A stretch of DNA of 64,000 nt from Geosiphon pyriformis uo1. Lineage: Eukaryota > Fungi > Glomeromycota. The DNA is taken from the NCBI GenBank assembly GCA_016748015.1, contig JAAOMT010000515.1, positions 293,249-357,248 of the forward strand, given 5' to 3'. Position numbers and translations under genes: made by a program. Below are positions 1-64,000 of this stretch, piece by piece. Below the pieces are notes generated by a model that ran no database searches, had not been told where the DNA came from, and worked only from the letters and a program-made list of their open reading frames with translations. Each line of letters begins with the position of its first letter. Position 1 is the stretch's first letter.

Positions 1-160
<160 letters not shown>

Positions 161-229
161 ATTCTTTTAATATTGGGTCTATATATCTGTTCTTTCAATT
201 TTAATAATAATAATGTAATTTGTCAGCAA

Positions 230-277
230 TTTAAAGATAACCGTTTAAAGATAACCATTTAAAGATAACCATTTAAA
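230..277. repeat. 14-bp tandem repeat TTTAAAGATAACC(A/G), about 3.4 copies
   Basis: tttaaagataaccg tttaaagataacca tttaaagataacca tttaaa read directly. Confidence 0.9.
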
Positions 278-1601
278 TTGATTCGGTAAATGTATATGAT
301 CAGTTGATCATGGATAAGAATTTGAGATCGCTTATTTGCCGAGAATTCCCATCAGGTATACATATTATAATTATTTACGAGAAATAATCAAAATAAGAAA
401 TTTTTTTTTCATCATTTTAATCAAAAAAGGGAACCCAATAATAAAGGATCATTTTTTAATCAAAATTGTATCTAAAGAGTTTTGATGATAATAATAATTT
501 GATTTCTCAATGAACGATTGATTGAGTGATATTTTTTAAAACCAGTTGAAAAAATTTTCAAGAATTAAAATCAAAATTTTTTTCAAGAAATCTTGAAAAC
601 ATAAAAAAAATTATACTTTATCTAATATTCTATTGAATAAAAGTAGACCAGCTAGAAAAAATATTTTATTATTTTTAAAAATTTTAATTGAAAGAAAATA
701 TATCATAAATAATGTTTCTTATATTGTTCATAAATTATTTTATACAATTTATAAGTTTATTGGTATATCAAATTTTTATTTCTTTTTAGTTTAATTTAAA
801 TTTCCGAAAAAATTGTAATTACACTATTTTAAATTTAAAAAAAAAGCTCTATAAAAAGAAGATCTTCTAAATTACAGATTAATCTTCTTTATACATGTAA
901 AAAAAAAAAAAAAAAAAACTGGAAAAGCGGAACTTTTAATAATAAAAAGTTTTTTGAAAGAGATTTGTCATGAATGTATTATTGAATTCATATTGTTAAA
1001 GCACGTTATCTTGGGATTTTTTTTCCTTCAATTGTACTTCCTGACACTACATCAATTTTTGTTCTTTTGAGTCTGGACCAAACAATCATTTGCAGATGAG
1101 TTTTTAGAAAAAAAAAACCCGAGTATATTGTTTCTAGTGAGGATTTTTACAGAACTTGCATTTCTTTCATCCATATTAAGATTAAAAGAAAATTTGATTC
1201 TATAATTTTTTTTTATTGATGAGTGGTGCATTAAATGCACTGTAGCTGTATTGACCTATATCACTGCACGTATTTTCTATCATTTGAATATAGTGGTACT
1301 AATTTGTATTTTTATTGTACATCCTAACATAAAGAAAGAAATTTGTTCAACTTATGGAGGAATTAGACGAAAGAAATTTTCTAAATCTAATGTTGCTTTT
1401 CAACTTTCATTGATGCACAGTTATAGGTATATAAATATTAAAAGTTCACAATCCGATAGAATACCAAATAAAACTTTAATTACGAGCAAAACTTATTTTG
1501 TATGTATGCTTTTTGAGAAAGGAATTTCAATGAAATTTTTATCATTGAAATTCCTAATCCACTATTTTGACTCGTGATAGAATATGAAGTTTGCATTGTA
1601 C

Positions 1602-1651
<50 letters not shown>

Positions 1652-1672
1652 CATCATCATCATCATCATCAT
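1602..1672. repeat. Compound (AAT)n(CAT)n microsatellite
   Basis: Directly visible. Confidence 0.9.
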
Positions 1673-1781
1673 AGATTGAAACCTGTTTCTGATTAAAATT
1701 TTTCTTCCGAATTTTTAGCCCCAACCTTCATGAGTTGGATTTCTTAACTATCTTTCTTGTGGTATAAAAAAAATACCGTTC

Positions 1782-1875
1782 AGTAGTAGTAGTAGTAGTA
1801 GTTAGTAGTAGTAGTTAGTAGTAGTAGTTATTAGTAGTAGTTAGTAGTAGTTAATAGTATTATAGTAGTAGTAGT
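1782..1875. repeat. Imperfect (TAG)n microsatellite
   Basis: Directly visible, with TTAG interruptions. Confidence 0.85.
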
Positions 1876-3630
1876 TTAAAAATGGCTAGTCGAAAGAATC
1901 AATAAATTCCCTTGTCAAACACAAATATCTTTGTGCCAAGGCTTTTCAAAAGCAAAAACAATTATCCTTTTTCTAACAAGAGAGATAATGTCATCATAAA
2001 TATAGATATCAAAATAATAGAAATTTTTGATTCGGGTTAATATGAAACCGGCTTATGGACATGGGTTTAACCCTTTTTTTGAAAGTATGTTTATTCCCAT
2101 GTGTAAAGCTGTCGCCCTTAAAATGTGTAAAGCACTTTTATGGCCTAAAACAAAAGACAGAGCATCTGATTTCAATGTTAAAATTGTTAAGGTGAAAACA
2201 AATTCCATATTCATGTTATCTATTTCTACGAAAGTCTTCTTTGAGATTTCGAAAAGAATATCTAGCAAACTAACCAGCCATTAAAGTGTTAAAAAAATTC
2301 CAATAGCATAGGAACGTTTCTAAATGGATATCAATCACATTTGATGAAGGTAATGATACGTTACAAGATTCTATCACATACTTGGTAATAAATAAAGGGC
2401 TAAAAAAATTTAGCCTTCATTAAAAATACTTTTAAAAATTATGTAGTTTTTTCTGCTTCAAACTTTATTTTTAACATAACTTAAAATATATTCAAGTTTT
2501 ATAAATTACCAACTCCATAATTCTTAAAGTGAGTAATTCTTCTCGAATCAATATATATATATACATATATGAATTGTTCATTAAAAAAAAAACTTTTAAG
2601 AACGCTTCAATTTTTATGTAGCAAATTCGATATTTTTCAACAAATACTTCTCCTTTACTGAATTATGTAGTCAAAAAATATAAGTTTTTACATTGGTGAA
2701 ATGGTTGGAATGTGAATGTGAATATAAGTGTTCCCCCCTATTAAGAATCACAACAATTACGCGGTATTGGGATACGAATTTATAAGATAGGTAGGTTGGT
2801 TGATTTTTAATTTTTACACGAAAGAATAAATTCATTCTGATTTGAGTAAATTTTGAATGAAAAACGCCAGTAATATCGAACAATATATAAAGTTTAATTC
2901 AAATAACGAGTTTTAAATAATGACTATAAGAAAATCAGATCTATAAAAAAGTTTAAATTGTTGAATGGGGTATATATAAATATTTGATCAATATTATAAA
3001 ATTTCATTATTCAAAAATTTGATTACTTAATTTAAATTATTACATAGGATTTCAAATATATATATATATATATATAATTAATTTTAAATTTATGATACTT
3101 TGATAAAAAAATTTTGCTTTTTAATTTAAAAAAAAAATTAATTAATTTCTTGAAAAAAAATGTTTATTAAACAAATATAATTAAAAATTAATATATATCA
3201 TTATTCATTTATAAAAAATATAAAACAATTATATTTTTTTTGAAAATTTAACAAATTTATTGATAAAATGTTTAGAATACATTCACATAAACATAATATA
3301 GATATATATTTATATTAACAAAATAAATACATTAATATTTATTCAAAAATTGAAAACCTTTTTTTTAAATTACTAATAACAAAACCCATTAAAAAACAAT
3401 TTTCTCATGATGAATGTGTATTTCAAATGTGATATTACCTGTTTCTCAATTTCAATGAAAAATGCATAAATAAAGAATCCACCACCATGAAATCAAAGTT
3501 TCATCAGTAACACCAAAAATAGCGGCTCTTTTTTTTTGACACACAACATTTTTTGAAAGAAAAATCAACCTGTCACAAATGTAAGGGGCTTTTCACAACA
3601 TCTACAGAAAGTATTTTAATTTTGAATAAA

Positions 3631-3631
<1 letters not shown>

Positions 3632-3666
<35 letters not shown>

Positions 3667-3679
3667 TATTATTATTATT
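3632..3679. repeat. (TTA)n microsatellite
   Basis: Directly visible. Confidence 0.85.
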
Positions 3680-5592
3680 GGTAAAAACTAAATATCTTAA
3701 CGTTATTTTGAGACACAACTAACCGCATTTTTTTCCTTTTTACAAACATAAGGCTACCTCTTAATTGGAAAGTTACCCGCAAATAAATAATTTGTAAAGA
3801 TTGCTTTTATGCAATAAGAATCGGCAATTTATTTCAAAGATGTACCATTTTCTCATTGTATAACCTTGAAATACAGTTTATTTATTCCACACAATCAAAA
3901 ATAAAAATGAAATCATAATTTGTGGGTTGCCCAATAAAAATGATATATCTTACAACAAATTATTATTATTATTATTATTATTTTTATTTTTATTTAAAAT
4001 AAATTAAAATGTGAGAATTTATCAAATTGGTATTCATACATTAAATGTATTTTTAGAACAAAGTAAATGCAATGCACTTTGTCCATGAAAATTTTTATCT
4101 TTTACAAAAGATTTTTTTCAGCAAAGTCATAAGCTTCATTCAATTGGTTACCTAATACTTGAAATTTCTTTACTTAATCATACATACATGTACATGTATG
4201 ATTAAAATTTTAATCTAACCTATTTTCTACATAAAATAAGTTTATAGTTATTTTCAAGTTTTTCTCAAAAATTAAAATTCATTTTAATTCTCTTCTTAAA
4301 AAACTTTAATATTCATTGAAACTGTTTCATTAATTGGAATAACACTTCTTTATTCTCATTTGGAATTTGTTAAAAAATTACCCATCATAAATTAATAGTT
4401 CAGATCAAACGAAACCCTAATTAAAACTAATTAGATTTTTAGATAATGAGAGAATCTGGCAACAGTTAAGAAAATTTTTCTACCTCAAAACTCATTTTGC
4501 TTCTTAAGATATTTCAATAATTATATTGCTACTTGTATAAAAGAAAAATTTAAAATTAGTCCAGATTATACAACTTAGCCTTATAAAATTCTTCATGAAA
4601 AAATATATAACTGAGTCAAAAGGTTTTTTTAAAAAAAAATTTCAAAAATAACTTTCCTGAATCTCGACTCAAAATTTATATCAAGCAAACACTTCAAACA
4701 TTTGTATGGACTTGGTATTTGAGAATATTTTTTTTCTAAGATTAAGTATAAAAATGAGATTTCAAAAATTACTGCAGACTTTCTCGGCAAAAATCATAAA
4801 ATTTTATATCTCTATAAATAATTAGATATTTTGAATTGTATCATTCCGCAAATTTGGAATTCTCTGAAAGTGCAGATTGTAGGTTGTTTGAGCTTTAACA
4901 GAAAAAATCGGTGAATTCTTTTAAAAAAAATAATTTGATCAAGTTTTATCTTTAAACCTAATTTAGCAAATCCAGCTTACAATTAGCTTCAAAACTATAC
5001 TATGAAGAGCTTGTTTTAATTTCACCTGTCTGTTTCCCAAAGCAATACCAAGTCAAATTTACGAAGCCTCCACGTGAGTTTTGCAAAAATATTGTTAGAC
5101 ATTGATAAACAGCCCCAAAAATATAAAACATAATTTGCAACCCGGGTAAATTACAAATAAGCAATCATTTACCAAATTTTCGATAAACAAATGTTGTCAA
5201 CATGCTCAAAAAATGAAATTATCAAGGGATTCTTGATCATTCACACGGTTTTCTATTAATTCCATAACATGTTGTGGTTTACTAAGTGAATGACTGGATT
5301 TATTACTTCCTAAAACGAAAAATCTTGACAAAAATTCGAATCCATTAGCTTATAGAAAAATATAGCACCAACCAACTAAAAAAATTACTGAAATCAAAAG
5401 CTTTTTTAACAGCCAACTTCCAATATACCAAATTAAAGGCTTCACTGGAAATCTACCCCCTTCTGATGAAAGTAACGATTAATTATAATTCTAGCTAACT
5501 AAAGTTTCTTTTTTGTCGAACATTATTGGTAAAATTCGGTCATTTGGTTTTTTTAATCAAAAAGCTTTGTTCGAAAACATAGACGAAAAGAT

Positions 5593-7452
5593 TTAAATGC
5601 ATTTGCGTCGAACGAGCGATGCGCCAAACTCTTGATATTCTTGTTTAGTGATGCACATATTTTTGAATGTTGTGAGCTGGAAATTTTAAAGGTTATTTGA
5701 AATGAATGAATTTGTTTTAGTCAACAGCCATTGTGTATAATTATTGCTGTTATCAGTTAAAAATTCATACCGAGGCCAATATTGAGCCACCCATCCAAAC
5801 TGAATACTCTCTTTCTGATGGTGCCAAGATCTAGAAACGGCGATTAAAAATTGTATAGTAATTGAATTCAAAGTGAAATTCTTTTCAGGCTAAAGAATTG
5901 AAATACCTTTGCTTTGAAATTCAAGGCTTTTAAAGCAAATCAGTAATAAAAGAAAGATTATTTTTTTATTCTAAATGGATAAAAATCCTAAATAAACTTT
6001 AGCCCGAGGCAAATTATACTTACATGCAGGGATTAACTTTTTAATTTCTTTCAAAAGCCTATCAGCCATACCTTCAAATAAGGTGTTTCCTCTTTTGAAA
6101 AGTTGTCGAAAAAAGCAAAATGTGATTTCAATAAAAACTGCATAGGAACCAACAATGAATACAACATACCCAGAAAGGACGATATTATTCAAAAGAATCT
6201 TTTGAAGTTCATTATCACAACTCATAATAGAGCTATAAAGTGCATCATGTAAAGATGGATCTTCTAAGCCGAGGAATGAGGGCTGGAAAAGTACCTCAGG
6301 CACTCGAGACCTTGGGAACATAATATCATTTTGAGATTATTATTTTCAGCCTAAAAACGCTTCTCCTTACCATTCATTTGTCATGGGGATAGTCCTTCCG
6401 TCGGGCAACTCATAAGTCACACCTAAATCTGATTCAGGTTGCGAATTGATCGTTTTCTCATAATCTTGAGCAATAAAACAGACCTTTTCTTTGATCCCTT
6501 GAACGATATCATGATCAGCATTGGGAACAAACGTGTATCCACGTTCTAGTAAGAGATTTAGAAGGTAATCGGTCAGATCACGGCCACATACATTCAGGCG
6601 ACGGATTCCATGAGAAATAGGGCTGCCCTCATAAACCGGTACAATATTTGTGATGCCGTCACCCGAGTCTAGGACAGTTCCTGTTTGTAATCCTGATGCA
6701 TATAACGCAAGGACAGGCTAAAAAATCGAACCCTTTCAATATAAGCTACGCCCAATGTTTTCTTGGGATATAAGCGATACTTTGTATAAATTTACCTGAA
6801 CAGCGAAAGAAAATGAGGGGACGTCAAATGACTCAAAGACAATTAGAGTGGTTTTTTCTCGATTTTGACTGGGATTATTAGGAACCTCGGTCAGGAGTAA
6901 GGAGTAATCTTCGGACATAACTTCAAGCTGTTCAGTGAAAACATGCTCCCAGATCCTTTCAATATCCTCCCAATCTTTAATTATTCCCTTCTGAACAGGA
7001 TAATTTATGTTCAATATACCACGCTTACGATGTGCTGCTTCACCCATAAAGATTGTTTGTTCTGCTCCTGTGACACTGTGAAATTTTTCTCGGCCTACGA
7101 TTGAACGGAATGCCTGTTTATTTGCAGGTAACGTATTAATGTGAAGACAACATTTGAACATCATTGGAATTTTTCAGTTCGGTTCCTTAGATTCATATTC
7201 TTAACAATGGCTATCCAAAATTCCTTTTTTGAATAATTCCTTTTGACTATTAAGAAGCAAAATTCATGAGAGATACACCTTTTTTGGTCTTTCATCTCCA
7301 GCAAACCCGGCTTTGCAGGTTTGTGAACCAGTATCAATTACAATCTACCAAGTGAAAGAAAAATAATAAGATCCCTGATACTATCAAGCTTCGTTTTTAT
7401 CCTGTTAAAAATGAGATTCAACAATCCTTACGGTCGCAACTTCCTGGGCCAT
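5593..7452 (-). CDS. Divergent actin-family protein, about 9 exons
   Basis: Spliced by hand: MAQEVAT|IVIDTGSQTCKAGFAGDERPKK|AFRSIVGR..YPVQKGII..LLTEVPNNP..NREK..FESFDVP..AVQ|PVLALYASGLQTGTVLDSGDG..GRDLTDYL..IKEKVCF..YELPDG..|..PEVLFQPS..NIVLSG|GNTLFEGMADRL..|..|ILAPSEREYSVWMGGSILAS|LTTFKNMCITKQEYQEFGASLVRRKCI*. All actin motifs are present in order with GT-AG introns. Confidence 0.93.
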
Positions 7453-8449
7453 TTTTTAATTTCGAGGATGTTTCAATATTAATCGATTCGGGGATATCTT
7501 TAGTGAAGTGATAATTTGGTTTTGACAATCTTTTGAGGCACGAAATGTTCAATGTCTATTTGTGTGGCTCATAATCCCTACCAACCCCAATTTTGATAAG
7601 CTAACTTTGAGCAGTTACATTGATAACTCGTGACACGTCTAACCACTGTCCCTGGTATCAAAGTTATCTCGGTATCACAGGATTTCCTTGCCGGATACAT
7701 CTACTTTCAATGAATTTCCATAGAATTCTTCGGGTCCGAAAATATAGCTGACAATAAAATACATGTATATGTGTAGATTCGGGCTACTGAAATAGTCGAA
7801 AATCAAAACCAAAGCCTCATATTTCTTTATTCTATTGATACAACTTGATATAACCTCCTCACTAAATTTTTGTCAACCCACAATGAAAGAGTTTTCCTGT
7901 AAGCCATACAGAAATCAAATTAAAGGACTGGTAGATAGAAACCAATCCCTTTACAACCTTTGAAAAGCGTGTGACGAAACCTATAAAAGATGTTCTTTTT
8001 ATCGAGGTTTCTTGTATAGAAGAGTTTCAATTTTTGGATTATATTTGTCATAAGATATGGGCAAGATTAAAAATATTTGATCATTTTTAAAGTCAAAGAC
8101 ATGATTGATTCAAGTTAAAATTACAGGGAGAAATCTTTACTATTCGGATGTGACGCACGCAATCTAAATGCTGATATGCTGGATTTTCAACTCATATGAC
8201 TTAAAAAACACAATCGATATCACCCGAAAACCCCGAGTGAAGATTTTTAAGAAATATATTGATTCAAAGAAATTTGGAATCAGGACAAAGAGTGATTGTG
8301 TAATATAGGCCTAGGTGTGAGTATGCATTAGTTTTACAATCTTCCTCGTCAATTTATTAATATCCTAACATACATGTGGGATACCAAGAGTATGAAAAAT
8401 TGGATTTATACATTACATTAATCAAGTCTTGTTGAATAATGTATTTGCG

Positions 8450-10700
8450 TATTATCACCACTATGATGTTAATTCTACACTTCCAAGTCGAAAAGGAAGA
8501 GAGCCGAAGATTCTTTACATCTTGACCGCGAAATCTAATTAGCTTTACTGGAATTGCAATGGTCGGTCGGTAAAATTTGGAGCTACAATGTGTAAAAATT
8601 TTCCTCCTGTTTTGAAATTCAGAATTTATGTAGTAGAATTCCTAGAGCTAAAGGTAAGTTGAAAGTTTCATAAAGCCTTCTTTGAAAATTAATCCTAGTC
8701 ATCAAATTAATAGCCTCTTTAATTTGAATATATTTATCAACATGATCGATATAACTGGGAGGCTTATAGAAAGATGATAAGAATCCAATAACTTCGCTTT
8801 TCTCCAATTCCCTGGTCTTGATCTATTTCTATTGCATTGAGCTTTTTGATGATAAGAATTTTCTTGTATATGAAGGAATGTAGGCCAAAATTATATTTTG
8901 CTTGAGCTTTTTTAAATAATGTTTTGTTTTAGAAACATATCAAAGAAAAACTATGAGTTTTAATGTAATCCAAAAATAGGATCCAATCATTACTTTGTTA
9001 AATTTATTTATACATTTGACATTATTTTTAAAAAATTTTGTAATATTTTATTATTTAGATTGTAAAAAAAAAATTTCAAGAGAAATTATTTTTGGAAATT
9101 CATTTTTGAATCATTAAAAAATTAGGAAGAAAGTAAAAATATATTAAGGTTTGAGAGTTAAAGGAAAATTTGAGGCTGTGGATATCAAAAGCTTTCATGG
9201 CTTTTGCCTTTACTCAATTTATATTTCCTCATGATGGTGTAAATTTCTGGTAACGACAATTATTTGTCGCATATACAACGCTAGTATTAAAGGAACACAA
9301 GTATATGAAATTATTTTTAAATATCAAAAATATTTTTATGAATAAGCCTTGATGTTGACTTACCAATCTTATTTATATACAATTTCTCTCAAACTCAAAG
9401 AGGCTATTATAACACTCGATAAATCTGAGGGAGTATGCAAAGCTAAAATTTAGTTATGATTCTGAAAAAACTTCCAGTTTTAAAAAATTTTAATTACATG
9501 AAAGGCCGGAGGTGAGGTGTGCTCTGGTGACATGCATTTCAATTCTCGCTAAAATGACAGTTTATTTAGTTGAGCATTTGAAATTCTTATCATAACATAG
9601 AACACCTTGACTATACCTCTCTTTCTGGTTTACCCGTCAATGAAAGGTTTTCTACTGTCGTTTAGTGAACGTAAAATACGTATACCACGGTTACGTATTG
9701 GTGAGATAAAAGACTTTTTATTAACAATAAATGCATTAAGTTAAAAAGAATTTTGCAGGCAAAAGGATTAATTTGAGTTTGAAATCTACATTACGAATTA
9801 TTGGTGTTGAAATCTATTGGTGAATGATAAACAAAAATAATCTCAGCAGTGTTCAAGGAAAGCTTAGAGCGTATTTAGAATATAAGGCAAGTATCTACAA
9901 AATTTCATACCCTATCGCTCTGTGGCTTTTCAAATGTTTCTATCTTGAACATTCAAATGAAAAATTGTTAATAAATGAATAATTTTATATTAGCAGTTAT
10001 GAATGCAATTTGCCAACTTACATGTTGTTTACTAATGTTCAATTAGATAGAGTATTTTTGTTTTCAGAACTCGCTCTGAACAGTAACTATAAGTCAGCAA
10101 GAAGAAAGAAAACAATTCAAAGAAGTTTGGAAATATATGATTTAATTCTTCACGAAGTTTCGCGTTTCCCTTTTTCATAGCTTCGAGTTGGTCATAAGTA
10201 CGCTCGTAGAGCCATTTCATACGTTAAATTTCTCCAAATAATGCACCAGCTTCTGAGCACTTTTGACTATAAGCTTTACGTAACCAACCTATCTCTTCCA
10301 ATAACTTCTAAAGCCACAAAGATTTCGAAATTTTATCATCCATTCAATGCAGCAATTTCCAGAGCACAAAAACTGTAAACACTTATGGATGTCGTATTTT
10401 TACTTTGTCAAAGATTGCATCACTTTCAGGGCTGCTCTCGTGATACATATCCATTTAGTTAAAGGGTAGTTCTGATTTTGTGAATTGGTCGCTTAAAATT
10501 AAATTAACAAATTACTTTACCAGTCTTTATAATCGATTCTGTATAAAAATTCGTCATTTATCACATCGAGCGATCAACTGATTATAGATCTCCAAATGGC
10601 TGATAAAAGCTTCGTTCAATACACAAAATTACCTATTATATCTTGTAAATTTTATCGTTCGTCTCTGCATTTGAATAATATCTACATCTTATAAATATTT
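8450..10700 (-). pseudogene. Possible decayed gene relic of unknown family
   Basis: Higher-complexity patches with protein-like short minus-strand ORFs (8619-8807, 10032-10220) whose frames continue through stops. No family recognised. Confidence 0.25.
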
Positions 10701-11342
10701 TTTATTCGAATTTATATTATCAACGACTTTTCTTTGTAGATATTAGCTCGTTTTTAATCTCAAAATGGGGTGGAAATTGCATTTAACCTATATTAGTCTA
10801 AAGAAAATTTATCCAAAACGAGTTAGCTGATAGTTTTGACTTAAACGACAAGGTACATGTATATTTATTCAAAACTCCCAAACAAATTAATTGAAATTAA
10901 GCATTGCTGAAATTTTAAATATAATTAAAACTTTATTTTCTTTATTTTCAATTTTCAAGTTAGTTTAATTTCTATTGAATTTATTATATTATTTGAATGT
11001 CAAAAAATAAATCCCAAAATTTAAGAACATTTAGTATAAAATATATTGTAAGTTAAGAAGATTAAAAATAGTTTGCATTCCAAAGCAATAAATATATTTT
11101 TGTGTAAGACATCCATGCTTTACAAAATTAAATCCACATCAATGCTAATCTTTGGAGCAACGTTCAAGATAAATATGTAAACAGTTTCTTGTCGAATTTT
11201 AAGATATTATTTCAAAATTATGATTCATTGATTGAATTATTGTTTCGGTGATACGGTTTTCATGACCGAGATCATCAGCTTCCGTAATACAATACAAAAT
11301 AAACTTGTACAACTAATTTCACTGTATTACCAAAAAAGTTTC

Positions 11343-12180
11343 ATGAATTCAAAGACTCGCACACATTCTTTCAACTCCCTCAAAAACTTAGAAAGATTAC
11401 CGATTAAAATATTAGCAAGAATTTTGAAAACGAAATATGAACATTTTACTCTTGTATTCTTGTGAGTCACGATTGGTCATGAACGACGGTATCAATTTTA
11501 TGGCGAAATCTTTTTGATTCATCGTGGTGAAATCAAGAAGCCCAAAAGCTACTAAAAAGTTACATTTTCTTCTTTAGAAAATACGAAAAAGCCGGTCTTT
11601 AAAATAGGGATATTCACTTCTCATGATAATTATTTATCAGTCTTATCTCGAATACTTGGATGACAGCTTAGATTTCGATTCATTACGTTCATGCATAATT
11701 CGCAGTTTTGAGCCTCGATACAATAAACACTCGCTCTTTTTTCGACTTGTCTGCAAAATCAAAAGCATCATTGAGCTTACGATCTATTCCTACTATTGCT
11801 TCCGCTCTCTCAAAACAAAATACTGGATGGAAGAAACCAGAATATTAGTCAAATGATCATAAATCGATGATGTTTGCTGAAGGTGCCCTAGAATTAAATA
11901 GAGGCAGGAAGCTTTGGAAAATTTCGAACTTGCTCATTACTAACTTGGGGGTAATACAATCATCCGAGTCTTGGAAACCATCACAAGCTAAGAAAGTTTT
12001 GATTCAAGTGGGTGTAATTTCGATGAGCAGAGGGAAGTTTTTAAAGTGGTGGGCATATTTGAAAGAGTTGACGTTACAGATTAATACTAAAAGATTTTAG
12101 TTTCTGGAAGAATGGATCATGAAAGATGCAGAAGTTTCTTATATAAGTACTTTCATTGGCAAGAATTTGTTTGAAACCTG
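11343..12180 (+). pseudogene. F-box/LRR pseudogene related to the 14543-15541 gene
   Basis: Frameshifted pieces: LERLPIKILARIL (F-box); TFYSCILVSHDWS*TTVSILWRNLFD (compare SLYSTLFVSRDWCRTTVPILWRNPFE in the neighbour); YQSYLEYLD; KSIIELTI; QEALENFELAHY*LGGNTIIRVLET; GCNFDEQ..LKWWAYLKEL (compare YCCFYDG..LKDWHHLEDL). Contains stops and frameshifts. Confidence 0.82.
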
Positions 12181-14542
12181 CAAGATCATAAATGAATGGA
12201 ATTTCCGGAGGTTTATCTAAAATTTTGAACTTATTTTATTCAATACATTTTTTTAATATAATTGAAGCCACAAGTAACAAGATATTTTTTTCTAGGCTTG
12301 AGTCTATAAAACATCTCGCATCAATTTGAATAAAGACATTTCAATATTTCTTTAATTTTGCTTCCAATGAGTATTATAGAAATACTTAAAAACTTTTATA
12401 AATTAAGAAACTTTGAGATTTTCGAATTCTAAATTAAATTGGTTTTTTGAAGTTCAATTTTCAAAATGAATTCAAACAAGTTATTCTGACTTTTTAAGCA
12501 ACTAGTTTTTCTCGTGAATTCAGTCAAACAGTTTAAGGAAACATAAGCGATAAAATAAATTAGAACTTTATTATTTTTTATTTATTTAATAAATAAAAAT
12601 TTACCAATTGTTGTGGAAAGTCAATTTTGATTGTAAAGAAAGGCTATGGTATGCCTTTTAACATCACCGTTTCATTCTCAATTATTCTAAATAATATGAT
12701 TCTTGCGATATTGAATGTAATAGGCAGATCCTAATTTTGAAAGCTGTTAAGATATTCCAAAATAGCGCTAATTATAAATCTGCAATTCTTGTTTTAGAAA
12801 TTATAAATTATTCAAAGATGTTGAATATACCCAAATATTATGGTTTCATTTTAATACAATCAATACTCAAAGCATCATTCAGAATAGATTTGCTTTAAAA
12901 CACATGCTAAAATCAGTTAAATATTATTTTGCAGTAAAAATATTTTATTTAGGCTAAAATTTGTTTGAAGAATCATTGCTTTACATAGATTAAAATTTTT
13001 TGAGCTTTGATTTAAATTAATTTTAATCAAATAAAAAAAAATTAATTTTTAATTTAAATAGATTAACTGATTTAAAGAATTTATTAATTAATATTAAAAG
13101 CAAATAACTTACTTGACATAAATGTATTTTAGTTGTGTGTCAGTTATCTTCTTTTTATTATTACTCGTTTGAGTTTAAGTTTGCTTAAATTTAAATAAGA
13201 AAAAACAACACACAAAAATATCTCCTTTAATTTAATTTGAAAAGCCAAAACTTTGAAGCCTGGCTAATTTTATAATAATAGGATTGACTTTTTTTATATC
13301 TAATTTTCCCACATTGATCGGCACAGCTTTTGATAAAATGAGTTTATTTTGCTTTTCTCACGATGATTGACATATGCATAAAATTGTCAAAAATTTTGGA
13401 AGTTTAAATACAACATTAAAAGAAAACCTGATCCTTGGAGGCTCCAGAATGAAAATTCAATAGAAAAACTGAATTCAAATTAGTATATATATATATAATT
13501 TTTTGAATCGAATAAGTTAGAGAAAATGTTGAAAATCGTTCAGATAAGTCAAATATTACATCAGTTTTCTTTAAAAAATTACGTTTTATCTTAATAATTC
13601 TTATATTTGAAATAAAATTTTTCTTCTTGATATATTCTCAACCTTATTTGTATATTAAAAAAACTTTTTCAAAGCAAATCTCAGATAAGCTATTGTGATT
13701 GGTTTGAATATAAAATCAAGTATAGGTTTTAAATCCCTTTGAAAATAAAAGTTTTTAAAAAGCTTGACATAAAAGATTTTGAATCCTGTTTAGGATGAAA
13801 AGAATTGAAAAAAAGAACGTCTTTATTCAATATAAGAGAAACCAAATTTTAAAAATTGAAAGAAATACATGATGATAAATATATATCTATATCTAATATT
13901 TTTTGTTGCTTAATTGTTTGACCTTATTTGTCTCTATTTTTAAATTTAAATCGAATTTTGAACCAATATTGTTAGAGAAACAATTCTGTTTAAATTATCA
14001 GACGAGACACCCAACCTAATATATTTCAAATGTTTAACGAATACAAATTTTTTTTCATCATTTTAATAATCAAATTGATATTTCAGTGCTGTCGTAATTC
14101 ATTAATAAAGTCTTTAATGAAAAGTTTTATTGGAAATTCTACAGTTAATAAATCAACCCCTAATTGGCGTTCATTCAATCCTAATGAGATTAAATTTTGG
14201 ATCCGATTTCAAGATTCATTACTCATCCTATAATCTGAGTCACCAAAAGAATTTTCCCGATTGAAATTTCTTATTGGAGATTTTTGCTTTCTTTGAAAGA
14301 GATTATTATAATTATTATTTGAGTTAAATATATAAGCTGGTGAAAAAAAATCATCATCTTACAAAGTTAATTATGTTAAAATTAATGAAAAGTTTAAATT
14401 TTATGTTGGTGAACCTTTGTCACCAAGCTTGAATCAGATCTTATTTCATACAAATAGTTATATAGTACCTTGCAATTGACAGTGCTTTCTAAATTAAACA
14501 AAATCTAATGTTGAAAAAGATATCAGGAATCAGATCAAGGGT

Positions 14543-15541
14543 TTAAAGTGAAGCTTTGATCGTTAAAAATTTTTCACTCTTCTCTACTGAAGTTTCGGTA
14601 TTTTTCTCCTTTCCAATCAATTGCACCTTTAATCCCATTTTATCCTTTACAACCATCTTCCCCTCCAAAAAACTCAAATCACTTGATGCTAAATGATGAC
14701 AGCCAACTGATAGAAACTCTTCCAAATCTTCCAGATGATGCCAGTCTTTGAGAATTGAATGTCGACCATCGTAAAAGCAACAATAACGAAATTTGATTCG
14801 CTGAAGAGTTTTCGGACGAGTTTTTAATGTTTCCAATATTTCGGTTAGACCGACATCAATATTGGCGAATTCCACCTCTTCCAGAAACTTTAGTTGATGA
14901 ATTAATTGTGAAGCGCATACAGCATATTTCATCTGATCATCAGCATAAAGATATGAGCCGAAATTACGCAAACGAAATCTCAACTTTCGAATTTTTGGAT
15001 GCTGTTCAGCCAACGTTGAGAAGAAAGCTTCGATATGTTCATTCGGTAAAATAGCCCAATGTTGTGCAGAAATTGTCACCTCTATAAGATTTGAAGAACG
15101 ACGGATCATTTGTTTAATGAGCGAATAACAGACCATATTATGACCGATTGGGTATGCGAATCCTTCTGTCAAGTATGGAAATAAAATATTGACCGCAGTA
15201 ATCACATGACGGTCATTTAAATTTTGAAGGCATGCGATATAGTCAAATGTCGGTGCTGACCGAAGTTTTGGTATTCGAACATTCCAATTTTTGACTAAAG
15301 CCAAATCATCACCAGTAACGTAAGAGAAATAAATTCTTAATAAAGAACGAATCTTTTCTGGGTCTTGGTCCCAGGTGGTTGGCAAAAGTTCAAATGGATT
15401 TCGCCATAAAATTGGCACAGTTGTACGACACCAATCTCTACTGACAAAGAGGGTGGAATAGAGGGAATTTTTATCGTTTGCCAAATTCTCGATGATTTCG
15501 TGAAGTACGTCGACGGGCAAATAAGGATGTCCTGGCTCCAT
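14543..15541 (-). CDS. F-box domain / RNI-like LRR protein (332 aa, single exon)
   Basis: N-terminal LPVDVLHEIIENL..SLYSTLFVSRDWCRTTVPILWRNPF F-box, PTFDYIACLQNL segment, then degenerate LRRs. Confidence 0.88.
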   Translation of the reverse strand: MEPGHPYLPVDVLHEIIENLANDKNSLYSTLFVSRDWCRTTVPILWRNPFELLPTTWDQDPEKIRSLLRIYFSYVTGDDLALVKNWNVRIPKLRSAPTFDYIACLQNLNDRHVITAVNILFPYLTEGFAYPIGHNMVCYSLIKQMIRRSSNLIEVTISAQHWAILPNEHIEAFFSTLAEQHPKIRKLRFRLRNFGSYLYADDQMKYAVCASQLIHQLKFLEEVEFANIDVGLTEILETLKTRPKTLQRIKFRYCCFYDGRHSILKDWHHLEDLEEFLSVGCHHLASSDLSFLEGKMVVKDKMGLKVQLIGKEKNTETSVEKSEKFLTIKASL

Positions 15542-18500
15542 GATTTTTTGCTGCCGTCGACGTCTGTGTCAGTTTTCCAAGAAATTGATATTTGTGTGGG
15601 TACAGTTGATAAACGTAATAAATTTACTTTTTTTATCAAAGTGAGAAACGCCGGTCCGTATCACAATTTAATCAAACTCATTCAACATATAAGGTCTACG
15701 TCAGCCGAGAATATCACACAATTTGAATATTCAAAACAAATGGTTATCAGCTTCAGCAGCCGGAATATAATATATTTGAGATTTAGTTCAACAAATTCAA
15801 CGACCTGAAAAGTTCTATAAAAAAAATTAAAAAAAGAAAGAAAATTATTGTAGATGAGGAACGAAAGTGGCTAATTATCATACAGCAAAAAGGATGCAAA
15901 CCGGAGGTCATTGTTCAGCAAATGGTAGTGTAGCCGATCCGAGTCTCCGATATGGAACATAATATAACACGAATCGTATAGACCAATCGGAAGCGCCTTA
16001 GCTGGATAGTCGGATACACAAGGATCATTAAAATTTGATTGTTATTCCCTTTTTGTTCATGATAGTTTTCCCGTGCTTCGTAACAGCTTATCACTAAGTC
16101 GCATGATTGTATTATGACGAAAAGCCTGATATTATTAAAATTTTTCATTAACCTTTAAGATGCTGAAACATGAAGCTATAACAAAAAGACTTTTTTAATA
16201 ATAAAGTGATTAACATTCAGGATAAATCTTTTGATATTATTCACGGGTTATTAAAATCGGCTAATAGCTAGAACGAATTTTTAATTTTACGAATCAATCA
16301 CCGATGAGAACAAAAATCTAATGCCTTCAAAGTTAATTTGACAAGAATTTCAATTAATGATCTTTTGTATTCCAATTCTTTGGCTTTAAAATGTTAAGCT
16401 GTAATCCTGGTTGAAAATGACCCAATGGCTTGTAGAAATGGCTCGACGTATGACATGATAATTTTTGATTGTGTATATGCGGGCAGATTTGTAAGGTCCG
16501 AGGTGCCGAGTTAGCTCGCCAAATCGGGGGTTGTTAATCTTTCGATTTAGGACTATCGTGGGAACTTAATAGTTGATTGGCAGTTCGGAACACTGTGCCT
16601 GACCCCTTAAATGCCAATCTTGGATAATGGCTTCTTTTTCATACAAGCAGCCAAAATTTTAAGCGATCTTTTGAAACAGTCCTATGAGATCTATCAAATA
16701 ATCAAAATTGAAGAGCAGAAATTACAAGTAAAATTAAAAAAAATATTTATCAGCAAGGTTTTAAAATAAGTTAATGATATGGCCCATAAAGATCTTGGCA
16801 AGTTGGTTTGTAGTAGCAAAATATTTTTGAATATTTACAAATCAAAAATTTATTCAGATTATTCAATTTTTATTAGCATTGAAACAATTTTTTCAATCAA
16901 AAATTTTATATTCCAAAAAAAATGTTCAATTCAATGTAAGCAGAAAAGTTTTGTCAAACAAAAATGTATTATTTTTCAAGAAGCCACAAAAATACAATTA
17001 ATTCAAAATACGATTATTAGATTCTCAATTATCAAGAAGAATGTGAAATCATTATGACTTTCGGGTTTTTTGTGATGAACACAAGGTTAAACCGCCTTTG
17101 AAGTAAGAATATCAATTATAAAATTCTTTGAATAATACTTGGACATGGAAAATAAATTTTGTAGATATTACCTAAATTGAAAAAAGAATATCCTTAGATG
17201 TATTAATTAATTTAATATGACATAAATTTTAAATGAAATGTATTATTTGCTATAATTTATAAGATAACTAATGAGATAAACATTAAAAAACTCTTTTAAA
17301 GGATATAATTATTTTCGAGAATTACTTATTACCAAAATTTAATCTAGATATTTTCATAAATATATTGAAATAAAAGATTTAAACAGGATGAGCACAACTT
17401 CAGTATTGATTTTCAGTAAATTCCTTGAACAGAAAATATTTGAACAATTTGACATTTATTTTGGTGTTTTTTTTATTACTATTGTAAATTTTTTCAGAAG
17501 GATTTTGAATTTTTATCATTTAACAAAGTTGAAATTTTCAAGTAAAAAGTTCAATAGCAATTTTATTACATTTCTTAATTATCCAAAGCTAATATTTATA
17601 TACTATATAAGCGACCCCTGGATCTTGATCTAGAATAAATTTTGTATACTATAAATCATAATTATTTTTGAAGGCTGCTGATTTTTGAATTGTTGAACAA
17701 GACCAAAAGATTACTAATTTATAAATATGTTATTATATTAAGTGAATTTAATTTTAAAAATTGGATTTTTTTTTACTTAATCACAATAATCTGCAAGAAA
17801 ATAAATTTTAAATTTCTTTTTATATATTTTATTTTGAATAATTTTGATTGTGTAGAATAATAAATTTTTCTGAATCAAAATGCAAAAATTGTTTTTTCTT
17901 AGTTAATGGGCTTTTGAATATCTTTTTTCACACTTATTTTATTCACATGAAAAGATTAATTGCCTTTTTGTTTAAGTAAAAAATCTAGGGATATAGCTAA
18001 AACTGAAATTTGCAAATTTTTGCATGTTTCATGGAATGAAAAAAAGGGGAGATTTTATATTAATTAAAATTTTTCTTCGAATTTTGAAATTTTAACCTTA
18101 TTGAAAGGTGGAATTCCAAAATACATTTTATCCAGTGTAATATCAAGATCACTAAAATTTGTGATGACTTTTATCAGATTGAATGATTTTAACATGTTTG
18201 GAAGCTTCTAAAGGAAAAATATATTAGATGGTTAATTGATTGTTGCCTAAACTTTGAAAATTAAAAATCTAGACATTATAGTGCATTTGCTGTTAATAAA
18301 AATTAAGGTCGATGTAAGAGGCAGAAAAATTAGGGGTTCTTCATTAGATTGCAGTATTATTTATTTCCCAACTTCCAAAATTCTCTTATTGTAAACAACA
18401 AACAAAGACCTTTAATTAAAAATAACTTTTTTGGGGTTCACCGAAATCGATGAGAAGAGATTATTGTTATTCACAAGTACTTTTTAAGTAAAGTGAATTC

Positions 18501-19749
18501 TGTCAAATAAATTTTATTATGAGAATCTTTCATTTTTATTTAACAATTGAACCAAATTAAAATTTACTATTGCAAAAAGTTGAAATTCCATTAATAATCT
18601 CTCCCTTTGACTGGTTCTCTTATTTAAAATTTGGATTCGGATTTTGTTTTTGCAAATTGAAGATGGTGGTGTAGCTACAATTACTTCGGTTTTAAGTTTT
18701 GACAACATGTCCTTAACAGACTCTTATGTCAATTGTGTAAAAACTCGGAACATTACAGATTTTTTAATTACAAGTCATTAAACGTATAAACCTTGTACCT
18801 AAATCATTTCAGTGTTTTGATTGAGAATCACGAATTAGAAACTTTTTAAAATGATAAACGTCGCTAACACTTAAGCAAATAATTTTTTATAAGGATCCCA
18901 GGAACCATGTAATAACTTTGAATTAGAAAATGAAAGCTCAGAATGAAAAGCTGGATTTAAACACTAATATAGATTGAAATGATTAACGATAAGAATTTTT
19001 AGTCCTTTACTCAGTCCTGGAGTTTTTCATACTCAAGTTTCCAGGGTTTCTTATAAAATTACTTCCCTTTTACAGAAAATTGAAATTGAAAATGATTGCA
19101 TCTAATTAATAATTTCATATTAGCATCTCGTTTATTCTGATCCTTTGGTAGGTTGACAGGAGTTTTATCAAATTTTTGGTAAGCTATTTCCCATTCTCAA
19201 ATTTTGAAGGCAATTCAAAATTGGGGTTGATAATTGAAAATACTGTTTTAATCCAGTAGGATTTGAAATGAATTCTCACCTGAATAAGAAATGTTCATTC
19301 TGAAACGAGCAATAAGCATCTATAATATACATCGTCTAATTTTTTGTAGTCTCATCCTTGAGCCTACAAGATTGGGTTATAATAATATACTAAAAAAATG
19401 GTGCAATTCTCATCCACAAAATGAAACAAGAAAGGTTTTTAATTCGAAGATCAGAAATTTGAATATATAATGGATTTTATGAAAAATTTAAAAAACTCAA
19501 AGACTAATTATATATGAAGAAGCCTTTTGAACGAAAGGATAATAGAATTTTCACACAATTAATGAAAGCTTTTTAGGCTTAAATAACCAAATTTTTTGAA
19601 TAGAAAGCCTTTTGCATAAAGTTTCTTTTTCTTTTGTTCCAAACTAATATGAATCGTGCTATCTTCTTCATGAAGACGACATAATTAATGCTTAATTTTA
19701 CAAAACTTTAGGAAGGCAAGAATCGTCAATTTTGAGCATTTTTTTTAAT

Positions 19750-22120
19750 AACTGTATTTATTTTGGATTTTAAATTACGATTTTTGTTGTTCAATAAAAA
19801 TATAATTTATGAGAAACCAACAAGATTACTTGTAAATTATATATCAACAAAATTTTAATTCTATAATTAATTATATTTTTGTTAGTTAAAAACCAATATT
19901 AATTATTTATTTTTAGTTTAACATGTAAAACAAAAATTATATTTGTGTTTTATCACTATTAAATTTTTTACAAAAAGTTTATGCAAAATATAAGAATTAC
20001 AAAAATAATCCAATGTCAAACTACACTTTTGAAAAAAACATGTAAAATATAGATAACTTAGTAATTTGAAAATAGTTAAAAAATTTTTGATTCTTTTTGA
20101 AAAGTTATAGAATTTGAATAAGATTGTGATTAATAAATTTTAATTGTTATTATTAAAAATATTTTTTATTATTTTAATGTTTTTACAATTCTAATTGTCA
20201 ATATAATAATATATCTATCTAATTAATATTTAATGTCAAATTATTGTCAAATTTTTTGTTTTATATATTGAAATTTTCTGATAACTCAAATTCTCTTTGT
20301 AGACAATTTTTTGCTATTGAAAATGTTCGTAGGTACAACTGTTTATTTCTTAATAATTTTGTAAAAAAACTATTATTAATATTTGATTTAATCTTGTCAA
20401 AAAATATTATTAAGATTTAATTTTAATCTTGTAAAAGATATTTTTTTTTAAAACCAATTATTTGTTTTTTGTAATTGTTAATATAATTTTGACATAAACA
20501 ATAAAGCCAATACTAAATATTTTAATAACTTAATTTTTTTTAAAAGTGTTTTTTAGTCTAAAAATTCAAATAATGTTATTAATGTTAACAAAATTAACAA
20601 TTAATTAAATTTGCAATTACAAGATTTAATCAAAAAAAATCAATTTTAAAAGCGATTGTAAATATGATTTGGACCAAAAAATTTGACTTGACAAATTACA
20701 TTTATTTTTTTAATTATAACAAATTTTGAGATATTGTGAATTAAATAAACTAAATAATTAATAATTTAATAACAAAATTAAATATCAAATTAATAAATAA
20801 ATAGGCAATTTCTTTTTTTTAAAATTCAAACCAAAAATTAACAATGTAACAAATAAAATGCTTACTTTTACGGCTTTACAACAAATATTAATTTGTTTAA
20901 TGTAAAAATATGGTAACAATAATGTAATATAAATAATAAATATAATATAATATAGTCCAGATGGCTGGTCACTTGTTGAACCACATGACTCACGTCTATA
21001 TTTAATACAAGTAATATAACTAGAATAAATAGTGGGAGGACCACAATTTGTTAAAAAATAATAAATATAAAAAATTTGATAATTATTTTTAGTAAAATTA
21101 ATAAGTATTAACACACCTTTAACTTATTAGTACTTATTAAAAAAATAAAAATAAAAGTCTAAAAAATTGTTAATTTAATAATAAACTATTTTCTAAATAA
21201 AAACAATATTTATAAAAATTCATTTTTTAATCAATTAAGTCTTCAACAATATTAAAATAATTTTTAATAATTGACTCGTAAATAAAACATGATTTTAAAA
21301 TGATTGAAAACAATTTTATTAATTATTAATTTTAACAATATTAATAAAACTAATTATTGATCAATAAAATAAGAATTTATAAATACAATTACCAAAATTT
21401 CAGAGCAAACATATTTATAAATAATATAAACAATTATCTATCTGAGAAATATTCAAGATAAATTTAATATTATTAAATTATTACAAATATAATTCAAATA
21501 TTATACTAAAAATCAAACATCAAACATCCAATTATAATTATATATTATAATTTTACAAAAAAACTTATATCAGCAAATTTTTAAAGCCATGATCATTTTT
21601 CTCATATTAATTATTGTTAATAAAAATTAATGTATATTTAAAAAAAGTTATATAAATCTGTCAAAATTACTTTTTAATGTCTATTAATTTCAATGCGCAT
21701 AAAAAGTTATCATATTTTTCTCGTATATTTTTTTATAAAATTTTGTTCACCTATTATTAAAGAATATGTATGTGAGTTTTATTCAATTTGCTTAATTATT
21801 CTTTGAATAAAAATAAGAATTCCAAAACCAATTGTTTCATACTGTATATATATTTAAATGTTATAGATAAATTTTTTGCTTTTTATATTGTAAAAATAAT
21901 TTATGATTGATTTTTAAATACAATATTTTTATATATAATGAAAATAATAATTAAAAATTTTAAAGTATTTTTCTCATTAAATAATAACATTTAACTTTTT
22001 TGATTAATATAATTTATATATTATTTTATTTGTTTAGTATTTAATATTATGAATGATTTAATTAATGATATCTTAATAATTTAATATTATATTCGTAAAT
22101 ATAATTTTTCACAATTTCAT
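19750..22120. mobile_element. Extremely AT-rich, CpG-depleted block, probably an eroded transposon relic
   Basis: Sharp drop in G+C, very few CpG, no credible ORF. A faint SHDH..CQ pattern near 21590-21670 is reminiscent of an integrase zinc finger, but the family cannot be assigned. Confidence 0.4.
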
Positions 22121-23279
22121 TAAGTTACAACTGTTGCAGAATAGATTTGAGTCATTATGTATTACTTATATGGTTATTCAAATAACACAGTATGAATCTT
22201 CAAGGGCCCTGAAATATATTAATATTTTAAAGAAAAATTTTAAATTAAAAGTTTAAAATAAGTTATTATCATGTGATGTTACTTAAAGTTCTCATGTAAT
22301 TTCACAATATGTGCCTTACTCGACAAATAATCAGATGTAGAACAGCCATTTTATTAATTAGTTTCGCCTTAACAAAACCTCCGGCAATTTACACTAGCTA
22401 CATCGCCTAAGCTAAGGCTTAAATAATATCTAAGTTAAGAGCTATTTTAAGTTTAATTTAGGTTAATGATTAAAACCTACTGAAAAAATTATATATTTCA
22501 ATTGTAAAAGATTGTTTTAATTCAAAAATATTGGGCAAAAACCTAACATATATAGCAAATAATGTGTTTTTTGATTTTATTTATCTAAAACATAAGATGC
22601 TATGATCGATATCTGTTAAAGATATATTTCTTCAGCAAAAAGTTGGTTGTCCGCTGAATTAATGAAATTCACTTTTGAACCAAAGCTTTTCTTAGTAAAA
22701 CAATATATTCAATTTCAAAGAGCGAGAAAATTCCGCGATTTAAGACTAAAAATAAAAGCTGATAGTATTAAAATACTATGGACTATTTGACTCATTTTAG
22801 TATAATTTAATGTTGACCCAAATTTATTTTTAATAAGAAAACCCACAGATCAAGAATTCTAACAGCCAGTTGAGATATATTAACCAGGCTTCTGATTTTC
22901 AGCTTCTCCTGAATTATTTAATTAAGTGATCATTCAATGAAAGTTATCTGGTATTTTAATAGGTGTTACGTTTGACTTTTGAAATGTACACCTTCCCCTT
23001 TTTTAGGTCTTCAGTTGACCGAATAATAACGATTTACAACGTTTTACGAAAATAAAGCTTCCACTAATTCTGTGCCCCGATTTTTTGATAGTGAGTTTTT
23101 TGCAATGAAAAATCGTCATACTCAATAATAAGTGTGTGATGTTGTGTAAAAGAATTCTGAGTCTATATTTAACATCATTGGGAATTTTGGAAAATAGTCC
23201 CTGTTGGAATAGCAAATGGCCAAGTAAACTTTTAAGCTGCTGTTTCCTTTCAAAATTTTGCAAGAGAGATTTCATTAAA

Positions 23280-25717
23280 ATGTTACCTCGAAAACCAGCA
23301 ACAAATATTGAATTCAACTCGCAAAAAAGTGAAAGTGGACCATTAATTATGATAAATGAACAATTCGCAAATTCCATGACCAAATTGGATACGATTAATT
23401 CGCATAAAGAAAATCTATTGCCTGGAATTCGAGCTAGAGAGGTAAAAATTACAAATTTTGTGAAGTCAATCAATTTTTAAAACTGGCATAAAAGGAAAAC
23501 AGATTGCGAATGAAATAAAATCTAAGGCAACTAAAAAAGATGAGATTCATGACAAGATTGTTGACCGCGCTGATTTTAATCATGAAAATCTACTGATAAA
23601 ATGCTCGAATATTGCCAGTTTACTTAACTTCTTCCTTTCTAATCTAGTTACTTGGACGTCATGCAAATAGACCTCAATCAATGATACAATTTAATTCTGA
23701 ACCAGCTCTCAAACTCAATACCAACTTGCCGGCCCGTTACAGTATGATAACACCAACAAAAAATACGGTCCATGTCTACAAAATCGACGTGAATCACAGT
23801 CACCAGGATAGTGAGCAAAAGGACAGACTTGGATTTGCAGGCAAATTAAAATTAATGTTAAACCCTCCACCGAATCTTGGAAAAAAACGTTATTCAGCAC
23901 CAGCAATTATTCGAGGCCCAAAAGCTTGGAATCCGGCACAAAAAAATGGTGAACTAGCGATGAAGGAAGAACAATATCTACAAGCTGCTCTTTGCTTTTC
24001 CAAAGTATTGGAACAATATCCGGATAGTGTTAATGCATATTGTGATCGTGCTACGGCTTATATCCGGATGGGTGATTTTGATCGAGCGACGCAAGATTTG
24101 GATATTGCATTTCAACGAAAACCTAATAAGTCACGTTGTTGGTGTTTGCGGGGTGAACTTCATTATCACCAGGGTAAATATGACGAGGCATTGATTGATT
24201 TTTCTAACGGCTTACAACTCGATCCTGAAAATCTCGAGGCTTTGAACAGACGTGCTTTAATACTCAGTAAAATTGGATTCCATAGTAAGGCTGCTGAAGA
24301 ATTGGATAAAATTATTAGACTTCAACCCAAGAATCCTATTGCATTGCAACAACGTGGTATAGATCATTTTCTCACGAAAAATTTTATCGCTGCCGTACCA
24401 GATTTAACGAGATCATTGCTCTACGGGGTAGAGGATCAGAAGGCCACAACTCTCAGTTATCGAGCCGCGGCTTATAAAGCGATGGATCGATTCGTTGAAT
24501 CTTTACACGATTTTAATACTGTTTTGGAAATGGATCCGAATGATATTGAGGCGCTGAATCAACGTGCTGATCTTCATCGATTAATTCGAAACTTCAATAA
24601 AGCTATTAAGGATTTTACTCGTGTCTTAGAACTTGAGCCGTATAACGCTTTTGCACTCAAAAATCGAGGAGCCATGTATGCCCAATTACGTCAGTATGAC
24701 CGAGCCCTTGCAGATTTTAACAGACATTTAGAATTAGAACCTGATGACACTTTTTCGTTGGGTATACGTGGTGATGTTTATCGACTTATTGGACGATTTG
24801 AAGAAGCTTTGCCAGATTTAAATAAAGTCATTTCACTTGAAACGGACGATGCAGAAGCTGCATTAATGACTCGAGCTGCTGTTTATCGTAAAATGGATAG
24901 GTTTGAAGAAGCATTATCAGATCTAAATGCAATTCTCGATAATAATCCTGAAAATTCCCAAGCCTTAGCAATAAGAGGCGATATCCATTACTGGAAAAAA
25001 CTTTATTATGAAGCATTAATTGATCTGGATGAAGCACTCGAAATTAGGTCCACTGATCATAATGCATTACGCAGTCGAGGTGTAACAAATGCGGCGTTGC
25101 AAAGATATCACGAGGCCCTTTACGATTTTGAAAAATCATTGATGATTGATCCTGAAGATGCATGGACACTGACATTTAGAGCTGAAGTATATCATATTCT
25201 AGAAATGTACAATGAAGCTATCAATGATTTGGATCGTGCCATCCAAATAGCACCTAAGCAGTGGTTCCCCCTAGTCGTTCGTGGTAGTGTTTATCGTTCC
25301 ATGAAAAGGTATACTCGAGCATTATCTGATCTGGATGTTGCTTTAAAATACACACCGCAAGACCTGTTTGGACAGCGATACCAAACACAGGCATACGCTA
25401 ATCGTGGAGCGGTTTCTCGAATTTTGGGTCGCTTCGATCGAGCGTTACATGATTTAAATCTTGCTTTATCTCGTGAACCGCAAAATATCTTTGTTATCAG
25501 TCAACGTGGAGCTTTATTTCGTGCTTTGGGAAGATATGATGATGCTAACAAAGATTTGGAGAAAGCATTAAGCTACGATCCCAATAATCAATTTGCGTTG
25601 TCAGAACGAGCAAAGGTTAATCGCATCATTGCTACAAATAAACTTCTTGTCCAATTCAACAAGCAGTTGAGCGTTACTATCGATGCAGCGGCTAGTTTTG
25701 AGGGAACCATTGTATGA
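23280..25717 (+). CDS. TPR-repeat protein A (about 16-17 TPRs), 2 exons
   Basis: The 678-aa ORF 23681-25717 is made of 34-aa TPR units (A...RG..Y..L..Y..AL.D...AL...P). The frame is open upstream to an acceptor at 23647, and a phase-0 donor GAG|GTAAAA lies at 23442 in the upstream ORF. The exact start ATG is uncertain (23280 or a later in-frame ATG). Confidence 0.9.
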
Positions 25718-26797
25718 GTCCAGCAATTTAACCACATACAAAGTTGATCAAAGTGAACAACTGATGCTTTTCCAAAGGAACACTTTCGAAGTACTGTTGA
25801 AAATTCTGCTTTGCTAATTTAAATCATCTTCAAACTCTAATTCAATATTCCTTGTATATTACTCGCATTGTATATGTATAAATTAAAAACCTGTATTTAT
25901 ATGTTGAAAGCAAATTATACTGAACAGGATTGAAAAAATAAAGTTCAGTTCTAACAATTATTTTAAAGTCTTGAATTCTTGATCACAATCTAGATTTGTA
26001 GAAAAACCGAAAAACCGAAAAGTCTGGAAATATTTGCATGATAACTTTCTTAAAGAACTAAATATTGATCATTGTGACTTTTTTCAATAATGTTAAACTA
26101 CTAAGATCACAAATAAATAAAATTTAGAATATCACATCTTAAAAACGTTTTTAACTATGATACAAGTTAAACGCAAAAATTTGAAATTCCCCCTTTCAAA
26201 TGGAATAATTTGCAAATGAAAATTTGGAGACTTTTGAATTGAATTTTTAATTTTAGAAATTTCAGTTTAAACCGTTTTATTTAAGCCTAATCCTCCCAAT
26301 CTTTCTTTCAAAAATGATTTACATGCGCGATTAGTTTAAAATCATAATCATTGAAGAAAAGTTTACTTTCTGTCTCGAAAATAAACTACCCAGATAGTAT
26401 ATCCCCGTCAAATAAACTCAAAAATAAAGATGATTTTTGGATTAGAGAATTTTCCTTAACAAGCATCCCTAATTTATTACCAGCTTTATAATCAGTTTTG
26501 AAAAAGCCAGTAACAACTAGTCAATTTCGAGGAACTTAGTTTTCTTCATAGTTTTTAATATGATTTTAGTGAGCAAAATTTACAGGAGTTTGTATTGCAT
26601 CCAACGGGTTTTGTCTAAAGCTCTTTCATGCTAAAAATATTTCAAATTCATTTTTCTGACTATAAGTTTGGAAGTAATAAATTATGTAGATTTTCAATTA
26701 AAATCTTCCAAAATTAAATTTAATAAATAAAGTATCTTGCAGCTTGATAAAATATTCATCACTTTACGAAGAAAATTTTTGGATTCCAGTTAGTATT

Positions 26798-29700
26798 TTA
26801 ATTTGTATTTTCTTGCCCGGATCCGTCTATTGAACTCTCTCCATCAGCAGCAAGATCCAGTTCGTCGGTCCGATCACTGCCACTTTTTCTTCGACTCGTT
26901 TGTAATCTTTCACCAATGGATCCCACAGACATATTTCCTCGAGAATTAGAAACCCGACTACTTGTACTACCACCACTTTCCAATGTTCTCAATGAATTTT
27001 CTCGTTCCCTCTTTCTTCTTTCAGCCGATATCGGTTCAGCATCAAAATATTGTGAGTTCTGTGATTCTCTATTTCTTCCGACAGAAGTAGGATCTTCGGT
27101 TTCATTGTCATCTTCATCTTCATCATCATCCGGATCAAAATCGTCATCGTCACTATAAATGGCGAGACCAGTGACAATCTGTTCACGACGGGGCTCAAAG
27201 TCTCTAGATGTGGGTGAGGCGTGATCCCTTCGATGAGGAAGCAATGTTCGGACAATATTCATTGCGCGTGATCCTTGCTGTTCAATTGGACTCGACTTAT
27301 TTCGTTTTATTACCCCAATTGTTTCTTCGCTATTGCCGGATGAAATTAGCGTTGTCGAATCTCGACTTGTATTAGTGACGACAATGGTGTCAAGTTCATC
27401 ATTATTACCTGCATCATCAAGGGAAAATGGAAGAGGCACTTCTTTGATAGCTCGGAATTGGCCGCAATTACTGATGTGCTGTAAAAAGTTTATGATCAAT
27501 GAATAAAAGCCATTAAATGAGGAAGATACAAATCCATCTTCGTCCCACTTACTTCGTTCTCAACGCGAAAAAAATTCCATTGCCAACGTCTGATAAAGCA
27601 TATAAAAATGAATCTTTGTTAAATAAATTATTCATCAAATAAAAATTACATGTTATGTGATAGCCGATTACTGACCGCAACATTTCCCCAAATGCAATCA
27701 TAAAAGCTAAAAGTGAGCTCGATATTGAGAGCTTCATAAGCTGGGTCGTCCAGCTAAATCTCAGAATAATGTTTGTAAACATCGCGAAATAATACACCCA
27801 TTTATTTTTAAAACCCAACTCGTCCCGAAGAAAAAGGTTATCACTATCAGATTGAAAGAGTGACCAATCCATGAGCAGGTCCCATAAAATTGTATAAACT
27901 GAATTAAAGGATTGAATGAATATCCACACACCAAGCCAATTATTATTGGTGCCGGAGATCGATTCTATTTGAAAAGAAAAGTAATTAGATTTGCTACAAT
28001 CAATTTGAAATGGCTGGGAAAACTCACTTGCTATTCGGTATCTTGATGCAAAAATTATAGCCAAAATAGAGGAAGAATATTTTCCTGCATTCAATAGGTG
28101 GGGATACGATTGGCCTGTATCTTTATAACGTCTTAAACATTGCAAGAATCGCCACCATGGGGGTAATGAAGCAATGATGGGCGTCCACCACCATAAACCT
28201 GAATTGCAAAAAGCTGTATTCAAGGCATAAAAATTAAAATGAGGTATAACGTTGAGAAAAAAATCCAATTTCAAGACTAACCTAATTCATTTTCATCCCA
28301 TTCACAATTATAAACACAACTGAATATTCCTATCGAGACAACAGAGTATGATAGGCTATTTAAAATATCAGCGACAAAAAAATCACGGAATTCCACGCGG
28401 AAAAAGAAGCTGAGAAATATTCGGAACTTTTCAATTTTTAAGATCAGGGAAAAGTAAGCATGAAAAACAATATTTTTAAAAACATATTTTGCTTTTCCTC
28501 ACTCAATTTACCAAAGCAACAATCAGCCAACGCCTCGCATCGTAATAGAATATCGGGAAAGGACAAAAAAACACCGCGAAGAAAATAATCACAAATAATG
28601 CAGGAAACCAAGTCGGTGGTAGAATAGCGGTTAAACGATCGCTAAAAGGCAAATATAAAGTGAAATTCAAGAGAAGAAATGCGATAGCTGGGAGCTTTAA
28701 AAGAAAGGTAAAAGGAAAAATAAGCTAAAATATTCATTCAAATATGCGAAAAATCGATAGGATCAAATACCTCAAAATATTGACGATAATCCAGATTTTC
28801 TCTCGGATCGAATTCAAAGATGAACTTATAATTAATTCTTGCTTTAGTCCAGGCAAGCATATTTAACCCGAATAGCAAGGAGAAAACAATCGGTAGAAGG
28901 AAACCACCATTTATTTCTAAAATGAAATGAGACACTGATTCCTTCAGCATGGACGGTTCCCCTGACGATAAAACTAGTAGGAGAATTTTCCAAGTGGAAT
29001 TGTGAATAATCAAAATGATTCAAGAAAATTTGAGGAAGGATAACTTAATGCAAACCATATTCGGCAACACGCGCCATTAAACTAAAGGATACCCCCAAGT
29101 ATAAACCAACCCGCCATACCGCGAAATGATAAGTCTGAAAATAAAAGAGATAATAGAATTTTACATTATGAAGAAATGTGCATTTTGGATAAAAATGTCA
29201 TCACAAAACTTGCCTGATTTTCATTACGAGGAACTCGGAGCTTATTCATAGCTTGTCTTCTCATTCCCCCTTCAAATTTGTCCACATAAAAATTCTGAAT
29301 ATAAAAATCAGCTGAATTAAATGTTGAATGGTTATCTCGTAAAAAATGGATGAGATATCTATGCAAATACCTCAGTCTCTTTAGTGATTTGATCAAGAAT
29401 TTTAGATGTTACAAAATTGCTAGCATCGATTTTCTGCATATAAATGTAGCCACCTTTCCAACCTGCAAGCTGATTTAAAATTCAAAATGTGAAAATATGA
29501 ACATTTTGAAATCTAAATTGGTGTAAAAAATTGCATACCTTATCAAATTTCTTGAGAATTTTCACAAAACCAAGCCGATTTAGAACCTATACAAAATTAT
29601 AGGAAAATTTAGTTGAAGTTGATTTTTGCAGACCGATTACTGAAATTTTGTTTTACCTTGTAATTTTTTAACAATTCAGCACCGCGATAGAATTCAAATA

Positions 29701-30835
29701 CTGCTTTTTTTATTTTTTTCCTAGCATCTTTATAATCCACGTCAATAGTTGGAGGTCCAGGAATAGAATTGGGACGTTCGACCGGCGAACTTAACCTTGG
29801 AGTAGATCTCGAATTAGTGAGGTTATTGAGATTAGGCGCGGTAAAATAGTCGAGGCTTTGTTTAACTATAGATATGGGAGTTGTCCATGGATCAGATCTA
29901 TCCGGTTTCTGGAAATCAATTGGGAAAATTCAAAAAAAATGCAAAATGTAAAAAACTTTAGGATAATGAAATGATAATTCACCCGTTCTCGTCTTCTGTT
30001 CCGTCTTAATTCTCGCATTTCTTTATATTGGAGTTTTAGCATTTTTAGATTATTTATAGCTTCTCTTTCTTTCACTAGATGAAATATATGATCAAGCCGA
30101 ATTGAGATTTTTCCTAAAATAACATAAAGGCAAAGTAAAATGTCGCCAAAAGAAATACTTTATACATTCGTAAAACTCTGAGATTTCTTCAAGTTCCTCA
30201 TCCAATTTCAAAAAAAACATTCTCTCATCGTCATTCAGATGATCCAATAGAGTGTCGAGTGTCACATTTTTATGAATTTCGTTACGATCTAGTAGCCAAA
30301 AAAAGTCATAAACAAGCGTCAGATCTATGAAAAAGAGCTGTAAAAAGAAGATTTCAAAGTCATATTTATTTCACTAACAATGTACTGGCGCCAAAAGACT
30401 ACCCCGTTTACTCAATGCTATCAGTCTGGTCGACATTCTTTCGATTAAAGGCTTCATGATTGGAAGGCTCGACATACTCCATGTTTTTCCCTGAGCTTCA
30501 TCACCTGTGGAAGGTATGGGGACAGCTTCTACGAAAGAATCTGAACGAAGTGATTGAGAAAGCTGGTATCCAGTTATACTGTCACGACCGTGTTCATTAT
30601 TTCTACGACTATTGATTTGCTCTTGCTGTTGAAGCAGGTTTGCCTTTTCCACTTGTCTCAGCAATTTCTTTAAACCTTTATAATCGATATATCTATCAGA
30701 TTCAATTTTAATAACAAAATAATAAATCAACTGAATAAATTAAAATTCAAAAAACTATTTGCTTGATCAGAGAATTTAATACTTTTTCCTCCACTCAGGA
30801 ACCGATTCAGTCTGCAGGACTTTAGCGAATTTCAT
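26798..30835 (-). CDS. SYG1: SPX-EXS domain phosphate exporter (SYG1/XPR1/PHO1 family), multi-exon
   Basis: Starts MKFAKVLQTESVPEWRKK|YIDYKGLKKLL (SPX). Then EFYRGAELLKNYK|VLNRLGFVKILKKFDK, INYKFIFEFD, VEFRDFFVAD, LPPWWRFLQCLRRY..HLLNAGKY, WDLLMDWSL, ILRFSW, RWQWNFFRVENE|HISNCGQFRA..VPLP (EXS), and a long acidic tail. Confidence 0.95.
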
Positions 30836-30974
30836 TTTAACCCTGGTAAAGCCGCAACAGCGATTTTCGCCAAATACGGTGACTCAAGAATATTTTGATT
30901 TCAACAAAAGAAGGTAGGAGGTAGTCTAACTTGACACCCAAGTTCACTCTGTAGTCAGCTAAAAATGCGAAAAA

Positions 30975-31400
30975 AACGTGGCGAATGGATTGGCGAAAAT
31001 TTTTTGCAAATATTATCTTTCTTTGCTTTTTTAGGGAGAAGTTCAAAAACACAGACTGTCAATAAGTTGAGAAACAAAATCCGGGGAGTTCGAAGACGAT
31101 CTAACTGAATTAAGAAAATCTCATGTACATATTTGTTTTTTTTATCAGCATTTAAACGTCGATCAACAGGTAGTACTTGTGCCCAGATGTTCAAGAAATT
31201 GAAATCGAGAACAAGATTTGGTCCGGTTTTGCCCTTGAGTTACTCTTAATTTCTATTAAAAAAAGAGGTACAAATAATCGGAGGGTTAAACTGATAAACG
31301 TCATTGACCATCGTGTAAATAAAGCAAAACAATATTTATACAGCAATCGCTAGCACAATTTTGCCAATGTTACAACGGAACACCTTTGGCCCAACACGTT
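30975..31400. promoter_or_regulatory. Two CACGTT (Pho4-type E-box) sites upstream of SYG1
   Basis: AACGTG at 30975-30980 and CACGTT at 31395-31400. Yeast Pho4 binds CACGT(G/T). Six-mers can occur by chance. Confidence 0.3.
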
Positions 31401-32038
31401 TTCCAAGATAAATGTTCTTTCAAATTTTTTGATTGAAAGAAATATTTTATCTAAAATTTATTGAATAATGACGATTTGCAAAATTTCATGAGAGATATCA
31501 ATATTTTATGATGAGCTTTGATCATTGGGAAAAGATTCGTTGACAATTAAACACAAAACTAATTAATGATTAATTCGAAATTGATAGTGATCATATGTCG
31601 GGGCAGTCGGATTCGTCGATCTTAAAATTTGTCTTATTTTAAATTTATGTCAATTTCGTCTGGTTTGCATTCTTAAAATTATTTGTTCTCTGAGCTTTTA
31701 AAAATGAACATTAATTTTTAAAATCTGCACATAATAATAATAAATCTTTTAACAATAGTTTTTTAAAAAATATCTTAAAATTAATTTTTTTGATAAAAAA
31801 ATAATCACAACAAAAAAGCAACCATGTATTTTTATGAAACTTTGATGGGTTAACACAAAATAGGTGAATATAACATACTCAGATTCTAATATATAATATA
31901 TACTATACTATAATATAATATAATATAATACAAAAACTTATTATGAGAATTGTTCGCGAGATAGCCAAATTTGGTTAATTGTAAAGGAATGTTCTAGAGT
32001 TAATAATAATAGCACTTCGATATTCTTCGAAACTGTAT

Positions 32039-34166
32039 TCATTCAACAGTGTTTTCTTGGTTTTGGTTTCGACTAAGTAGAGCATATAGTTTTTGTCTTT
32101 CATAATAGGCTGACTGGTTTTGTGGATTCAATGTCAACACTTTATTCAGATCTTTAATTGCTTCATCGAATTTTCCTAGAGCGCTAAATAAGAAACCACG
32201 TTCAGCTAGCGCGAGTAAATTATCCTGCTCACAAGTTAAGGATGAATTAAAGTCGGCCAAAGCTTCATCAAACCGACCTAAATCTCGAAATATTATACCC
32301 CGTTGAGCGAATGCTTGAGCTTTATGTTGTTGGCCAAAACTGTCGTTTGGAGCTAGTCGCAAAGCAACATCCAAATCAGCTAAGGCTAGATTGTATTGTT
32401 TCATTACTCGATATACTTTGCCACGGATAGCATAAGGAAGCCATTGGTGCGGTGAGGTTTCTAAAGCAAAATTTAAATCCTTAATCGCTTCATCATACAT
32501 TTCAAGTTGATTGAAAGTTTCAGCGCGAAAAGCTAATGTCCATGAATCATTTGGTCCAATTTGAAGTGAACTTTGAAAATCATTCAAGGCATCCTGATAC
32601 CGACCCAAAGCCAAATTTGTGACACCTCTGGTTCGTAGCGTGTCATGATCACTTGGTGAAATCCTCAATGCCTCGTTAAGATCGTTTAAAGCTTGATTGT
32701 AACATTTCTTCCAATAATAAACATCACCTCGTATTGCAAGGGCATGAGCATCTTGAGGGGCCAACGCCAGAATCGCATTGAGATCATGTAATGCATCATC
32801 AAGGCGATTTAATTTACGGTAAACCATCGCACGGCTGATAAATACATCAATAGGATGGCGAGAATTAAGAGCTATAGCCTTGTTCAAATCGGGTAATGAG
32901 TCATTATAACGTCCCAATAATCGATATACGTCAGCACGGATAGTCAACGCAATGATGTCATTAGGGCAATTTACTAGAAATTTATCCAAATCAGACAGTG
33001 CTTTATCATATTGACGTAATTGGGTATATATAGCCCCACGGTTTTTGAGAGGATAAAGGTTTTTGGGGTCGATTTGTAAAGCTAGACTACAATCGTTTAT
33101 AGCTTCATTCAAATTTTTCATCAGCCGGTAAACATCTGCTCTTTTGTTAATTGCTTCAATATCGTTAGGGTTCATATCTAACGCTTTGTTCAAATCATGA
33201 ATTGATTCACTCAACCGGTTAAGCTGGATAAAAGCACTTGCTCGGGTTTTCAAGGCAGAAGCTTTTTGTTCTTCAAAACCATATAACAAAACTCTCGACA
33301 AATCAGGAACCGCCGCTTGATAATTTTTCGCCAGTAGATGAACCTCACCACGTTTTTGCAATGCTGAAACATTTTTCGGCTCTTTGAGAATTACTTTATC
33401 TAAGTCAGAGATAGCCATATCGTAACGTCCTGCACTCTTCAAAATCATCGCGCGTTTGATCAAAGCTTCAATATTTTCTGGTTCAAGATTCAATGCATTA
33501 TTATACTCAATCAAGGCCTCGTCATCTCGTCCTTCGCAATGATGCACTTCACCACGTAAAATCCAACAACGAGCCTTAGTTGGTTTTTGAACAAATGCAA
33601 CATCCAAATCTTCTATTGCTCTTTTATATTCGCCCAATTTGATGAGAGCCTGGGCACGATCACATAACGCACTAATACTATCTGGATATTGTTCTAAAAC
33701 TTTGGTAAAACATTCTACAGCTAGTAAATATTGTTTTTGTTTCATGGCTTGTTGCCCATTTTTTTGGTATTGATTCCATGCTTTAGGCCCTCGCAAAAGT
33801 TTCGGAACAGCTGCATTTTTTTCGCAACGCGGACTTGTCACGGAGCTCAAATTCAAATTATTTATTTCAACATTATTCAAAATTTCGTGATTACTATGTT
33901 GACTTTCATCAATCGGGTAGATAGGAAGAAATTTTTGTGAGGGTGGTATAGATACACTAAGTCTTGACGTCTTAAATTCTAAGGGATCGCTTGTTAAGGG
34001 TGCTGAAGAGAGTGGTGATGCCGCTACTTGTGTGCTTTCTCTTCGCTATTATTTCAAATAAAAATATTTAATGTCTAGGGAAACTACAAGTCTTTAACAT
34101 AAATTATTGGTATATATTTACCTCCCGTCTCTTATTATCCCTGGAAGAACGCTCTAACATCACCAT
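32039..34166 (-). CDS. TPR-repeat protein B, paralog of A, 2 exons (about 683 aa)
   Basis: The 613-aa ORF extends in frame to an acceptor at 34046. Exon 1 at 34166-34122 reads MVMLERSSRDNKRRE, with a 76-nt GT-AG intron at 34121-34046. Collinear with A (RGPKAWN, LEQYPDS, AVPDL..LLYG, HALAIRGD.YYWKK). Confidence 0.92.
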
Positions 34167-35030
34167 GGAAGCTCGATTTGTTTGTTTAGTGAGTTGCAGG
34201 TTGTCAATTTCGGAGCTGAGGGGTTCTTGGACAAACATCGCAGTTTCACAGCGAATGTATATCACCCAAGTATACGGAATATATGACATTGTAGTGATGA
34301 CGTAATCTGTCACCCCAATACACGTGAAAATTTCGTAATAGTTTGTTGATTTTAGTTAGTTCTGCCAGCCAAAGTACTACGTTTGGATAATATACACTAA
34401 GAGTTTTTCCCAGCGTGCTGTGCTCACAATTTCAAAGCAAAATGACCTAGAGCAATAGGATCTTTAAAAGGCTTCTTGAATTTTTCTAGGTTTTGTAGAG
34501 TTGAGAAGCTTCATTACCTTCTCTTTCTGGAAGTTTAATATTTCGCGCCTCCGAAGTAACCAATTATAACTAAAAAGTGATAGAATCTTGGTCATTTTGA
34601 AACTCTACAGAAAGATTCGAAATATAAAATTGGTTCAGGAATTTGGGTCAAAGTAAAGGCATATCTGAATAAACTTTTTGATTAAAAGATATAATTTTAA
34701 ATAGACTTGAGTTCGTAGGCAATTAAATTAATTTTTTTACTGCGTTTTTACCAAGAAATAAACTCTGAATAAAAGATTCTTAATCCATTTAGCATTCATA
34801 ACCTTCTAATGAACGTAATGAATGTGATTCGACTAAAGCTTCCCAACCGCTAATTACAAATTTGATGCACTTTTATTCTTGCAAACATGAATCAAAGTTT
34901 TGAGTTGTCTAATACCCAAGCCGTTGGAAAGTCTCCTCCTTTTCCAAAACACGCCATGGAAGCTGAAATTACAATGGCTTGATGTCTCAAATATTTTTAA
35001 TTGAACTCAAGTAGCCAATGTGACTCAAGA

Positions 35031-36641
35031 CTAACGAAAATCAAGACATATTCTAGCCACAATTTGGTTCAAATGTGCCCTTTCATTCGAATGCCTCATT
35101 TCCATCAGGTATCCTTTCCCTCCATTGGATAATTTCAATACGTCAAGAAGTAGTTTCCAATTTAAATTGCCCTCGCAATCAAATTCAAGTCTTTCCAAGG
35201 GAGCTGAACACTCGAGTAAAAACTTTCTTAGTGATTTATGGGTAAGCTGCCAAATTCCATAATTAAAATCAAGGCGTTTCAATGTTGAAGGAAGAAATTT
35301 TGCTATTTGATTTAGAATCTCACCAAGGTTGGTAGTGATAGAATTTGGCCGATTGATGACAAGTTCTTCAAGTTGAGAGAGTAAATGCAAAAATTTAACA
35401 CATATTAAAATTTCTTCTGTAGCGTGTATTGATATTGTGAATTTTCGGATAGTCTTACAGTGAACCAAAATATTTTCAAAAAAATCGGGATAACGAAGGC
35501 CACACCATCTATCTAAACCTAGCCCAAGGTTATTTAATGTTTGCTCGGCGTTTTTTAGAATGGATATAAAATTTGATACGGGAAGTTCTCGCCCATTAAA
35601 TGTCAAATCAATAAATTCCAATTGTTTTAGATGAGGGAATTGTACATGGGCTAAAGGTTTTAAATGATAACTCGTCAGATTTAAACAATTTTCAAAGCTA
35701 ATTGTTTCCAAATTTCGGCAAGCAGCTATACCAGTTAAGGGATCACAATTTCTGAGGTCACAATTCTTGATCTTCACATATGTCAGAGAAGAAGCTTGTG
35801 TTTTAAGCTCGGTAAGAACTGTACACGGATATGGATGGTCCAAAATGAATCGTTTCAGAGAGCTCTGAGCCCTAATTAAAGGTCCTAGATGGTCATTGTC
35901 ATGGGGATTATCACCTTCTGATTGAATAGTTTCCAAATTTGTACAAAATTTTAACATCCCATCGAGCAATTGACCTTGATATTTTGACGTACGGCATGAG
36001 AAACTTTTCAAGTTTTGCAAACTCTTGCTTGCCGCTCGCATCGAAGTAAAAAACTGTAACTCATGTCCCATGAAAATTTTCCTGACATCAAATTTAAAAA
36101 CCTCCAATCGAGTTGCACGAGAAATAAACAATCGAAATAAATGTTTTAGAACTCTGACATTTAGCATTCGTAGATATTGACTTTCATCAGAAGGTCGCCA
36201 AGCTTCAATTGCTTCGTTTAACTCGCTGATATCCAATTCTCGCATATATTTTGGGTAGTCGTATGCAGCTGGACTTTGCCAACTTTCTTTTGAATGCTTA
36301 CTATGTATATGATTGTTTATCTCTAAAAAAGCCTTCTGGGAATCGTCAAGAAATGTGAAACATACGATAATGAGTTTGGTTGATGGTTTTAGTGATAAAT
36401 GAAATGGCCTTTTCCATAGCGTTTCAACGGTGGTATTGCACCATATGCGATTCAATATTACGCAACTGTACAATGTTTGAACATCTCTCTCGTCTAGACA
36501 CCCGAGTATCTTTTGGATTATTTCCGGTGGTAAATGGACATTTTGTGAAGTTTTAGATATTTTAGGTACGACTTCAAGTGGACTATGATTCTGATAAATT
36601 CGCGATGGTTTTCTGACCTTTTGAAACATTTTCATTTTCAT
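35031..36641 (-). CDS. F-box domain / RNI-like LRR protein (536 aa, single exon)
   Basis: HLPPEIIQKILGCL..TLYSCVILNRIWCNTTVETLWKRPF F-box, YDYPKYMRELD, and LRRs such as CRNLETISFENC and LPSTLKRLDF. Confidence 0.9.
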   Translation of the reverse strand: MKMKMFQKVRKPSRIYQNHSPLEVVPKISKTSQNVHLPPEIIQKILGCLDERDVQTLYSCVILNRIWCNTTVETLWKRPFHLSLKPSTKLIIVCFTFLDDSQKAFLEINNHIHSKHSKESWQSPAAYDYPKYMRELDISELNEAIEAWRPSDESQYLRMLNVRVLKHLFRLFISRATRLEVFKFDVRKIFMGHELQFFTSMRAASKSLQNLKSFSCRTSKYQGQLLDGMLKFCTNLETIQSEGDNPHDNDHLGPLIRAQSSLKRFILDHPYPCTVLTELKTQASSLTYVKIKNCDLRNCDPLTGIAACRNLETISFENCLNLTSYHLKPLAHVQFPHLKQLEFIDLTFNGRELPVSNFISILKNAEQTLNNLGLGLDRWCGLRYPDFFENILVHCKTIRKFTISIHATEEILICVKFLHLLSQLEELVINRPNSITTNLGEILNQIAKFLPSTLKRLDFNYGIWQLTHKSLRKFLLECSAPLERLEFDCEGNLNWKLLLDVLKLSNGGKGYLMEMRHSNERAHLNQIVARICLDFR

Positions 36642-37868
36642 TTTGATTAATAAAAAACACTTCGCAATCCTAGCGGATTATATAATAAATCAATGGCGCA
36701 AAATCTAAAAAGGGTCAATTGGTCTATTGGGATGAATTACTCACCGGAGCCTCGAAATTATTAGAAATCAAGCTCTTGTTGATTAGTCGAATTGGAGATC
36801 AAGTTAAATCGGAATTTCATTGAGCCGATGGATAATTCGAAGCTAACGACATTTTATTTAAAATGTCTGATTTCCTAATATACCTACCAAAATCGATGGA
36901 TATCAAGCACTTTAGAAATTTTTGGCCATTCGTCAGAGTATACCATTTCGCCAAGAAATGAAATTCGCAGGGACCGTGAGTTGTAACTTTTATCAAACGG
37001 TCCAAACTTTGAAGCTATAGTCAATATTTCGACTAGTCTCGAAAAAATTCGGCCTGTAGTACAAAGAAATTGGACTACTCCAACCGAGGAATTGTTGTAC
37101 TTGTTGGTTCTGATCAAAAAACATATGAAAATCACCGTAAAATTTACGCCAGAAGCATTTCCCTAGAATAAAGGAAGTTTTTAGGAAGATGCTGCCCTGT
37201 TCACGCAACTAATGTTGCAAAAGTGCCTCAACCGAAAAGAGCGCCAAAAGGTTACTTGGACAGTCTATAGCCTTGATTACAGCCAGAATTTGATTCGAGG
37301 CTTAAAGGAAATTTAGAAGCGTAGACCAAATCCCAGTAATTTCATCCATCTTGAAGAATATATTCAATATTGCGCCGCGTTAGCCCCCACTTCATCGAAG
37401 TATGCCCCAGCTAATTGAGACAGTCATCGCAGCTCATGGAAAAGCGACAAGATATTAAATTAACTCTTGCGGTTCTACAAAAAATGATAAAATACGAATT
37501 AATAATAAAAGTTATCTGTACAAAGAAATCTCAAGTAGAAACCATATTTTAATTTATTTTAACTTATCTGGGCTTACTTCTTTCGCATAATTAAATTCAG
37601 GTATAACCAATCTCAGCTAGGTTATTTGACAATTGTCTCGGACACATTATTATTTATGGCTTTACTGCTCGTTCAATTTGTTTAATCCCTTAAAATGCTA
37701 ATAATGGTGATCGCGATAATCTAAATAAAAGAGTGGCTCCGAAACTTTTTTTTTCCTTATATTTTTAAAATTTTTGTTTCAAACATCACACCTTTTCTGG
37801 AATTGCACCTCGATCAAACAGGATATTTATGAGGATAAGCTTTTGCTTCTTCCTTTTCAATTGTTTCA

Positions 37869-38390
37869 ATGCTTCTCACTGCTGCTTAGGCTTCCTCTAC
37901 ACTTGGTGTTTCTGTGTGCACTCTTCATCACTGACACTGGAAAGACAAAATCGTAATATTTCATTCACGAAGCTTTATAATATTTCAAACATCCTGAACT
38001 CACCGTCTCCTTTTCCTCTTTCCCCTCTTCCCCCTCCCTCGCCTTAACATGAGCTTGTCTCAGATGTTGGGAATTAAATCAACTTCAAGTGGGCTGCGTT
38101 GCGCTCCTTACTGGAATGTTTGTGCTGTAAACTGATCAAAGAGACAACATTTTTTTTATGGATCATATAAAACACAATTTACTTTTCTAGGGAGATCATT
38201 TTTGCTATTTTGCATTCAATCTTCTCACCTATGTCTTTCACCTCGATGGGACAAAAGTCGTGGTTCTCTCAACGGATGATGCCGTTTCCAGATGAGCAGG
38301 AAAGTATTGGCAGCTCAGACGAAAACAGCAACAAGAAGCCCAAATACACGAAGTTGCATTGTTGCAAAAATGGCTAGTAACAGATATGGT
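37869..38390 (+). pseudogene. tnpA: IS607-family TnpA relic (MerR-like HTH + serine recombinase)
   Basis: MLLTAA*ASSTLGVSVCTLHH*HWKDKI../KLYNISNIL (HTH, typical pattern AA..LGVS..TLRRW...GKI). HELVSDVGN*INFKWAALRSLLECLCCKLIKE (typical DIGSGINFKR.GL..LL). DHFCYFAFNLLTYVFHLDGTKVVVLS (typical DRLCRFAFELL..LF...G..IVVL). The catalytic YARVS segment appears deleted near 38045. Confidence 0.85.
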
Positions 38391-38399
38391 GACACAGTT

Positions 38400-39619
38400 G
38401 ATGAAGATGAGGTATACCCGAATGCAATTGATGAGGCAATGAATGGGCTGTTTACTGATATGATTGTGATTTTTTTAAAAAGATATCTTTTTTTTGGAAA
38501 CCTATTACTGATATCTCATTTTTCAATAAGATTGTTGCCAATTATCGGCAAACGAGACATCATATACAGGAATACTTTTTCTACAACCTTTTCAAGCATG
38601 AAATCAGGACACCTGGCGCTAGCACTTTATCGAAATATTTCCTTGAGAGGTTCTGGATCTTGCAATCACTGTAGCAATCCAAGCACAGAACAAGGTTGAT
38701 TAGCGAAACAAAAGCTTAGGAAAATAAACTAGATACCATGCCATTGCAACTAAGAAAAATCCTGTCCAAATGATTACAATTTGTGCATAGTACTGTTGGG
38801 TACCTCTTGGATTCTATCTGCAAAAATATGCACAATAAGGAACTTATTATTGATCCTGATCATTCATATTACAAGACAAAACTACCAATTCATCATGAAC
38901 ATTGGTGGTGGAACCATCACTCGCCCAATGATAAGGTGTAGATCGAGATGGACTCGACTTTTATTTGGGTATATGACAATAAGGTGGTATCAACCCATGA
39001 AGTACAAGCGAAGGGCCATTAATATTGGTGTTAAGACTTTTTAACATTGAAGATTTTCTTTTATCCTTCAAATTTAAATAATCTTTCAATTTATTATTAG
39101 ATTACAATATATATTTATACAAGGATATGGCTGCTTTGGAGAGAATGATATCCAGCATCTAATTTAGCTTTTTCTTGCTCTTGATAGTCTCATTTCATGT
39201 ACTTATCAGGTACTAACACGACGATTAAGAACGTTTTACCATTTACAAACGCGTATGCCCCAACGAGTAAAGATCTTATCAATGAGTGTATAAAAAGGTG
39301 ACACTATGGCTGTTAACAACATTTAATGTGATTATTATCTCACGATTTAATTCACATACAATGACAAGAAAGACAAAAAGGAAGCTAAATTGGTGCACGA
39401 TATGAAAGATGTTGACATGGAGTCATGAACAAGTTGCTCAACAAGGCAGAGAAGTTAGGAAAAAAGATGGTTATTGTGTCTGAGGCACACATGTCAAAAA
39501 CATGCAGCGGGTGTGGGTGGAGCAATCAGTATTTGGGTGTTCAGAAGATTTTTCAGTGCTGGGATTGTAAATTGATAATAAATAGACATGCCAATAGTGC
39601 CTGAGGGATCTTTTTATAA
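38400..39619 (+). pseudogene. tnpB: Fanzor2/TnpB RNA-guided nuclease relic (RuvC + C4 zinc ribbon)
   Basis: VYPNA/LMRQ*MGC; P*EVLDLAITVAIQA; KKNPVQMITI; RuvC-I AINIGVKTF (for IDPGVRTF); GENDIQHLI*LFLALDSLIS; KDLINEC/KKVTLWLLTTFNVIIISRFNSHTM..RKLN..KMLTWSH; LLNKAEKLGKKMVIVSEAHMSKTCSGCG..LGVQKIFQCWDCKLIINRHANSA*GIFL*. Confidence 0.9.
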
Positions 39620-39755
39620 GGTCTTCTCTTCCTTGAAGGGTTGACTGCTCAAGTCAATCTCAATGAAGGATGGAGCTGTACGCAAATGTACGGAGTGAAA
39701 ATTACTCCGGACCCATCCGAAGAATAGTTTTATCGTTCAGCTGATAAATTGATCA
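39620..39755 (+). ncRNA. Candidate omega-RNA scaffold plus flanking guide
   Basis: Stems directly 3' of the nuclease: GGTTGACT(39639-46)/AGTCAATC(39652-59), extended by CTTCCTTGA/TCAATGAAG; GGATGG(39668-73)/CCATCC(39713-18), enclosing CGGAGTGA(39691-98)/TTACTCCG(39702-09); and TCTTC/GAAGA. The position matches known TnpB/Fanzor omega-RNAs. Confidence 0.65.
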
Positions 39756-42652
39756 GGATTTTTTTAAAATATCGATGGGTTAGAGAGCGAATGTAGAAAT
39801 CAGAAATGATTAAGATACTCTTTGAAGGCTTAGAAATATATTTAAAGACTCTTAAGGTGGTAAGCTGATTCCAATTGCCAATTTGGGTCCGAAAATTATT
39901 TTTATTCATAGTGGTGCAAGAAATATAAAGGGATACTAGTCAACAAAAGCTTTGATCTGCTTTAAAACATTAGGATATCTCCATTTTTAGGCTTTTCCTC
40001 ATTCAAATACAAAATTTTTTGCCGCTTTGGAGGTTTTATACACAATTTATTCGCAAAGAATGAAAAAACAGCTGCAGCAGAACGATTCAAATATTGAGCT
40101 GCGCCAAATAAATCTATAAAAAAACATCAAGAATTCTTTGTAAAATAAATCAAAGATAACATTCAAACCTTTCTTGAATCAGTTGATACTTTGATAAAAA
40201 AAGTCACCTCTAATATACACGGGAAATTGCTTTATAATGTTCCCATTCTAAAACTATGAAATTTTCAAAGAATATTTTTCATCAATTGACCTTTTTTTCA
40301 GAGGAATATCTGCAAATTATTTACAATCATTATTATTGAAAAATGAAATTTTATGAAATATTTGATATATATATGTTGCACCCACTGAATTAGACTCAAG
40401 TTTAAAAGTAATATTTTTAAAATTTGAATTAAATTCAACCTTTCACTTTACTTTTTCCTTGGACTTTCAAAAAATTAGATCCCCTCCTGCGTAAATGTTC
40501 TTTCCAAATTTTTGAAATCGTATCAAAGTTCAGTTGTAACTGTCTTTCTTTTGATAAAAGTGTTTTATAAAAATCAAAGAATGCCCATACTTACGAAAAA
40601 TACACACTATTGAGGAAAAATATTCAATACCAAAAAAAACTTCCACCACTGAGAAAGTTCAAAATTCCTGTACACCGGATGAATTAATTCAATTGGGTAA
40701 TAATATATTTGCTTTTTAAAGTTTTTACTCCTTATTTGGTTTTGCGGCCCGGAAATGTGGGAGCTAATTCAAGAATTTAAAAGTATAAAAATTTTGTCCC
40801 ATAATTTAATATTTTTCATGTTTGTCCAATCTAATGTAAAGCATTTCTTTGGAATTTCCTAATTGTATCCTATTTCAGTAAAAAGGTTGGAAATTCTATA
40901 AAGAATAAAATAAAAGAGACTCCATGCAATTAGAATCAACCCTGCAGTATTATTTCAAAAATTTAAAGAATACTCTGAACATGAAGGTAATTTTATTATT
41001 GTAAAGAAAATTTAGAAAAAATCTACACTTTATTCGTCCAAGCCTGAACTTAAACAATTTTTGATATCTGTCTACAAATGAAAGGCAATGAAAAAACTTC
41101 TCACTCATGCTGTTTCTTATAATTTTATTGGAATTTATCCTCTAGACTATTTTTTGAGTTTCTGAAAATGGTCATTTATAATGACGGCTATGCACTTTAA
41201 CGTTTTGCAGTTTCAAAGCATGTTAAGACCTTTTTTGGTAAGACGATTGTAACATAACCTTCAAGAAAACGTATTGCATAACCAAATTTTGGAATAAAGT
41301 GTCTGAAAATACTTTATAATTTTAATAGAATTTCAAAACTCTTATTTCAAGCTCGATTTGTTCTTATTTTAGATCACCTGAATCTTTGAACCAAAGCATT
41401 GACGATTCTAGATTTAAGAAAGGCTTTAAATAAGAAATCTTTCAAAAATGACTTAAATATGACTATAATAAATTCCTAAAAAGAAACTAAAAATCGACCA
41501 AGTTTGAATAAATCTCACATTTATTGAGCCAATCAATGTATAGGGAGCGGGAGTGTGACATCTTTTCGAATAGGATAACAGACAATGTGTTTAAAAAAAT
41601 GAAAAAGGAATTTCAAAATTTTTTTTCATTCTTTTAAAAATAAATTTCATTCTTCTAATCAAAACTGCAGTCCTGTCATTATTAAATTCTTGAGGATATC
41701 TCACCTTAGGAAAAATTTACATGAGAAATGAAAAACATATCATTTTATTTTAATAAGAATTCGAAATGATGTAGTTTAAGATATTTATGTTGTTAGCGAG
41801 AACCATTAATTTCAAATTCAATTAAAAGCTGAAAAATTTAAAACCATTTCTACCCTGGTTTAATCTAGTTATCATTTCAGAGATCGGAAAATGATAGAAT
41901 TTTTGGCAGCTGGCCAAGATTATTCTTTTTAAGGAATTTCAAAAAATGGATTTACTTTTTCAAAGATCGTCCAATTCCGTAAATAGCTAAAAGTGCCAAG
42001 CACACATACACAAACTAAAAAATTTCTGCTGTGTGGGCATTTCAAAGACATGTTGTGATAATTAAGTGTTTATTTGTTTGACCGGTGTAGCATTTTCAGA
42101 CTCCTCATTTGTAAGTCCCATCAAAAAATATTTTTGCCCCTAAATTCACAAAGTTGACCCCCGAAATTTTGATTAGTTACACAAAGTAAATTGTGTCTCC
42201 TGATATCACTGGTCATAACTAGCAATCATCAAAAAGTATATTAAATAAACATATAATATAACCTGTTCTATTCAACAAAAGGCGTAAATTTGGCTTTTCT
42301 AAACGTTGTTGGGGAATAACTTTTTAATGAGGTTAAAATTTTCTCCCAATAAAAAAAAAGAAAACAGCAAAAAGTTAGCAAGCAAACCACTTTTAAAAAC
42401 TTTCTTCTTCTTGAACTTTATCAAAGCTGACAAATTACTATTTCTCCAATAATATTCAAGTAGTAAATCAAAAAAAAGTTCATATACTAAAATAGAAATT
42501 TATCAAATAGCCCTTGAATACAAGTAAAAATTTGAACATAAAATTTAAATAATCTTATAAATATGCTGAACTTTTACCTCAGCTGTCCAAATATCCAAAT
42601 TCCAAAAATCTTTTCTTCAACTTCACCAAGATTTTCAAGAAAAACAAATTCA

Positions 42653-43412
42653 ATGACAAAATTTTTAAATTTTGTCACCGTATTCCTTGTGATTTCGATA
42701 CAATTACAATTTATCGGAGTCTTCGCCTCAACTTGTGATCCAAAAGTGTTCACACCTACAAGCGTACCCTTAAAACCAATCGCTACAGAGCTACCAGCTG
42801 GTGGAAATATAACAGTAGGAGGAACTGTCACTATCACTGATGGGTGCACTTTTACCGTTACGAGGTTTTCATACTATTCGGCTTCACCATTAACGTAAGT
42901 TTGAACTTGAGTTTTCCTAGTATCGGCCAAAGATTATAAATTAGGGCATTCTAAATGGGAAGAATTGTCCAAATTTCTTCTTGAATAATTTAAGCCTCAT
43001 ATAAACCATATTAACCATTAACCATCATCTCAAATTACAAACAAACAGCTACTGGTATGGATCTAACTATACTAATGAAGGTGAATACGCATGGGCAGTT
43101 GTAGACGCTGTAGTAAGTCAGTTCGTAGAAGCGCCATTAGTAATTTACAAATTAAAATCGAATACGTCGTTCACCGATTTCTCGGTGTTGAAGTTGATTT
43201 CGGATCAAGATAAGATTGTAATTGCTATTGCTAATTTACGTGCCGCTCCTGCCTCCGCTGGAAAGAATGAAAATGGTGGGAAGAGCGGTGATGTTAATTC
43301 ATCAATTGGAAGTTCAAATGGTACCAGTGGGTATAGATTAAAGAATTTAGGGATTTTTGAAGGGTTGTCAATAGGTTTTATTACGATATTCGTTGTGGCT
43401 TTTAGTTTATAG
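42653..43412 (+). CDS. Secreted, probably GPI- or tail-anchored DM13-like protein, 2 exons
   Basis: Signal peptide MTKFLNFVTVFLVISIQLQFIGVFA; VGGTVTITDGCTFTVTRFSY..PLT|YWYG..FTDFSVLKL resembles DM13; intron 42895-43048; G/S linker and hydrophobic C-terminus. The gene model is firmer than the domain name. Confidence 0.75.
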
Positions 43413-46400
43413 GATAGAATTGAACGAGAATATGGAATTTTTGTTTACGACTCATTTAATTCAAAATTGACTTGCATCAAATCGTCAATCTCTATCGGAC
43501 TATTATTCTCAAAATTTTTAATTTTTAATTATAATTGATCTTGTTTAAATAAAAAAAAACTTGATCTCAAAAAATCAAAAAATTACTTGTCATTTAATAT
43601 AATAAATTCTCAAAATTGTATTTCAGATGATGATAGTATTTGTGGCAGAATTCCAAAGTTGCGTTTGGAGATTTATGCTATTTATAAGTTTAACTACTAA
43701 ATATAGATAGAATGATTTATTAAAAAAAATTATAAACCATAACTAATTCACTTGTTAGAATAAGTTTGGAACATAAAAATTCATCATATGATAGAATATA
43801 TATTTGAAACAAAAAACTTCAACTACTAGAATATTTTTCAGGGTGGGTGACTGACTTCTATTATTTACCTTGAATCGAAATTTGACGTAATAAATTTGGG
43901 TTTTCCAATTGTGTAAAAAAATTATGTCACATAATGAATTAAAAATGAAATACCAAAATCAATTTATAAGGGTTAGTTGCAAAAATGGGGGTTTTGTACT
44001 ATAATAATTTCAAACAATAAATTTAAATTTGTGAAAGATATTTTAGGGATCGAAACTTGATTCCTTCTCAAAAAAAGACCAAAGGATGTATCGTAATACA
44101 AAATGCATTTTTCTGTGGTATTTAGCATTATCGAGATTTATATTAAATTAATAACTAACAAGGGTAAAACCGATGCATACATACATATGATCTTTCTTAA
44201 ATAATAATAAAAATACTGTTCTCTTTTAATGCTATAGATTTTATGCTTGCCAAGAATTTTTTATGTTGATGATCCCTCCTTTTCGATTTTGTACAAATCG
44301 CGCGCTTTTGGCTTAATTTCCAAGATAATAAAAACATTTGTTTTCCTTATTTTACTCAAATTTTATGAGCGAAATGAATAAAATTTCATCTCTCATGTCA
44401 GCACAAAAAGTTAACATGATAAACCATATACTGATTACCTGAAATTTTTGACATATCTTCTCAATTCAGTTCATTCTAATTGCGAGGACTTTACATTAAG
44501 CTGGTGGTAAAGTTTTACCAATTAATATTTAAAATTATGAATATATTTTTGAAATAAAAACTTTAAAATAGATATCATAATTACAAAAATATTTTATATT
44601 CACATTTTACACCCTACCTCAGTTAAATAATTCATACTTTGAAATTTTAAAAATTTTTTGATTGGTTTTGAAATATTCCTGTAGATTATACATTTTCTAA
44701 TAATTCCTAAAATCTATTATTTTTAGGTTTTTTAGTATTTTTGCTCAAGATAATATTCTTATAAACCAAGCTAAAAACAATTTTTTTCTCATTTAATTTA
44801 GAAGAAGACCAAACAAACTTCTTTTTCAATCGTTCTTTCAACTTTAAATCTATCTTGACATTTCATCATATAGCGTTGTTTTCAATATTTGATAATCAGG
44901 CGTTTACTTTATATGTAAGTCTAAAATTTCCATAAAAATTTATTGCTTGACGAAATCTAACCATAAATATGAAACATGTTGGTCATAAAATTTTGGGGAT
45001 TTCGAGTAAACATCACAAGATCAAGAGATCTGGCTCAATATTTTGTTGTAATTAGTAAGAAGAAAGTATTTTTTAACGTTGCATTATATTACTATTATAG
45101 AAAATTTTCTTATCTTTCCCGTTCCAACTATTGAAGAGTTGTCCCATTCAATTTTACATCCCAACTTAAATAGGTTAAATTAACCTTAAAACTACCAGAT
45201 GAGGAAAAGGTTGTTTTCTTTTCAATTTAAAAAGATTTAATTTTTGGACAAAGTTTAAAATCTGATTTGCACAACCTAAATTTTTCTTTCAAAGGTGTAT
45301 ATTCTTTATAGAAGCAATAAATAACATTAGATGACCAAGAATTTTTCAACAAAATCGTATAAAGTGAATATTAAGTATGACGCTGTCTTTGTCATTGACT
45401 CAATTGTGTTTTTTTTCTTCCTCAGCACCCCCCCCAAATACAATCGCTGTTATTTCTGCTGCTGCCAACACTGAAATCGCGTATTGCATAGAGAAACATT
45501 CACCTTTTTTTAATCCCATCTCATGTTTTGAAAGCCCAAGGTAGCGAATCGCCAAACTTTTTTTCATTCTTCAGAGCTTTGCCGATCATTTTGCTGTATC
45601 AAGGAGAACACATTATCAAACAAAGGTCATTATTATTTTGGATCCAAAGTTTAAAAAGCATATAAGCCTTCGACTACAAATATAAAATTGGCAGGATTTC
45701 AATATTTGTACTCTTTTTTATAGTTTTATTGCATTATATAAAGGTGGTGATAAACAATGGAACAATCTCTTAATATCACAAACATTAAACTTGAGTTCCT
45801 TAGTATATGTATTGTTTAAAGATATATACATATAATAAATAAATATAAATAATTTTGATTCCAATTAATTTTTAATCAAAAATTCTTTTGTGATTAAAAT
45901 GAATGTATTATGCTTCTTCGTTCGGCAGCAATTCATAAGCTCTCAGCAATAAAAATATCTCTTTGAAAGATTGTTCAAAATTTTTTGAGAATTTCAGGTT
46001 TTAAGATCCATAGTTTGGTCCGTATTTCGAGTTTGATATGAAAACTTATGTGGAAAATCTGATTCCTTAATTCCTTAGCAACCTAAAGTACTATCAAATA
46101 GGTATTTTTAAAGTAAATGAAATGATTGCTATTTTAGCGAAATTTGAGAATTCACTTTTAATATAATTCTAGTAGAATATTTTATCGAAAATCTAAGATC
46201 AAGTAGTTAAAATAAAGCTCAAAAACTTGAATTTCTATTTAGCGGTTGAAATCTAAGATTTTTTGAAAAAATTGTTTTTAAACCTCTGTGAATTCACAAA
46301 AAAATCTGAAGTAGTTGGCCAACAAAATATGCAAAAAACCATGTCTAAAGTCGATTAGAAGCTTTTAGTGAGTTGACATTTTCGTTTGGATGGATTCTCA

Positions 46401-46974
46401 AAATCTTTTAAAGTGACTAGGTATGGATATGAGGCTCTAAAGATGCTGCTCTTTCTAAAAACTTCATAATTTTGAAATCACAAATTCTGTTAATAGATAG
46501 TAGGATGATACTTATACTATGACGCCTATTTTAAAATGGTTTATTTATTGGCCATAGATGGTCTTATATATAAGCTCATTTATTGATCATTTTTAAAACC
46601 AAGCTCATTTTGATATTTACCCAACTTGAAATATCATTATACTATTAATAGAGGTATGCAAAGTCAACGACGTTAAAAATGCAACATTTGTTTCTATTTT
46701 CGTATTGGGAATCTGGACAAATTCCGTGAAAATTTTTTTTATTGAATTTTCTAATCTTCCATTTGGAACGAATGGAAACTCTATGACCACATTTGGGAAA
46801 TAGTTAAAAATAGCGCTTCATTCTCAAAGATATTTTTCGTCAAGCAAATCCAATAAACCAAACTTTTAAGTGCAAAAGATTCTATACAACTCATTATTAA
46901 AAACCGAAAAAAGTATAGCTGAGAAAAGGAATCTCAGAACAGTTAAAAAACATCCTTACTTTGATGATTAAAAA

Positions 46975-49107
46975 ATGTTAGATGTACTTTTCATCCTTCC
47001 TATGATTTCATTAATAAAATTCATTCTGACTTTGATAGTAATTTCAACCAACGCCGAATATATACTTCCAATTATTAGACCAAAATTTTCCACAACGCCC
47101 CATATTCATGACTGGACATTTAATATTGCAGAAACATCCGTTTCTCTTGATGGGGAGGTCAAAAACATATCTACAGTTAATGGAAAATACCCCGGCCCTA
47201 CAATAGCAGCATTTAAAAATGATTGGGTTCGAGTCAGAGTAAAGAATCTTCTTTCAACAGATGAAAAAATTGCCATACATTGGCATGGAATTTTGTTGAA
47301 ATCTACCCCATGGTTTGATGGTGTCCCTGACATTTCACAATGTGGAATACCGAGAAATAAAGAGTTGTTGTATGATTTTAAGGCTCTGAATCCTGGAACG
47401 TATTGGTGGTATGCTTAATTGTGAATGCTTTCTTTTTGCGAAGAGCGATTCGATCAGGATATTTTCTCATAAAAATATTATTGATTCAGGCATTCCACTT
47501 CTAAAGGCTCATCTTTCGAAGGTTTAGTCGGACCAATTATAATTCATGATCCTAAAGATCCTCATTCAAGGGAATACGATGAAGAATTTATTATTATGCT
47601 TTCGGATTGGTTTCATGAAATATCAAATAGTCCAGAAAGTAAAAATGTAAGATTTTTTTCTCATAATCTGCCTTCTAATTACATGATACAGAACTTGCTA
47701 GTCACATCTCTTAAACGCTAGTTATACCCGACAGCTGGGCTAATTAATGGTAAAAATGGAATTGATTGTGCACATTCCAAATGTGATTCGAATTCTAGTT
47801 TTGCGAAATTCAAGTTTGAACAAGGAAAAAGATATCGCTTACGCATAATTAATTCCAGGTAAAACTATGTCTATTTTGTATATGTATAATTATTTTGGGG
47901 TTTATCATGAGATTATACGTTCGTTACTCACTAAATTCCATGATTTATATAAAGTGCACAGTCATTTTTCAAGTTTTCAATAGATGATCATATATTAGAT
48001 TTGATTGAAATTGAGGGCTTCCCTCTCATTTCAAATCATTTTCGAATTATTCCACTTGCTCCTGGACAAAGAGTATCAGTAATTCTCAAAGCCATAAAAC
48101 CAATCAGAAATTATTGGATGAGAGCTAATATTGATTCGAGCTGCTATTTTAGAAATCCTGGAAAAACAAAATTGAATCCAAATGTCAACGCAATTATTCA
48201 TTATGATGGCGCTGAAGAAGATGTGAAGCCTACGACCAAATCTTGGACAGACGATCTTGAAGCATGCGTTGACTTGGATCTGGAGAAATTGAGTCCTTTG
48301 CATTGGAGACCTGCTCCACCGCGTTTTGATCAACAATTTAATTTTGACTTGAAGATTGAGGTCGATAAACTGGGGAAACCTTTAAGAGGGTATTTCGGGA
48401 AACAGTCTAATGAGGTTGATACAGAATATCCAACTATTTCCAAGGTTTTTGATGGGTATACGATGTCTGATTTGAAGGCTACTTCTAAGGATCTGTACTT
48501 TTACGATAAATTTTGGGAAACTATTGAAGTTTTAATATCAAGTAAGTATTTTTTAAATTTTAGAAATAACCTTTTAATTGTTAAAAAGATTTCCATACCG
48601 AAACTTCCCGAAACCTTTTCATTGAATTAGATCCAAAGAGTGAATTTGGAGCTAGCGTTATTCATTTGGTTGGTTTTGAAACTTTCTTTGGAAAATGTAT
48701 TCGAAAACTCATTTTGATAGTCTAGTTATTTCATTCAATCCACAGCATGGCCACAATTTTTGGGTCATAGCCAGAAATATAGGGAATTATACAGCAAACA
48801 ATGTAACATTAAACACAAAGACACCCATCATGCGTGACACTGTCGTAGTTCCAAATGGTGGGTATGTTGTTCTGCGTTTTCGTGCAGATAATCCAGGCGT
48901 ATGGCAATTTTGTTCACGTACGTATTTTCCAATTAAATTTTCAGCATTTCGATCACTAAATAAAATTCTATTACTTATTTTATCATCTTAAAAGAAATTC
49001 AATGGCAGCTTGCACTTGGAATGTCAGTTCAGTTTGTTGAATTACCCAGCAGAATGAAGAAACTCTATTTTCCGCAAAAAATCAGGGATTTATGCTTTGA
49101 GTTCTAA
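46975..49107 (+). CDS. Secreted multicopper-oxidase (laccase/Fet3-fold) protein with degenerate copper sites
   Basis: Signal peptide; [83 protein letters not shown]|[39 protein letters not shown]. About 7 exons; stop at 49105-49107. Confidence 0.92.
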
Positions 49108-49800
49108 GAAAGAAAAATAATCCAGTATTTTAGACCCCCTGGCTGATATAATAAAATCTAACCTAACTTGGTCTTTATCTCTTTGATTCTCTGATTATAT
49201 TATTTTACATAAAGATTTAAAAGTATTCGAATTATTCTTTGGATGTTTTTTCTCGCGCATACAAAATTGTTTAATTCATTTGATATGAGAAAGCTCAATG
49301 CATTTACTAAATCAAAATCAACTTCTTTTTCATTATAAATCAAAAAATTACTGATATTTTATGATCTTCGAAAATTAATCCCGTTTTGATAAAATTTTAT
49401 TTCAACTCGAAAAATGGTTTATTGGTTCGGACCTTTTTATCATAATAAGGTGAACATAAGTCCTCGTTTCAAAGGAATATATGTGAATTTCATTTATAGT
49501 ATTATTCTTACTACCAAAATTTTTCTTAAATTATTTTTTAACTTGAATTCTGATTTAATTCTTTGAAAAATCCTCTTTTTGATGAGCATCTTTACAATTA
49601 AGCTAGTCTAAAATCACTTATCAATACTTTTTAAGACTTTATTCCTTTCAAAAAGTATTCAAAAGGTTTTCTCGTCGATATTTCTGTCAACACATTTAAT
49701 AATTTATGGCAATTTAAATGAAAAAGCTGTACAGAATAGATGACAGATTTAAGAATCTTGAGATATACCATCTTAATTTTACTCTGAATCCCCAAAAATT

Positions 49801-50894
49801 TTAATTTCCTCTGCTAGCTTTGACAACAAAATGGTTTAAATCACAATTAAACAATTTTTTATGTTCCCAAAACGTTAAATGGCCTGCAGTTTCATAAATG
49901 GTTATTTTCCCATTTTGAGCAGCCTCAAATAAAACTTGCCCTTCATGCGGGTACACTAAAGTATCTGCACTACCAATTATTATTAATATAGGAATTGTCA
50001 AGTTTTTAAATGCTTGGCTGGCTCCAGTGAAATCTTTGATGACTGGAAAATAAAGAACTTTTCAGGAATCGCATAATGGTTATTAGGAAAGCTAAAAGAA
50101 AGAAAGAAATCGATTTACTCACAAGAATCCTGAATTCCTCGAATGTAAGCTATGGGACTCAGAGCAGAAGCCCCAAGAAAAAGAAGAATCGTTTCTTCAT
50201 TTAGGGGGTTCGACCTTTTTCCTGTGAATGATTTAATAAATTCAAGTCTCGCAGTGATGGATTTGTCAATGTTATCATTAGCAGCTCTAGCAAAAATCGA
50301 AGCAGCTTTTAAAGTTGTTGAATTTTGTTCGATTGTTCCAGAAACTACGATATAGCTATTAACTTGTTCTTGTCCATATTTTGAGTAGTAAGCGTTTGTC
50401 ACTATAGATCCAAATGACCACCCAAGCAGCGATACTTTTTTTTTTCTAGTTCTATCAAGTACCGTATTAATAACCGCATTTAAATCATCGGCAAAAATTT
50501 CTAATCTATTATATTGTTCTATGTCTTCTGGCTTTTCACTATCTCCGTTTCCACGAAGATCATAGCGCACCAGATGTAAGTTTTGAAGTAATAATTTACT
50601 AGTGAATTGTGGAAACCAAACGAAACGAGATTGCATGTATGCATGAGTGAAGATTATTGTTGGATGTTTCGGATCACCGACTTCCTCAACAAAAATTTTC
50701 GTTTGATTAAATCCCAGGACGGTAAAATTTTTATAACCTGATTTAGTTGTTGACTCCAGAATCGGGAATTCATGAAAATAATTTATGGCTGATATTGGAT
50801 CAATTTCTTTAGGTTGATTCGTTGGAACTGCTCGGCAAAATGTAAAAATTATGAAAAAAATGATAAAAAAATTGCACCAATTTAAAATATTCAT
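49801..50894 (-). CDS. Secreted alpha/beta hydrolase, 2 exons
   Basis: Signal peptide; RYDLRGNGDSEKP; nucleophile GWSFG; intron 50122-50043; IPILIIIGSAD (Asp) and TAGHLTFWE (His) complete the triad. Confidence 0.9.
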
Positions 50895-52639
50895 TTTTGA
50901 GCATTTAGGCTTGGTGGATTAAAATTTAATATTTTTATTCTGAGGGAAGAAAATTAAAAGTTTGTTGAATTTAAAAAATCTGCAATATTTTTCAAGAAAT
51001 GCAACCTATTATTTATATGGCAAAATAATCATCTTTCAATCTTGAAACATGTCTATCCGTTTCAAAGTTAATGGTTTATTCTTGCCTTGTTTGCTATTTT
51101 GCTTCTAATTCTGAACTTTGACTTTTGTTTGTTTATTATGTATCGATTTGCCTCATCTCCGGTTGTGTTCCTTGCCAGTTTTAGAATTGTACAACCTAAT
51201 AAACAGGAAATCTCAAATTTCGGTGATTCAATCACTTTGTCGTGGCGTGTAACAACAAGGTCAAGTATCTTTTATGCATCATTGCGAAGTCCTCACCACA
51301 ATGAGTACTTATTCTCACAATGATTTCATATCGTCACAGTGACTTGTTATCGTCATAATGAAAAATTTTTTTGGGAACATTTGAATGCAACTGTATGAAG
51401 AATATAGCTAATTTTTGATGAAACACATATAATGAAATAGTTTTAAAATGAAAGAATGAAAGCCTGGTTTCAAAAAAAAAGAGTATGGTGTAATAATGCA
51501 AAAAGCTAGTATTTAAGACTATTTTAAATGACGATTTTTAATCGTCATTTTGACATGTTTGGCCGTCATATAGGAAGAAGGAATCAAAAAAGTGTTGTAA
51601 CCTTAAGGATAATTTATTGAAAATCTTGTTCATATTTTTCAAATGTTAAAAATGAAATATACAAACAAATTTTCACACTATAGCAGAAAATTTATGTTGC
51701 AAAAATTTAATTCAAAATTTTTTTTCCTAGGTAATATATGAATACCTCTAGTAATTGATGTATTTATAAACTCTGAGAAATTAATTCCATTAAATATTGA
51801 TATAAATTCTGGTTGAGCTTACATTCCATTTTCATGTTTGTATCAGGATTCAAGTTATATTGTGGCTTTTTGAAAATTGGATTTGGCCAATTTATTTATT
51901 TATTTTCGCTAAAACATCTTTGTGACCTTTTTTAGTCAATCGAAATTATTTGAAAATGTAAAAATATAAATAATAAATAATAATGTTTTAAAGCTCTAAC
52001 CTTTTGAGAAAATACAATCAAGTGATTTGGTAATTTTTGGCTAATGTTTCGAATATTACTCTCCTTATAATTTAATGAGAACATTTTTAAGTCATTTTTA
52101 TAAGACACAAAGAAGCTTAAATGTTTAATGCTAGTTGGCCAATTCTTATTTTTTGGAATTAAATATACTTATTATAATATTATGAAAATAATTAATAAGA
52201 ATAATTCCTGATCAAATGCAATTTTTTAATTTTATGCACTTAACTATTAAAAATAATGAAATTCAAGTAAATTCATATTTTCAATCTATATTTAAATTTG
52301 CTGCAAACAGATTTGATTAGAAATAAACAAAATTGTTTGTCAATTTAAAATTTAGATTTATTTCTAAAGAAACCATTATCAAATTTCCTTGAAAAGTGAA
52401 TTGAAATCGCTTTAAAATTTCAAAAATCTTCTAAATGAGTGGCAGTTGCTTAGCCTTATTTTAATTAACTTAAATTAGTTTTATGTTATGTTTTTTCAAG
52501 TCTTTACAGTATAAAATTACCAGAAAAAAATTCATCTAAGAAACAAACACAATGAATATAGTTAACTAAATAGTAAGTTGATCACAAAGTTCTTTTTATT
52601 TAATTCTCCCAATAAGTTTTACAGGTATTCAAAAATGTG

Positions 52640-55600
52640 ACATGTGTTTTTGTATTTTTTTATCTTGTTTATGTTGTATTTTCCATAATAAATATTGATA
52701 ATTAAGTTATTTTGTTATTTGTAAAACTGGTATACTTTAAAACAAAAAAAATATATAATATTACTGATGACTTAGTAATTAGATAAAATTTTTTTTATTA
52801 TAATCTGTCAATTTATCTGTTTTTCATAATAACAACAGCTTTTTTAATAAAAATAACAATTATCAAAGAAGAAAGTTTTGTTTAGAAAAAATAACTTTTT
52901 TATATTTTATTTTATTCACATTTTAATAATTATTATCCAAAAAATAGTTATATTTAGATTTATAAAAAACAATTACCTTAAAATTATCATATTATTATTT
53001 TTTTTAACTAATTAAATGGTCTTAATAATGCTTGGCAAAGCTGTTTCTTTAACAAATCTAAAAAGTAATTACAATAAAATTATTCAAAATTGAAAATAAG
53101 TGCATTTTATTTTATGTATAATACCAGATTTTGGCAAATAGTTTAGAATTTTTTTGATAAGTTTTTACTTACTTTAGAAAAATAGTAAATAATAATAATG
53201 CTATTTTTTTGTATTATTTATTTTGTAAAATTTGTTAAAAATTTTTCTGATAAAAATAATAATAATATTTTTTTTACAATAATTGTTATCTATTTTGTTA
53301 ACATAATTAATAGAGTTATATTTTAATAATTATAATGTTAAATATTAACATATTAAGTTTTTTTTGGCTTAATATTATCAAAAACTGCAAAACTATATTA
53401 TTAAAATAGAAAATAAAAAATTATTAAAGTGTTCATTTAAGAATTTTTAATTTATTATTGTAATTAATTATAAAATTTCTAACTTAAAACTGTTAAATAT
53501 TGTAAAAAAAACAATAAAAAAAAATATTGTTTAAATAAAAATATTTTTAATAAAATAAATATATAAAAGTAATTTAGATATCTAATATTATTATAATTAT
53601 TTTAATATAAATAAACAAAATAAAATAAATCTAAAAACCAAAATTATATGTTTACAATAAAATAAAAATATAAAAAGCTGAATAAATAATATTAAATTTA
53701 TAGTTTTAAAACAAATATATAAAAGTTAATTAATATTTATGATAAATTAAAAAATGATAATAACTTGAAACCAAATTACAAAAGCTTTATTCAAGTTTAT
53801 ATTAGCATAAAAAATAATAAAAAATAGGTTTTGATAATTAAAACTATTATAAACACATTCTTTATAGTTTTTAAAAAAATACATACATGAATAGTAAGTT
53901 TATTTTGTTTTGTAGCTTTATATAAATATATAAATATTTAATATAATAAAATTTTAATTTTGTTAAAAGCTTTTATTACTTTTTATTATTGATTTGTATA
54001 ATAAAAATTATTTAAACAATTTATATATAATATGTTTTTAATATATTATATATAACTTTTTTTAAATAAAACTATAATTAATCTTAAATAATTGGGGATT
54101 AACAAAAAAGCAATAAATTAAAATTTTAATTAAATACAAAGAGTCTAACTATAATTAAATTTAAAATATGATATATAACTTGTATATATTATGAAATTAT
54201 AGCTTTAATTTATAATTGAAATTCTTGTTTGCAGCTTAATTGGAAGACCAAAAAAATATAAATCTAACAATTTTATAAAAAACACTTAAAGCTATAAATA
54301 TTAATGCATGTTAAAAATAAAGTTATTAAATAAATTAAAATTGTATATATTGCAAAAAAGAGTTAGGTTGTTTAATATTATTTAGAAAAAATAAGAAATA
54401 ATCTGTAATTGTATTAATTACACTGAAAAAAAAATTTTAGTCAAAAAACTATGTAATTATTTGTAAAATATTTATAAAATATGATTGTATTAAAACAAAA
54501 TATTATTTAACCATTTCTATACAATTTATAATTAATAATAAACAAAAAATTTTGAAAATTGAAATCAATTAAATTTTTGTGTACAAGTATGTTTTCTATA
54601 GTATTTTTTATTTAATCTTAATTTGAGCTTTATATTTTATTATTTTGCTAACTTAAAAAGCAAAGAAAAATTATACTATATTTAACATAATAATAATAAT
54701 TAAAATATTTGCAGATTATTATCCTCAAGATGATTTGATTAATTGAAAAAAAAATAGGCTTAATAAAAAAATTAGTTATATATTTATTAACTTTATGTAA
54801 AATAAAAAATTTATTTTTAACAGATATAAATTTATTTTTAATTATAAATTGTAAACAGCCAAACTAATTATGTGTTTTAGTTGTTAAATTAAATTAGTTA
54901 ACACAATTTGTTTTGTTAAAATTTAAAACAAAAAGCTAGTAAATTAAATAATAAATAACAATATGTAAATTTCATATTGTTTTTAAATCAAATAATAAAT
55001 TATAATATTAATATATAATTTTTTTACTATAAAAGATATACTATAAAACTAATTGAACCAAAAAATTATACTATTAGTATAAATAAAAATAAGATAATAA
55101 TATATAATAATGAGAATAGTAATTGCATAACAATAAAAATATTCAAACATAAAAGCAAATAAATAAGTAAATAATTTAATTAATATATTTTGTTTTATAA
55201 AACTATAATTGTTAATTTTTTAAAAAATTTGAAAGTTGAAAAATAATACAGTAATTATAATTCAATTTTTTTATTAATGCATTTAAAATTCAATTAAAAA
55301 AATAGTGATTTTATTTTAAAATATTTAAATTAAATTGTTAATATTTAATTAGTTAAATACTTTTTTATAAATCAAAATTTTTACTTATATATTTTAAAAT
55401 AAAAATAACCAAGTTAATTAAGATATAATTAAGATAATTAAAAAAAAATTGAATTATAATAATATTAAATAAAAAATATTGTTATAATAATAATTAAAAA
55501 TTTTTGTAAGTTTTAAAGAAAAAATATTTTACATATGTTAAAATACAATAATATTTGTAAACTATAATATTAATTTACTTTAAAAAATACTTATAAAACA

Positions 55601-56050
55601 GCTTATAATTTAAATTTATAAAGAAAAAAAAGCAAAAAACCTATTAAAAATATACAAAAATTATTTAAGCAAAGCCAAAAAACTATTAAATAAAATACAA
55701 TTTTTTATTATTAATATTATAATTTAAAACACATAGTGTTTTTTATTTTAATTAATAGATAAACAAACTATATTATTTTAATTTATACAAAATAAAATAG
55801 TGTATAAAAAATTAATTATAACTTTAATAATATTATTTACTTATATTTAACTATTTACAATTATTATAAAAGCAATTAACTATATTTTATGATTTAAAAC
55901 AAAGCTTAACAATACAACTAAAATAGTCTTTTAATATTTGATATTATTTGTAATATAAAAGTTTGAAATTTTTTTTTCTTGGCTTTAATTTTAGTATTGT
56001 AAAAGCTTAAAAAATTACTTATGAGTCTTTTTATAAAATGCCCATGACAC
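52640..56050. mobile_element. Extremely AT-rich, CpG-depleted block, probably an eroded transposon relic
   Basis: About 3.4 kb with essentially no CpG and no ORF of 60 aa or more. TG..CA-like edges at 52636 and 56049, but no target-site duplication or LTR pair seen. Confidence 0.45.
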
Positions 56051-56837
56051 TGTATTTAATTTCAAGTTTTTTATTAACAGATATTTTTAAATGGTTTGTA
56101 ATTTTTTATAAAACTTATTTTTCGCAGAAATTGAGTTTCCTGTGAAATACAAACCATCATCTGATGGATTCTTTGGGATTTAAATTCTATCTTTGAATTG
56201 AAGGCACAAAAGCGAAATCAATTTAAATTTTTTCATTTGATGTTTGATTGAAATAAAATTTTATAAAATAACAAATATAGGTTATAAGACACTCATAATA
56301 AATAGACTGATGATATGAATCCTCATTTTTAACGCAAACAGCTTCACGTGCATATAGCGCCGCCTTTTTTAAAATTTCAATAGAAACAGACTCTGAAGCG
56401 AATTTATTTCTACATATGGAAAGGTCTCCGGTGGCATGTTTTGATTGGGAGGAATGTATTCGAGAGGACAATTTAATTGTACCTTGAAAAAGTCATTTCG
56501 GATAGCGGAAATATTACTGAGTGGGGTTCGTAATTTAATTCCTGTTTCTTTGCAGCATCATTTAGGGCAAAAAAAAAATTTTCACGTGAAAGCGAAAATC
56601 TGTGGCCTAGTTCAAAGTTGTCTTGAGATTTCCACAGCTGAGAGATGCCAATGGTTAACTTCAAATTTCAAAATTTGACATTTCAATCATTAAAAATGAT
56701 TTTAGAGATTTATGTTATCTTTGCCTTTGATTTGAAAAATCAATCACCATGCCTTAATGGCATTGGCAAATCATTCACTGGTTTTGATTATGCAGGCATC
56801 AAAACATGAGTCAAATTTCACATAAAGGGTTAAAAAG

Positions 56838-56843
56838 TATAAA
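56838..56843 (+). promoter_or_regulatory. TATA box of the small secreted protein gene
   Basis: TATAAA about 75 nt upstream of ATG 56916. Two CACGTG sites lie further upstream (56345, 56583). Confidence 0.45.
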
Positions 56844-56915
56844 GGCAAGATCCCTAAACTCATATTCAAATCAATAAATAATTTACTCTCAAATTTAAGA
56901 AACATTACTTGAGCC

Positions 56916-57380
56916 ATGCCTCCCTCGAATTTAGTTTTCTTCGTGCTCTTCAACGCTATTTTCCTGTTCATGAGCTCACCTTTCCTCGTTGAATCATCCC
57001 CGGTTCCCAGCCTAAAATTTTTGGATTCAGCAAAACGTTGCATTTCTGCTCCAATGAAAGCTACCCCATTAGCTGGTATTGGAAATTTTGCGGGTTTTGG
57101 CGCTGATCTTGTTACTCCTCTCACTGGACAACTAGCAACGGTACTTCCTGCAGCACTTGCCACACCCGGAACATTGATAAAAAGGCAAGCTTTAGGAGCC
57201 CTGCCTCTACTTGCCGCTACTGCTGCCCCAGGTGCAACAAGTGTTCTTCCGATTTTAGCTGCTACTAGTGGACTTGGTGGTGTAAATAATGCTGCTGTTC
57301 CTTTGATTGCAGCTTCAACTCTTCCTGGTACAGCCGGTGTCGCACCTCTTCTAGCTTTAAATGGTGGACTTGGGTTGTAA
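56916..57380 (+). CDS. Small secreted hydrophobic Ala/Leu/Gly/Pro-rich protein with two KR (Kex2) sites
   Basis: GC-richer 154-aa ORF; signal peptide ending VES|SPVP; AKR and IKR dibasic sites; repeats P(L/I)(L/I)AA. Confidence 0.85.
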   Translation: MPPSNLVFFVLFNAIFLFMSSPFLVESSPVPSLKFLDSAKRCISAPMKATPLAGIGNFAGFGADLVTPLTGQLATVLPAALATPGTLIKRQALGALPLLAATAAPGATSVLPILAATSGLGGVNNAAVPLIAASTLPGTAGVAPLLALNGGLGL

Positions 57381-59849
57381 AACGCGATGACTAACTCTTG
57401 AGACGTTGTAGCGTCAGTAATTTTCGGGATCTTCACGAGATTACTCCTATTCGGGTATATAAGGGTCTAGAAATTGTGATTGGAGATTTTGCTCCAAACC
57501 CCAAAATTAGATTACTGAATTTTTATAGCGAAAATATCTCGGATAAACAACCACAGTAGTCGTTGGGCCTCCTTTAAAACACTAATTTTGTAATAAAAAT
57601 CTTTAATTTTTCTTAATAAAAATAATCTAATCTTATTATCAACAACTTATAGGGAAATTTATTTATACGTTTTTTGCTTTAAATTCAAATCTGATTTCGT
57701 AGTACAAAATACAACCTGAAAGGAATATGGTTAAAAGCTTTTAAAAGTATTTTTATCGAATAGTTTTTTTCGCGCATCTGATAAATATTCTAGTGTTCGA
57801 AATGGAAGAGTTTTTTTAAGGAAAATTGACACATAAATAACTGAGTTTTTCGAAAATACCATTTTGAATCAATTGATTTTAGATTTTACTAATAAATTGT
57901 GTTCACTGCCCAAGTTTTAAACAATGAGGTTAAAGGAGAATTTCATCAAGTCTTCAAAATAAAGGACTGCGGATGCTTGACCTAAAAATAAAATAGGAAT
58001 TGAGTTCTTTGAACATAATTTATCCCAAGCTTAAAAATAATATGAACATGCTGCAAAAAAACTGGACCCAGTAAAAATATTGTCTTTGACAAAATTAGAA
58101 CTAACATAATAAAAAAAGGACCAAAACCAAAACAATCTTTATCCAAAAAATATATTTTTGGCTAAGTGAACGAGAAAGCAAAGGGTCAGATAGTTTTTAT
58201 AGAATAAATTTTCATAAAATATCCATCTACTTTGTTAAATAATCCGTGTTCTATTTAGAATCAAAAAATAATACTTGATTTAAAGGACACTCTTCCACTT
58301 CAATAAATTTTTACTATGGAAATCATTATAATTTTTTTTCCAAACATTCTGGTTTTTCATTATTGAATATAATCAATTAAATTGATTTGCTATAATATTT
58401 TTTATTCACATTTTTTTAAAACCAATTGTTCACTCTTATTTTTTTTTTGCTAATCTGAGGGTTTTGAAAAAAATTAATTATTTTAAAATATAAACAGAAT
58501 GAATCTAGTTTTTGTTAATTGTTTTTATAAAAAAAACAAAATTTAGTTTGTTTAAATTTAAAAGGCTTACTATCAATATTAATAAAAATAATTTAAAAAC
58601 AATTCTACATTTTAGCAGTTGTACACTTTGAATCCTTCAATTTTTCGAATATTAATACATCAATTACAAGTTTTGGATGTTAAATTTTATTTTGAATAAT
58701 AACACAAAATTTTAATTTTTTCGCCTTGCTAAATTAATATTGTTAAAAGCAATAATGGATCCACTAATGTATTATTTTGTTTTCTAATTTATTATGTCAA
58801 ATGCTTCAATATAATAATAATAATAATAATAGTAATAATAGTATTAAGTTTGTAAGTAAAAAATTTAACTATTACCTGATGAATTTTTTTTTACAATTTT
58901 TTTTTGGAAATAGAAATATTTAAGTATTTGAAAATACACACTAAGGGGGTTCTAAACTGGTTTCAAATTTCAATTAAAAATCCCTTTGTTTAATATTTAT
59001 ACCAAATCAGTTATCTGTAAATGAACCAAAAATATTTGTTTTTTCTAGATATACATTGATACAGCTTATATTTATCCGGTTTACTCTAACCACTTATCTG
59101 CTATCTGATTTAACCAGATGTCTGCTGTACGCTTTATTTACTCAGACATATTCTGTCCAATCCTATCGTCAGGACTATTTACAAGATTTTTATTACTAAA
59201 TGAATTGCGCCCAGCTTCAGTCACGACCACTATAAACAAAACTGGCTCAAGTAACAGAGGTAGCAGTAATATCAGTCTAAAACAATGAATTTATATCTTT
59301 ATATAATGTAAATTATTATGCGATCTCCATATTTTGTTCTCAAATAAAAGATTGGATTATGTAATGCATGCTGCATATTACAAAAAATATCCTCCTTTAG
59401 AAAATTGAAATTTCTTCATTCATATTAACTCTAATTTACAGATTTCAACTAAAATTTAGGATCATAACTTTTTCATAGTTATAGATTTTGCTGTACCACT
59501 GATTTCCATATAATGCCCATTCACATAGTTTAAAATAGGAAAATGTTGGATATTGCTCTATAAAAAAACATCGTAATACGCAATCTACCATCTGAAAATA
59601 GTTGCTAGGGGAATTTTTCCAGAGATCATGCAGAAAATAGTAGTTTAAACCACATGATCCGTAAATTCTGATGAAAATAATCATCAAAAAAATTTTCCAT
59701 TTTGTGACACATTTAAAATCAATCGGTTCCCGTGTTTGAACAGTATTGCTTGCAATTGACGCTATTTGAATTTCCAAATATTTTTTGTTCAAAGCCCAAG
59801 AGCTACCGATTTATAGATTTCAACCCTTTGATTATCTTTGAGAGACTGA

Positions 59850-60856
59850 GCATTTCGAAAATATCATCCACAATTCCGAAACGAGAGCCCGAAACACAAA
59901 GACCAATTAATCAGATCATGGCTCTTCTTAAAGATGGCCATGATCATTTTGATAATAACAAGAAAATACTAGTTAACATTAAAAAATGGCTGGCGTCAAG
60001 ATACATTAGCCCGAAACAAATTTTCGATCAGATTTATCTTACCTTTACTTGCCTTTTTTTATTATTGAGGAACTGGTACACCCCAAGATTTCAAGAAATC
60101 ATTTGAATTATATAAAATAGCAGCTAACTATGGTGAAGATATTCAATCTTTTTAAGAGCTGGCATATTGTTAAGATGAGGGAGTTGACACAGAGCAAAAT
60201 GACAAACTTGCATTTTATTGGTATAAAATTGCCCCCAAAGCTGGACTTCCAATAGCTCAATGCAATCTCCGTTACGCATATGATCAAGGTGCCAGAACTT
60301 TACTTAATCACAAGAAAGGATTCGAGTGTTATCTAAAGGCTGTAAGAGCTGAAAATCAGGAAGCCATGCGAAATGTTGGGTATTGTTATCATTGGGGAAA
60401 AGATGAAAAAATTGCTATCCTTTGGTTTCGAATTGCTGCGTTCAGCGGTAGCCATGATGCTTAATTTCAGTCGACCATGCAGTACATTAATGGTGATGGA
60501 CTTCCGAAAGACGAAGCTAAAGAATTTTATTGGTTCACACAAGCTGCAAAGAATGAAAGTTTTAAGCTCAAATTGCCTATGCTGATTGTTATAAAAAGGG
60601 TACTGAGATGAAACAAAATAAAGAAAGGGCATATGAACTTTATATGAAATATGCCGGGATGGGAAACTCAAAAGCACGGGCAAATTTGGGCAAGTGCTTT
60701 CACAAAGGAATAGGAACAAGAGTTAGTTTTCGAAAGGCATCTTATTGGTTTATGAATCGGCGACCAAGGAAAAAGTTCAAATTCGAGGGTTGCGTAATTT
60801 GGAAAATTGTTATAGGAAAGGGCAAGGGACAGAAAAAGATTTACATAAAGCTTTAA
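59850..60856 (+). pseudogene. Sel1-like repeat (SLR) pseudogene
   Basis: LAFFYY*GTGTPQDFKKSFELYKIAA, LAYC*DEGVDTEQNDKLAFYWYK, AQCNLRYAYDQG, AMRNVGYCYHWG, NGDGLPKDEAKEFYWFTQAA, ARANLGKCFHKGIGT. Multiple stops and frameshifts. Confidence 0.88.
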
Positions 60857-61986
60857 AAAACAATTAATTAGATGGGCCATGAATTTGAAGATTTGTTATT
60901 ACAAAAGACTTTTAATTGTGTTATACCTAATTAATATTTAAATCCTCAGACATAATACGGTTTTAAGCTACTCTTCACCTGCATTCCTGGTTTCTGAAAA
61001 CTGTTTGCAGGGGAACATATTTGATGCGGCTATATCAAAACTCAATTTTATTTTTTTGCAAATTTCACAGCGTCATCGATGACAAGACATCCGCTCTTAA
61101 ATAGATTTTATCATAAATCATATTTTGAATTAATTAAAGTCTTGGTTTACTAGGATGGGAAGATTATTTACGGGATTTTGCTATATCATCATACAAGGCA
61201 TGAGAAATCGTTTGGTTCCTTTGTTGAGAAACAATGTTAACATATGTGAGAGGCTTAAACGTTAAAACTAAGTCACAGATCTACGGTCACTAACTGCTGA
61301 AGAAATTAGTTTTCGGAAATTAAAAGGAGTTGATTGATCGGCTTTAAAAAAACGGATCTAGAAAGTCGCAGCATCTAGACAAAAAAATTCATAGTTCGCT
61401 TTATTTGTAACGATATGATTATTGATTAAGAAATTCGCAAAAATCAATGCCGATAAGTGGGAAGTGTTTTTTTTCGAAACTGTGTTCGTTTAATGGTTGC
61501 TGACAATATTTTGATGATCATTTCAGTTAATCTTCAATCTTTATCAATCCACGAAGCTTCCCAGAGAACCAATTGTGTTTGTGGATTTGATAGAGGAAGT
61601 CATTTCCAAGTTAAGATAAAAGAAATTCAAGTGATCAGAGGAATAAATGCATAAATTTTGAAACAAATAGCCTTGTGCTTTGTGAGGGAGTAAACAATTG
61701 AAAGAGCGATTTCGGCAATTTTATAAATAAACCACTGAAACTTAACTGTTGATCAAACTTTTATTTTCAACATGAAAACTAACTAGCATTTTGCCTCCAC
61801 CCCTTATGCTTCCTACTGAACTCCTTAGCATCTCCTCTAATTTATCGCAACCTTTGTTTTGACTTGAATTCTTTTTTGCCAAAAAAAAAGAATTTTCAAT
61901 GTCCCTCTTATTCATCGCTTTTAATCTTTTAGTTCACAAAGCAGAAACCAATTATCATATTTAGGAAACTTAAAAACTTTACAAAA

Positions 61987-64000
61987 ATGAGCTTACTATA
62001 CCCGGAATCAATTTCGACAGATCGATCTTCAAATTATACCAGCTCAAATGTAGAAAATGATGATGTCACGCGTGTGCTTGAAAATGAGATAAGTCAAATG
62101 TCACAATGGAATGAAAAGCGAACGCAAGCATTGGAACAGATTGATACCGGTTAGTTGAATTTTTCAATTGTTCAATGGTAAAATACTTAATTAAATTTGA
62201 ATTTTTATTACTAGCCAAATTCGGATTATTTCATTTAAGAGCATGTCTCGTATCAGGTAAAAAAAATTTCAAAGTTAATTTTAATTATCTCTTTTTAAAT
62301 TTATCTCAATTATTTTCTAGGAGTTGGATTTTTCACTGATGCATATGACCTTTTCTCGATTAATCTGGTCACTGAAATGTTGGGATATGTTTACGAGGCA
62401 AAAAATGGCTATCAGGTATCTGAAAACGTTAATCTTGGCTTGAAAATAAGCGCTGGTTTTGGAACTCTAGTTGGCCAAGTGGTCTTTGGAATTTTAGCTG
62501 ATCGAGTTGGACGAAAGAAGGTAGCGAATGGGTATGAAGTTGAGATTTTTGAGTCGAGTTTGTAATTATTAACCTCATCATTTCTTTCAATAGATGTATG
62601 GCTTGGAGCTTTGGATTATCATTTTAGCAACATTATTTTCAGCCTTAAGCGCTCAAGCTCCGAGTTTTTCAGTATACAACTTAATCATATTCTGGAGGTT
62701 CATTCTCGGCCTTGGCGTTGGAGGGGATTATCCTTTATCAGCAAGTAGGTTTTGATTTCTCATTTAAATTAATGCTTAATATTGAATTTTTTAAAGGATA
62801 ATTAAAAATAAAACTGTCCTAGTTATCACAAGCGAATTTGCCTCTGCAAAGAACCGAGGTAGCATGATGGCAACAGTGTTTGCAATGCAAGGATTTGGAA
62901 TTCTCACGTCTATTGTTATTGCGATGGTAACCCTTCTGGCAGCCAAACAAGGTATCAGAGATGATACTCTAAAAATCGATTATGTTTGGCGTATAGTTCT
63001 CGGCTTAGGTGCATTGCCAGGAATACTTGCACTTTACTTTCGCCTCACCATTCCTGAGACTCCACGTTACCGAATGGATGTTGAACGAGATTTAAATGGT
63101 GCGACAAACGACATAGAAGATGTATTAGCTAATGGCAAAACTACTCGTGAAAACCTTTCATATCCATTCCAAAAGCTTGATGTCCCAAGGGGATCGTGGG
63201 CAGATTTCAGGCGATACTTTGGTCAATGGAAAAATGGAAAAATTTTACTAGGGACTTGTGGTGCTTGGTTTTGCATTGACGTAGCTTTCTACGGTATCGG
63301 ATTAAACAACACGATTTTTCTTCATGAATTGAACTTTAATCTGCCAGGAGATAACCCAGTAACAAATTCTACATTGAGTGGGGAATATAATTCAGCTAAA
63401 GATCCTTGGGCATTATTGTGGAATCTTTCTGTAGGCAATGCTCTGATTACTGTATTAGGAACCGTCCCCGGTGCCTGGTTTACTATTTTTTTCATTGACC
63501 GGCTAGGACGAAAACCGATACAGTTTATGGGATTCGCTGTTTTGACAATTGTATTCTTACTTTTAGGGGTCTTCTTTGAAAAAATTCAACAAAAATCTTC
63601 TTTTCTTTTTGGTTCAATGTTTACTATTGCTCAGGTTGGTCCTGTTAAAGATTTTACCTTTATATCTTTTCTTCCAATAAAAATGTCTATGAATAAAATA
63701 TTCCCAATTTCTAGTTCTTTTGCAATTTTGGACCAAACACAACAACATTTATCGTCCCTGGAGAAGTTTTTCCTACGAGGTAAAAACTTCAATATATTCT
63801 TTTACCCATATTTATTACGATTTATATCAAACATAATCTTCTCCAATATTAGATATCGATCAACAGGTCATGGCATTTCCGCGGCGATTGGAAAGCTTGG
63901 AGCTATACTGGCGCAATTTGGATTCAGTAGAATGAAGAGCATAGGTGGTACGCAGTTGGATCACAAAGGCCCCTTTAATGAAAATAATGCTTTTGTTGAC
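61987..64000 (+). CDS. PHO84: PHO84/PHT1-type phosphate:H+ symporter (MFS, PHS family), 3' end outside window
   Basis: ALEQID..KFG.FHLRACLVSG|VGFFTDAYDLF, ADRVGRKK|MYGLEL, WRFILGLGVGGDYPLSA, SEFASAKNRGSMMATVFAMQGFG, YFRLTIPETPRY, WFCIDVAFYG, GRKPIQFMGF, NFGPNTTTFIVPGEVFPTR|YRSTGHGISAA.GKLGA. Confidence 0.96.

Follow-up and report, generated by a model that had tools for sequence, protein, structure and literature searches.

Remnants of a probable IS607-type, Fanzor2-carrying DNA transposon in the nuclear genome of the fungus Geosiphon pyriformis

Within the window—the 64-kb stretch of the Geosiphon pyriformis genome that was analysed—we see the remnant of a tnpA gene followed, in the same (forward) orientation, by the remnant of a TnpB/Fanzor gene; an arrangement collinear with that of two intact IS607-type elements found in public sequence data, L054 and L045. 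The former encodes a MerR+Resolvase TnpA of 248 aa and then the 410-aa nuclease P0026, the latter an intact 194-aa TnpA and then a Fanzor gene split into exons by intron-like gaps. The recognisable remnants run from 37869 to 39625 (1.76 kb), matching the compact, ~2 kb layout of the L054 element (its positions 124 to 2188; 2.06 kb), with the TnpA remnant lying ~1.35 kb upstream of the zinc ribbon. Judged from its sequence, the locus is very probably a decayed DNA transposon of the IS607 type, carrying Fanzor2, in the fungal nuclear genome (Table 1). The first-pass annotation had placed such an element at 37742–39735: the element is real, but the recognisable TnpA begins at 37869 and not at 37742.

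At the DNA level, blastn similarity to other genomic copies covers at least 37818 to 39667, fading at 37818 on the left and at 39667 on the right; the stretch between 37818 and the TnpA start is a candidate left-end region. A DNA repeat search of the Geosiphon genome finds the window copy to be effectively single-copy at this level and, since it is both single and diverged, its ends, target-site duplication and age are not derivable from an alignment of copies. IS607 elements end at defined positions, lack terminal inverted repeats and target-site duplications, and encode their guide RNA at the right end. By comparison with relatives described in the literature, a guide (omega) RNA scaffold would be expected in the non-coding tail that follows the zinc ribbon; an Rfam scan of 37000–40500 matched no family, and the sequencing runs found for the source sample are all of DNA, none of RNA.

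Table 1. Features of the decayed element (positions are those of the window).
Feature	Position	Strand	Sequence or evidence
Candidate left-end region	37818..37868	+	blastn to L013, 78-88 % identity, from 37818
TnpA N-terminal MerR-type HTH remnant	37869..37973	+	MLLTAAxASSTLGVSVCTLHHxHWKDKIVIFHS; 2 in-frame stops
Linker remnant, ~23 codons, proline/serine-rich	37974..38041	+	site of missing TnpA block with catalytic serine (…YARVSS…)
TnpA serine-recombinase catalytic-domain remnant	38042..38143	+	HELVSDVGNxINFKWAALRSLLE…; 2 in-frame stops
TnpA catalytic-domain remnant, frame differs from preceding block	38191..38289	+	DHFCYFAFNLLTYVFHLDGTKVVVLSTDD
Fanzor N-terminal (WED/REC-side) remnant, support weak	38605..38781	+	…FPxEVLDLAITVAIQAQNKV…
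Probable Fanzor remnant upstream of RuvC-I	38828..38977	+	…PIHHEH…FIWVYD; placed by collinearity only
RuvC-I motif AINIGVKTF, Asp to Asn	39015..39041	+	hmmalign beneath AIDPGVRTF of P0026
Helical segment after RuvC-I, 1 stop	39123..39278	+	GYGCFGENDIQHLIxLFLALDSLIS…
Segment before RuvC-II, 1 stop, frame shifted relative to both neighbouring blocks	39286..39432	+	…FNVIIISRFN…KMLTWSH
RuvC-II + C4 zinc ribbon + RuvC-III, 2 stops	39428..39625	+	SEAHMSKT-CSGC; CSGC-x14-CWDC; INRHANSA
Non-coding tail, similar to another copy	39626..39667	+	blastn to L012, 68 % over 39312-39667, ends 39667

The TnpA assignment draws on a profile built solely from 10 public, intact MerR+Resolvase proteins. Of all 3,536 frame-derived pieces in the 64-kb window, a single one scores significantly against it (38191–38292; E 1e-6, profile positions 128–158), and L025, L022 and L021 have TnpA remnants that match this piece too. 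With X placed at stops, three collinear blocks emerge, at profile positions 1–35, 88–121 and 127–158: the HTH block (9.1 bits) is 55% identical to L045 TnpA over 33 aa (tblastn, E 8e-5) and 69% identical at the DNA level to L045/L046 (blastn), and the block that follows the linker (15.2 bits) is 47% identical to L045 TnpA over 32 aa (tblastn, joint E 6e-10), with L022 matching as well. No match to profile positions 36–87 is found in any frame at the locus; ~29 residues, including YARVSS, are absent, the short linker remnant being all that lies between the HTH and profile position 88, at a site where the profile alignment of intact relatives has a T/S-rich linker and then KxYxYARVSSxKQKxDLxRQ. 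The HTH and two catalytic-domain blocks are kept, with both the serine block and the C-terminus missing, in line with an earlier description of a MerR-HTH/serine-recombinase TnpA whose catalytic-serine segment had been deleted. Genome scans with the Pfam Resolvase and NCBIfam IS607 models did not flag the TnpA part of the window, a closer profile being needed. A 135-aa open reading frame at 38292–38699, for which a PDB search was empty, is a chance open frame spanning the TnpA/Fanzor junction.

The nuclease remnant occupies ~1.1 kb (~375 codons), as against the 410 aa of P0026, its closest intact relative, which sits just downstream of an intact TnpA. When ten separate stop-free pieces were searched with Pfam, only that containing the zinc ribbon scored (59 aa, 39425–39601; PF07282, TNB zinc ribbon, E 2e-11, 44 bits with a cut-off of 26); because such pieces are too short, the locus was scanned with profiles after setting X at each stop. 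In these scans, the profile of the family, built from full-length relatives, matches the helical segment after RuvC-I (positions 262–314, iE 2.4e-4; L045 by tblastn, E 7e-3), the segment before RuvC-II (positions 318–366, 37.7 bits, iE 5e-13; 52% identical to L045 over 48 aa, tblastn E 7e-16, with L003/L001 matching too) and the block that runs from RuvC-II to RuvC-III (positions 369–434, 79 bits, iE 1e-25; 23 other loci match), with nothing found on the reverse strand of the locus. Towards the N-terminus, where the Fanzor of L045 was compared exon by exon, the WED/REC-side remnant reaches an iE of 0.12 only (profile positions 113–171) and includes a stretch, 38623–38718, that is 53% identical to an exon piece of L045 over 32 aa (tblastn, E 8e-4); the probable remnant upstream of RuvC-I matches another with an E of 0.55 (tblastn), not significant alone but fitting in order and strand. 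In the PDB, the best match for the zinc-ribbon piece is 9b0l, mimivirus L79 (E 7e-5), with no match for the RuvC-I piece. The motifs listed in the first-pass annotation are all present on the forward strand—MLTWSH at 39409–39426, SEAHMSKTCSGCGW at ~39470–39520 and CWDCKLIINRHANSA*GI at 39557–39613, as well as that of RuvC-I—and stand above chance, given the PF07282 match and blocks at 2e-4, 5e-13 and 1e-25; the check it proposed, of the nuclease against zinc-ribbon and Fanzor profiles, yields the PF07282 and 79-bit matches given above.

Aligned residue by residue to P0026 from RuvC-I to RuvC-III, the window copy reads NIG for DPG at RuvC-I and NRH for DRD at RuvC-III, this last position aligning as CWDC-KLIINR-H, with His in place of Asp. 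The profile-matched blocks contain at least 7 in-frame stops, and each gene remnant holds at least 2 frameshifts. With two substitutions among the three RuvC carboxylates (D to N and D to H), in addition to these stops, the frameshifts and the loss of the serine block, this copy is dead and works neither as transposase nor as nuclease; the two substitutions and the stops had already been read in this way from the sequence. The change at RuvC-III is an inactivating substitution in a pseudogene. As DPG is read at RuvC-I in 14 of 40 sister copies and in the nearest intact relative, the lineage had this motif, the window copy being a decayed member that lost it. In the same census, E is kept in the RuvC-II alternative-glutamate column by 35 of the 40, and D in the RuvC-III column by 25.

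Which kind of TnpB-derived nuclease this was can be judged from the geometry of the motifs. The RuvC-II glutamate occupies the ‘alternative’ position defined by Yoon et al. 2023, six residues before the first CxxC (S-E-AHMSKT-CSGC), and the C4 zinc finger, CSGC-x14-CWDC, fits the spacing CxxC-x(12-18)-CxxC; read as in Yoon et al., the Fanzor signature becomes E-x6-CxxC-x14-CxxC-x6-(D>H). The positions of the DPG and of the RuvC-III Asp (4–8 residues beyond the second CxxC; ‘RD’ in Bao & Jurka 2013) align, with the residues themselves lost in the window copy. Searched against the PDB, the family profile gives a full-length match to 9b0l, the structure of the mimivirus Fanzor2 (E 1e-66), the next-best chain being an AI-designed TnpB-like nuclease (E 5e-28), with ISDra2 TnpB at 1.6e-19; the intact relatives match 9b0l with E values of 1e-23 and 3e-19, and no Fanzor1 chain is listed in searches with these relatives or with the profile. 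The nuclease remnant is of TnpB-like size, without Fanzor1 insertions, and the relatives carry PF12323 (HTH_OrfB_IS605) and PF07282; DPG together with the alternative glutamate is found in 96 of the 150 best representatives, and an IS607 TnpA in the flanks of 108 of 156 viral and prokaryotic relatives. In a tree, the window copy groups with the Geosiphon copies L001/L003/L004 (support 86), P0026 coming next (support 85), with nil support past the P0026 node (15) and no labelled Fanzor1 reference included. Because the Fanzor glutamate signature is accompanied by a relative adjoining an intact TnpA and by the match to 9b0l at 1e-66, the Fanzor2/IS607 label holds at the level of sequence, with Fanzor1 set apart by TnpA linkage, size and PDB ranking rather than by a labelled tree. 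The first-pass proposal of an IS607-like TnpA and a Fanzor2 hidden in a fungal genome is borne out by profiles, gene order, alternative glutamate, PDB ranking and the IS607 TnpA linkage.

The host of the element is a eukaryotic genome, and its flanks are of fungal type: ordinary, exon-split cellular genes for TPR proteins, EXS, F-box, multicopper oxidase and hydrolase, in a 64-kb stretch of low GC with uniform composition across the site. The genome of Geosiphon, a member of the Glomeromycota, holds at least 63–82 places that match IS607 TnpA or Fanzor/TnpB queries (at least 68 for TNB, 63 for TnpA and 71 for TnpB), among them at least 16 other same-strand pairs of TnpA and then TnpB that share the geometry seen in the window. 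The fossil copies are dispersed singly on many large contigs and form an old family of roughly a hundred mutually divergent members, every examined one of which is broken. A census of 40 other copies, out of the at least 68 places, found none intact (0/40), with recognisable TnpA remnants in about half; the genome search suggested by the first-pass annotation does find many further copies, and its idea that intact ones might exist elsewhere receives no support from the 40 examined. The close relatives that carry a species name belong to a chytrid and to other Glomeromycota.

Geosiphon harbours Nostoc, and the locus could in principle be a bacterial IS607 with a ‘pro-Fanzor’ TnpB, present as a contaminant or by recent transfer from this cyanobacterial partner, and so not Fanzor2. 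Prokaryotic relatives are indeed numerous, mostly cyanobacterial and up to 49–52% identical; Fanzor2 derives from cyanobacterial pro-Fanzors according to Yoon et al. 2023, and eukaryotic IS607 elements are closest to cyanobacterial ones according to Gilbert & Cordaux 2013. The setting speaks against such an origin, however, the copy lying in a low-GC stretch among exon-split genes of fungal type, with about a hundred decayed copies across many large contigs. So do the affinities of the sequence: its nearest relatives are other Geosiphon copies and then P0026, the named ones being from a chytrid and Glomeromycota; the L045 relative is exon-split; and prokaryotic rows cluster away from the window copy when the tree is examined (5 changes for 29 rows). 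Nostoc as donor was rejected, the tree having no specific cyanobacterial affinity and the best 80 prokaryotic loci containing no Nostoc, and we consider a bacterial origin very unlikely.

It is just as improbable, in our estimation, that the copy arrived with an integrated giant-virus genome, as an endogenous viral element, rather than by transposition inside the fungus. At least 433 relatives do lie in viral, largely giant-virus, contigs (TnpA adjoining in 47 of the 78 examined), an enrichment of Fanzor2 among giant viruses is described by Jiang et al. 2023, and a viral region of 1.5 Mb is on record from another glomeromycete, as relayed by a paper citing that work; yet the flanks here hold ordinary cellular genes, no viral hallmark appears among the ORFs scanned, composition is uniform across the site and the copies are singly dispersed on many contigs. 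A viral vector may still have brought the family into fungi in the first place. The least credible of the alternatives is that the nuclease is a Fanzor1 or an IS200/IS605-type TnpB, with unrelated recombinase-like strings upstream: the TnpA remnant scores significantly, shares the strand of the nuclease and lies at the distance usual for the family, and the alternative-glutamate geometry rules out an ordinary IS605 TnpB as Yoon et al. define it. Fanzor1 is common in early-diverging fungi, and some long relatives (>600 aa) sit close to the window copy where the tree is unresolved, but these have the HTH_OrfB_IS605 + TNB layout of a TnpB with an N-terminal extension, and their best structure match is Fanzor2. 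A decayed IS607-type element carrying Fanzor2 remains our preferred reading.

Among characterised systems, the closest parallel is the IS607/Fanzor2 of mimivirus (L79, PDB 9b0l; ‘ApmFNuc’ of Jiang et al. 2023), in which an IS607 TnpA likewise lies upstream of the nuclease and which has in common with the window family the DPG/alternative-glutamate RuvC layout and the C4 zinc ribbon. Whereas the viral copies are intact and active, the window holds a pseudogene, in a fungal chromosome, of which only part aligns directly; in the fungal family, some relatives (L045) have intron-like gaps that interrupt the gene. The cyanobacterial pro-Fanzor IS607 TnpBs (Yoon et al. 2023) share DPG, the alternative glutamate and the IS607 TnpA linkage, and are 45–52% identical over the RuvC/zinc-ribbon half to the intact relatives of the window family, but are prokaryotic, intact and apart from the window clade in the tree. 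Fanzor1 (e.g. SpuFz1 of Spizellomyces punctatus) is another RNA-guided nuclease of eukaryotes that derives from TnpB and has both DPG and the alternative glutamate; it has extra insertions and a larger size, and its carriers are Mariner, Helitron, MuDR, Sola and IS4-type elements, never beside an IS607 TnpA (Bao & Jurka 2013).

The suggestion in the first-pass annotation that Fanzor2 is unusual in fungi does not stand: ‘Fz2 is found broadly in fungi’ (Saito et al. 2023), it has been listed in four yeasts/Saccharomycetes (Bao & Jurka 2013), and IS607 elements have been reported from Ascomycetes and Basidiomycetes (Gilbert & Cordaux 2013; 80 sequences, 14 species). The Saito et al. 2023 table includes Glomeromycota rows (Gigaspora/Ambispora), with a Gigaspora margarita fragment whose string IDPGIRTGWAWYS…KGCGWFGNLDINR is the same as in L045; our literature search found no paper describing the family in Glomeromycota. 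In the supplementary tree table of the same study, chimeric fragments make up the rows for Gigaspora and Naegleria and stand in odd places, so that these rows do not settle the placement. Relative to these reports, what differs is the host, Geosiphon, of the order Archaeosporales, and the number of matching places, with at least 63–82 in this one genome set against the 80 sequences of 14 species in the 2013 survey. As the same kind of element is already published in fungi, the novelty is modest, and consists of host lineage and copy number.

When alive, the element would have consisted of two genes on one strand. A tnpA of ~195–250 aa would have encoded a MerR-like HTH and a serine-recombinase catalytic domain and, as is reported for relatives, its product would have moved the element as double-stranded DNA; ~85 bp downstream, a Fanzor2 gene of ~400 aa would have specified a nuclease of the TnpB kind, made up of a WED/REC part, an HTH, a RuvC domain in split form and a C4 zinc ribbon. 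If it behaved like the characterised Fanzor2 and TnpB proteins, this nuclease would have bound a guide RNA transcribed at the element's 3' end and cut DNA beside a short motif. In the copy seen here the transposase has lost its catalytic-serine block and C-terminus and the nuclease two RuvC carboxylates, and the frames of both are broken.

Taken as a single locus, a dead transposon has very little significance. More broadly, Glomeromycota genomes hold many IS607/Fanzor2 fossils annotated as ‘hypothetical protein’ fragments (e.g. KAG9307454.1), about half of which still show their serine-recombinase partner; a finding that adds host-lineage and copy-number data to the published spread of Fanzor2, leaving the overall picture unchanged. 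The intact close relatives with both genes, found in public metagenome contigs, are testable as compact RNA-guided nucleases. More speculatively, and we hold this to be doubtful, Geosiphon and perhaps Glomeromycota generally may have undergone an unusually large, now extinct burst of TnpA-bearing IS607/Fanzor2 elements. If true, this would be the richest eukaryotic record of a serine-recombinase insertion sequence with an RNA-guided nuclease invading a nuclear genome, gaining introns and dying there; an active copy might survive in a related fungus, and the metagenomic L054 and L045 may stem from such fungi.

The window carries a dead IS607/Fanzor2 element, one of ~100 copies in G. pyriformis; the first-pass annotation was right about it in observation and interpretation alike. 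Its site has a GC content of ~35 % in a low-GC window, and translation of 37600-39900 in the three forward frames yields a longest open frame of only 135 codons, with every motif string originally quoted present in those frames. A 59-aa piece (39425-39601) matches the TnpB/Cas12f zinc-ribbon ‘TNB’ domain of Pfam (PF07282; E 2e-11), its top match among solved structures being ‘TnpB-like protein L79’ of mimivirus (9b0l). A seven-row alignment of this piece with stop-free pieces of sister copies (A1), searched against 1.84 billion representatives, gave 12,870 matches at E≤1e-3; the DPG … E-x6-CxxC … CxxC … D pattern, used by Yoon et al. 2023 to tell ordinary TnpB apart from Fanzors and the ‘pro-Fanzors’ of cyanobacteria, is complete in 96 of the best 150.

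Features of the element and its flanks (window coordinates)
Feature	Position	Strand	Basis
TPR-repeat ORF, intron-free, 678 aa	23681-25717	+	TPR_1 E ~1e-86
EXS-family (SPX/EXS-type) gene, exon-sized ORF(s)	27549-28274	-	flank scan
TPR-repeat ORF, intron-free, 613 aa	32039-33880	-	TPR_1 E ~1e-86
MerR HTH, profile positions 1-35	37869-37973	+	TnpA profile, X at stops
TnpA profile positions 88-121	38042-38143	+	TnpA profile, X at stops
TnpA profile positions 127-158	38191-38289	+	TnpA profile, X at stops
Fourth A2 block, weak	38605-38781	+	A2 profile
AINIGVKTF, RuvC-I motif	39015-39041	+	translation
A2 block	39123-39278	+	iE 2e-4
A2 block	39286-39432	+	iE 5e-13
MLTWSH	39409	+	translation
A2 block	39428-39625	+	iE 1e-25
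VIVSEAHMSKTCSGCGW	~39470	+	translation
FQCWDCKLIINRHANSA*GI	39557-39613	+	translation
Multicopper oxidase, exon-sized ORFs	46975-48630	+	Cu-oxidase_3 and Cu-oxidase in separate ORFs

A profile from twelve full-length relatives (A2) places its three stronger blocks collinearly in the window, with no match on the reverse strand. Against P0026, the closest intact nuclease relative (410 aa), the window copy aligns residue for residue from RuvC-I to RuvC-III, with X at each break: AIDPGVRTF of P0026 corresponds to AINIGVKTF, MLTWSH is identical in both, VSEAYTSKTCxxCG corresponds to VSEAHMSKTCSGCG, and IDRDVNGA to INRHANSA. The copy thus retains its alternative glutamate and the four cysteines of the zinc ribbon, and RuvC carboxylates 1 and 3 are gone, confirming the catalytic losses proposed earlier; the predicted stops and frame changes are likewise there, the aligned blocks being spread over three reading frames with four stops inside.

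The transposase part goes unflagged by generic models. Among sister copies, L020 has the best open TnpA frame (120 aa), and a search with it leads to intact public MerR + Resolvase proteins of 188-206 aa at 57-69 % identity; ten of these, none from the Geosiphon genome, formed a profile with which every stop-free frame piece of the 64-kb window (3,536 over both strands) was searched. Piece 38191-38292 was the sole significant match (E 1e-6, profile positions 128-158), and a collinear piece, 38078-38167, ranked third. Read with X at stops, the profile gives three collinear blocks, the same three recovered when the intact TnpA encoded on L045, a public contig, serves as tblastn query (E 8e-5 and 6e-10); the serine-recombinase TnpA suggested upstream of TnpB is therefore real. 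Where relatives carry a T/S-rich linker and KxYxYARVSSxKQKxDLxRQ, ~23 Pro/Ser-rich codons are left between the HTH block and the next (positions 88-121), such that the catalytic-serine segment is indeed deleted; the C-terminus (positions 159-195) is also missing.

Judging from sequence comparisons, we favour Fanzor2 for the nuclease, as originally labelled, setting it apart from Fanzor1 by TnpA linkage—the original Fanzor2 criterion (Bao & Jurka 2013)—structure ranking and layout rather than by a labelled tree. The A2 profile matches mimivirus Fanzor2 (9b0l; E 1e-66) over its full length, followed by an AI-designed TnpB-like nuclease (5e-28) and ISDra2 TnpB (1.6e-19); no Fanzor1 chain appears among its structure matches, even at E≤10, and the ranking is unchanged with single relatives, short or long, as query. 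The relatives have a TnpB-like HTH_OrfB_IS605 + TNB layout, and IS607-type TnpA lies within the 3-kb flanks of 108 of 156 viral and prokaryotic relatives (directly upstream in 84).

Intact relatives exist in public contigs: L054 (2.25 kb) encodes a 248-aa MerR+Resolvase TnpA with P0026 85 bp downstream, and L045 an intact 194-aa IS607 TnpA followed by a Fanzor in exon-like pieces which, compared exon by exon, match the window in the same order. L045 (NCBI GCA_009772115.1, WNFU01053947.1; 3,088 bp; listed with L046), with AT-rich gaps within its zinc-ribbon region, may be a relative with introns, perhaps live. A FastTree tree (159 rows) places the window together with L001/L003/L004, all Geosiphon copies (support 86), and P0026 joins next (support 85), deeper nodes being without resolution; named close relatives of P0026 and of the TnpA come from the chytrid Borealophlyctis nickersoniae and from Cetraspora pellucida.

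Could the element be contaminant DNA, or part of a giant-virus island? Relatives number at least 433 in giant-virus contigs and at least 452 in prokaryotes, mainly filamentous cyanobacteria, an abundance the literature would lead one to expect. Both origins are disfavoured by the flanks, which carry genes of ordinary cellular kinds (two for TPR proteins and one each of the EXS-family, F-box, multicopper oxidase and α/β-hydrolase types); the EXS and multicopper oxidase genes are ordinary, fungal and intron-split. Transfer from Geosiphon's own cyanobiont is unsupported, since in the tree the Geosiphon clade shows no particular affinity to cyanobacteria, and Nostoc is absent from the best 80 of the at least 452 prokaryotic loci. 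The TPR ORFs, almost wholly TPR repeats on opposite strands ~6 kb apart, look like a paralogous pair. Very AT-rich tracts (53001-56000, 20001-22000 and 1-1000; GC 11-17 % vs ~30-38 % elsewhere) may represent repeats that have decayed, or else intergenic deserts.

Across the Geosiphon assembly (128.3 Mb, 792 contigs) we find at least 68 places matching TNB, 63 IS607-TnpA and 71 TnpB (each a minimum); a TnpA/Fanzor junction fragment matches 82. At least 16 same-strand TnpA-then-TnpB pairs are spaced 0.8-1.6 kb apart (~1.35 kb in the window). DNA-level matches amount to one of 68 % over 356 bp and one of 56 bp; the window copy thus stands alone at this level, and its family, accordingly, is an old one that has diverged. 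A census with both profiles of 40 other copies, from the at least 68 places, found none intact and so gave no support to the suggestion that intact copies might lie elsewhere. DPG is kept in 14/40, the glutamate in 35/40, the last aspartate in 25/40, and all catalytic and zinc residues in 3/40; copies spanning >300 profile columns each carry 7-25 in-frame stops, and the four stop-free copies each cover ≤105. A TnpA remnant accompanies 21/40, with S at the serine column in one only. The best-preserved sister, L214, has stops within conserved blocks, not just in intron-like insertions. This copy (G000:C701:384926-388523, minus strand; partly covered by the annotation of hypothetical protein KAG9307454.1) has 394/443 profile columns in one frame, retains DPG, E, CCCC and D, and carries 9 in-frame stops, with no TnpA remnant within 2.7 kb upstream. 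At least two nuclease subfamilies occur among the copies: ‘SEAYTSKTCSQCGWIN…NIDRDVNGARGIFLRALL’ (L001/L003/L004 and the window) and ‘IIQNEVYTSKTCxxCGNIQRIG…DRDENGAQG’ (L006/L007/L016/L044).

Fanzor2 was defined, and found in four yeasts, by Bao & Jurka 2013; Gilbert & Cordaux 2013 described 80 IS607-like sequences in 14 eukaryotes, Ascomycetes and Basidiomycetes included, the eukaryotic sequences being nearest to cyanobacterial IS607. Jiang et al. 2023 catalogued 3,655 Fanzors, and according to Saito et al. 2023, whose table has rows for Gigaspora margarita and for Ambispora gerdemannii, Fz2 ‘is found broadly in fungi’; we found no paper on IS607 or Fanzor in Glomeromycota. By analogy with characterised relatives, such elements would combine serine-recombinase transposition with RNA-guided cleavage, a mechanism that no longer operates in the window copy. 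The element adds to a type already known, and its interest is modest.
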